A DNA stretch of 64,000 bases from Oikopleura dioica. Taxonomy: Eukaryota; Animalia; Chordata. The stretch covers positions 8,742,001 to 8,806,000 of the forward strand of contig OU015567.1 in the NCBI GenBank assembly GCA_907165135.1, written 5' to 3'. Position numbers and translations under genes: made by a program. Numbering within the stretch: position 1 is the stretch's first letter; every line of letters begins with the position of its first letter. Of the stretch, positions 1 through 64,000 are shown piece by piece. Under the pieces are notes generated by a model. It worked only from the letters and a program-made list of their open reading frames with translations, searched no databases and was not told where the DNA came from.

Positions 1-2
1 AA

Positions 3-220
3 GTTGCAAGACTTTGGGGCGATCGGAAAGGAAAGCCAAACATGAACTATGGAAAGCTCTCCCGAGCTCTCAGGTAAAATTCATCTCCGTTTTCATTTAT
101 CAATTGGAGCATAGATATTACTACGAAAAAGGACGAATGACAAAGCTCCATGGCAAACGATACGCGTACAAATTCAATATCGAAGTCATCAAACGCGCGG
201 AAATAGATGGCGCTCAATAA
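3..220 (+). CDS. ETS-domain transcription factor, 3' end (ERG/FLI/FEV-like), partial at window edge
   Basis: Removing GT-AG intron 74-114 gives [44 protein letters not shown], the ETS winged helix; stop at 220. Confidence 0.92.
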   Translation, partial: [71 protein letters not shown]

Positions 221-601
221 AAATAATTACGAACTATCTTCTCACTGTATAAAAAGCTGTATCACTGTAAATAGGAAAGAATAAACAAAGTTATTATAAA
301 TTTTAAAGAGAAGTCGCGTTCTGAATAAGCAAACTTGCGTCAGACTTGATTAAAAAGGGATCAATCGATGATTCTCCTCTGCGAACCACCCATTTGGTCT
401 GAATTGTGAGCTTAGGCGATGGAAAGTCCCGCGAGCGCAGATGAAGAGAGAATTTCGTTGAAAAGTCTTCAGAAGAGGAAAATCATCGTTACCCCCTCTG
501 AACTCAAAGAACCGCGAATTATCGTTCCAGAGGTACTTCGATAGCCCCAGAATGTTACCATTAGTTTTTAGGCTGAGCAATGGCTTCATGCATTTTCGGA
601 T

Positions 602-1690
602 ATGACACAGAAAGTTGCGTTGCTAACGCTTGAAACAGAAACGCTAGCGGAAGAACTTGGCAAGGTAATTGTTTCTTTGAAATTTGATGATGAAGATTGA
701 ATCAAAGTTGGAAAAGCTCAAAATGGACCGGCAGCAGGAAATAGCGAGAACTCAGAAAGCAGAGCTCCTCGACGATAAAAGAAAAGGTACCAAAAGTCGA
801 TGATGTCATAAAAGACGCTAATTATGTTATTTTCAGAACTCGATTACGCCGTTCGCGATCGAGAAAGGAAAGGAACTATTGGAATCGACTTTGAATCGAT
901 TTATTTCTTGTTTCTTCTTTCGGAAATCCCTTTTTGAAAGAACCAAACTGAACTACGAGATGGCACAGGAAAGATTGATCAGCTGCTAATTGGCTCAATA
1001 CTTTATACAGGTTCTTTTCTGACCTTATTTTCTACCGTGTTCTAGACCTTCTTTCGGTTAAAGATCAGGTGGTGGTTTAATTGGAGAGCTCTAAAAATAA
1101 TTTAACAAGTTTATGGTTTGATGATCAGTCACCTTTTCCCCAATTACAGAAGATATTCCCATTAGCAATTTATCCGATATCTGATAATACACACATGACC
1201 ACATGTCATCATTTTTAGCGATATTTTTATCGGTCTGGAGAGAAGTTTTTTAATAATTCTGATGTGGTTTGAACGTTCGAAAGCATTTGCAAAAAAGAAC
1301 AGCTGCCATGATAAGAGCAAGCATTACAGACATGTTTGATTGAAAGTTTGAACTGGAACGTGCTCTCTATCAACCCCCATTTATTGAATAATAAAACACG
1401 GAGCCACAGGAAGATCCATCTCAAAAGCTACGTAATCGGTTGCAATTAAAGACCCCAGTGGAGGATGAGGACAAATGCCATCTCGAAATTAAGGATCAGG
1501 TCAATACAGCATGGAATTGATCCTTTACGGTTCAAGGGGATCTTTTCGCATTATTCGGAAAAGACCTTTTTACAAAGAGAATAATGGACGAGTACGCACA
1601 GCTTTATCTTGCTTGCAAATATATCGAATAAAATTTATACGAATTTACACGCTTTTCAAATCAAGTCAACCATTTTTCAACTGAAGAGAT
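602..1690 (+). CDS. hypothetical multi-exon coiled-coil protein, boundaries uncertain
   Basis: Phase-compatible short exons MTQKVALLTLETETLAEELGK / IESKLEKLKMDRQQEIARTQKAELLDDKRK / ELDYAVRDRERK separated by ~40-60 nt introns; no family recognised. Confidence 0.35.
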
Positions 1691-1789
1691 GTAATATTTA
1701 ATTTTGAAAAACGAAAAAAACTGACTGGATATTTATAAATATTTATCCTTCCCACGTCAAAGTAAGCAGCTTATTGGAGAAGGTGTAAA

Positions 1790-2446
1790 AACGATAGACC
1801 GTTATTCTCTAAAATCGTCATTCGAGGGCGTCCGAGCGCCGCAGTCTTCAAAGTCGTCAGTTTTCGCGGAAGAGAAGCTTTCAAAGAGAACCTTGAAAAC
1901 TATCCTAGAAAATTATCTTTCTGAAACAGAGAGAAAGAGGGAGAGGAAGAAGATATGAATATCAAGAACAGAAGTTGCTCTTCGAAAATATCGTAAAGGT
2001 TCACTGACTTCTTGATTTATTGACTATAAAGCAATTTTATATTTATGAGACCCAAATTTATTTCTTTCTGAAAGCAAAATTGATCACTTTATTTTCAAAT
2101 TTTCTGAAGAAAATAAGGCTGAAATGATTTTAAACTCACCTGACGTCTTCATATGACTCTGTCCTCGTCCAGGATAGAATTTCCATTTCTTTCAGGAATT
2201 TGAAGAGCACATTAGCCTAACATAAGCCAGTCGTTTCTAAATAAAGCAAAAACGCCCTTCAAGGGCGTCTCTTTCAAGTTTTTCTTTTATGAAATAGAGG
2301 CACAAAGCCGTCAGAATATACAGTGATTCTAGCACCAAAAAAAATATTTCAGTGATGAGAAGACTTCCTCTGATTGCTGCTTTTATTTTTCCTTTTGTCT
2401 TCTCCTCAGGTAATTTTAGAGGCTTGTAATCCAGACTTTTGAGCAT
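1790..2446 (-). CDS. hypothetical small membrane protein, boundaries uncertain
   Basis: ORF 2237-2446 has a hydrophobic stretch (LLITEIFFLVLESLYILTALCLYFI); further exon-like blocks near 2140-2210 and 1790-1900. Confidence 0.25.
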
Positions 2447-2465
2447 TATTTGCTTTACAATTTAA

Positions 2466-2552
2466 CATAGTGACACCCTTATTTTATTAGATAAGATGAT
2501 AGTTAAAGATTTAAATTTTATCTTGATTAAATAAAATAAGGGTATCACTATG
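2466..2552. repeat. short palindromic element or mini-MITE flanked by TTAA
   Basis: Arms 2462-2488 and 2530-2556 are inverted repeats with 26/27 identity including the TTAA at each end. Confidence 0.6.
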
Positions 2553-2614
2553 TTAATTTTTAATTCAAAATTATTCTTTCAAAAAGAAAATTGAAAGAAA
2601 AAACTAATCTTCAG

Positions 2615-5600
2615 ACTATGCGGAGGTTTTATGCGCTCTTGGGAAAGAATTTGAGTTCTGCGAAAATGAAATGGAAAAGTGGAAGAGCTCGGAAAACCGC
2701 AGAGGTACAGAAACTGTCACTATCAGTTACTCTGATTTGACGAATCGATTAAGAGTACTGTGAGCCTTTCTTTGCTTCTAGTCGCCACTTGTGTTTGCCC
2801 ATGACACTGAAAGGCACTGTAGCTGCCATTGAGTGTCCAGGCGCGGGATTACGCGCTAACAACTATCGATTAATGGGGTATTAATTCAATAATCCCTTGG
2901 AAGATTATCTGATGGTTTCGAAGCTCACGAATCAAACTTTTTCAAATGTTCATTATATTCAAATCGAATGCGGAACGGATCTTCTGTGGCGAATCGAGGG
3001 CAAAAGGTAATACGATTAGGATAAAAGCCCAAGCCATATTATCATTAACTCAAATTCAAATTAAAGAATATTACAAAAGATCGGAAATGAGTGGGATTTG
3101 AACGCTATTGGAGATGATCGACTGAAAAAAGGAAAGTTCAATCTATATAAACTACAGTATCAGAAGAAGGTAAAAACTGAGCTTCTTGAAGAAATGAACA
3201 AATGCACAAATGAAGCGCCTGTCGATCGCTATCGCCGAAATACCCAATTTTCGAATGAGACAGAATTCACTACGGAGCCTCCTCTTCCTCAAGCAGAATG
3301 CCTCGACAAAGAAATGTTCCACCACCAACCTTGCCGAAAAGACGCGTATGGAAAGATCACGTGCGACTGCCGCAACTTTAACTTTTGCGCTGAAGACTAC
3401 ATAATTCTGGTTGGGAATTCGATCTCAATGGTGCCATTGTTTCTCTCCATCGTGATTCTTTTTTCTTTTCCGTAAGTTCATTAATTGTACCGGCATTGTT
3501 TTAGAAAACCTGCTGCAGGTGCCTAATTAGATAGTTCGTTACTGTACCTGAGGTTTAAGCGGAAATTTCGTTCAGGCGATTGAGAAATACAAGAAATCTG
3601 ATCCATGCGAATCTGATGACTTCTTTGTTTTTACGCAGTGCGCTTCAATGGCTGAACTATCACGCTGTTATTTTCGGTGCTTATCCTGATGCGGAATGTA
3701 TGCTCAGTGTTCAGCACCTGAGCAAGGAGGAATACATGAGGATGACGCTGAAAATGTGTCCTGGAAGCCAGTTCATAGCTGTAAGTAGCGCTTAGCATGA
3801 GCTTTATGAGAGCTTTTGGGGTAAATTTGGCCAATAAGACATCAGTATGTTCTGGCTTAGCCAATCGCGGACCCCCTCACACGCTCAAATTCCAAAAAAC
3901 AGGGCTCGTCCGGGATTTGAACCCGGGACCACTCGCACCCTAAGCGAGTATCATACCCCTAGACCAACGAGCCACAAGGGATGAAAATCCATGGTACTAT
4001 TTGTACAGTCAGTTCCGGAAGTAGGTTGACTGTAATTAAATTTGTCTATTTGTACTCGCATCCTCGTGGCTCGTTGGTCTAGGGGTATGATACTCGCTTA
4101 GGGTGCGAGTGGTCCCGGGTTCAAATCCCGGACGAGCCCTGCTTTTTTTCTCGCTGATAATGGCGATGCCACCCCGAAGATCGAATTTTTCGCAAATTCT
4201 GAGAGGAGGTGTCGCTATAAGTTATAGCCTATGACTATCATTATCATTTAAGATCGGCAAAGATAGAATGATTTAATTTTAGTTCTGTCGCGCTTCTATC
4301 GTCTTTCTCCAGTGGGCAAAAACTGCCTCTCACTTCTGGGTCTTGATCGAAGGAAAGGTTCAACTGTTGTCGAGTGGGCGCAGTCCGCTTCATCCTCTTT
4401 CAAAGCAGCTTAGCAGAATGAACACAAATAAAAGGTGTGCAGTTGTACGCATTAGCGGTTGTGACTGTGCTCAGCACGGCTAAATACTTTTACGCGTACT
4501 TGGCATTCGGCTGGGGCTTTAGCTGGATATCCGTCGTTTTCTGGGTCGTGCTCAAGTACAAGTACGAGAATAGAGGCTGCTGGGATATCACTTACAGGCA
4601 AGTTCATCAATCAAAAAGCTTAAAAAGACACTTTTCAAAAGGGACCTGCTGGAAAAAGTGATAGAAGTTCCCATTTCAGCAGCAATCACATTGAACGGAA
4701 TTATTTTCATAATTCTCATCTGGGTTATTGTTCTCAAGCTGCGGGACGACTCTCGACTTACAAGGGAACGGAATAACGCACAGAGGCTTACAAGAGCCAC
4801 CCTGACGCTGATTCCGCTCATGGGTAAGTCTCCCATTTCCGGATGCTTCATCTGTTCGTTTTTTTTAGGGACGCAGTATCTTCTCTTCAGATATACGCCC
4901 AGTGAGAAACTTTTCAACATCAGATACAAATACGACCTCTTCTTTGAAGGACTTCAGGTAAAAAATTTTATCGAGATTTTTCGCAAAAGTGTTGAGGGTC
5001 TCTTTGTGTCTATTTTATTCTGCTTTATGAACCAAGAAGTCCAACGCGAGCTCAAGAAATGGTATAGCCGCCGAATGCAGCCTGTAAGTATCGACATCCA
5101 TTAGGATCAGCATGCTTAGGAGATAAAGGCTTTAAGCTGCATGATATTCTCTTTGTTATACGCATGCATTGAATATGTCTACAGGCACCATCTAGGCTTT
5201 GACGCACTTTATTAATGTTTTATCTGCACGATTTTGAATTGTCAACTGATCTATGTTCATCAAGTGACTAGAAAAAAGTTGCTTCAGATTTGCGCTGCTC
5301 AAATCCAAGGCTCATTATTAACCTTTGATAGCTCGACGGGCATCTGCTTCGACGAGGAACATTCGGCTCCGGCATCGAGGAAACCCTCAACACTAGAATT
5401 ATGGAGGGATACACGCCTAGGTCCTCCATCGCATTCGTTCGTAGTTCCACTGGGCAGACATCGTCGATAGAGAATGATTCCAATAGCATGTAATCTCTAA
5501 GGTGTAAATTAGAACATGAAACGCATTAAAAACAGGTTCTTTCATTGAAACAACATCAGAGCTAAAAATGGTCTAATCCGCGTTCAGAGAGGAGATCGAC

Positions 5601-5836
5601 GCCAATCTGTCTGGGATGAGCGCGAAACAATAACTACTCAAGGTAGATTTTCTTAGAGCGTTCTAATCTGTTACATGCTACCAATGCCAATTTAACAGCT
5701 TATTGAGATTAATAATTAATTTAATCGATTATTTATTCTAGTCCGCCGAGAATCAAGTTCCGCCAATATTGTAGCTTCAAAGAATCCACTTTTGCCCATT
5801 CCTGTGGCAGGCAGCACGCCGCCAACAACACTGTAA
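2615..5836 (+). CDS. class B (secretin-family) GPCR, multi-exon; N-terminus uncertain
   Basis: Cys-rich ectodomain (CLPMTLKGTVAAIECP), TM2 RNTRNLIHANL, TM3 HFWVLIEG, TM4 FGWG, TM6 RATLTLIPLMG, TM7 QGLFVSILFCFMNQEVQREL. Confidence 0.9.
3902..3973 (-). tRNA. tRNA-Pro(AGG), intronic in the GPCR
   Basis: Reverse complement GGCTCGTTGGTCTAGGGGTATGATACTCGCTTAGGGTGCGAGTGGTCCCGGGTTCAAATCCCGGACGAGCCC; T6 Pol III terminator at 3894-3899. Confidence 0.97.
4068..4139 (+). tRNA. tRNA-Pro(AGG), identical second copy
   Basis: Same 72-nt sequence on the + strand; T7 terminator at 4143-4149. Confidence 0.97.
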
Positions 5837-5947
5837 TTTTTTTTTTGAATGTAAATATATCAATCTTAAAGTTGCTAAAATTCATATGCTACATAAATGG
5901 GAAAGTATTTAGGTACTAGAAAAGAGAGTTTTTTTTTAAATAAAGAT

Positions 5948-7031
5948 TTATTGATTCGTCTGGAGTTTTCTCAAGAATTTTTTCTGTAAACCAGTGTAAA
6001 ACCAAGCGGATGCTCCAATTGCAGCGACAGAAAGAACTTTCAGCATAAAAACGCCAAGATTCTTGAAAAACTCGAGCTCAACTTCTCGCTTGAATTCTTC
6101 GTTCAGGATGAATTTTTCCATGAAATTTTCTCCTTTTTTCGTTTTGTTCACATGCTAAAATTGTGTAAATAAGTGTTCGTGAATAGCAAACAAACGGGAA
6201 TGGGAATATTTGGGACTTCTTTTCCGAGGAATTTGCAAAGCGGCTCCCAGCCATCTTTCACGTTCCAAATCAGAAGCCGATCTTTGGGCACAGTCCTGAT
6301 CACTCGTTCATTATGCTCTTCGTAGTACGCCTTGCTCTCAATCATCGAATCTCTGAAATTGGCCAGGTGCTGACTCGGCCAGAAAGCTTTCCATGGGGCG
6401 GGAAGAAATGGACCGTGTTTCTCCCAATTAGCTGTTCTCATCACGGACTTTCGGAAGCAATGGTTGCTTATCGCGAACTTAATTTTTTTGAAAAATAATG
6501 AGTTTAGAGAAGTCAAACCATTTGAAAGAATTTTCTTCCGAACCAGCCAGCGTTGTGGAATCTCTCATCAAGCCAGAACCTGTACGGATGCGCGTTGAAT
6601 TCCTTTTCAAAAAGTTTTCTAGTGTTTTTAATTTCGTTTATTCTTCATCGTTCGACTTTTTCCTGATCCATAAATCTGACGAGACTTCTGTTCCAAACAT
6701 CAACATTGTCCCTAACAGTTAAAATCACTTTCGCATTTGGGGACGCCTTGAAGAGTTCTTCCCAGTAAATGTTTCCCGGGTGGTCTTGATTTACAGTGTA
6801 TCCTCTGCTCGTGTACTCTTCTATGACCTGCTCAATGGGGACTTTTCCATCAATAAAATCGGTCCAAATTTGAGTCAGGTAAAAGAGTGTCTCTGGATAA
6901 TCGGCAACTTTGTATCCAAGCTCTCTTGAAAGGTGTGTTGAAATCAACAAAGAGAATTTTTGCTGTTACCTGAGTGCAAGAGAACAACTCTTCGTTGATG
7001 TTTTATTGATTCCAGCGCATATTATCTCCAT
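5948..7031 (-). CDS. P-loop sulfotransferase-family protein (Sulfotransfer_4-like), multi-exon
   Basis: N-terminal MEIICAGINKTSTKSCSLALR-ELGYKVAD; AKVILTVRD; C-terminal DRLLIWNVKDGWEPLCKFLGKEVP followed by a hydrophobic tail. Confidence 0.8.
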
Positions 7032-7776
7032 TTTCTCTGGAAAATGTAAAGCAGTTCTTCAATTTCGACTTTATGGTGTCGACGAAAATAGCACGGACAA
7101 ATCAAATTCAGAGTAACAGTGCAAACAGCGGTGCGCTCTGGCTCTCATAAAATATCCATCTGAAGCTCCTCCGAACCAAGCGAATGGGAGTGGACCTTTT
7201 TTGGTCAGATTGAAGGGAAAATACACCCAAAAGGCAGAGCGCACCGTTATTGATGCTGAAAATTGGATTTCGATTCAATCATAAGTTTATTTGCGAAAAG
7301 AACTGTAAAGAATCAAATAATTCGAATCGAACCTCAGTAACAAACTGCTTTCTGATAAATCGATTGTTCGACAATCTTAAGTTTGCCTAGAACTGAATTT
7401 AAGAAACCTTTTCTTAGAGAAGCAAAGCTGACCTAATTTTTCGCCTGAAAAAGGATAGTCACATTCTTCACCCAGTAAAACATCTCTTTCCATGCATCCC
7501 ATCCACGATAACGCAAACTCTAAATTTCGTAGAGTATGATTTCTTATATTTTAATAAAGATCACTTACTTCCTTTTGTTATAATTGTGAGATTTGTTTTG
7601 CTTTGGTCGAAGTCCTTTAGTTTCATACCATAGTAGAAATTAATATTATATGGAATAGTATTTCCTCTGTTGAAGTAAGTTTCTAAGAAGTTTTTTGTGA
7701 GGACCATCGGCTTGCAGGGAAGATCTTCAATAGTTTCACTACAAAAGGTACTTGGTACTGTCGAGGCTATGAAATC

Positions 7777-8361
7777 CTACGTGGCATGAATTTTCAAAAT
7801 CCCAGTTTTTTCATTGAACTTATCATTCTCGCAGATGAATCGAATGTTCTTGTGGCTCTCGACTTGCCCTGGTATGTTGTAAAAGAGGTGATTAAATATA
7901 TATCCGCCGAAATAATCCTGAAGGACCCAAAGAGGCTCCTCAAAGATTCTTGATCTTATTTCATCAAATCGCTGCTGCATGTCTGGGATGCCTGAAGACT
8001 TGTTCTTGGAAATATCCATTGAAGCATTAATCCAGACAAAAAGGTCGTCAATCGTTCCATATCCAGGTTTTACGTGAATTTTGAAGTGATCAGCCGGCAT
8101 TTTTCTGTTATTTTCCTCACAGAATGCTAGTCCGTCCTCAAAAGAGAACCTTTCAGTCGAAATGATCCCCTCATAAATCTCTGTATCAATTTCGATTGAA
8201 ATGTTAACGTATTTGCTTGTGTTCAGAGCATTGATTTCACCCCCAATCCAAACCAAATCTTCGGTTTCTTGAAGAGGTTCTTCGTTTTTCAATTTCACCA
8301 AGAAAAATGTCAGAAAAATCGACAAAATTAGCAAAAAGAGCGATGCGAGCTCTAATTTCAT
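7777..8361 (-). CDS. type II membrane protein with divergent C-type-lectin-like domain, paralogue 1, intronless
   Basis: MKLELASL start; N-terminal TM; SFEDGLAFCEENNRKMP, FVWINAS and FICE motifs; aligns end to end with 9017-9577. Confidence 0.6.
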   Translation of the reverse strand: MKLELASLFLLILSIFLTFFLVKLKNEEPLQETEDLVWIGGEINALNTSKYVNISIEIDTEIYEGIISTERFSFEDGLAFCEENNRKMPADHFKIHVKPGYGTIDDLFVWINASMDISKNKSSGIPDMQQRFDEIRSRIFEEPLWVLQDYFGGYIFNHLFYNIPGQVESHKNIRFICENDKFNEKTGILKIHAT

Positions 8362-9016
8362 CGTTCCAAATTGAATTAAATTGCGCTTTCCCGCTTCTTT
8401 CCCGCTGATTATATTCAGGTAATAACGGATTATTACATCTTGCGAGGACAAGTTTGCCTTCAAATAAATCACTTCAGGCCATAAAATCCTTTCTTGAAGA
8501 TTCGAATTGTTCATGAATATATTGACAGTCATTGGCAAGTTCAGTTCTGGAGCGTTCTTGAAGAACTATATTTTTCAATAGCATATTACTCGTCGATAAG
8601 TTGACTGTGCCGCAATAGATAGTTTTCCTAGAAAAAGATAGAAATGAAATAATGCCTTAGAAAAGCGACTAACCTAATTTATTGTTTGAAAAATAGAAGT
8701 AACATTCTTCCTGACGGAGATTTGGGTCACATGCTTTCGAAAACAATGCAAACCCTAGGTGAACTGATAACTGATATCAATCCATTTAATACTTACTGAC
8801 TTCTGCCATAAGCAACAGATTTGTTTCGCCTGGATCATAGTCTCTGACCTTCATGCCAGAAAACAGATTTACATGCGAAGGAATAGAGTTGCTTCCGTTG
8901 AAATGATTGTCGAAAAACTTCGATGTCAGAACCATCGGCTTGCAAGATACGTTTTTGAAAGATTCACTTAAAAATATTCATTGGATGATGGTAAGGATCT
9001 GAAAACTCCGGCTCTC

Positions 9017-9577
9017 TTACGTTTCCTTGAATTTCACAAGTCCCGTGATATTATCGATTCTGTCGTCGTCGCAAATAACATGAAATTCACGCTTTTCCTT
9101 AGTTTGCTCTGGGACATGAAAAATAAGGCCGTCTCGCGCTTTTCCTCTCCAAAAATAATCACGAACAACCCAAAGTGGTTGGTCGAAGATTTCTCGTCTA
9201 ATCTTGCCAAGTTTCTCTCGCATCTTTGGAATACCGACAGTCTCCGTCTTCGTTATATCCATGGATGCATTAATCCAGAAGAACAAATCGTCAATGGTGT
9301 TATTTTTTCCTCTTTGGTTGATTTTAAAATGATCCGCTGGCATTCGTTTGTAATTTGTTTCGCAAAAACTAAGCGCGTCAGGAAACGTTAAATTGTCTGT
9401 CGAAATAATTCCCGGGTGAACTTCTCCTTCAATCTCAATCAGAACGAGTTCCATCGAAATAGATCTTATTGCTCCATTCAGTTTCTCGATCGGTTCTTTT
9501 TTTGTTAATTGCACGACCAAAACGGTAGCAAAAATAACTAAAATTGGAAAAATGCTCCACAAGTATTCAATTTTCAT
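9017..9577 (-). CDS. type II membrane protein with divergent C-type-lectin-like domain, paralogue 2, intronless
   Basis: N-terminal TM; TFPDALSFCETNYKRMPADHFKI, TIDDLFFWINASMDI, PLWVVRDYF and HVICD motifs shared with paralogue 1. Confidence 0.6.
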   Translation of the reverse strand: MKIEYLWSIFPILVIFATVLVVQLTKKEPIEKLNGAIRSISMELVLIEIEGEVHPGIISTDNLTFPDALSFCETNYKRMPADHFKINQRGKNNTIDDLFFWINASMDITKTETVGIPKMREKLGKIRREIFDQPLWVVRDYFWRGKARDGLIFHVPEQTKEKREFHVICDDDRIDNITGLVKFKET

Positions 9578-9765
9578 CGTTTTGAATAGAGGTTTCTATC
9601 TTTATCCGCGACCATGCTTTGCATAATTGCTATACTTATGTTATTATTCATTTGCCATGAATATGGGAAGACCATGCGTCTCGGAAGGAAAGATTCTATT
9701 TTAGTTGTTTTGTCATGTATATTATTTTACAGTTTTTGGCAAGATAAAGACTCGAAATTAAACAG

Positions 9766-11900
9766 TTAAAAATTAGCTTTGCTCTTGGCAAGAAGACGAC
9801 ATGGCGCGAACAGAAGTTGAAATTCTCGTCGATTCTTGCTTTGGATAGCTCCTTGAAAAGCGAGAGCCCGAATGTCTACCAGAAAATGCTGTCGAATCTG
9901 TTGCAAGAGTTGGATTCCGTTGTGAGCGGCCTCTGAATCCGAAGATTCTCTAAAATCAATTGAAAAGGTTGTTTTGAGGTTTTTGAGTGTGTAGTGACTG
10001 TTTTTATGATGAATATTGTGCGAAAATGACAGTAAATATTCATTAAATTCATTGTGAATCGACTCTGATGATGATGTTTCAAAGTGTGAACTGACCTCGT
10101 TCGTGAGTTGGGCCACGTGGCCTTATCTAGAAAGGACCTATTTTTTATGAAAGGATGTTGATGCACCATTTTGCGAAATCAAAACCAAAACTGTATCAAA
10201 ACACGAGTTTGATACACGATGCTTGAAAATGGTGACGACGATATGATGATGTCAATCTAACACATTTAAACTCGTATTTTGTCAATACCATTGATGTTTC
10301 CTCTAAGTAAGAAGGCTTGAATAAATAAAAATCGATTGATAAGGACAAATGAGAGCATTCATACCGTAAAAGTCGAGAAACATTCTTCCCTGAATTTTCT
10401 TCCAAGAAACGAGTAAAGAATCGCATTCAAAATCGGACTCATAATTAGGAAAGATTGAGAGACACTAAACAAAATTAAATATGAATTAGGCTTCTGGTCT
10501 GCTACTTTTTGAATCCTTCGCAATGGTAACTCGATAACGGAATCATGTAGAAAAGAATGATCTGGTAGCAGATGTAAGGAAGGAGGCAGATCAATGTCGC
10601 TACTAAAAAATCGCTGAAAAAATGACCTAGAATATTGATTTACTTACCGAAAAATATCATAATCGTCCGGTTAAAATTTTTCCTTGAATCTGCTCCATCA
10701 TTTTTCGTCCCAATTTTTTTGATTTGAATGCGTGACTTGTGCACCTTTTGCATGATGAAGTAGTAAGATGTGATGATCACAATCATAGGGACGATGAATC
10801 CAACAACGGTAAATGTTCCGTAATAAATTTTCTCGAGGAAGTACTTTGGTTGTTCGCAGCGACCGAGGGTAGAGTTGTTTTCGGGACATTCGATCATGGA
10901 AGCTTCTGGCATCGTTAAAAGTTCTTTCTGGGATAGAATATGAATTCAATAAAAATGGGTCTTCTGATTCGAAACCAAAGATATCTGATTGATCAAAGAA
11001 ACAAAGAGAAGGGTACTTTTAACCAATCAGATGGTTTCGATTTTTGATGGGAAGATTCGTTATCGAAGTATCTAATTGTAAGACTTATTTGATCCCATAA
11101 CTACACACTGGTCTCTAGATTGCATCGTCCATGCAACGATGCAAGTATACTCGTCGTTATTCTTAATTGCATTTGCAAAATATAACATCGGAAACGTCAG
11201 TAACAATGAAAGAGTCCAAACAGTGCCGAAAATCATCGAATATCGAAATCCAGGATTGTCGCCAACGCCCGCTCTGACGATTGCATAAAATCGGTCAAAA
11301 GCAATCGCTAAGCGAAAAAAGGCATTATTTATTTACTCGAAAAGGATTAAAGTTTAATTACCCGATATTGAAAAGAATGATACGCAGGCGAAAAAGTGCG
11401 GACATCCGAAATCAAATTTGCACTTTTTAATGGTCATCAAAATTAGATAATTTAAATCATTATTATTGTTTTCAACAAATAAGAACCATTCCTGTAACTG
11501 CGGAAATCTAACGTCACCTAAAATTATCAAGTAAATTTCCAGTATTAAACCAGGTCTTACCGTCGATCGTTCGATTATATTTGGAAGCCTTCAAAATCGT
11601 CAAAAACGCTGAAACAACCAAGCACAAATCCGCCACTGCCAGATTCAAAACAAGCCAGGAAGAAGATGATTTAGTTCGCCAGTTGAACGCTGTGATGAAA
11701 AGAATGAGGATGTTCGCTGGAAGGCCGATTATAAGAGTCCCGTATGAAACGATCATCTTCATCTGTTCGAACCAGGGCGTCGGTGGAAGATTTTCAGCGT
11801 TCCCGTTTGCCAGATTTTCGAGAAAGTCAATATCAGTCGCTGAAAAAGCAACTTCCGAAGAATCGACAGTCGAATTCTGGTTGGCAGCTGCGAATTGCTT
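9766..11900 (-). CDS. class A (rhodopsin-like) peptide-type GPCR, multi-exon; both ends approximate
   Basis: TM1 IIGLPANILIL, TM2 LNLAVADL, TM3 AIAFDRFYAI, TM5 GFIVPMIVIITSYYFI, TM6 LICLLPY, TM7/H8 PILNAILYSFLGRKFREE. Confidence 0.85.
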
Positions 11901-12999
11901 GTAAAGAAATAATTTTTATCGTTCTTTTTGATGATTTTCTTACCAGTCCCCATACATGCTCGCAAACGCAGTAATCTTCTCTTGCAAAAGAAAAATTCAT
12001 TGCTTTTCAATTATTTCTATCTTCTTCTTCTCTACAATGCAATTACTGAAATTACTATCCAGCCGATTGCCAGCTTTAGAGTTGATTACAGTTCAAGCGT
12101 GATAAAAATGGATCAAACGATTAAACTCTGATCAACGACAAATTAAGATCTTTCCTCTGGGATTTCGACGCTACCATCCTTCTTTTTTCACGTGACGTGG
12201 GTACTCTAATATTTCAAAAGGCGCGTATTTCCTACTTGTTGACCGGGCAACTCAATAGCCCTCACTTTTAAACACGATGCCGCAGAATGAGAAAAAGAGC
12301 TTTCAAAAGAGCAGACTCTGAAGAGTCAAAAGACAGAAAAGCTACTAGGATTGTGACTTTGTGGCTCTAGCTGACTGCACTAATTGTAGATGTTTGTCGC
12401 GAAACTCCAGACGAATGTTGACAAGATAATAGCTAATTTACCTGTTGCTGGATCGGAAAAAGGACTCTCTGTGTTATTCTAAGTCAAGTTGAACTAAAGT
12501 CATCAGGATACAGAAAAGTCTGACGGGTGGACAAAAGAAGCCACATAGTGAGTTAATTTGAGAGATAACCTGATTTGATAAATGATGTTAAACCAGCTTC
12601 GCGAATTAGATCAGAGCTGTGCGAATAGCCACTAATCTTATCATCCAGAGTCGATCACAGTAAAAAAAGAACGTCAAATGGTAAGTAACAAAAACGTCAG
12701 AATAATCACATGCGGCTTAAATCTGGCATCGTGCTTCACTGGTCAAACTCACTGCAAATATTACTGAAGAATCTTCCTTCTTGAACTTTCTCTCGTGTTA
12801 AATATCATGACTTAAATGCACCAATAATAATTGGATGCATGGTTTATTTGAAATAAACGCAGATTTTTTATAACTGGTAATTCATTCTGATTCTGATGCA
12901 TTGGTCTCCCAGAAACTGCTCTTTTTTGTCAAGACTTATTATTTATTCCGAATCGTTAACGCATCTCATAAAGCATACAAAAGCAGTGAAACTTTAAAC

Positions 13000-13966
13000 G
13001 GAATCTGTTGAGCGTCGGGGCGTTGGAATTTGACGCCAGTTTGCATCGAAGAAAATTGTTCTTGGTTTCGGAGAGGGCTGTCAAAAGTTTCGATGATAGG
13101 ATCTATCTTTTGGCGTCGTTAACCCTAGCCGGTCGAGGTACTCCAAATATGGCGCAGGTTTTTACTCATTTCCAAGTACCTCACAATATTTAAGGTATAA
13201 TTTCTAAGAAACTCATTCTGGAGCGGTTTTTTCTATTGCATCTTGATAGGCAGGGTTTAATCTATTTCCCAAAGACCATATAATTTGACCTTTATCATTT
13301 GTATAGTCTTATTTGCAGGTAAATCCTTGGCGCCAAATATGGAGTATCTTGACCGGTACCCGAGAAAAATCATTTTTGGCCGGCTAGGGTTAATCAATCA
13401 TCAATTATCGAAATGAGTTCGTTAGAAGTTAAACATTTTAATGCCTAGTTCTTGTGAATAAAAACGGCCCCAGTAACTCTTGAATTTGGTGAAATCTAAC
13501 AAGTGTTTATCTTATGAATCGGGTGTTCAAACTCATTCCGGAAGTCGTTCAGTAGGCTTCGGGCTTCCTGAATTCAATTGAGAAATCGGCCGGGGCGATT
13601 GGCGGGCTTCCTTTGATGGTTCTTCAGATTCGCTTGTTTCAGGAGATGATTTCTATTTTCAGCGTAAAAAACTTTGAAATTGATTGATAGATCCTCAATC
13701 TTAGACACTGGCGAACAGTTAATAAGCCTCGTCAAATGTTACTGTATACAAAAATAATAGAAAAAGTTCAAGCAATTATTGAACGAAACAGACATTTCTG
13801 GCCGTAATCAACTTACTTTGTTCTTGCCAAAAAGAGACATCAGCTCATGTACAGTTCTTCGTCTCCCTTCATCTGTCGGGGCTGTTTTTCTCTCCTAAAT
13901 TAACTATCCTCTTTTCTTCAGACAAAGCCTCTAACCTTGTTCCTAAGCCGGACAGCCATAAGTAAG
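13000..13966 (-). CDS. hypothetical multi-exon protein hosting the piggyBac-like MITE in an intron
   Basis: Exon-like blocks MAVRLRNK / ERKTAPTDEGRRRTVHELMSLFGKNK / LTRLINCSPVSKIEDLSINFK / DPIIETFDSPLRNQEQF with splice-site-like ends; no family recognised. Confidence 0.3.
13123..13389. mobile_element. non-autonomous piggyBac-like MITE (267 bp)
   Basis: TTAA duplication at 13119-13122 and 13390-13393; termini CCCTAGCCGG...CCGGCTAGGG; subterminal inverted repeat offset by ~27 nt on the right end. Confidence 0.85.
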
Positions 13967-14676
13967 TTTGAGTTGTTTAACCTTAATTTTCAAATTTGGG
14001 TTTGGGATTACTCGAGCTCCGCGATTTTTTAATATTCTCTATTTCCCTTTCAAAGGTGGGTGCGATATTTGCCTTTTCGGATGACTCTATTGTACACTTA
14101 CTGTACGTTTGAATTGTACTATCAAATAAAATCCCGACTTAGAAAAAAAATCGCCTCCTTAGAAATTAAAACACGGTCTCCACCCCAAGTTACGTCAATG
14201 TTTACCTCTATGAGTTGATTAACAGTTTACTTTTCTCAAGCAACAGATCATGGGATTACCGAGCTTTACCTTCTGCTTCCGGAAGTCTCTCAACCTTGCT
14301 CTTCACAGAAGACAAAAGAAAAAGATTTAATTTGCGGCAATCTGAGTTTGTGGAATCCTGCGATTTACTCGCTACTTATTATTTTACGACAAAAGAGACT
14401 ACAAACTTGACGGCAGATAAATATCTACAGCAGGAGGATAAATTGCTAAAGAGGAAAAAGAATAGCTCAATCAGTCATTCATCGATGCTTACTTGGCAAG
14501 GTGCTTGAGGCACGGGCCACTGCGTCAAAAATATAATCATTACTCGTTCTCCTTGATATTTTTGTTTTTATTCGCAAAGAAAGAAAAGGCTCAAGATAAT
14601 CTTATAAAAATAAGAAAGAAGATAATTTCATAAAACAGAGGAAATCTTTTTATGAATTTTCACCAACGAAAATAAA

Positions 14677-16303
14677 TCACTCGTCGGAGCACATTCGCGC
14701 CTGGAATTGACGGTTGTACTTGTTGAAGTGTCGGACGAGTCTGTTGGCAGATCCCTTTCTACAAGCCCATTTTCGAGATGCCGAGACAAGCGCACTGTTG
14801 ATTTGGGAAGCAAGCTTGCAATTTGTCTCTCCGTCAAACACTGCGATGTCTTCTCCTTCTCCATCGGGTCGGTCGGATCCATCGCATCTGAACTTTTCCT
14901 CGTTTGTGGCGGCGTCCAGATGCTCAATTTTTTTCTGCATCTTTCGAGTGTATTTATTTGTGTAGCGTGTTTTCTCCAAACTATCAATCAGTCTCTAAAA
15001 ATTAATAAAAAAGGGTATTGATTCTACAATATACAAGTAGGTAAGTTAAGATTACTCACGGTCAAGTGTTCATTTATTTTTTCCATTCTGATAGTGTACT
15101 GAGTCTCCTCAGAACCATCACGGACACACGTCTGGATTTCTTCTGCGTTTATGACAAGATCGTAATCGTCAGCGCATTCACAGGTGTAGCCGATCGGTTG
15201 GTTCAGGCATTTGTGCCTCGAACCGCCACATCTATCTTCTCCGGCGTCCGCGCATTTGTCATTTATCTCACATGCATGGAATGCGTTTAACTGGAACGCA
15301 TCTTGGTCGGACATCGGCCATTGTCGATGAACAGGAGCCCCGATAGATGGATCACTTGCGATGCCGATTGTTGGAAGTCCGTCGTCTTCGGTTTTGACGG
15401 TGTAGTGCAAAATTGAGCGGAAGTCGTATGGACTGTCGAGGTCCTCCCAGTCGCTCAAAGGTAATTTTCTATAGTTGCTTTCGTCCACCAAATTGGGATG
15501 GATTGAGACCCACTCATCGCGATCTGGTCGAGTGTGCTCGTGGCGAAATCCCAATCGATGCATGAACTCGTGGTTGACAGTTGTTTCGCTGTGCCACTTG
15601 TGGCAATCAGGTCGCATAGAAATTTCACAAATGCCGGTACAGCGGCCGATGCCTGATGAGCAACGTTTATCAGGGTCATCCCAGTGGACTCGAATGACTG
15701 ATTCGTACTCGTCCTTTTCTGCTTCGGTGATGAGCTTCATTTTGAGACAAGTCAATGTCTCGAAATGAGCGACGTTCTTATTGATTCCAGCCATCGACAT
15801 CACTCCAGTTTGGGTTACTCCCCGATAAGGATAGCTAAGGTCGGCGTAACCTTCCGCATAGTAATATGGGATGATGTACTTGTTCTCTTCTGGATCCCAC
15901 ATATTTGTCCATTTTGAATACACGCTCTATAATGAAAACAAACATGAAAGTAGGCGCTCTAAGACTTTAAAGTTTCCCTTATTACTAATACGTAGTTATA
16001 AGAAAACTTACACTGGCTGCGCGGACATCCTCCATGTCACAGTCATCTTCAATGATCATCTTAGGATCGACCTTGTAACCTTGGCTTTCAAGATGTGCCG
16101 CTTGGCACTTATTATAGAAGATATCATCAAGCTCTGGTTGATCAGTGGCAATTTCGCTTGAGGAAACTAAAACGCGAAATCGAGAATTATTGTCAGGCTA
16201 TCTCTTTAATAAACTAATTGCAATATATATATTTTTATAGAATTATGAATATTTGTGTATATGAAGATATAGTATTACCAGCAAGAACTTCGAATATTTT
16301 CAT
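14677..16303 (-). CDS. astacin (M12A) metalloprotease with EGF-like domain and C-terminal extension
   Basis: HEFMHRLGFRHEHTRPDRD zinc motif; YDFRSILHY turn; EGF-like CGGSRHKCLNQPIGYTCECADDY; pro-region exon at ~16010-16170. Confidence 0.9.
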
Positions 16304-16334
16304 TTTCTAACGCTTAGATATTTAAGCTGAGTTA

Positions 16335-16860
16335 AAAATTCGATCTCGTATGCGCCGTTTTATACCATTTGGTATAGCCACCGGGTATGCTGGCGCTGTA
16401 GAGGTTCTGTGCTGTAAATCGCGCCTGACCTTCACGGGCTAATAGCTAAAATAAACTGGCGTCTGTAGTTCTAAAATACTGTGATAATATTTCGGCAAGA
16501 GTCTTTGACCACGTTATGATATGATTCCAAGCACGTGTTCATTATTTGAAAGAAAATTTAAAAAAAACGAGTTATTTCTGAGATACGAGTCTTGCTCGAC
16601 AAGTCAATTATTTTTAAAATTTTTCAATAAACTTGCGTAAACTCGTTTGATGAAAATGACGAACATCTTCGATTGATGTCCGAGCCACGTGAACTTTTCA
16701 TTGAAAAACCTTGGGAAATCTGCGGGGATGTGGATAGAGTTGGCTGGCATCTTAATGATATGGTACGGATGAGACTCTTGGTAATTCCGATGCAATCTGT
16801 GACAAGCTGACGGAAGGTTGCGTTTACGTAGTCCTGCTTATTCTCACTTTTGAAGAAAAA
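16335..16860 (-). CDS. hypothetical small protein, possibly rhodanese-like (weak)
   Basis: Exon-like blocks ...PANSIHIPADFP and LLAREGQARFTAQNLYSASIPGGYTKWYK...stop; start not resolved. Confidence 0.25.
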
Positions 16861-17009
16861 TAAGGAAACAATAAAAAATAGCCTGAAATATAGATGGAAA
16901 CGAATGTTTCTGCAAATATACTTTTTCTGCTTTTTTTATGAACCATAACGATGGTGTATTGTAACTGGCAGTGAAAAATGATGAAGATAAAAAGAGAAAA
17001 AATGAGAAA

Positions 17010-18350
17010 TTATCCAGCCATCAATTGACCAGCGGTGTCGCGAATTTCGTTTGGGAGAATTGGCGACGTGCAAATTGCTTGATTCAAGTCAGCCAGAGTG
17101 AATCTGAGTCGAGTTGGTTGATAAACTTTCTGAGTTGCCTTTTCTTTCTTGACGTATTCAATGACTCCGAGTTGGAGAAGTCGCTCGAAGCATTTCTTTA
17201 CTTCGGTTCTTGGAATCTCGTACTTTTTCTGTTGATGCTGTCGTTTCCAAACTATTGAAATATTGCTTATATTGCTTTTAGAGGCTTTGAAAGTGTACCT
17301 AGATATTCTTGATAGACTGCGATGAGGTGAATATCTGCCGTATCTTTCTTGATCAACGAGGCGTAGCAAAGAAGAATAATCAGTTCAAAAACCGAGCAAC
17401 CAAAGAGTAGATCTTTATTGCTTCTTGATTCTATTTGCTGGAGGACGATTTCCGCCGGTAATTCTGGCTTCAAAAAGGGATGAGAAAGAGAAACCTCTCA
17501 AAAAGTACCTGTTGAGGATCAAGAGCAGCGATAGCAGGAACAAACAACGACTTGAAATCGGCTATAGAAGTCGAAACCCTAGATTGCTTTTTGAAAAACG
17601 GAATATGAAGGAAAATCATACTTTGCGTAGTCGATCAAATGGTCGTAAAGTCCCATGAATCCATCTTCTACGGATTCTTCCCACAGTTCTCGGAAATTCT
17701 TTTCCCGCGGCATGACAGACAGTAAATCTTCTTTTGCGATTTCGATGAGTTCTTTGTCAGAAGCTGGTGGAATCAGATGAACGGCACTAGCAAAACGGCT
17801 CCTAATTGAAAATCATACAATCGGTCAGAGAATGCGATTCTAACCTGATTCGCTTTTCCAGCGCCTCGAGCGCGTCAATCTTCAAGGAAGTCGCCACTAC
17901 CAATTTGCTTGCTTTGCGCGCTTCCTCCAGCAGCCCATAAAGCCATCGCTCCTGAGCAGCCAGAATTGTTAATTCTTCTAAAATGATCACTTCCGGTTGA
18001 TTTGGATCAAACTCAAAATCCAGCGCGGAGGAAATGTTCTTGATGTCCGTCAAGCCAGAAATGTACGTTTCTTTGATTTCGCCAACTTGATCCGAAGCTT
18101 GCTCTGAATTTCAAAATCAAAGTCAATGAATTTCTGATTCTTTCAACTAACCGATCGCATTTTTGATGATAAAGGACTTTCCAGAACCAGGAGCGCCAAT
18201 GAGCAAAATATTTCCACTTTCTTTTCGTTTGATTCTTGAGCAAATTATCGAACAAAGCTTATCGCATGTTTCTTTTATCGAAGGCCTAACTGTAGAAAAG
18301 TGATTGATATTTATCAATCTTTTTAGCAGATCTTTCTGAAACTCGCTCAT
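17010..18350 (-). CDS. ORC4: origin recognition complex subunit 4
   Basis: Walker A GAPGSGKS, Walker B VIILEE, QERWLYGLLE...DALEALEKRI signature, C-terminal KCFERLLQLGVI...SPILPNEIRD. Confidence 0.88.
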
Positions 18351-18447
18351 TCTAAATCGCGGTACAGTTTTAGTACAGGGCCAATCTGTATCAGCTTATC
18401 TTTGAAGAATAAAGGCAGTAAAATGGGCGAAGTACTGGTAGAAAATC

Positions 18448-21400
18448 TCAGGTGTTTGCTGAAGCTGTCTTACTATCGTTTTTCAAATTCTCTTTCTCCC
18501 TCAACACCGGGCTTTTCCTAACTATCAAATTTTCCCTCTCTTCTTTATCCAACAGAGCAAGACAGGTGCATTGAATGAGCCAGTCGTTCACCTTCCTCAG
18601 ATGTCGCAGAAGATTATGTTCGATAGCCAGCAATTTCATGGGAAAGAGTTCGAGGACTTCTTCTGATTCTAGTTCTCGTTGAATCGTTGGAAACCAATTT
18701 AGAACGTTATTCGTTCCGTTATGTTGGAATGGTTTTTTGGGGACCATTCTTCTGAGAATGTAAATGATATATCCGCGCGCTGGAATTATTGGTTCTACGC
18801 TGTCGAAAGTGTTGAAGAGAAGAACGAGTAATTGAGCACTCAGCCTAAAAATAAGGACGGATAAGAGAGCCATTTTTCAAGTTGTCGGAAAACAAGTTGA
18901 CCAGGTTTTAGTTATGTAACAAGAACGCGTGTTCTACCTTGAAGCAAACGTAGTATGGTTAATTTCCAAGATCAAGTGTCCATTCTTGTCCAAAAGCCGA
19001 ATCGCCTCCCTCAAGTCCGAAATGAAGTGGTTGCGAATGATTAGTTCTGGCCAGGCAACGCCGACGCTGCCCTGCACCTTGACGTGGACCATTTTGAAGC
19101 TGGAATCTTCTAACATTGATGTGTTTTCGCGGGACAAGTTTAATGTCGATGGATCGTCAATAAGTCGCTTAATATTTCGCGGGTAGGGGCATTCATCTGA
19201 GATGAGTTGAGCTTTATTGAATAATTCAGGGCGGTATTTGATCAATGCGCTGTACCAAGACATCCAATGGTCACTAACTGTCAACGAATTCGTGATTTTT
19301 TCTAAACCGGATAAAACATCAATTCTTTCAAAAAAACGCAACAAGTTCTATCCTCCTTTCCTAATCGTTTCGGACTCTTGACGATCCCCAATTTTGTAAA
19401 TCTAAATCGACACGTCTGAAATCTTTTGATATTCGGCAGCCGTTGATTTTTCATCTTTTCCAAATCACTCTCCAGTTCTTTGAGGCAAAGAACTAAAAAT
19501 CTTGAAAAAATGGTCGTTGATGTTGCCCTACGTTCACGATTCTTTCTTTCGTGTAAGTTTCCTTGTCGTCTGCGTCCATCAAAGATAGTTGTGTTGAATT
19601 TTATATGGCTCCACGGGTGTTCTTTTCACGAGGTTTCGCTTATCAAAAAAATTCAATCAAAATTTGGGGCCTTTCTATAGAACCAGGGACAAAATTTGGC
19701 AAGTAAGGATATATTATATTTCGAGTAAATGTACAAATAAATATAAGGCTCTTCACACATCACTAATGTCGTCTCGATTCGTCACTTTGACTGTAACTTC
19801 ACGGCTGTCGCGTCGTTTTCTATGGCGGAAGCTTCTGAGGCAGTATTGTACAAACGCGAAGATGAGCAAAAGGCAGGAAAAGACCATCAAACCGATAGAA
19901 TCACTAGATTTCTGATAAAATAAAAAATGGGATGACGAACTTACCGAACAAGGCCATCTGGGGGCATTTCTTGGGCGAGGACCATGAATAGTCCGATCAT
20001 ACCGCAAACGAGATTGAATACACCGCAAGTAAGGCACACACATCCTGGACTCGTCTAAAGAAAATACTGATTAACTCGAACTAAAAATACCTTGAGAAAT
20101 TTGCATCTTTCTCTTCAGACAAGAGTTAAGACTGAGACGACAATTTGGAATTAAAAAAATCAAGCAATTCCCAGTACAGTAAGCTCTACAAGCCCTAAGG
20201 GGCCATAGAAAGCTTTATTCGAATTAGATATTGGATTTTTAATAACATCAATCGCAAAACATTAAATTAACGAGTTTAGCTTACCCGGGATATTCGCTCA
20301 TCAGAAGCTATTTCGACGATTTTTCTTTCTTGTCCATAATTTTGAACAACCATCAATCAAAAGTCAGGAAATTGCTCATTTGAAAGTAGTCTTCTTTTCT
20401 CAGTTTTTCTTTTCAAAAGTCGGGGTATTGTTTCTCTGGTGAAATGGGAAAAAGTCGGATAAAATGTCAGCGTTTTTTCGGATTCCCGCGTGGGTGGTAT
20501 AACCTACAGCGACGCGCAGCGTGAGCCCAGAGTTCGCACTAAAGCGCCCTCTTTTGAAACTTCACCCCAATTCAAGCGCGATCCCTTTTTGATGATAAAT
20601 TTAAACCTCGTTCCTTTCAAATTAGCGAGGTTCATTTTGTTCGATAGAATTTGCTTGTTGCTTAGGACGAATTGCGACATGTCGATGTTCCAATCTTTGT
20701 TGCATTTCTCGAACTCGAGATTATCCGCAATCGCTTTTCTTTGTCGATTTATGAAAAATCTATAATGGCTTAAAACACATGCTGTCGATAACTATTGACT
20801 GTCATTGGACTTGAGTTACCGCAGATGACTAGCTAAAGATGCGCATTAATGAGAAACGATCCTCCATTTTAGCCATGCCTTATCACATCAAGATTGGCTT
20901 CGAGAAACCCCGCCGAGTTCTCCAGCGGTGCCATTCTACCAAAATAGCCCCGCATGATCAAATATAGCTCCGAGTTCCCAGCCTATTTTGGGATTACCAA
21001 AGGGCCACAAATAAAACTGATACACATGAAGGATGAAACCACTTTTTAATCCCGTGCCTTGCTGGACGCCGGTTTCACAAGCTCAACGATTTGAAAAGAC
21101 GACGCAGCTGACTCCAGGATCTTTAGCGAACTTTCGTGGCAGCAGCAGAAGAGTTTTAACACTGCGTTTCCCTTGTTTTTCAGTTTGTAGCAAATCGCTA
21201 CAAATTGCTGTTAGGGTTCACTGGCCGCAAAAAGCACTGGACAATCGATGAGTTTTGATGGATTAATTCTAATCTATGCCTTCAGATGAAAATTAATAAA
21301 CAAAACTATACCATTTTATCGACCAGTGATGTAAAAAATACCTTTATATTCGGATGTTTTAAGCTCGGCACTATTCTCCTCCTGAAATTCTGGATCAGCG

Positions 21401-22155
21401 GAGCAATCAACCCCACCATCTCCTGTCACCAACGAAAATTGCTTCCCCTTCAAGTTGGCGAGAGAGCCGAAATTGAAGATATTACCAGTGTTGTCCTAAT
21501 TGAAAATGGTCATCACTCAAACTCGATTTGGTTTGAAATCGACTTACTGTGCCAAATACCCATCTGTGAGGGAATTCTAAAATAAGAGTGTCGACTCTTA
21601 TAACTGCTCCTGGATCGGACTCTTCATGGTGGGGATTAAGTGTTGCTGCTCGCCAGTCGGGGAAGTAATTGTATCTGCGATATTCAGATGCCCAGTACTG
21701 CAACAGCGCGGATATAAACGCTCCTGGAGCTTCGCATAAATGCAACGAGTTGAAACCACCTTTCCCGACGTTCGGAGAATCCGCGATCAGCTCCGGAACA
21801 TTCCAGAGAATCTCATAAAACTTCAACCAAGCTTGCGTTAAAAGAGGAGCTTTGATTGTCTTATCCTCTCTTAGATCTTTCAAAACTTCTGATGCTGGAT
21901 GCAATTGAGTTGTTGTTTCATGCCACTTTGTTATTTCCAGGCCGCTTGTAAAAAATACATGCATTGATTGATTTCACGCTAGAATTACCTTAATTGCCTT
22001 TGTTGCTCCAATAATTCGGCTCGTAATTTAGCGTACTGCCCGTAAAGCTCTGCTAGTCTTTCCGGCGTGTTAGTAAAATCGTTATCCAGCTCATTTGCGA
22101 TCACTCTCTTGCGTTTCAAAGTACTGCGCTCGAGTAAAATCTCCTCTAATTCCAT
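18448..22155 (-). CDS. CMTR2: cap2 mRNA 2'-O-methyltransferase; coding halves separated by ~0.9 kb (see findings)
   Basis: N-half LTQAWLKFYEIL, NSLHLCEAPGAFI, ATLNPHHE, VTGDGGVDC, KPASSKA-GNSE; C-half (18448-19620) ends EEVLELFPMKLL...LLRHLRKVNDWL...KEERENLI, resembling the CMTR2 C-terminus as I recall it. Confidence 0.8.
19753..20301 (-). CDS. small 4-exon membrane protein (~100 aa) lying between the CMTR2 halves
   Basis: Exon 20285-20301 with ATG and a GTAAGC donor, further GT-AG-bounded exons, TM SIGLMVFSCLLLIFAFVQYC, basic tail, stop at 19753. Confidence 0.5.
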
Positions 22156-22640
22156 GCTAAAAATTCAAAATTGCCGCTGCTTCTGCAATCAAGTAAGAAA
22201 GACCAAAAGAAGACGAATTGCTCTCGGACTTATTTATTATTGAATCTCAGATATTTTTACAAAGATTGGGAGTCAAAATACCCCAGTAAAGCTTTTTTTA
22301 AGTTGGCAGAATTTGTTGTTTTTTTTTTCTTGAATTGGGTATGGATAGGGGATGGATAAAAAATGGCCGGGTGGATATTTTATTCTTTTTATTTTAAAGT
22401 TTTAAAAAAAATCTTTCAATGCAATAGCAGTCGTAGTAATGAGCCTGAACTGGGTTTCAAAGCCGTTTTTTTTCTTGTTTGTTTGTTGAACACGGTAATA
22501 CAGAAGAAGTAGAAGTAGAAGCAAAGAAAATAGCGAACGCGTCTTCATGAAATCAGGACGGTTGAACTTTCTTTTGTGACAGAAAAAGTAAAAATTAGAA
22601 GTGTCTTGTTTGTTTATATAGGGAAAGGGTTGAACCCAGC

Positions 22641-24259
22641 TCAACCAACAGCGTCAGGTTCAACGCTCTCGTCAATTTGGAGCTCGTCTTCGGATGAGTC
22701 GTTCTCAGGTGGAGGCGGTTTTGGCAATCTGAAAGGGAAACATGAGAGTTAGTTTTTCGTAATTAGGAGTTACTCTTTCGCCGGGGGAGGAGTTTCTGGT
22801 GGTGCGGATTCTTCCGTTTTAGTCTCGCTTTTGGCGGGTATGCTTGTCTTTGACGGCTCTGGCTCTGTTTCAGTGGGTTGATTGTTGGCAGCTGAGTTCT
22901 GTGATTCGGGAGCTTTTGCAACTTCGTACTGCTGAAGAGCATTTTCAGATGAATCGGATGTCTTCTGCGATGGCGGATCCGGTTTCACAGGAGCCACCGG
23001 TGGAGCCGCTTGTTTGTTTGGAACTTTGACGTTAGTTTTAATTTTGACAGAGGCGCCAATCGGTAGCCCACGGATCGGCTTGAGACCTTGCGGCCTGGCT
23101 TGTGGATTCAAAGGAGTTCGGGGCGAAGGACTCTGCACCGCGCGGATAGGAGCTACTGCCCCTTCGGGTCGTCCTGGTCTGACTCCAGGCCCTTGCATTC
23201 CTGGCCTCGATTGAGGAGGCATGCTTGGTCTGCTTGATGGACCAGGCGCAGCGCCGGAAAAGTGCGGTCTCTGGGGACGCATTTGCATACGCTGCCCTGG
23301 CTGAACTGGTCGTGGACCTCTCTTCATGTCAGGTCTCATTGGACCCGCTCCTCTCATCGGCGCATGCGGATGTTGGTGTCTTGGTGAATTCGATGATCCT
23401 TGAGAGAGACCCGGTCGGCCGGCAGGGTTGAAACTCGGCCTCATTGGACGAGGTCCCCCTTGTGGCATCCCCGGTCGCACCATTTGATTTTGCATTCCAA
23501 CGGGTCGTGGGCCTGTTCCCATAATTGGCCTTGCTAGATGACCCGGTGAGGTGTTCGTCCCCGACTGGTTGACGATCGGACGACTGAGGGTAGGCGATGC
23601 TGGTGGTGGACGATTTCCGCCTTTTTTAATTTCAATAGGCTTTCCTAGTGGAATCCCGCGAATTGGCTGTTGTGTTTTCGGTGGCTGTGGTTGTTGACTA
23701 CTTGTGGGTGGAGCGTGATGGCTAGTGTGACTTGGGTGTGTAACTGAAGGCTGTGAAATGTTCTGAAATGAGGTGGTTATGGAAAAAAGAAAGGGAGATC
23801 GAACCTGGCTGGACATCCTGGGGAAGGCGACGAGCCAGGCTGGCTGGTTAGATTTGGAGTTACGTAACGTGGATGAGGTGGTTTTATTGGAGATGTCAGT
23901 GGAGGTTGACGGGCAATTTGAACGGGCGATTGCGAAGGAGAAGAAGTTGGAATCATTTGAGGAGGAACCTTTTTCGGAGTCGGGGGCGAGACAGGCACTG
24001 TGACTGAAAAGGGAAATTGATAAAATGTTCAATATTGGATTTTACCATTGCCATTCGTGGAATTATCTGGTTTTGGTTGTGGTTTTGCAGTTTGTAGATT
24101 TTCTAAAAAAATTTTTATTAAGAAACGAACGGACTCGTTACCTTTTTGTGATATATCTTTAGCAGGATCGGACTCGCTCTTTGTTTCGAGCTCTGATTTT
24201 TGTTTGCTTCTTTGCAAATGCTCCTTGACTTCTTTAGTCGTTTCTAGTTGTTTTGACAT
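22641..24259 (-). CDS. long Pro/Gln/Arg/Met-rich low-complexity protein region; either a C-terminal extension of RYBP/YAF2 or a separate gene
   Basis: 420-codon open frame 22770-24032 plus terminal exon ELPKPPPPENDSSEDELQIDESVEPDAVG-stop. Confidence 0.6.
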
Positions 24260-24260
24260 T

Positions 24261-26198
24261 TCAGTGGAAATTTTTGGTGGATTCTTTGGATCAGTGTTCT
24301 TGAATGCGTTTTTGAACTTTTCTTCAAGGCTAGAAGAACCGATTAAATCAAGGAAGAGAAAAAGAGCTACGGGTACCTTGGCGGTTTATTTTGCTTCTGG
24401 TGTAATTTTGAACTTAATTTTTGAATTTTAGCGTTGACAGAGGCGATTTGCTTTGCATCTACTTCAGCCGGAGCTGCCTCGTCCTCAAGATTGGCCTGTT
24501 GGTCAGAGGATCTGGACGGGCCGGGCTCGTCTTCTCCTCTTTCACTTTTAACATCTTTTTGCGACGCTACACCGTTCGAATTCTCACTCGATTTCGACGA
24601 GTTTTCATGAGCTATATTTTCGCTTTCTCCATTTTCAGTTTTGACAGTGACTAAGAGGATATTTTAATCAACTTGCACAGAGTTTGAGAGTTTATTCAAA
24701 ACCTTTTTCTGCACTTTCAGGACTAGGCACTTTTGTTTTATATTCAGTCACTACAAATGACGTGCCGCCGTAAGTTACAGTAAAATCAACGCCGGAAGAT
24801 CTGTCGATGTTTTCGTGCTTCCCGAGAAGAGCCAATTTTGAATGAATTTTTCGCGCCAACATCTTAATTTTTTATGACTACAGACGTGGAATAAAGGAGG
24901 ACGTACTTTTTGCATCGCATTTTCTTGTCGTTTTGGCGTTTTAGATCGTTTTTTCGCTGGCTGCGAACTAGAAGTATTCGGACTTTCGGGAATATCTCCT
25001 TCACTTTCGGACGACTCTTGCCTAGGTCTTCCTCTAGGCCTCTTTGCGGGCTAAAAATATCACAATAATGGCTTGAGGAGATAATAACTCACAGTTTTCC
25101 TGACAATCTGCTCTTCTTCGGAGGATTCTTCCTCCTTTTTCTTTCGCCCGCGTTTTCGCTTTTCATTTTTCGGCTTTCTTTTCGGCCCTCTCGATTTAGA
25201 TTCTACTTCGACGGATTCCTCGCTTTCAGATGGTTTTCTTGAGTACTGTCTTCTACCAGAAAGCCTACTCGCAGGCCTGATAGTTAGATGAATCCGTCGA
25301 AATCGAATGGAAGACTCACCTTGTATCACTAGCAATCGAGGACTGTTCCGATATCGATTCGTCATCATCTTCAGATAAATTTCCATTGACATGTGAGCCA
25401 CTGGCACCATTACTGTCCACCATGCTTTTGCGTCGTACCTCCTTATTGACGGATTTAACCCGGATATTCAAAATAATCAAAACAATTTTCTTTTTCTTTC
25501 CAGAAAAAATTAGTTAAATTTTTGTACTGTAGGTTATCTAGAAGGATGATCCTAATTTGGATAACCCACAGTAACATGTTACTTTGTGAGATAAAATAAT
25601 GATCGACAAAACATATTTTTTCATGCATGTGGAGGTATGGGATAATCAGTAACATGCAACGTACACCAAACTCATTTTTCGTTCGTAAAATCAACAAAGA
25701 AAAAATCGAAAGGCAAAATCAGGCTGGTGATCAAAATAAATGGTCAGTAACACTACTGGCTAATCTAACACTAATATCAATCAAGAAGTAGTAGCGTGTA
25801 AATGTAAATGTGTGATGTGTTGGTGAAGCGCGCTGTTACCTCCATCCCACCTCTGGGTTTCAACCCTGCCTCTATGGTGGATGTCGAGCCATCACCGTAC
25901 TGAGCAAAAAGCTGTGTCTGCTGTTGCTTCTGGATGATTTGCTCGGCTATGCGGCCGCCTTTGCGTGTTGATGATCCTCGCGGTGCCTCGCAGATCTTAA
26001 TAATTCCTAATTAAAAAACCGAAAGTTCAGTTCTCTTCTATGTCTTCAAAATTACACAAAAGTATCTCACGGTTATATTCTCACCTGGCATTTGTACGCT
26101 CCAACTTTATTCTGGTACGTGCAAACTGTGCATGACCACTGGTCTTCATCGAAATCTATCTGTTGTTTTTTCCTTACTTTGCCGCCAAGGCGCGGCAT
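24261..26198 (-). CDS. RYBP: RYBP/YAF2 family Polycomb PRC1 subunit
   Basis: RanBP2 zinc finger WSCTVCTYQNKVGAYKCQICEAPRGSSTRK; C-terminal RING1-binding motif NIDRSSGVDFTVTYGGTSFVVTEYKTK. Confidence 0.85.
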
Positions 26199-26431
26199 CT
26201 GAAAAAAAATGATTATAAAACAGAAGGATCCTCAAAGATCGAGATCTGAAGAAATAGCGATGGAAACAAATCTGTGGCAGTTTCTAGTGAAGCAGTAAAA
26301 ACGTTTGAACTTATTTGGCTGGATTCTTGTATAGAGCTGGCTTCTTTATCCTCCCTCCTGATTGATCAACTCCCCGGCTATGTAATTGCGTCCTAGATTA
26401 GTCAAAATATTATAAATGGATTGAATTTCTA

Positions 26432-28994
26432 TTACTTTTGGATAAAGAACGGCGCCAGGCAAGATTTAGCCACTTTGCTTCGTAAAATAATATGTCTGCT
26501 TGCATTTATAAACTCATCCTGTGCCTCTATCGTACTTTTGAGGGCAGATTCCTTCATATCTCGTGGTTCTTGAATTATTAATCCCCCGGCATAGTCTACT
26601 CTCGCTTCGATTCGCCCTAAATGCAAATAAGTATTAATCAAAAAAGGATTTTTACCAGACATAATCAGTTGTATCACTTCATCGATCAAAACATCTTCGT
26701 CGCAGTCGAAAAAGTTCGACATTTTTGAGATGATCGCGCTTTGATAGGGCTAAAAGTCAACTTCAAATTTGGCATATTAGAAACATAACTTTTTATTTTA
26801 AAAAAGAAACTTAATAAGACCGGAAATAGCAAACAATCTTTGATCTTGGATATCAATTAATTGAAATTTGAAAGATTTCACTGACCAAAGACACTGTTTT
26901 TTTTATGTTTCCGACAACTGGGGAGTCTATGTTCTCCGACCAGAGAAGTCGCAGAGAGTCCCCCAGGGTACCAAAATGTAGCTAAGGGTCTGATCTGTGG
27001 CGTAGGGACACTGAGCAAATGTCAATGTCACGTGATCTTTGACAAATGACGTCATCAACCCGAATATACCCGATTTCGCCAATTTTAACCTCATATTGGG
27101 AGTCTATGTTCTCGGAGTACAATCATCGTACAGCGTCTCCAAGGGGCTCAAATGAGAGCTAAAGCTCTATTCTGTGGCGTAGGGGGGTTAAGATAATCTC
27201 AAGATATACTCATCCCTTTTTTATGGAGGGTCGAAAATGGCGTCGGAAACATAAAAAAAACAGTGTCAAAGAGTAACTACGATTGGTTTGGTCCGGCTGT
27301 AAGGAAGGATATATAAATAAAATGTATAGGATTAGTTTCAAATTTATAAAATGAAACAATTACTGCCAGGAAAATTTAGCTTGACCTAAAGTTAGAATAA
27401 AATCGTTACCTTTAAATAGTGAATCAAGCATTTCGTTCGAATCTCGCTGTAGAGATATTCCACGTGTGGCGACATAAAGTAATCGAGCCTCAAAATGTTG
27501 CGCTGTAACTCGAGATACTTGAGCGCATCGGAGTATTTGGACTCGACAAAGGCTATAAATACAATTTTCAAGTAACAGTAGTATCTTTTTAATAAAGATA
27601 TTGACGATTTTAAAATGTTCCTTTTACGACTGAGTGCGTCGAGGAAAGTCTTCTTACCGATAATTGCTTCACGCATGTTAGGCTCGAGTTCGAGGAAAAG
27701 TTTGAAAGAAGCTCCGTTGATCACAGTTTCTTTGAGCTCTTTTCTTGTCTTCAAAGCAAGATTCAACAACGCACCATACATTCCGAGGTCTTTTGGCGAA
27801 ATCAATTCCCTAGAAGAACAATTTCTTTCTTGAGAGCGATTTTCTTAAGACTTACGGATAGTGGAAGGACTCAAAGTCGACCAACAAAAACTGATTACTC
27901 GCTGCGAGGTAATTCTTTCGCTGAAGCTCTCCGAGAGCATTCGCGACGATCATTTTTCCCTTTGCCGCTGTGTCCTGGCATTCTTTTGCTTTTTGCGACT
28001 TGAGTTTTTCAGAATAGCTCGCGACATGGGCGTAGTTTCCCAACAAAACTAAATAAAGACAGGTAAAAGTTGAAAGAAATATGTAAATTCAAGTCTTACC
28101 AGATGTAGTGATGACGTTGAGACACATGTTGCGAATGTGCGTCGGCTGGAGACAGTAGTCCCTCGATTGGTAATAACATTTCAGCGCGCCGGTCAAATCG
28201 CCTGCTTTAATTTTATGTTCAGCGAGTTCTTCGTAGCCTCGTTTTATCGATTCCTTGAAAATTAATGCGCTCGTTTTTATTTTATTTCAGGCAATTTCGT
28301 ACCTTGATAGCGCTATTTTTATATTGTTTAATATCATTCTCCAGTCGGTCCGTGATCGTCGCGACTTGACTCGTTACAGTAGCAATCCAGCCTTCGCTAA
28401 AGCCATGATCGCGCTCTGGAAATCTCTTTCGCAGAATCGCGTGGAGCTGTCTGTACATTTCGACGTTGTAGGTCGACTTGACCGTTTTCAAGGCGACTTG
28501 GGTTGTTTCGTAAACTGATTCTGCCGAGTGATCGATGATGAATTTCAGGCGGCGCAAAAGTATAGTGCCACGGTAGATGGACGGGTACGCATCAATGTCA
28601 ATTGTGGACGCGCCAGTGATCAAAAATTGAGTTACATCCTCCTCAGAGTCTGACTCCATTCCCTCCTGCTCCTAATTTGATCAATTAGCATACTGTTAGT
28701 TCAGACTTATTGTAGACGAGATTTTGTGTAATTAAAATATGGTTTTTTGATTGGTTCTACTGCAATTTCGATCATTTTGATTGGTGAAAATAAAGAAAAA
28801 ACCCGTAGATAAGTTAAAGAATCAGTAAAATATCGTACCATTTCTGTTGATTCTGAAGTTGCCCCTGATCCTACAGTTTCAGAAGAAGAATTTGATTCTA
28901 GCGGCGTGGGAATCACCGTATTGCTTTCACTAAATCGAACAGATCTTAGTGGTTCCTGAGGCATCAGATCTGGTAGGACTTCCATATCGCCCAT
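26432..28994 (-). CDS. GPS1: COP9 signalosome subunit 1
   Basis: IDAYPSIYRG...LKFIIDH, QKLENDIKQYKNSAIK-type segment, KDLGMYGALLNLAL, FKLFLELEP, PCI end IQLIMSG-RIEARVD; ORF 28707-28994 supplies a phase-0 first exon (donor at 28838). Confidence 0.9.
26891..27266 (+). mobile_element. 376-bp non-autonomous TIR element, copy 1, inside the CSN1 intron 26750-27409
   Basis: Perfect 25-bp TIR ACACTG-T8-ATGTTTCCGAC; CAAAG duplicated at 26886-26890 and 27267-27271; internal ~87-bp repeat at 177-bp spacing. Confidence 0.9.
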
Positions 28995-30654
28995 TTTTAC
29001 AATTTAATGACTTTTTCTGAAGTTTTTTATTTTGAAAGAGATTTTTTTTTGACAGAATATGTCTTAATCGTAATGAGTATAACGTAAATCAGAAGGAAAA
29101 AAGAGAAAGAGAGAAAATCGAATAGAAAGAGTAAAAGATATAAAAGATCAATAAAAGGTTGGTATAAATAAGCGAACAGCGAGACAGCTCAATTTCGAGT
29201 CCTACGAACAACTGTACTAGTAAATAATTTTCATAAATTAAATTTTCTGCTTTCAGGAGAAATTTTATTAAAAAAAAAAGCTTTTGTCCTCATCTATATT
29301 TTTTTAAGTTTTAAAAATCAATTTTAGTAAAAAGCATGTATGTACTGCCTGAGAAAAAATATAAATAAATATATTCATAAAGAAAAAGCAATATTGATAG
29401 TGGATCTAAAATTGATAAAATTGTTCAGGGACGAGAGTTGCAAAGAAAAAAAGGGCTAGCATTTTTCATGTTTCTTTAGTTTTATTTTATTTCCAATGGC
29501 GGCAGTAATGCTTAAAGTTTTCAAACGGGAGGGTTCTTTGTTTTTACAAAAGGGTGGTTCTTTACAATTTTATTTCCACAGCTTCAAAAGCATTTTATAA
29601 GGAAGAATAACGCCTACTTTCGAATAAGCTCAAACAGATGTACATGATAATAATAAGTTTTTTTAGGGGAAGAGATACGTACTCATACAGGCTCTCGAAA
29701 ACTTAAACTCAGGCCAGCTTAGGGAGGAGGTCAGTCATTTTCGAGGTTGTTTTCTATTTTATCTAAGATAAATACGGTTTTTGAAACTAAAACAGGCCTG
29801 TTTGTGGCTTCGAATTGGGAAATTTGGTCCCAAACTTTGTTTCCATTTTCATACTTTTTTCTACTAGCTACAATTGTGAATACAGTATGAATGAGCAGGA
29901 CGAAAAAATAAGAGTACAATCGAGTACATAAATAGGAGAGGGGCGAGCTATATTGATATAATAAATGATAAAGAAAAATAATCTTGCCAGAGGCTGCATT
30001 TGTCCATTTATACATGTTTACATTTTACATGCTTACATAACGACAGCAAAAGATACAATTTTGAAGGCAATTCCACGACAATGGAATCACAATCAGCAAG
30101 TCAGTAAGATTTAGATTCAGATAGTATTGAACACGGAAAATTGCAGAGAAGTTGGTTACTTTTTACTTTGATTCGTAGATATTATCTATCAATAAAAATG
30201 TTATTTGCAAAGAATAATGATAAATGAGAGAGGATCATGATAATGATGATGATAAGAAAAGTCAGTTTTTCGTTTGTGGAAGAGAAGCGAAGGTGCTTCT
30301 AATTCAAGAAGAGTAGAGTTTTTAATTGTTCAAAACACCAATTTTAATAGATACTACTGTTAATCAAGGATGTTAAAAAAACAACGAAATAAAGAATATA
30401 AATGAATGATTAAAAACATCTACGGACAGTATATTTTGAGGAGGTTCAAAAGGGGATCAGAGATCAGCTCTAGAAGAGGAGGGAGGAGGAGATAAATATA
30501 TAATTTACAAGAAACGAATCTACAATTTTTTCGAATATTATAATTACTAAGATGATTATTATAATAATTCCAAAACGGGCCGGGCGCTGAGGATATGTGC
30601 AGGGTCAACTATTTCGGAGCTAGTTTTTTGGAAAGAGAGATAACTTTCAAAAGT

Positions 30655-33600
30655 TCACGAAGTGGGACGGATCTCGCCGTTCTGCGAGTGTAGAATAATT
30701 TTCTCGAGCTTCGACAGGATGTGCTTGCCGTACGTGAACCTCTTCAAATTGGACACATGGGGCTTCATCTTTTGCACCATTTTCTGGCGCTGGGCGGCAT
30801 CGCCCATGTCCAGCATTTTCTGGACGACGTAATTCGCGAATTGATCCTAAATTGGCAAGTGAGCTACAACAGTGTGAAATTTAGCGCCTGAGGGCAACTT
30901 CGCGGGCGCTTTCTACTACGACTCTGTTAACTCGTTGGCAACAAGCCCACCTGTTTTGTTATTTTTGTATATTCATTTCAATATGTTATCTTATTTTCAT
31001 ACCTTCATCATGATAAAGAGACTGTCAGGATTCTGACAGACCTCTTCGATCAACGCTGCTCGTTCAGTTCTATTCGACGTGGTCACACATTTCTCAATGA
31101 CATTTGAAGCGAACTTGTGCTGAGAAAGGGTGACGATGCGGCCCATGACGGCGCGCAGGATCATCTGCCTGTCTTCCATTTTGCCGCGGTTCAGGATGTG
31201 CTGGATCACATAGTTTCCGTACTGATCTTGGATCAACATTTCGTGGTTTTTGTGGATTTCCTGAAATGTTTTTCATTATTTTCTTCATCAAAAATGTACA
31301 AGAGATCCCTCTGCGGAATCCCAAAATATGACACTTACCTCCATAATGGGCTTGTACTGTTCCTCCGTACAATGCTCGAGTATTCTCTGCACAACTCTGC
31401 AGCCATAAGCATGCGTAGAAAGACCAACCACTTGGCCATTGAAAGCAGAGATGATAAACTCTAAGTTGTCAGCAGGAAGACATTCAATTACTTTTTGAAT
31501 CACGTGATTTCCATTTTGGTCCTTGACACAGCGCAGTATCGAGTTTTGCAACTCGTTTACGATGATCATTTGTTGTTCCTAAGACAAGCGTTTTCGACCG
31601 TATTTAGCTTGTTTTCTTTACCTGGTTGAGAGATTCTAGCGCTTTCTGAATCACTCTGCATCCGTACATCTGAAGCGATAACTGCAGAACTTTTCCCTTG
31701 ATATTATCGACAATTTGTTGCTTTTGCTCGGCGGTGCCGAATTCCAGGAACTTCTGGATCACGTAATTTCCAAAAACGTCAATGATCAACTGGTACGAGT
31801 GGGAAATGATTTCGTTGAAGACTAATTGCCTGTCGGACGGATTGCAACGCTCGAGTTTTTGTTGAATAAAGCGAGATCCATGCTGGTCTTGGCTGAAAAG
31901 AAAAGATTATGGGACGGTGATAGGGTTTTTCTCACCTAAATTCGACCATATGGTTGAGCAAGTCGCGCAGCTGCGGATTGGTAAGTCGGTTGTTTCGGAA
32001 ATCTTCCAAAAGCCTTGATCTACCAGAAAGTCCATCGAAAGAGCCCATAGATCGGGTAGCTGGGAAGCCGAGGGAATTCGAGCTGTATCGGCCAGAATCG
32101 CCATGTGCCAAACCCAGGCCGAAGGTATTCACGCCAATTGGTGGCGGTGGAGTAACAAGATCTAAAAGAAATGTAGACAGAAGTTATTTTCATTCTGTAT
32201 GGCTTACCTGGCCCAGGGCTTGTGATTCCATTGTACATGACCCCAGAGTTCGATCGCATGTGCAAATTATACTGTCCCATTCTTGGATCAGAATCCCTCC
32301 TCGGTACGTGATGCGGCGACTGCAAATTCGGCGACGTCGGATTACCTTCGTTCCCCAAGCCAAAGCCGGGTGTCAACCATGGGCTCAGAATATTTCCCGT
32401 GCCTAATGAGTTCTGCGACTAGATTTTTGTTTCAAAAGCTATTAGGCTCAATGAGATACATACGGGAATGAGCCGAAGTCGGGGGTCGATTTGAGGAGCA
32501 TTCAGATTCTGATTCAGGCCGTAGAGACTTTGTTGATTTTGCAACTGCGAAGCGAGATTCAGCGGATTTGAGAGAGCACCGAGGTTGGTTTGATTGAAAC
32601 CGGGCACGGACTGCATTGACAGGTTTTTTTTTATATTGCACAAGCAATTTTCGGGTCTCTCTAGAAAAGGGATGAGCAAGTCACATGACTTTGAAACTCA
32701 TTCAAACAATAGTTTGGAACCCTAGCTACATTTTGCGCCATTTGGGGAACCTCCACGATATCTATGTTCGGAGTTATTAGACTCCCAAAATTGAGCCGAT
32801 ATTGGAAAAATCGGCGAGTTCGGCGTCGATGACGTAATTTTTCATAGATCACGTGATCGAAAATTTCCCATATTACTTCAAACAATAGGTCAGACCATGA
32901 GCTACATTTTGAGCATTTTTGGGGCATTCTACGATATCCCTATTCGGAGTTATTAGACTCCCAAGCTTTGTGCAATATAAAAAAAAACCTGTCATTGGAT
33001 TTGGCATGCCAGGCATTGAGGGGCCCATAGACGATGGGGGAAATTGCTGATTGTACAAAGACATGTTTAGCATGTTGTTTTGCTGGGAAAGCGCTGCTGT
33101 TTGAAGCTTAGACAGATGTAAAGATAGAAAAACTGGACTTTAAGCACCTGTAAAAGCTGTAGCTGCTGAATTTGTTGGTAATCTTGAAGCATTGGTGGAG
33201 CACCAGGATTCTGGCCTACAAGGGGATTAGGGAGCTGAACTCCAATATTGGGGTCTTTCACGAGACCTGGCGCTTCAGGTGGCTTAAGTCCTCCATCCGC
33301 CCATAAGTCCGCTTTATCCATCCCATTCAGAGCCCATGTCTTGTTGACGGCATCGCCGCTGTTGTTCGGATTGTGCTCGTTCGCCCAGGCCGTGGAGGGA
33401 ATCTGCCCCGTTTGAGCCCCGAGACTTTGGGGCATCTGCTGCGGCGGGGGCCAGTTGCCTGGAGAAGGAACGGGCTGCTCAAATCGGCCACCAGATGAGT
33501 CAAATTGACTTGAAGGCATCGTTCCATCGTTGGCCGACCAAATTCCTTGGTAATCATTAGGCTTGGGGTTTCTTATTATTGAAGTCTTACCTTCACTAAC

Positions 33601-33867
33601 TTCCCGATCCATACTTATATTCTGCATTCCCTTGGCGAGTCCATCGATTGAAATTGACGGAACGATCAAATCGGGATTCGTTGTCGTCGTTGCCACTCCT
33701 GTGGGCATTGACGCCGTCGACTGAAGCCCTAGAATCGCAATAAAAAAACAATTTTTTATAATTTTTGTACCTGTGCCCTGGGTGAACGCATCAGGACTCC
33801 CCTGCTCGTTGCCGTCGTTTCCGACGGCACTCCAAGAAGGATGTGTCGCCGACACGGAAGACTGCAT
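30655..33867 (-). CDS. PUM: Pumilio (PUF family RNA-binding protein)
   Basis: Eight PUF repeats ([80 protein letters not shown]); terminal [14 protein letters not shown]. Confidence 0.96.
32619..32992 (-). mobile_element. 374-bp non-autonomous TIR element, copy 2 (same family as 26891-27266), inserted in a Pumilio coding exon
   Basis: Perfect 25-bp TIR ACAGG-T9-ATATTGCACAA; CATTG duplicated at 32614-32618 and 32993-32997; same internal GGGAGTCTA repeats at 177-bp spacing and same CACGTGATC..ACGTCATC spacer. Confidence 0.9.
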
Positions 33868-34120
33868 CTGACTCACTTATCCGACACTTTTTGAGCTTTC
33901 TGAATTCATGAATCCATCATAAAAACAAGAAATTTTCTTTTCACCAATTAAAAAAAATAAAAGTTTGTGAGGAATAGAAAAATAGATCAGTATCAAGAAG
34001 TGCAGTAGGTCAGTATAAAAATAAAATAAAAAAAATAATTTGAGGTGGGTTTTGAAAGTTGAAAATTTTGATTGGAAGGAAAACGGAACTTTTCAGAGAA
34101 GGGCAGAATTTTTTGAATTT

Positions 34121-37100
34121 TTAAAACACGGATATGGCAAAAGCGTCTTCAGCGAGGTTATTTTCATCTAAAAATATTGCTCATTTTAGGAAGAAGGGGG
34201 AAAATTACCATTTATAAAAATGTAATATTTCCCAGTTACGCCGGAAAGTATCAATTCGATCTTTCCATTCTCGTCGGCGCCGAGTTGAATATCTGGTCGA
34301 GTGACGATTGCGTTTTTAGCACACGAAGAGGAGATTTTGAACGTCTTTGGTTGATTGTAAGGATTGTGTAGGGCTACTCTCTTTCGTACGTTTTTCGAGC
34401 CTTTTAGATAGAGCTCCATTTCTTTTGAGATTTTCGGCGGCTGGACGTCGAGGTGGAATATGTAATTTTGCATCACGCTTCCAGAATTCGTTATTCTAAG
34501 CATTCTCCTATAAAAATATGTAAAGAGCCTTCTAAAGGCAATTTTAATCGACCTGAAGTTTCCAGGACAGTGAGCATAAACGCCGAATTTAGGATAGTCC
34601 TGGACAATCGGAAGCGCTTCATCGCAATATCGAATGTTCATATTCCTAATTGCATGCGAATAGTGAAAGGTAGGCCTGCCACTGATGGGGATCTGGAAAG
34701 GAACGGACATGTATTTGAACGTTCCCTGATCCAGGGTTTGGGATCCAAGCGAGACAGCAGCTTGAATAGTCATTTTTATCGAGTGGCGCCATCGATGACC
34801 TTCATGAAAATGGAGCCAGCCGATAATTTCGTCCGGGGCATTTGGAGTTTTCATCGCGAATTCTATCTCGTTCGCCGATAGTTTTTGAAAACGATGGCCG
34901 ATGAGTGGCTCGCCAGAGATTTTATAAAAGAAGTAATTGTGGAAAGTCGTAGAGGAGGAAAGAGCAATTGGGAGGGGAATGTTTTTCTTCAGAATGGAAT
35001 TCTCGGCTTCGACTAGGTTTATCGTCGAATACTGACGCGGAGGGAGCACAAATCCACGGAGAAAGAATCGATGATAGACAGAGCCACAACTGGTCCGAAG
35101 GTCTAATGTGACGTTAATCTGCGGCTGCGGATTAATCGGGAAGAAGTCGAAAAGAATCTCGGCCTCGATCATTGGCGGCAAGCAAATTGAATAGATTCCA
35201 GTACTTGAGCGAGAAACATAGCGAGAAGGGCGCATTGAAAACTCCTGTGGTAGAGTATCGAGCATCAAGGTGAGTTCTTTGTTCTGTTGATTGTGAAATG
35301 GCAGTTTACAGGGGACGCGCTCTCCAGCAATGCCGATCAGGTGGATGTACTCTGTCGCTGATTCAATGAGCGTTGAAAATATCGCAGCTTGTTTCGTAAG
35401 AGCGAAATCGGAATCGTCAAAAGTCTTCAAACGCGAAACTCTGGCGAGACGCATCTTTTCCGCCTGGGCAGCTTCGTGATCCTCAGAAAAATATTTTCGA
35501 AGCTTTGAAATCTTCGGCAATAAGTCCTAATCAGAGTTATATTTTTATCTATCAGCGTAAAATCGAGGTTGATCATCTGCCTTACTCAAAAAATATAACT
35601 CCATTCCTTATCAGTTGGCTGACCGGAGAAAGTCATCGTAAAGTTCGGCCTATTGACGGATCCACCAATCGTGCTGAAATTTACAGAGTTTTCCGCCGAT
35701 TGATAAATGTTAAAGGTGCTTTCTGATGGAATCAAGTCCATCTTTAACGCTCTCAAGTTGAACAACTCGAAGTCCTCCGATGCGCGGCATTCGACGACAA
35801 CCCTCGCTCCCGAACCGCTTTGGAGGGAATTCAGGTCGATGTAGGCGATATGTGTTACCCAGCTGCTCTGAGCGTCAAGTATTTCTAGACATACTTGTCG
35901 ATTCATCGCGTTGTCCAAGTTGAGGTGGAGGCGCTTCGGTCGCGAAACCGCGTGAAAGGTTTGACCTTCAACGGGGACAACGCGGATTTCCATTTCAACT
36001 TCTTCAGCAGCTTGGGCTCTAAGACGGATTCGCGACGGTATCCAGTTCACATTTCCAGGCTCAGAAATCAGGTGAGTGACGACGATGTCAACTGCCGAAG
36101 GGACTGTAACAGAGTTGGATTTTGAATCATAGATCAGAAAGAAAATAGAATAACTTGAGCCAGCTCTGATCAAAATCTCGGAAAAAATGCAACTCTAACT
36201 GAAGGGCCGGCGGTTTCAGGTGCTATTCGCGAGATTATCTCTTTGTTCGGAATTGGATTGAGCACTTTCATTAATTCAGAATGATGAACTCTAGTCGTTT
36301 CGATTTCTGTCAATTTATTCGGTTCCACGTGATCGCCATCTGTCAGCGTCACTTTCAGCGTCGCCTTGTTGTCAGTAGAAACCGATCGAAGAATCACCGA
36401 TCTATTGCCAACTTTGGCTTTCGACTTGCAATTCATGAATCCAACTACTAATGTTGTTGCTCGAGCCTCATCCTCGCCGAACCATTCCAGTTTTTCGAGG
36501 ACGAAGCGGAGCTGCGTGTAGACTGTAATAGTCACCCTACTGTCTGCTTGGAAAATGTTCACATGTGCTTGATCCGAAGGAGAGTACGTCAAATTGACTA
36601 CAGTCGGTGCAAGAACCCAATTTTCTCCGTTATGCTCACCAACTCGTAGTCGAGTTTCATTTTGATCCAGCTTAAAATCGGGTTCTGTTGAAAATTCGAA
36701 GATATAACCGATGGTAGAAAATATACCATTATAAAAAATATTTAGCACATGTCTCCTGAGTCAGGAGTCCTGACATATTTTCTCTAATGGCTAGTTATGA
36801 TAAGTGGGAAAGGAAAGGGAACTTGGAGTGGCGATATTAAACCCGCGCCTGACCACAGTAATCCACCACAAAGTTCGATAACGTGATTTTGCGTTCCCTT
36901 GGTAGGTGTTCGCTTATTGCGCATTTAGGCCCAAACAACTCCGGATTGCATTTCACTGTCTACAAATCCAATTGAAAAAAGAAAGGGATGAGAATCGCTC
37001 GTACCGTGAAATCCAGATTGACATGGACATCAAGCAAGTTCACCGGTTGTTTCGAAAGGGATTGGCGCACTTGGCGGCTCTGTTTAGCTGCCGGTTGCCC

Positions 37101-37590
37101 CCAAGTCAACAACATTGGATCAAGCTTCGGTTCGCTGCGAACTATATTCTTGCCATGCATCAAAGGTGGTAAATGAAGCCAGAATTTCACCTTGTCTCTT
37201 GCGTCTGGATCTCCATCAACTTTGAATTGTGTCCTTGCTTTTGAGCGTTGAACAATCCGTAAAGTGGGTAATCCCAAAACGGGGATGCCGCTATCGTATC
37301 CCAAAATTGAAGAAAAGACAATTTCACATTTTCAACTTTCCTGTAACATCAATTCTGTAACCCTGCCTCGCGTAAAAGTACCCCCCAGGCTTGATATTCA
37401 AGGTGTTGGAAACAACAAACGACTGGCTGCTGGAAATCTGTCTCCTACACGTGATCCGATAGTAACAACCACCAAGCGCAACTCGATTTCCCTGCGAGTC
37501 CTCTACATTTCCAAATGTGACCTTGAAAACATCTCCCAAGGGTTCACTTGGAACAACCCTGGCGTCTTCCGACGAGCAAAGTGTCATGTC
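34121..37590 (-). CDS. NPHP4: nephrocystin-4-like ciliary transition-zone protein; start approximate
   Basis: C-terminus KRVALHNPYNQPKTFKISS...QLGADENGKIEL...YIFIN-DENNLAEDAFAISVF resembles the NPHP4 end; serial beta-sandwich-like exons. Confidence 0.65.
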
Positions 37591-37752
37591 ATCACTAAAT
37601 CGATAAAAATAAGATGAAAAATTTAAAGAAATATTGAATTGTGATTGATTTAATAAAAAATTGTGAAGAAAAGAAAAATTGAAGTGTTTTAGAAGCTCGT
37701 AAAAGCAGTTTTGAAGGAGCAGCGAGGCTTGAGTTGGAAGTTGAGTAAATAT

Positions 37753-38330
37753 TTAGAAAAAGACTTCTGGGCCTTCGAGGTGGACAGTGATTGATTTGAT
37801 GACTGGCAATGGTGCTTGTTTGGTTTTTCGCTTTCTTACGGGCAGGTCGTCGAGTGAGAGCCCCTTTCCTGAAATAAAAGATAACATAATTATAGCCCTC
37901 TCCGTTTTTCTTATCGCACTTATACAAGAAAAATCTTGCTGGCCGCTTTTCAAACTCTGAAATTACTGAATGTAATACCTTTACGTCGACCAACAAGATA
38001 TCTCAAAAAGAAAATTTGGCTAGTCAGAATTCAGCTGACTCCAATATATTCGTGCGTACCTAGATAAAAATGAACTAGATCCCATTCTTTTCGACGAAAC
38101 GCTTGGCGCAGCATCGTGACTGGGTTTATTTTCTGCGTTGCTCCTGTTGTTGGTCGAATTTCAAGCTGATCTTCTTCCGGATCGCGGACAGGGGGATCAT
38201 TATTGTTATTTCCCTCTTCGATCATCGCAGACAGCTCATTCTGGCCATTGAATGGGCGGCTGTAGTGCAGCATCGACATTCTTCTGAATCGAAAGAATCG
38301 AGAAATCGAAGAATTGAAATTGAACGAGAA
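37753..38330 (-). CDS. hypothetical protein, multi-exon
   Basis: ORFs 38031-38369 and 37753-37953 joined by short introns; no family recognised. Confidence 0.35.
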
Positions 38331-38955
38331 AGCAGACACCTTTTTAATAAAGTCTTTCGGTGAGTACATGGTAGTGAAAGTGAAATACGCAAATGTAAAT
38401 ACGGTTAAACAAATGAAGTAATGTTACAGGCGCATTTCGAGTAGTATTTTTGTTTGTTTCATCGTTAATAGAGTTGAATTTAAACTACTGTATCGAGCAT
38501 CTGGGTATTTCCTGCCAGAATCCAAGCATGCAATAGTTTGAAGAATAATTGAAAGGGATAAACGCAAAATCAGAGTATAAAATAGATGAAAAAATGGGAC
38601 GATGAACTTGTTCAAGCAAATTTGTTTTGTTTTCTCAAATCGGTAAATATTAGCAAAAAAGTTAATCGGGATAACTGGGTTTTATTTGTTTGACTCGTGA
38701 GAATTTCACTGAAAATTAAGTACGAATGAATTGGTTTTCAAGAAAAATCAATGATCAGTTAGAAGAATAAATATAGTTACTGTATGAATAGTATGAACTG
38801 TATTTAGCACTAACGATGCATGAAACGAAAATATATAACATATGTTATATAATATATATGTTATGAATATGTTATATATAACATATTCTATAGAATAACT
38901 CTTGGAACTCTTGGGACATGTTCGAATGGTGAGACAGTTTATTTTTGTTTTTTTA

Positions 38956-41119
38956 TCAAATGATTCCGTGATTGAAAATCGTTCGATTACTTCTTCGGAA
39001 GATAAGATCATCAACTAATCCGTTGGTGATCAGCTTCCGGAAGTAGTTTTCGAAGATTATCAAGTAAGGGTGCTTGTTTAATGCTTCTTGAAGGGCGTAG
39101 GAGTACTTTGTTGTCGAGAGCTGCCGAAAGCGAATGTAGATCGTCATAAAATCGTTTGTCGAGATCACCAGATCATCGTGGAACGGAGTTCTGTCGCGAT
39201 AAGACCTTATCGTCAACAGCTTCCCGTCCAGTTCTTTTTCACGGTGGGGCGTAAAGCGATCGACTTCCTCCAGCGATTTTTCAAATGACCGCATGAGAAA
39301 GTGAATCTCCTGCGAGACGAAATTAAGGCGTTGCTTGAAGTATTTCTCCCGGAGCGAGTGGCAAACGCTTCTGCCGGGGAGGAAGACAGTATTGATGGCC
39401 TTATGGGCTGCGAGGTCTACGAGGCGGGGTTGCTCGACTGAAAGAAAACGGTTGAAATCAAGGAAGAGGACAACAGATCACGGAATTTGCGATTCTATTA
39501 GAAGATATTTGTGACTTACTCTGAAACTGAAGATTGTGTTTCGAAAGAATTTCCTCGTCATCTTCGTCGCTTTGTTTGATCGCGCCCCCGATGACGATAA
39601 AATGACCATTGTAATTGTTGTAATTACATGAGTGCCACATCCGTTTTTTCTCGTTCTAGGGCAAAAGTGATAAAAAATAAAATACATCGACCTACGGTTG
39701 GGCAATCCTGCCAACTTCTGTGGGCGAAGTCAATGTTAACTCTTTTCCAGAGATTGGGAAAAGCGAGCGTGCGCGTTGCGGGGCTGGAAGCAATCGATGA
39801 GGTGACGAGGTTTTGGTCGAAAATCCAAATGTCGGAAAGCGCGATTTCACTGTTGCGCTCTTTTCGCGAGCTCAGCCCGCCGAATAACAGCATGCAATCC
39901 CGACCAGCTAAAACACCATCAAAAATCAATAGGAAAACCAGGCAATTACCGGTTAGCGTCATCCAGCTTCGATTTTCAGGAGTGGCTCCATTTGTGAGCA
40001 AACGAGTCCAAACATGGTGCTCCAAGTCGAAATGATAAAGGTCATTAGCTCGACCAGGAGCACAACGACCCCAAATAAATATGCGTTCTTTTCATTTTGA
40101 GCTGAGCCGAATGCAGCTCGTGGAGCAGGCCTTAATTTTCATCAATAGAAGATAAGTTTAGATTCTACCTAGGACCAAAATCTTCGATTGGGATATGTTT
40201 CTTTGCCACGGTGTCAAAAATGAAGAGATCATCATTCCAAGCTCTATTATCGTCCAGATCTTCTATCACTTCGTATTTCGTCTACAAAAACGCGTCGATT
40301 AAAACGTTCTAAGGAAAAAGCTACACTGCAACCTTTGCATGAAGCGGACAATCATCCTTATTCGGGACAGGGCCAAATCCGCCGAAAATAATGATATTAT
40401 CCTCATAAGACCAAGCGCTAATTAAATGTATAAAATACGATAGAATTAATAATAAAAGTTTACCCATGCTTATTTCGCGGGGCGGGGAGACTTTTGTGTT
40501 CTGGATTGACGATTTCCCATTTCCATGTTCTCAGATCCAGTTTAAGGATGTGATTGAGGTCGCGTTTTTGAAAGCCATACATCAGATACAACGCACCCTT
40601 AAAATATGGGAAAGATAAAGGAGAGCCTAACGAATTAATATATACATTGACAATTGCACCAGCAGCCCCGCAGAGACCATAACTGAGGACTTCTGGCCGG
40701 CCAAAAGTAGCTATGAGAAACCATTCATTTGTGATCTTGTTGAGTCGCCATACATCTCGCAGAGGCCTGTAGATTTGCTTTGGCTGGTTGGCCCAACTGG
40801 AATGGTGCGGAATCGGCTAAAAGGGAGCTTGATAAATAGCAAGATTGAACAAACTTACTCTGTATCCACTGACGATGTAAATGAAGTCGCCTTCCGATAC
40901 AGCAACATGGCCGTAGACCGGCAGCGGCTCAAATCTACTTCTTGGTAGCTCTGTGTTGCTGTATTCGCTGCTAGACAAGAAAAGCTGGCTCCTGGTCGCC
41001 GCGGCGATGTGGCTATCGTTGATGGACAAGTTACTCTCGGTGGCGTTTGGGTTTATTCCAACTTGCGTGACTGAAAGAATTTCTGCGGGCAAGACTCTGC
41101 TTTCATTATTTTCATTCAT
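38956..41119 (-). CDS. kelch-domain protein (KLHDC1/2-like); 3' end approximate
   Basis: GHVAVSEGDFIYIVSGY, PAPRNKH, IIIFGGFG, WNDDLFIFD, NDLYHFDL, RSWMTLT, LLFGGLSS, ALSDIWIFD, WHSC kelch blades. Confidence 0.8.
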
Positions 41120-41411
41120 TAACTGAATTAATTATTCTTTTAAACATGTGTAAATTATTCATTAATTAATAAATGAAGGAACAGGAGCGATTGTTAGTGA
41201 GGAAGAATTGTGCAAAATTATAATATGAGTGAAGTAGCTTTAGGTATTGGAACATGAAGGCAAATATAAGCTAGAAATTTTTTTTTGTTTCCGTCGCCAT
41301 ACTTTTCAGTGTTTAGTTTTAAGGTTGATTGAAAGTTACAGTTACAGTGTTAAGGGAAGACAGTAAAGGTGGTAGAAGGCGGTTGTTTGTTGTTGTATAA
41401 AAAATGAGCTT

Positions 41412-43698
<2,287 letters not shown>

Positions 43699-43974
43699 GC
43701 ATGATGCTCGGTGATATAATTATCACATTCAAAATAAGATGAGCCGGGAGTCTTGATAGACAAAATAACAAGTCATGATTTTCATTCTGCTCCTAATAAT
43801 TATAATTTTGTCTGGCGCTAGAACCCTTTCCTGCAGAGGCAGTCCCCGGACTAAAGACTGCCATTCTGAACAAAAGATATCAATTCAAACCTATTTTTTC
43901 TCGATTTTTGAATAATAAAAATAAAATATTTTTGTAAGATATAAAAATAATTTGTTGAAGAACAGATTTAATGA

Positions 43975-44909
43975 TCAAAGCAGCTTGTTAAGCCGCCTCT
44001 GGATAGAATCAATATTTGAAATGGTCTCATTGAAAGCCTTGCGCATCTCTTGTGGATTATTCTCTATCTTTTTCTTCTGCTGCTCTGAAGAATAGCTCTC
44101 GACGAGGGAAATGGAGGAAGGATTAAATTGTTTCTGACAGAGATCACTAATAATATCGTCTTTAAAAAAGATCGAGACAAGACAAAAATAGGCCAATAAC
44201 TTCGTTTTATCGAGTCTTATTTTCGGGTAATAGACTTTTCCGTGACTCCTGTCTGTTTTCAAACGCTCTGACGCAGAGAGTTGTCAAGGCTTTTCACAAT
44301 AGAAATATTTCCATCATAAAAATCGGGAAAAGCTAAAATCAATATGAAAGGGAAAAGAATTAATCCAGCGGTAAAGAAATCTTTTGTGAGTTTTTCTTCA
44401 CGCATTTTTGATTTTCAAGTAAAGTCAATTAATCGTCGGTTAGTAAGTTTCTGATTTCGGCTCACCAAAAAAACGTCGGGATAGAATGAGGCCTAGATTT
44501 CAGCCACTCCACAAGACACACCAAATGAATGAACTTTAGCGATCCTAAACATATATTGATTCAGGCACACTTGATTCTACATTTTTCCTAGAGCAAACTA
44601 CAACTTAATCAGATATAGACAGAAGAAAAACATTTACCCAAATGTTTTTCATAGCACCGAAATATTTCTTGAAATATTTATTCACAGCATCAGTAGTAAT
44701 AAACATAGAAATGCACCTCACCAGAAGAACACCAAAACTTCTTTCTTACCTTTGCAAAAACATGGAGCCAATAAGGGATTTTTAAGACCATCCAAGTCAC
44801 TCATACAAATTCTACAAACACATTGATCCACTGGCAGAACCACTGCTTCTTTCGCTTTTTTAGCTTTCTTCTGTTTTCCGTTTTTGTTTTTCGATAATCT
44901 GCTGCTCAT
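43975..44909 (-). CDS. RING-CH (RINGv/MARCH-type) finger protein without TM helices
   Basis: CRICMSDL...LLAPCFCK-GSLKFIHLVCLVEWLKS; final ligand pair reads SDLC. Confidence 0.75.
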
Positions 44910-45265
44910 CTGTAACAATTTCACTCGTAAATGACATTTGGAAAAATTGAAACAACTTTTGTTGGGCAAAATTGAATTTTCTCGGAAACGAAAAGATAAG
45001 AGCAAAAATGAATAACTACCTACAAAACGATTGATTTAACGAATAATAAACAGTCGTGCAACTTTTTTAATTCTCGTTGGTTTAATGTTTTTTATATATA
45101 TTTTTGAAAAGAAGATGAAAATGATTTTTATCAAAGAATGGTGGAGTGGCAATTGGACTACTGTAAGTAACAAAAGAGGATGGTTGTACATGTTGGAATC
45201 GTTGTTGATATCAGATTGGTAAATAAAAGTGGGAACGGCGGAAATCGTTGGAATTGACGGAGTGA

Positions 45266-46603
45266 TTAGTATTCATCTTGTTCTTCTTCTGAATAAAAGT
45301 CGTTAGTTTTCCCATTTATTTTACCCTCAGCACCTTCAGGCACTTCAAAACCATCAGCAGTGGCGTAAAGAACATCGAGGATCTTTTTGGTGACTTTGTA
45401 GACTTCCGATTCTGGGTCTGGCTCTTCTGCTGCTTCCTCACCGCAGACGTTATTGCACATGAGTTCGATGTCTCGCAGTTTTTCGAAGTAGAAGTCCCGT
45501 TCCTGAACGAATTCAAGGCCTGTTCAGACAACATTCTTTTCTTTACCTTTTCTAGGGATTCGAGGGAGTCTTTCAAAGTGGCGAGTTGACTGTTGAGCTC
45601 GTCAACTTGTCCCTGAAGTCGTTTCGAATCTCCACCAGCGCCAGTGTTACTGGGTCGAGTCGATGCAGGAGTTCTAGGGGCAGCGGGGACCCGAGCAGCT
45701 GGAGCTCCAGCTCGAGCGGGTGCTTTCTTTGCTGTTGTAGAAACTGCAGCGGGTTTTGAAGCGGGAGCCACACCAGCGTTCGCTCTCGCATGAACGGGAT
45801 CATAAGGTTCTCCCTTTGAAATTGGAATTAAAAAAGGATTTTGCGTTATTTTTGATTTACCTGATAGTTAGCGTCGAAAAACTTTTTAAACCATTGAACG
45901 AATTCGAAATTATCTTGGAATCTGCCTTTTACCAGTCGCTCCACAGGAATAACCTACAAAAAGAATTGAAAAGGAGGTTAAATATGAGAAACTAAACGAT
46001 GATACTGAAACATCAAGTGCAGAGTTATAATTTTGATGAAGACAAACCTTATCTACGCCCATCTTTTTGAACGAGTTTTGCAAGACTTTGAAGTTATTAA
46101 CATATTCGTGCTCGTGTTTTGCATTGTACTTTACTGTCTTTAGTCGGATGGAACCTAAACCAAATGTGGCTTGATTTATAACGGTTCGAAAGATGAGGGG
46201 TTAGGTGGAGACAACGAGGACAACATTTTTGTTTCACGAAACTAACATTGAAAAGTAAACCTTATCGACATTTAATAATTTGAAGGAAGCTTGAAGAACT
46301 TTAAAATTTGCCACATGTTCATGCTCGAGTTTCGAGTTCCACTTCACTTTTCGCAAATTCAAAGAACCTAAATTACGCCGCTAGCGTTATCGAGTCTATC
46401 CTCCTCTTTTCAAATTTGAGGCCGTAAAGGTACTCTAGTGTACCTGGGAAAAGCATATCCATAAACTGGCAGTAAACAGCGCCGCTGCAAAGTTCCTCAA
46501 TTTTCTTGTGCTGAAGGCTGAGCGAAGTATTTATCCAAGAAATCATATCATGGCGACTGAGGTTATCGGAGGTAGCTGAAGTTAAGGCGACGTTGACAGC
46601 CAT
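45266..46603 (-). CDS. MAPRE: EB1/MAPRE microtubule plus-end-binding protein
   Basis: MAVNV...[75 protein letters not shown]-terminal DEY. Confidence 0.97.
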
Positions 46604-46971
46604 TCTACTGACAAAAATATTATTTACGATAGTTGATTATTAGCTGATATACTGATATATTTATCTGTTTGTTTAAACTTAAAAATAGTTTTCAGGAACG
46701 ACTTTGATGCTATTAAAATTCATGCACGACTTTGCAATAGAATCGCCAACTTACGTCTCCATTTCCCGCACTCTGATTTTCTCAAAAAAATCCGCTAATG
46801 CGAAAAAGTCGGCGCCTACAAAATGACTCGAAACCGATTTGGTTGGTCGCCAAAATCTGGACCAACTGGTTTCGAGACATTTAGTGGGCGTTATTGTTTG
46901 GGCGACGCTATTGTCAAAAGGCTGTGCGAAATTTGCTTTTTTGAAGGTAAAGGTAAAACAAAAATTATTTT

Positions 46972-48943
46972 TCAGTTCGAAAAAATCCACTTGGCTTGCT
47001 CAAAACTGGGTTCTCTGATCTCATCTGTGATAGGGAAGTAGTCTGGATCTAAAATAAAGAGTAAGAATATATGAAAGGAAAGATTAACCATTATTTCGCA
47101 AATGATTCAGAGTCATCGCTTGAACTGGAAGAAGTTTTTCGACAAGAGTTCCTTGCGTAAATTTCAACCCATTATTCTGAAAAAGGGTGGGTTAAAAAGG
47201 GATGAAATGGGGGTAAGAGCGTACTCTGAGAAATGCCTTGGCAGTCAATCTTTTTTCAGGCGCTCTGGTGGTCAACGATGACACAAGTAAATGCCAGACT
47301 TTCGGGATTTTTCTCGTCACGTAAGGCTCGTAGACTGGGTCCTGGTACGCGTTTTCTACGTCTTCCATGGTCGACTTGTCCATGACGACTGGTTGGCGGC
47401 CGCGTAGCTTATCAAGCATGATAAGCGTCGCTGGGTTGTTTGAAAAAGGAACAATGCCGTTTAGTAGCTCGCAGAGGACGATTCCAAAGCTAAAAAAATA
47501 AATTTTACAATTGGCGCATAACAGCTTTTCTTTGTTTTTATTTAATAATAACTATTTAGTTGCGCTTCAAATCTGTTGAGAAGTTAACTCACCTGTACAT
47601 ATCGGATAAAAGCCCAAATCCGCAGCAATTCTGTTCCAAAATCTCTGGAGCCAGCCATGGTAGCCCTTCTGGATCATAGACATATTTGAAGCTCTTCTTT
47701 TTCTCTCGCTGGCGCGTCAAATCAATCGAGTAGCGAAATCCGGAGAGTTTTACGACGCCCTTGGAATTGACGAGGATGTGGGAGCCACGCAGCGATCTGT
47801 GCACGATTTCGTTCGAGTGGAGGTAATCTCAAATGGGTGGAGACGTGCGTCGTGAAATTTTGACAAGTCTACTATTGAATAATTGATCGGGCACCATCTG
47901 GAAGAGCGATCCCACCCATGTGCCTAAACCAAGAGCCACGCCGCGAGCAATTAGGCTTACTGCTTGCAAATCGAGGCCGTGTTGAAAATGTGCTGAAAAT
48001 ATTTAATCAATTAGAATTATTTTTTTCAAAATAAATGAACGCGCTCTAATAAATTACCTGAGATCAGAGTTCGAAACTTGTTGGCAGTACTGCCACGACT
48101 GCCACTGGCAGCTGCCAATTTCGGCAGTCACTTGGCAGTGGCAGTTACATTTTACAAGTGCTGGCAGTTACTGGCAGCTGCCAACCGAATGCCACTTCGA
48201 AAGATATTAATTTCTTTCTAAAGTTTTCTTTCTAGAACCACAAAAAACAACGCTAATGATTCAAATTCGCTCCTTTGACCTGTATTTTTCAATTTTTTTA
48301 ATCAGAAGAGATATTTAAATTTCAGATATCGTCTCTTTTATATGCTTTACTTGTGAATAAGACTGTTTTGAACTAAGTTTGACTTTAAAATTTGTTAAAA
48401 ATAGTATTGAAATCGGCAGTATTTGGCAGTCGATTGGCAGCTGCCAGTGGCAGCTGCCGATTTTGGCAGTCACTTGGCAGTGGCAGTTGCAATTTACAAA
48501 ATGCTGGCAGTCAGTTGGCAGTGGCAGTCGCCATTCAAAAAAAGTTGGCAGTCGCTTGGCAGTGGCAGTCGCCATTTTCTTTCAGATTTCGAACTCTGCC
48601 TGAGATAATGTCGCTTATCGATCCAAATTGACAATACTCCGTATCCACACATATTCTAGAGCCAACGACCTTGCTCCCAAGAATCCTCACAATATGCGTC
48701 GAACGAAGCTATAACTACTACTTAGTCTCTGATCCCTTCTGCGAGGCCTTTTTCTACCTTTCGTTGCAGCAAAATCTCATTACTCAAATCTTTCAGCTGC
48801 GCTGTCGTTAATTTTTCATGCTCGGTGAGCCTCGAAATCTGTATTTGCCCCCGATTGTTCGCCCTGACATAAATCGTGGTGGGAAAGGTGTGGCTCTGTC
48901 CGATTAACCAGTTCATAACATTCAATTCTGAATATAAAGTCAT
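46972..48943 (-). CDS. STRAD: STE20-related adaptor pseudokinase
   Basis: HRSLRGSHILVN (no catalytic HRD), KLSGFRYS (no DFG), LPWLAPEILEQN, SDMYSFGIVLCELLNGIVPF, LIMLDKLRG. Confidence 0.88.
48065..48598. mobile_element. hAT-type MITE (534 bp) with GGCAGT-rich subterminal repeats
   Basis: 12-bp TIR CAGAGTTCGAAA; 8-bp TSD CCTGAGAT at 48057-48064 and 48599-48606. Confidence 0.9.
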
Positions 48944-49303
48944 TACATTTTCGTTACTCGGGACGTATTTTTTTCGCGGATTAAAATATAAACATTGAAA
49001 AAATGTTCGTGAGGGGCAGTTGGTGGTTTAATTTTTACTAAGACAATCAAAAATGTACTAAATGGTGACCTATATAAAGTGACAAAAGTATTTAAAGAGA
49101 GAAGAGTAGCGGAAAAGGGAGTAGATAGTTATTCAATTATTAATTTTTAAATGGACACGAGATTATTTTGAGCCGTAAATAACGCATTTGTAATTTACGA
49201 AAAGTTTTTTTGCTCTGAGAGCTAAGTTGGAGTTTGATGAGTTCTGATTTCCCCTTGAAATCAAGGAAGAGAATCAAATAAGAGGACATTTTGGATGATG
49301 AAA

Positions 49304-51047
49304 TTAGTCATCCATCTTTTCTGCCTTGACGTACGCGTCGCCATTGGCTCCTGCGTCGAAGTCGGTTTTGACTCCAGGATCGGTCTTGATGTCAACCTCC
49401 TTGTCCCCTCGTCTTCGATCTCGGCGATCACGTGAGCGATCTCTAACAACGCTATTCATTATTTTTGGATGCCTTTAAAACTCACCGTCGGTCGCGCTTT
49501 CGATCTCTGGATCTTGATCGTTTCCTTCGACCGTCTCGGTCACGTGAGCGAGATCTTCGTGAACTAGGAAGAGGTTAAAGACGATTCTACACCTCGAAGT
49601 TACCGTTTTTCTTCGTCTTTCTTTTCTCTCTTGGAACGATCGAGCAACTTAGCCCGTTCCCTAGCCTGGTCACGTTTTTCATCCCCAGCGAAGCCGTAAC
49701 CGCCCCGGCGACGGAGCTCGTCCACTTCCGCGCGGATTGGCGACGGGGCTCGGCGGGAGTTTCCGAGTCCACCACCGAGGCGTCGCGGACGCCAGCCCTT
49801 TACGGTTCGCCCGCGCTCGACGTCCACCAGCACCCTCTTACCGTCAATTTTTCGACCATCAGCGTATTTGTATGCAGCTAGCAAAAAATGAAAATAAAAG
49901 TATATTTTATCGAAATAACCGAAATTATTTTATTTTGCTTTTCCCTTTTTTCTAATCTTTTAAGTCGCACTCCAAATTAAAATGAATAAAAACCTGCTCA
50001 ACATTTAAATACTGTTAGATAATGGATACTTAAGGTTACTCTAGAAATATCAGAAGATCATCTTTTTTTACCATCATCTCTTTTTTGACGATCAACTTTC
50101 GCGGCAACGAATTTTGATTTTTTACTCGACCTGGATTACTTTACCTGTACTAAAATCGCTACTAAAGTACTTACTCTATACTTACTGTACAGATGAGAGC
50201 ACTTGTAGAAATTCAGTACTTAGTACTTATCGTAAAATGAAAGTGGTAAATGGAAATTGAATGAAATACTAACCGGCTGGTATACTACCCGAAATACAAA
50301 CCGAAAAATTTTCTTTTTTAACTTTTTCAACGTAATTTTTTCGCCACTGCTCCCGTTATCGGGACAATCGTCTGGGATATACAATTACTGGTCCAGGCGA
50401 GTAAGGGGATTTTTGAGAAATAAGAAATTTACGGTTACTTACAGTGCATGTCACGCTCTTTTTCAAACTCAACGAAGGCGTATCCTTTCGGCTTTCCGTT
50501 TTTGAGGTTTTCGACCATTCGAATCTGGAATTTTTCAATGAAAGTACGGAATAGAAGATCGAAATTACCGATTTGATGCGGCCGTATTCTTCAAATTCTC
50601 GTTTGAGTTTCGACTCACTCGTTTCGAATTTTATACTGAAACAATGTTAAAACATGTATGAAGCAATTCATTTTACCGAGCAACAAAGAGGGTTTTAAAC
50701 GGATCGGATTCGATCTTATCATCTTCGTGTGGATTCCACTCCTCTAGCTCTTCCTCCGTTTTCTTCATCCCCTTTTCTAGCTTGTCTTTTCTCTTTCGCT
50801 TTTCTTTCTCAGCCCGAGTTTCAACACGCACCTTGGAAGCATCGTAATTTTGACCCCCAAAAGCGTCCTTTACCTTGGGTGGCGTTTCAGTAGAAGGATC
50901 AAACTCGTTGACAAAAGGAGCGATTCCAGAATAGGGATTTTTCGTCCGATCGCGCTCCCATGGCAAATCGCCTGTTGGAGGCTTGAACTCGACCGGCTCC
51001 CGAGGCTGGAAAAGCGCGATCAAATTCGGCGGCAGAAATGCCGTCAT
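49304..51047 (-). CDS. SNRNP70: U1 snRNP 70 kDa protein
   Basis: [79 protein letters not shown] tail. Confidence 0.97.
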
Positions 51048-51123
51048 TGTCTGAAAAATATGGAAAATGATAAGTCGTAGTTATTAAATATCCGTTTCTT
51101 TACAAGATAAGTGGAAAAAAATG

Positions 51124-52328
51124 TCAGTCGAGCAGAATAACATCATTTGTAGATGATGACTTGGGAGCAGAAATACGCCTTGTGATGACCTTCACTTTCG
51201 GGTTCTTCGGCGGTGTTATCTTTTTATCTTTTGAAGGGGCTTTTCTTTTAGCAGGAACAGTAGCCGCTGAAGAGCTAACAACGACAATATCGTCGTCTGA
51301 ATCGTCAATCTCCATGATGGAATGCGCTTTCAAGTCTTCTTCGAGAAAAACTTCTCTGACGCGAATAATGAAGTCTTAGAATACTTAGACAGACAGTACT
51401 GGTGATTTTTTACCTAGATAAAGGTCCCACGGGCAGTCTCGATTGATGATTTTTGCTGCTGCGCTCCAAAGTCTCGCTGCTTCTTGCTTGTACATATCGA
51501 GACGACCTCCTACGATTTCTGGTTTTGCCTCTTCGTGGATATGAAGACCGATTCTTATGAGCGCTTCTTTTGCTCTGATAGATCCTTGAAGGATTTCATC
51601 AAAGTGCTCTTCGCATTTTGTCAGTTGAATCTAGCGGAAGAATGTTACAGCTATCTCGGGAAACAGAAATGATGGTCTCACCTTTGATAAACGAGAATTT
51701 TTCATCTCTTCTTGAGCACCAACTTTCATATCGAGCGAATTGAGCTTGTAAGTCTCTGTTAGTCCAAGAGCGAAAGCGCGTTGTTCAGCCATTTCCCGGT
51801 TGCTACGATTTTGAAAAATCTTGACTCGATGGGGATCGATTTTCGGCAAAGACTCTGTTCCTTCCTTTGCTGCTTTGCCAGGGGCTTCTTCTACTGGCTT
51901 TTGGAATCCAAGACCAGGTCGTTGGCCGCCGATTCGATCATATTTTAAATTCGGAGTGATCGGATTCCGAACTCCGGAAGCATTTTTCCGAGACCTTCGC
52001 CCCGTTTCCAGCCCATTTTCTGCATGATCTTATTCGCCTTCACTCCCCATAGGACCCCACTATCTTCTGAGTCCTTATGCGCTAGTTCTGTAATTTCAAG
52101 CTCCTCATCAGACGAATCGTCAACAAAGCAATCATCAGATTCATTTGGAAACTGTCGCTTCCTCTCGCGCTTCAAGAAATCTTCGCGAGACTGCTCCGTA
52201 TCAAGACCACTGCTGATGAATTTTAAAGCACCATCTCGCTGCCAGAGACTTGGCTTTGGCTTGCGAGGTTTTGATTTTTTCTTTTTAGATTTCGACTTTA
52301 GACCATTTGGATTCATTTGCTCAAGCAA
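51124..52328 (-). CDS. G-patch domain protein with an apparent 1-nt frameshift
   Basis: NKIMQKMGWKRGEGLGK continues as NASGVRNPI in a different frame at the run 51983-51987. Confidence 0.7.
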
Positions 52329-52532
52329 GGTCTTTCTATGATCATTCTAAAGCTTCATGCTTATGATAGTGCAAAAAGAGGTAAAAGGAACATCTCCTTG
52401 AAATCTAATTCAATTTATTACTGGTAATTCGGTGTTGTTGCTAAATGATGTGAAAGTGGCAGTTACATGAAAGATTATGAAGATAACTAATTATTGGATA
52501 CAGAATATTGTCTATTTGATTGTGTCTTCGTT

Positions 52533-53486
52533 TTAGTTTCGGAAGTGTGGACGTCGATGATTGTCTCGCGGTTGTGGCTTGGTGAGCCAGGAGCCGATGA
52601 GTTCTTTGTCATCGTCGGTTCTGAAGGTAAAGTATCGTCGAAACTTCAAGCCCTGGAAGTCATCTCGCTTGCTCCCCTGGTTGTAGAAGCCGATGACTGA
52701 GCTGTCTTTTGCGTCGATCTTGTTTTTGCCGAAGTCGGCTTCGATGGCTGGTTGCACTCGTTCGCCGAGGTAGGGATCAGGGAAACGCTGGGTTCTTTTG
52801 GTGCCATCGTCAGTAAGCTCGTCAGAATTCTTGTTGTTATTGTCCAATTCTTCAAACTCGTCGATGATGAAATCGTTTGGTGTCTTGAGTTCTGGAGAAG
52901 ATGGAGCCGATCTCTTTGGCATCAGTGGTGGTGCAGGCGCCTTTCTCTTCGGTGTGATTTTCTTATGAGTTGTAGAGGTGGCCGCGTTAGGTTTCATTCT
53001 TGTTTCGATGCTGTTACAAAACTGCGTTGTTTGTTGTTTTCTGATGGTTTTTGTGAACGCGCTCTGGTTTTATACTGGGTTACTGAGAAGGAGGGCGCTG
53101 CTCGCGAACTCACCCGCGGCGGGATGCCGCTTTCATGGCCAAAAATAGCCCCACCAGCTAAGCCTAACTTAGTTATCAGCTTTTTTTATCTGATCGATTC
53201 CCAGACGAAATGATTCACACATTCTAGTGGAAAATAAATTAAAAGCTTGAATCGCGGATAAAGCTTTATCGACGCAGTTTGAAATAAAGTCGCGGTGCGC
53301 AAAAGAAGACCCTGGTTGTGTGAGGAGAAGTGAGGCAAAGGGCCGATCATAGATAAAAGAGCGAAGCAAAGCTTTCTGAGAATGTTGAGTCAAATTAAGA
53401 CCCTTCTCGATTGGCAGGAAAAACGTGTCAGAAATAAATGAGTGCAACATATTGATAAAGTGCGTGAAATTAACATAGCCTAACAT
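52533..53486 (-). CDS. hypothetical protein (helical N-part, low-complexity C-part)
   Basis: ORFs 53169-53486 and 52533-52997 in an operon-like position; no confident family. Confidence 0.4.
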
Positions 53487-53647
53487 AAATAATTATTGGC
53501 AAAAGTGTTTGGAGCGTAACTTCGTTGAAACAAGTCAGGTGTAGATATAACCGTAAATATTAAAAAGTGAGTGAAAGAAAAAGGTAAAGAAGTTGAAAAA
53601 TGTGTGCACCAAAAGATTTACTTAGATTCTAAATTTTAGAATGAAAG

Positions 53648-54725
53648 CTATTCATTCTTGAGCTCCTTCTTGGCTCCGTCGACAACTCGATTCTTCACAA
53701 CTTGCAAGATCAACTGGAGGGGGTGTTGCTCAAACGACTTCAGTTCCTCCTTTGTAGAGGTGATTTGATCGCCTTTCAAGCGATTGACGATAGAGCAGCA
53801 AACCACGGCGCCTGGAATTTTTGCCCTGTTACAGAATGACAAGAATACATTTGCCTCCATTTCCATGTTGAAAACACCCGCTTCTTTGTTGGCGCGGCGG
53901 ATGAAGTCGAACTTGTCTTTGAGTGTGTAATCGCAGAGAGCACCGTCCAGTCGACACTGCGCTTCGTAAAAGTCATCGCAGCCCATGGTATTGCCAATTT
54001 GGTAGTCGATGGAGAGGTCCTCAGCGGCCTGGATGAACTCTAGGAGCAACGATTATCTCTGTGAAGGAAAGATGATCAGTTACCTTGATTGAGTTTTTCA
54101 TCCGCTTTCGCTTCGTATCTTACTTTCTTGCCACAAGAAACCACTTCGTATCCTGGCTCACAAGTAGCATCGTACCCTTCTTTCGTAATAATTACCGTTC
54201 CTGGTTCAGCACCGAGTCCCCCAGAAGTGCCCATTCGAATGAAAGAAAAATCAGTTGCGCCTGCGTATCGCAGAAGCTTGGCCACTTCATGAAGAGCGAT
54301 GTTGAGGGAGCCGAAACCCATCCCATGATTCAAGGTCAGGACTGGCCCTACTTTGTACATGACGAAACGACCTGCTCGCCTGGCAATGTCGTTTGTATGC
54401 GCATCTGGAGCTAAATAAACAGGATCTTATACTGTTATTTTATCGGAAGCTTACGCATTGAATAATAACCACTCATCGCTTCATACGCTTGTCTGGCGAA
54501 GTTCTCGACTCTCCCACGAGATCCTCCCATGCAGACAAACTTGACATCGCCGTATTTTCTTCTGATCGCTTCCAAGTCTGATGTATCGACAGCGAGATGG
54601 TACAGAATATCGACTTCGTCAACAGAAAGGTGCGGATTGAGCTGTCTAAGGATGTTGTCTTGTTTGTTTGGAAGCTCAGTTGATGGTACAGCTTGGGCCG
54701 CGTTGTTGTTCAAAGCTGATGCCAT
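53648..54725 (-). CDS. UPP: uridine phosphorylase
   Basis: DILYHL, GDVKFVCMGGS, MYKVGPVLTLNHGMG, FIRMGTSGGLG, DDFYEAQCRLDGALC, NMEMEA. Confidence 0.96.
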
Positions 54726-54925
54726 TCTTTTCTGAGCGATTTATTCAGTCAAAAATGCTTGAATTCATATTTCGTCTTACAGAAAAAAGAATGGCGGAAC
54801 TGAAGGATGGCAGTACAGTACAGTCATGATTACAGAAAAAAGATACAGTGGGAATTATAGCGATCAAAATTAAATATTCAGTGAATATTCATTAGTTTTG
54901 GAAATAGTTAAATAGGTATTTTGTG

Positions 54926-56284
54926 TTAGTACTTGTCGAGCTTATTGGTTGGAATTCCTTGCGCTTTCATTAGTTCTCGAGTCCAGGGAAGCTCGGACAT
55001 CGCCATTTGATAGCATAAAGGATCTTTGAATCCCTCCTCCGTGAGCTAGGAAAGATTAACAATAGCCCATTGGAACGCATTCGGTACCTGAATTCCTTTG
55101 ACAATTAATCCAGGCGGCTGATAAGTCCGAAAATCTGGATGAAGCTGGCTGTTAGGTAAATATCCGTCGACGCATTTTTCTGTTAGTTGGTCAATAAGTG
55201 TGTGCATTTTTTCGACGTCGTGCGCAATTTTTTCCTCCCCGATGTGCGAAATTCGCCTCCAAAGGGTTCTATTGAAGTGGTCGTATAATCTAGCATCAGC
55301 TTGATTCCATTCAAGAAGCTTTTCTTGCGTCTTTTTTGACAACTCCGTTTTTTTCGGTCGAGCATTGGTGATGAAGCAGGCGATATCTTCGATTGACAAA
55401 CACAAATCATGCTTCAGAACAGCGAGGCTTTCAGCCATGTGTTCTGTGATCATAATTAGGTTCCATTTCTGACTGATTAATTTCAAGTTTTCAGCGATTT
55501 TCTTCGGCTCCTCTTCCATCGGATCGAAGCCGAACTCGTAGGTCAAATGATTTCTTGAGAAAAAGGAGGTCATTTGCTTCGAATGCTTTATGTATTTGTG
55601 CGGATCGTCGAGGAATTTTTCTATTCATCTTTAAAAATGAGAGAAAAAAAGTAGTTCTTACCAAGAGTGCCGGCTGTTTTGAACTGCGGTGCGACCCCTT
55701 TCATGTAGTTGAAAACGGATTCAAACATAGACGTCGGATTCCGAATGATGGACAAGTGATAGACTGGCTCATCCATCGCAAAGAGCTTCTCAACGTCTGG
55801 GCTGTATCGAAGATGATGCGCAATGATATCTGGTTTAGGGCAACTCTCGCAATATCCGTGAACATCAGACACTTTGAATGACTTCCAGTAGCTGAAGATG
55901 GACTTTCCCGATTTGGGCAGAGCGAACGTTTTCTTATTCTGAAGAAATAAGGCTAGTAAATGATCTTTTCAGGTGTCCTACTTTTTGGCCCCAGCGAAGT
56001 AAGACGTTTTGAACTGTCGAGCTAGCCGTCTTGTGTGTTTTCAAGAAGATGATCTTCTCCGCCATCGGGTGGCAATGATTATCTTTGGCGAGTGGATCTT
56101 GATGAGGTTGCCCGTGATTTTGCCGATGTCTTGGGACGAGATCTCCCGCTTCGCTGATGAAGGCTGTTTGACTTTCAACGGAGTCTTCGAGCTTGACTTT
56201 TATAATATAGAGCAGTGGCAACAAAATGACGATAACGAGTGTCAGTCCGGTCCGGAACATCCCGCCAATTGAAATGGCGTTCAT
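54926..56284 (-). CDS. GAL3ST: galactose-3-O-sulfotransferase family, type II membrane
   Basis: N-terminal TM; IFLKTHKTASSTVQN; SIIRNPTSMFESVFNY; RNHLTYEFG; LIMITEHMAESLAVLK; WNQADARLYDHFNRTLW. Confidence 0.92.
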
Positions 56285-57074
56285 CTAAATTGATTACAAG
56301 TTATTTTTATCCTTTTTCCCTTCCTCTTGATATTTTGAAAACAAAGACAGCGTTTATTTTAAATGTAACAGCCTATTTTTCAACCCTCCTAGAAATATAA
56401 AAGCCTAATCATATCGTTTTATAAACCCTATTAGTACACAGATTAGACCTTGAGCTACATTTCTACGCGTTATCGGACCCTCTACGATGACTGTACTTGA
56501 AGGAGTCCTTGCTTTTATGCAAAAATAATAAATTATCTTTGATGATTTTCTCACGAGAATCAGCAAAGGATTCATCTATTCATTTCATTTTCATAATAAA
56601 AACACGGGTCTTTGAATGGTGTTGATGTATTATTCGGAGATAGTACGGAAGCCTGGAACATGGAATGGCGAGGGATTTATGTACAAAAATATAAATTTAT
56701 CAAAGTAAGCGAAGTTCTTTTATTAAACTTTAGTTCGTTATTCCTGGTCTCGAAACTCCGGAAGAGAACAAATGAAGATATCCGTTTATAATAAAGTTTG
56801 TTAAATTATAAATGAATGTATAAAAGTAGGAACGGTGACAGAGAGTGAAGAACGATTCCTTTATACAGAATACGAATGCGTTGTGCTGTGAAAATTAACG
56901 GTTAGGAAATGCTCGAATAGAAAGGTCAGCTAACAAATTTCGGGGAGTGAGATGGGTGCTTTGGTTCATTTTTTCAGTGTTAAATTTTTTTTTGGAATTT
57001 GCGAAAAGCATTTTCTTGAATATACAGAAATGATTTTTACGGAAATAGAAGAAAATAGTGAAGAGTTGTGTAGG

Positions 57075-60000
57075 TTTACTTTAGTAAATTGGCAAAGAAA
57101 TCGTCGTCAGGAATCGTCCTGACTTGCGGTCGTTTGGAACGGACACCAGGAATGACTCCAGATCGCTGCTCGTCGAGTCGCCCGCTTTGGGCTCCTTTCA
57201 TCAGCACTTCGAAAATGTCATCATCTGCGAATTTTTCTTTCTTCTGAAATTGAAAAAGTTAAGATTCTCTTCCTTATTGTCAAGTTTTGCACTCTTACCT
57301 TTTCTTTCTTTGGTTTTTTGTGTTGTATTTTTTGAAGATTGGAATCTGACTGGCTTTGGTTTATGTGGTGTTGTTGCTTTTCTTGGAGTTCAGCGAGCGA
57401 TACTCTTTGGTTTTCCAGTCTTCTGTTGGAGTTATTGGTTCCTGTTATCGCAGCTAAGAGTCCTTCGATGTCTTCTTTTTTCGTCACAAGTTTTTGGTCT
57501 GATCTTTGCTCATTGATCCTGAATAAGTGGGGTTGAAAGAGACTGTGAGGAGCAACTAGAATTCACCTTGATCTTTGAACTCGATCGAGCATGTCAAACA
57601 TATCCTCTGTATTTTCCTTGTCGACGTCAACTGATGATTTCCGTTTTTCTGGTTTGTCTTTTGCTTTTTCTTTCGAGAAAAACGCTGCGAAGGGGTTTTT
57701 CTTTTTGTCCTTTGCTCGTGGGGTCATTGAAAGAAGATCTAGGTGTTCCATGCTCCTTCTTCTGCACAAAAGCGATCTGCAAGGCGACGATGGTGCTTCT
57801 GAGGCCGTTTCTAACTGAAGTAGCGTTTCCTCTGCGAAACAAGCTGCTTCTTCATCTCCTATCTCTCGGCTGATCTCCAAGTGTCTCTTCGTGTAAAACG
57901 CAGCGCGGTCTTTATTCCCCAAGTTTTTGTGCGCGTTCCCGAGAGCCCAGTAAGCCCGACCTGAATTAAATATCATGTGATGAACTTACGTAGAAAACAA
58001 GTAGGAAAACACTGATCCGAAAATTTATTAGCGCTAGGGTTGATAGAGCAGAGGTTAATGATCAGACCACTGTAAGACCGACTGTCTGTATCTGTCTATG
58101 TCTTCATATTTTAGTAACAAGGGGATTAGCAAAAGCTTGACAGGAGCTTTACCCGCTCCAAGTTTAATCAAATGAGAAATGCAGTAGTCCTCCTGCTGTT
58201 CGAAATCCCCGGGGGAAAGCGCCCTTTTTAGCCCCTGCGAAGTATGAAAATAATTGACCCTGCTTCAAAAAATAACAAGATAGTAATAAGAATGGACTTT
58301 CCTTCACCGATTCTGTCAGCGAGCCGCTGGGCAATGTGTAGATGTTCGATGTAATATTTGATGGCATCTTTGTAACGGTTCATTAACGAAGACGTCGCCC
58401 CTAAAAAAGAAAATGCCAGCCACCGTACAGCTATCTGACAAAATGGAGACAAAGAACCTACCTAGGCAGTAGCAGGCTTGAGCTTCCATTGCGAGTTCAT
58501 TTGTATCTTGGGCGATTTGTCTCACTGCAAAAAATATTTAAAAAATATTATTATATATAAGTGACCGCACGGAGGGATGATCCAGAAAGGTCACCAGCCC
58601 AAAAGAAAGATATGTATGGTAATTAAATGATCGTTCCATGATGAGCACTCCTTGCGGTCAAATATATAAACGATAGGTATAGCGCTAATAGAGGCTGAAC
58701 GGGTCCAACCGTCCGATTTACCGTTTTGATAGCAGACCAGCGCCTCCTCATAATTTTCAAGGAAGATGAATGAATTGCCGAGATTGGTGTTCGCCCTTCT
58801 TTGGGCTTGTTGGTCGTTCTAAAGTAGAATTTGAAAAAGAAGAGCTTCCTCTTTGTGAATGAGTGGGAATAATTTATCCCTCGCGCTTATTAAATTAATA
58901 CCTGGCTCTTTGCAATTTCGAGCCGCTCCCTGTGGCATTCAACTGAAGTCTCGTACGATTGTAATCGGTAATGCGCGTTTCCTAGATTCCCGTAAGCCTT
59001 CCCCATAGACACCAGATCGTTCATCGCTTTCACTATCGCCAGATAATACTCGTAGTACGTGATCGCTTCCTTCAGTGCTTTTTGCGCGTCTGGACTTGAT
59101 ATTCCGTTCAGATCCGATTTGGCTTTGTTGTGAAAGATGTTTCCCAGATTATACAGTGCTCTTGCTTCTCCTTTTCTGAAATAAATCTTACAGAAGAAAC
59201 CAAAAGCGCATAATTCTACAGAGAACTCTATTTCGACGAAGACGAGCGTAGAGAAAGACAATTTATGTACCTATTTCCGAGCTCTCTCCAGACTTGCAGC
59301 TGCTGCCTGCACAAGTCTGTAGCTTCTTCGAAAAGACACAAAGATCTCATCGTGTTTCCCAGATTGCCCAGTGCGTTTGCTTCTAATTCCGAGTCTCCCA
59401 TGCTCCTCGCCAGCTCGAGCTCCTTCTCGTGGAACTCCCTGGCCAGGGCGAAGTTTTGCAAGTAAAAGTAAGCATTCCCGACTTGGGCGTAAACAGCAGC
59501 AGTGATTACTGGATCGGTGGAGCCGCGCGCTAGTGCTTGCTTGAATTTGGCAATCGCATCTTCTAGCTGATTTTCTGAAAGAAAGAAGCATTATTTGAAA
59601 TTCATTTTGAAAAGAAAAATTGAAATTTTTCATGGATGAAACTTTTGAAATTTGAAAAATGCTAGAAATCGCCGTCTTCGTCCATTTCTGAACAAATAAA
59701 AAATGACAAAGGATTTGGCGACGAAAAACGGTTCTGTTTGAGTTTGTCCGTGAACTTCTCTGAACTTGGACCCTCGGAAAGTATCGGAAAGGTGATAATG
59801 AGGCAAAACTTGGCCGTGTGAAATGAGTTTTTAACGGATTATGTAACAAAAGATCCCAATAACCAAAAGAAAAATCTGATTCTTGCGCGAAAAAATACTG
59901 AAAACCGTTTATTAAGTCCACTTTTGAGAGAAATAACTGTATTTTCAATAAAATAAGACAGTAAGTAATCTTGTTGAGTGTATTAAATTCAAGTTTTCAA

Positions 60001-60162
60001 GAAAAATGGTCAGAAATCACCGAATTTTCGCTAGAAAATACAAAAAAATCAACGAATTTCGCCCCACTTTCCTTAGAAAATTACTGTATTGAAAGATAAA
60101 TATAAACAGTACTAACCTTTACATAAATTTTCGGCCTCAAGGGCGAGTTCTACAAAACTCAT
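57075..60162 (-). CDS. GPSM2: LGN/AGS3-type G-protein signalling modulator (TPR + GoLoco); last exon not resolved
   Basis: MSFVELALEAENLCK, TPRs (GEARALYNLGN, GKAYGNLGNAHY, GRAYWALGNAH); GoLoco motifs ending RINEQR, RLENQR, RLDEQR, and TIPDDDFF. Confidence 0.92.
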
Positions 60163-60799
60163 GAGCCCAAATTTCTCTCTTCTTCTCTGATTTTCTGGCT
60201 TTTCTCGCTCTTTTTTCGATCTGACAGCGTTAAGTTTTATTGGCCGCCTTTTTCTCTCTCTCTTCCCGGCGGTTAATATTTCTGTGATTTGTTTAGTATC
60301 GATTCTCGAGTGAAGAGGGAATGTTTCCACTTTTTGTTTTTTTCGCTTTTTTTTCCGCGCGGGTCGCCGTGGGCGCTCGCTCGCCCCTCGTCCATTGGCC
60401 CCGCGCGAACCTCAACCCTAATCTGAAATGAGAATGTCTCTGTCGAGAATTTCAGTCTATCAGAATATGCATGCCGTAATTCTTGGTTAGGTTGAAAATA
60501 AGGAATGAAAAATCCGCCCGGCGTTATCATAGACTATGGACCATAGACTATGGTACTCTGATTCATAGCAGAGTTACATGACTTCTGAAAAAGGCCCGCT
60601 CAGCTCAGCTCAGAGAAATTTTCACTGAGGTCAGCTCAGCTCAGCAGAATTGAAGCAAAATATGCAACTCTGATTCATAGAACCAGATTTTCGAAAATCC
60701 TCTAAACTTTGGTACTACTGATTATTTTATGGGGCTTTAAATCGGCATAACTTGTCACTTATCAAGACTTACTGTATTTTTTAAAGAAATTAATGAAGA

Positions 60800-61250
60800 A
60801 AAGCGTGCATGTTGTTGATTACGATATGCGTCGATGAGAGCCGCTTCCAACTACTTCAACTGTTTAGTAGGAATGAGCAAACATTGTCGCCACCGTCGGA
60901 CCATCCAAAATGGTGTTTGTTTGTTCCAGCTAACCAGTTGAACTTTTCCGAATTGGTTCCCAACCCGCCGCTTCTATTACGGAATTTCACTTTCGCAACG
61001 GGTCGTCTTTTCAAGTCAATTACTCGGGCCGCTCGAATGAGCACCTGCTGCAACCGCGGAAGTTCGCTAGCTCGGATTTTACGCGTTCTGCATTTTCTAT
61101 TGATCGCACTGATTTCTGATTTGCAATCGGTTCACCTCGCAATAGCTCTTTTCTCAATCCACTTATCTCAACCTCGGCCAAAATCCTTTTACCATAAACT
61201 CTCCCTAAGATTGTCAAGAAAACATCGGCATTGATAGCACAAGATTGTTG
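60800..61250 (-). CDS. hypothetical protein fragment, paralogous to 63420-63500
   Basis: LGTNSEKFNWLAGTNKH motif shared with the right-edge gene. Confidence 0.3.
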
Positions 61251-61367
61251 ATAAAGGGTTGAATTATTGAAAAAATTTGGAGACAAGAAGAAGTTCTTTT
61301 AAGAAGGAACGGTTTATTATTTACAGTTTGCGTGCAAAATTATACTAATATACAGGAACTGATAAGT

Positions 61368-62951
61368 TTAACAGTCGATAGGAGTAAATTTCAATTGAAC
61401 GTTGTCGGGTGAAAGAAGCTGTCCCCATGTCTTTGGGCTTGGCTCGACTTCGCTGCCTGGCGCAATTTCAAACTTTCGGACGATCTGACTCGCAAAGGTG
61501 AAATATTCATCCCTAGCCAATCGGAGGCCAACGCAATTTCGGTTTCCAATTCCGAAGGCGCAGATTTTTGGATTGTGAACGAATCGACCGTTGTCATCCA
61601 AATGTCGAGTGTGGTCGAAAACTTCGGGACTTTTGAAGTTCTTGCCGCTGTGCATCACCGCTGTTAGAGAGCCGAGGACGAGAGCGCCTTTTGGAATCGT
61701 GACATTGTCGAGAGTGATGGTTTCTTTTGCCATGTGAGGGAGGGAATCGGTGACGACTCGATGTCGCTGGTTTTCGAGGAGGATGGCGCGAGTTTGGTGA
61801 CAGCTACCTCTGACGATTCGGCCGTACTTGGCAATAGAAGTGTTGATTTCATCTCGAATGATCGCCTGCAATTCTGGTCGCTTGCTCAACGTCAACAAGA
61901 GCCAGCAAAGGGTTACGGTCACGGAATCGCTAGAGGCAACGTAGAGAGAGACAACAGACATGGAAGCGGAGTAGAAGTTCATTTCTGATCGATTTTGAGA
62001 GCTTTCGATCATACTGTCGATGAAGTTTCGCGCCTGGCCGGGCATGAATGATTCTTTGTGAATCTGGATTTGTTGGAGAATGTAGGGAAGAAGGCCTTTT
62101 ACCAGGGCGTCGTTGAATCTTTTCTCACCAGGGTTGATCCAGTCGATCAGTCGAGACATGAAGGGGAGCTTGAGAATGCTCATTGGGAGGATGTAATGAA
62201 TCACTTTCGTCAAAACTCGATGCTGGACGTTTCCGAGGATCGTTTTGATGTTGTCAGCGAGAGATTCGAATTCAGGGTCGTTGATGTCAAGTCGTTTGCC
62301 AAGAGCGACTTCGGTCAAACTGTTCAAAGTGGCGTTCATGAAAAGAACTCGTGGATCAAAAGCTTTTCCATTTCCCTCGCCAGATTGAGCCAGAATAGCG
62401 CTGCAGAGATCATCCGCATTTATGCTGAGCATTTCTTCCATTTGCTCGCTGCCTTTGATGAAGGACTTGAAAAACCGCGACGAATGGATTTATGGAAGTC
62501 ATCGTAGTGGCCTGTAGAAAGACCTTCGGTTCCAGTATCGCCGTTTTTGAAGAAGGGGCAGTTTTCCCCGAGAATAGCTTTGGCGACCGCAGCCAGTCCT
62601 TGCTGGGCTCGCATGATGAGCGAAGCCTGGACGAGCTTTTTATTGACGAATCGGCTAGAGAGCTCGACTTTGTTGAATGCGTCTTTCATGATTTCATAGT
62701 CAGTGATGACATAAATGCCAAGATTGGATTTGTAGACTTTAGGAAGACGATTTGCAGCGGCTTCTTCCTTGATGTAAGCGAAGTTTTCGCTCTTTTTTGT
62801 CGGAAATTTTGGCTTGTAGCGTCTAAGATAGGGTTAGTCTTTGTTCGGAAATATGGATAAAGTACCTTTTTGTTGTTGCTCGCCATTTGTTGCAAACGTC
62901 TTTTATGATAAGTTCAAGGGAGGATTCGAGGAGATCGTTTAGGCAGATCAT
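61368..62951 (-). CDS. cytochrome P450 (CYP2-clan-like) with an apparent 1-nt frameshift; possible pseudogene
   Basis: Heme motif FGIGNRNCVG, K-helix ENQR, IPKG; intron ~62824-62865; frame break at the run 62470-62474. Confidence 0.85.
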
Positions 62952-62999
62952 TATTTTTTACTTTAGTTTTTTATTCTAGCTTCTTTTGCTGATGATTCT

Positions 63000-64000
63000 A
63001 CAACGCACCTCAGCCGGTTAAATACAACCATAAGCAGCGCCATCTCTATATCACCTGCCTCTTCCCATGATCTTCGGGAACATCCGATTCTTTATCAAAG
63101 AGTTGCTGTTTTTAAGTTTCAACTGTTCTCATGTACACTTGAGGGAGAGTGAACCTGAGAGTTCCTGCCTTACGTGCCAAGCAAACTTTTCACACTTTTA
63201 CAGCCAAGTGCTTGAATGAACCATTTGACTCAAGATGACTTTTTTATAAGTTTGCTGACACGTAAAGACCCTAGTTATCAATGAAAGCATACAAGAATAG
63301 GGTAGCACATTCAATTATTTGCAATCAAGGAAGAAACCTGAAAGTCTTCAATCTTCGTAATCATTATAGACGCTTATCATTTTATTCAGCTAAGAAATAA
63401 AACAAATAGACGGAAAACGACTTGGCGCGATGTTTATCTATTCCAGCTAACCATTTGAACTTTTTAGAATTCGTTCCCAGGGTTCATCGCGACTGCTTAT
63501 TTCGCCATCTTTTCGACTCCGAACATTTTCGCAATTTTCAATTGATGATTTCAATTATTGTTGATAATAGACAAGAGTTTATTGCGAACGCTCCTACCAT
63601 TACGGTGTCGGCAGATTCTTTTTCAGGGCACAAGTAAATAAATAAATATCTGCTAAACAGTGTCTTCAATGTTTTACATTTGTTTGCATTTGAAAACTTA
63701 ATCGAAACTAAGCATCTTCTGTTGAGCATTTTATATGGCTTCGATAATACCAAAGTTCTTCTAGGTAAGTTTCATATCCTAAAAATATTAAAATCAACAA
63801 TATTCCATAAATAGAAACCTTGTTCGAGCGATTTCCACCGCGCAGCCATGTAATTATTCTGAGTATTTCTTGGCGTGCAATTCGGTTTATGCAAAATCAT
63901 CGACTTCGAGCACCAGGCGATTCGTAAGTGCCCAATCGAGTCGACGAAAAATTCACGATGTCCTTTGTTTGTGAATTCAGGATCTAAAAATAACGATGAT
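63000..64000 (-). CDS. partial multi-exon hypothetical gene at the right edge, possibly degenerate
   Basis: Exon-like blocks DPEFTNKGHREFF...WKSLEQ, GYETYLEELWYYR and TLGTNSKKFKWLAGIDKH, with in-frame stops nearby. Confidence 0.3.

Follow-up and report, generated by a model that had tools for sequence, protein, structure and literature searches.

A recently mobile family of short non-coding inverted-repeat elements in Oikopleura dioica, with 3-bp target duplications and a possible affinity to PIF/Harbinger transposons

The triplet TWA (TTA or TAA) is the characteristic target of PIF/Harbinger transposons (PMC13668399). Their published TIR motif is G(N)5GTT, found within consensus TIRs such as GGGKGYGTTTGTTTG, and VNTR-bearing derivatives of these elements are known (PMC2213677). 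All characterized members show a target preference extending beyond the 3-bp TSD (PMC2836001). For Harbinger3_DR, the target is the palindrome AAACACCWGGTCTTT (PMC3016246), which shows that PIF/Harbinger triplets other than TWA occur. Duplications of 3 bp are also listed for Academ (PMC5199201), and Zator-1 of amphioxus duplicates TAA or TTA (PMC12905397). Canonical Sola2 elements generate 4-bp AT-rich duplications (PMC3627910).

We analyzed a 378-bp element of Oikopleura dioica, bounded by perfect 26-bp TIRs, at positions 26890-27267 of a 64,000-nucleotide stretch of genomic DNA, hereafter the window. The explanation that we favor, at somewhat better than an even chance, is a non-autonomous cut-and-paste DNA transposon (MITE), moved in trans most likely by an enzyme of the PIF/Harbinger type. 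The features of the locus, in window coordinates, are the following.

26432-26722, minus strand: next host ORF downstream, from the ORF list, with its reading frame judged by eye
26887-26889, no strand: left 3-bp flank AAA (TSD), on the basis that the 3-bp flanks match in 29 of 30 family insertions
26890-26915, plus strand: left TIR GACACTGTTTTTTTTATGTTTCCGAC, 26 nt, 100% complementary to 27242-27267
26921-27007, plus strand: internal module 1 (GGGAGTCTA ... CAAAATGTAGCTAAGGGTCTGATCTGTGGCGTAGGG), kept in all subfamilies
27029-27054, no strand: conserved central spacer, with CACGTG at 27029-27034 and TGACGTCA at 27047-27054
27098-27187, plus strand: internal module 2, repeating module 1 in direct orientation, 177 bp downstream
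27209-27220, plus strand: conserved CTCATCCCTTTT block close to the right end, from the 19-copy alignment
27242-27267, minus strand: right TIR, complementary to the left TIR
27268-27270, no strand: right 3-bp flank AAA (TSD), on the basis of flank identity in 29 of 30 insertions
27395-27805, minus strand: CSN1 (COP9 signalosome subunit 1) host exon, lying upstream of the insertion, by phmmer against PDB CSN1 chains, E 2.6e-17
32618-32993, minus strand: second, diverged copy, of subfamily D, about 63% identical, TSD ATT flanked by C and G

The TIR arms are separated by 326 nt, and the flanks read CAAA/GACA...TGTC/AAAG, where slashes mark the junctions. The perfect TIRs and the flanks reported by the initial annotation are therefore confirmed, the two arms being 100% complementary. 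The same holds for the internal duplication that it had described: the exact 16-mer GGGAGTCTATGTTCTC occurs at 26921 and again at 27098, giving the spacing of 177 bp, and, over an 87-bp alignment, modules 1 and 2 are 72% identical (E 2.6e-8). An Rfam scan of the element returned nothing relevant. Since the host exon at 27395-27805 matches CSN1 and is followed by the ORF at 26432-26722, this copy sits in a CSN1 intron, as had been proposed; the element occupies the intron between that exon and that ORF. Exon 27855-28046 gives a weak RPN7 domain match, and the ORF at 26432-26722 taken alone has no match in PDB. Protein searches with CSN1, and with the transposase of L059, one of the long-TIR elements considered below, were run exon by exon. 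The second copy in the window, at 32618-32993, indeed lies in the opposite orientation and has a different TIR (GACAGGTTTTTTTTTATATTGCACAA); its flanks are CATT/.../ATTG. The sister copy of the family lies within a coding exon of Pumilio.

At least 30 independent insertions, distributed over five chromosome-scale contigs and every one with a different flank, were identified in the O. dioica assembly. They bear out the suggestion of a genuine multi-copy TIR family, and segmental duplication of all copies is unlikely because all flanks differ. About seven subfamilies can be distinguished, in which changes are matched in both TIR arms. According to the identity matrix, four copies of subfamily B are mutually 99% identical, and identities within subfamily A range from 87 to 99%. 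The 99% identity reached in some subfamilies indicates recent movement. All subfamilies, with no exception, have GACA as their first four bases, and the ends of the family are always GACA...TGTC, inside perfect 25- to 26-bp TIRs. Aligning 19 copies shows conservation from one subfamily to the next of the two modules, of CTCATCCCTTTT, and of the spacer with CACGTG...TGACGTCA, so that the internal repeats, spacer motifs, and near-end motif initially noted as shared by two copies are features of the family. The central-spacer motifs are kept, or almost, even in subfamilies whose overall identity is only 60-66%. Long members, of 1.1 to 3.7 kb, carry a 56-bp minisatellite of 13 to 50 units and no gene, and their two subterminal regions are both homologous to module 1. 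No ORF was found in the family, the long members holding minisatellite arrays only. These elements have the characters of MITEs: they are short, bounded by TIRs, flanked by TSDs, dispersed at unrelated sites, and non-coding. They form a real orphan MITE family, recently mobile and with no visible enzyme source.

The initial annotation had proposed looking for long elements with the same TIRs and a transposase gene; no such autonomous partner was found in this assembly. The genome was searched with TIR patterns of 19 nt, allowing one mismatch, and of 14 nt, exact. Genome-wide, the inverted TIR pairs all correspond to short copies or minisatellite carriers, none of them surrounding coding sequence, and single pattern matches are as numerous as in the control. 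Looking for a partner by subterminal similarity retrieved only further minisatellite carriers (L055-L058). A scan of metagenomes with the TIR pattern returned 119 contigs with one match each and no added BLASTN similarity, which we regard as chance matches. A Tc1/mariner-like ORF located 1.3 kb from a family end, at L054, was rejected as a partner. Telomere-like repeats and a 56-bp array lie between this ORF and the family fragment, which is a truncated long member, and, in the pattern lists, no family TIR is placed close to any other copy of the ORF. Searched exon by exon, the genome contains zero matches to PF13359 (DDE_Tnp_4), the type of transposase that autonomous PIF/Harbinger elements encode alongside a Myb/SANT-like ORF1, and zero to PF04827 (Plant_tran), a type of search that a very divergent or intron-rich gene could escape. 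The CACTA domain Transposase_21 (PF02992) likewise has no match in the genome, in a search run without a positive control. Copies that are 99% identical require a recent enzyme source, and the searches recovered none.

Of the 30 independent insertions, 29 have a perfect 3-bp TSD. The TSD is preceded by C in 29 and followed by G in 27; one base further out, there is a weaker preference for G and C, and the surroundings are A/T-rich. The duplicated triplet is W-N-W, mostly A-N-T (e.g., AAA, AAT, ATT, and ACT), with G or C at its center in 8/30 insertions. The CWWWG target inferred by the initial annotation thus holds as a strongly constrained pentanucleotide, but not in its middle, which is W-N-W. 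The 3-bp and 5-bp readings of the duplication, previously judged equally good, are not equivalent: in four insertions (L007, L011, L047, and L056), three of which (L011, L047, and L056) belong to young subfamilies, the outer flank base is not C/G and GACA...TGTC is intact. Over the 30 insertions, mismatches amount to 1 in 90 middle positions versus 4 in 60 outer positions. Outer flanks other than C/G next to intact end bases indicate a duplication of 3 bp and a target C/WNW/G. The TSD is 3 bp at C/WNW/G, not at a strict CWWWG, and the question of 3 versus 5 bp is largely resolved.

A duplication of 5 bp (CNNNG) with ends ACA...TGT, produced by a Transib-like or other 5-bp-duplicating enzyme of absolute C...G specificity, is in our view highly improbable. 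This reading equals the 3-bp reading in 26 of the 30 insertions, and the TIR holds CACTG or CAGTG, reminiscent of the recombination-signal heptamer. However, it fails in four insertions, in each of which the mismatch is in the outer base, the base next to the element being unaffected; an element starting at CAC... leaves no abutting duplication; the RAG1/Transib domain PF12940 has no match in the genome (in a search run without a positive control); and elements of the same genome with the same GAC ends show unambiguous 3-bp duplications. Membership in Transib itself is not supported, since we found no 5-bp duplication, no CAC... termini abutted by one, and no match to the RAG1-like domain. The flanks also exclude a 7-bp duplication with CAC... 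ends, and the GACA termini and the lack of a Transposase_21 match speak against CACTA/CMC membership. The earlier statement that the family matches no known superfamily was too strong, as its TSD, TIR motif, and target preference resemble those of Tourist-like PIF/Harbinger elements. TIRs such as GACACCGTTTGTTTT, GACAGTGTTTGTTTT, and GACACTGTTTTTTTT, and those of every subfamily except D (GACAGGTTTT), fit G(N)5GTT, a fit that is short, in a T-rich context, and recognized post hoc. Judged by the ends, the TSD length, and the extended target preference, the leading candidate for the mobilizing enzyme would be one of the PIF/Harbinger type, an attribution to which we give rather less than an even chance. 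The attribution is unproven, given that TWA, the usual duplication, is lacking (TTA or TAA in 0/30 insertions) and that no matching transposase was found.

Two other sources of the enzyme were weighed against the PIF/Harbinger type. The family might have been moved by, or descended from, the autonomous long-TIR elements (4.5-4.9 kb) of the same genome, which we consider quite unlikely. These are the only autonomous elements with a 3-bp TSD found in the genome, and their intact-looking copies are mutually 98-100% identical. Their ends start with GAC (GACGAWTTTCAATAAG), and their TSDs are unambiguously 3 bp long: among the 23 listed elements, 21 pass the TSD check and only L186 truly fails, the TSD of L059 being TTA. 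Their TIRs hold TGACGTCA at 120-290 bp from each end, in two cases with an adjacent CACGTG, and both motifs are likewise conserved in the center of the MITEs. The candidate partner encoded by these elements is a multi-exon ORF with no Pfam match, whose last exon resembles DUF7869 proteins in the protein atlas. However, the TIRs cannot be aligned past GAC, GACACTGTTTT and GACGAATTTCA having only their first three bases in common. According to the Repbase rule, non-autonomous elements agree at positions 1-11 of the termini with at most one mismatch (PMC4455052); the family and the long-TIR group do not. Moreover, the order and spacing of TGACGTCA and CACGTG differ between the two, no copy of the long-TIR transposase lies between GACA[CG] ends, and MITEs of about 590 bp that carry exactly the ends of the long-TIR group are abundant. 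Target flanks in this group are T (11/23) and A (12/23), versus C and G in the family, which argues for a different enzyme. The other source would be a transposase lineage that is undescribed or missing from the assembly, belonging neither to PIF/Harbinger nor to the long-TIR group and using a target of the C-A-N-T-G type; this we regard as unlikely. It is consistent with the lack of any coding member of the family, with the lack of genome matches to PIF/Harbinger, CACTA, and RAG1 domains, and with the combination of a non-TWA duplication and near-absolute C..G flanks, which is the documented signature of no superfamily in the literature searched. Against it, little weight attaches to a partner missing from a single haplotype-merged assembly, MITEs without a partner are common, and each feature taken singly has a PIF/Harbinger precedent; in addition, Academ, Zator, and CMC also make 3-bp duplications and are assignable only with a protein. 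In its full form, this proposal holds that an undescribed lineage, distinct from both PIF/Harbinger and the long-TIR (DUF7869) group, recognizes GACA ends, makes 3-bp duplications at a near-obligatory C/A-N-T/G, and is still active in O. dioica populations despite its absence from the assembly, which is unlikely.

The genome of O. dioica is among the smallest and fastest-evolving animal genomes. Its introns turn over rapidly, and small DNA transposons are candidates for generating new ones. The exact ends of a MITE, the length of its duplication, and its target motif are needed to judge for which insertions removal from RNA would be scarless. For one family, these parameters are now fixed: the ends are GACA...TGTC, the duplication spans 3 bp, and the target is C/WNW/G. 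As for mobility, a transposase dimer supplied in trans would bind the TIRs, and probably also the conserved subterminal modules, excise the element, and cut a twofold-symmetric target with a 3-bp stagger. In PIF/Harbinger elements, excision is habitually precise and takes one triplet along. As the searches recovered neither a coding element with these ends nor such a gene, the source of this enzyme would either be missing from the individual or the assembly, or differ from the sequences searched for. An undescribed MITE family is by itself routine, and the element is of an ordinary kind; a young family without a visible enzyme source offers a concrete aim for searches across populations and assemblies.

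The family shares its 3-bp duplication length with Zator, Academ, and CACTA/CMC. Among these three, the comparison of termini covered CACTA; the Zator and Academ transposases have no Pfam model. Unlike CACTA elements, whose ends start with CACTA, the family has GACA termini, and a start at CAC would give no abutting duplication. It also differs from canonical Sola2 in duplicating 3 bp, as does the long-TIR group. With the latter, the family has in common the host genome, GAC...GTC termini, a 3-bp duplication, and recent activity, but the lengths differ and the internal modules are not shared. The closest resemblance in our preferred reading is to Tourist-like MITEs (mPing/Ping-Pong, mPIF/PIF, Medicago MtPH, and zebrafish Harbinger3_DR). 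Unlike these, the family duplicates a W-N-W triplet and not TTA or TAA, its ends begin with GAC where theirs begin with GG or GY, and a DDE_Tnp_4 transposase was not found in this genome. Like them, it has a 3-bp TSD, TIRs starting with G(N)5GTT(TG), and a strong, approximately palindromic target preference reaching past the duplicated bases, and its elements are short, AT-rich, and non-coding, with tandem-array derivatives.

The copy studied here, a second member of its family and the exons around them are arranged in the window as follows:

26432-26722, next downstream ORF of the host gene
26890-27267, MITE copy in the CSN1 intron, 378 bp
27029-27034, CACGTG, between the two modules of this copy
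27047-27054, TGACGTCA, between the two modules of this copy
27209-27220, CTCATCCCTTTT, in this copy
27395-27805, minus strand, host exon, PDB match to COP9 signalosome subunit 1 (E = 2.6e-17)
27855-28046, host exon, weak match to RPN7
32618-32993, second family copy, in the opposite orientation, TIR GACAGGTTTTTTTTTATATTGCACAA, flanks CATT and ATTG

The 26-nt ends of the CSN1-intron element (GACACTGTTTTTTTTATGTTTCCGAC) are perfectly complementary and are flanked by CAAA at the left and AAAG at the right. The 16-mer GGGAGTCTATGTTCTC, found at positions 26921 and 27098 with a spacing of 177 bp, opens two modules that are 72% identical over 87 bp. The structure proposed in the initial annotation was confirmed throughout (TIRs, flanks, internal repeat with its 177-bp spacing, spacer, and right-end block), as were the opposite orientation and differing TIRs of the two copies. 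As the element lies between the downstream ORF and the CSN1 exon, in protein searches of spliced genes run exon by exon, it resides inside a CSN1 intron, of roughly 650–700 bp. It looks like a neutral passenger in a pre-existing intron. The sister copy, of 376 bp plus a 3-bp TSD (ATT), splits a minus-strand ORF that is continuous as read by eye (...GMPNPM / ...). As the 379 bp gained by insertion are not divisible by 3, the gene is broken unless this copy is removed exactly. Elsewhere in the window, an inverted repeat at 3894-4147 (86 nt, 98% complementary, 82-nt loop) probably represents a further small foldback element.

Whole-genome DNA and pattern searches (19 contigs totaling 64,281,565 bases, with five contigs of megabase scale) yielded many further copies, bearing out the proposal of a multicopy TIR family. 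About seven subfamilies are distinguishable by their TIRs:

Subfamily A: GACACTG-T8-ATGTTTCCGAC
Subfamily B: GACACCGTTTGTTTTATATTAACCC
Subfamilies C and G: GACAGTGTTT[TG]TTTTATATTGCAC
Subfamily D: GACAGG-T9-ATATTGCAC
Subfamily E: GACAG[TC]GTTT[TA]TTTTAAAT
Subfamily F: GACAGCG-T8-AAATGGG

Left and right arms agree within every subfamily, and the alignment shows the GACA start and TGTC end to be invariant in all of them. Identity is 60–80% between subfamilies and 87–99% within subfamily A, and four copies within subfamily B are 99% identical to one another. Internal-deletion derivatives measure 310, 291, 97, and 58 bp. Conversely, the E-type members reach 1.1–3.7 kb: the family ends enclose an array of 13–50 units of a 56-bp minisatellite (L046:880-2800, L055:958-3744, L056:901-3232, L057:1045-2614, and L054:3540-3900), without any ORF. 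In these members the subterminal modules of the left and right ends face in opposite directions, whereas the two modules of the 375-bp members are direct repeats. The minisatellite core is a GGCCC-GAA-GGGCC hairpin. Because units are 99% alike within one array and their variants differ from locus to locus, the arrays expand or homogenize after transposition. Independent flanks and young copies demonstrate the mobility of this family, which is real, young, and orphan, and of a known general kind.

The flanks had been reported to read equally well as a 3-bp or a 5-bp TSD. At CNNNG targets the expected empty site does not differ between the two readings, and the deciding cases are insertions with an outer flank other than C or G. 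We compiled 30 independent insertions, counting once L052 and L053, which are the same locus on a haplotig. In 29, the three bases adjoining the element match between left and right; the preceding base is C in 29 and the following base G in 27. In four insertions the outer base departs from this pattern, with the G and C ends of the element intact:

L007, C-AAG ... AAG-T
L011, T-ACT ... ACT-G
L047, G-AAA ... AAA-G
L056, C-TAT ... TAT-T

A 5-bp TSD would need four later substitutions, one at each of these loci and every one in the outer copy, an outcome with a probability of 1 in 16. L011, L047, and L056 belong to subfamilies just 1–2% diverged. Set against a single mismatch in 90 middle positions, the four outer deviations give a one-sided Fisher p of 0.08. 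The ambiguity is thus largely resolved, through these four insertions, in favor of a 3-bp TSD and GACA...TGTC ends. In element orientation the target reads C, A (26/30), N, T or A (28/30), G, with a weak G and C outside the C...G and then A/T-rich sequence. It is a twofold-symmetric site, for which the initial CWWWG motif proved too narrow, G or C occupying the central base in 8 of the 30 insertions. We have hence shown the end structure, TSD length, and target motif of the MITE.

Long members of the family do exist, but none carries a transposase. Whole-genome pattern searches revealed no coding sequence between inverted pairs of family TIRs; single TIR-pattern matches equaled the control count, and metagenome contigs gave only chance matches to the pattern. 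Searches of the whole genome with Pfam profiles found no match to DDE_Tnp_4, Plant_tran, Transposase_21, or RAG1; the last three are weaker negatives, as DDE_Tnp_4 alone was positive in a control genome. A Tc1/mariner-like transposase (HTDE..., ...WPAHSPDLNPLDF motif) is present at L054:1244-3192 (minus strand) and G000 C5:1194719-1195681, without a Pfam match up to E = 0.1. A 749-aa open frame contains one copy, and paralogues on C1, C4, and C5 are 42–54% identical. At L054:3346-3540, an internal position of the 2.9-Mb contig C3, telomere-like CCCTAA repeats are followed by a AACCCATATTGCACC-type satellite.

The genome also harbors autonomous long-TIR elements of 4.5–4.9 kb with GAC ends, here called the L059 group (putatively Sola2-like):

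L059, 4.9 kb, ends GACGAATTTCAATAAG, TSD TTA
L063, ends GACGATTTTCGATAAGG, TSD TTT
L065, ends GGCCAATTTCAATAAGG, TSD CAC
L204, further located element

The L059 family comprises three copies 98–100% identical. The multi-exon gene of the group has no Pfam match, and a protein atlas placed its last exon among DUF7869 proteins. A scripted check for 3-bp TSDs was passed by 21 of the 23 listed elements; L059 has TTA, and L186 is the sole true failure. Related MITEs of about 590 bp, with GACGAWTTTCAATAAGGATTTC ends, a clean 3-bp TSD, and T..A-biased flanks, are abundant (G000 C1:2052279-2052866 and many others, L185-L201); their pattern gave 764 matches at up to two mismatches, versus 166 for the control. 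L064:2156-6648 is itself nested within another inverted-repeat element, with outer arms at 2010-2134 and 6658-6782 (125 nt, 92% complementary). Both arms of the L059, L063, L064, and L065 TIRs carry TGACGTCA 120–290 bp from each end, adjoined in two of these four families by CACGTG, as TGACGTCAtNgCACGTGATTGAAGT. This CRE-like plus E-box pair, which could be a promoter or binding site, recurs at the center of the studied MITE, although in a different order and spacing. However, the ends cannot be aligned with those of the MITE past GAC, and the target flanks of the listed L059-group elements are T (11/23) and A (12/23) instead of C and G. These distinct target signatures argue that a separate enzyme moves the MITE family.

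We propose that the MITEs would be mobilized by cut and paste through a DDE/DDD enzyme that acts in trans as a dimer and makes a 3-bp staggered cut at the symmetric target. The invariant GACA and the T-run would provide its end-proximal contacts, and the conserved modules, CACGTG, and TGACGTCA are putative additional sites at which the enzyme or a host factor could bind. Within each subfamily, the matching changes of the two TIR arms may reflect several slightly different master elements or one end having been copied from the other.

Maize PIF has a preference for CWC-TTA-GWG, and in the zebrafish Harbinger site the central CWG is the duplicated triplet; in both, C would precede and G follow the duplication. 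Published descriptions of PIF/Harbinger report a 3-bp duplication, TIRs starting with a conserved G(N)5GTT (consensus TIRs include GGGKGYGTTTGTTTGAGGGTT and GYRYGTGTTTGGTT; PMC2213677), and, for all characterized members, a target preference past the duplicated bases (PMC2836001). The target of zebrafish Harbinger3_DR is the palindrome AAACACCWGGTCTTT (PMC3016246). Similarly, the TIRs of all our subfamilies except D fit G(N)5GTT (GACACCGTTTGTTTT, GACAGTGTTTGTTTT, and GACACTGTTTTTTTT), and the C...G flanks extend the preference past the 3-bp TSD. The E-type 56-bp minisatellite carriers parallel the Medicago PIF/Harbinger derivatives packed with a 60-bp VNTR (PMC2213677). Conversely, the characteristic TWA triplet (PMC13668399) occurs in none of the 30 insertions, and the Pfam-profile search of the genome did not find the PIF/Harbinger transposase. 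The ends and target therefore narrow the superfamily, for which the initial annotation had no match, toward PIF/Harbinger without closing the assignment: membership is unproven, and the family is Tourist-like in build and landing.
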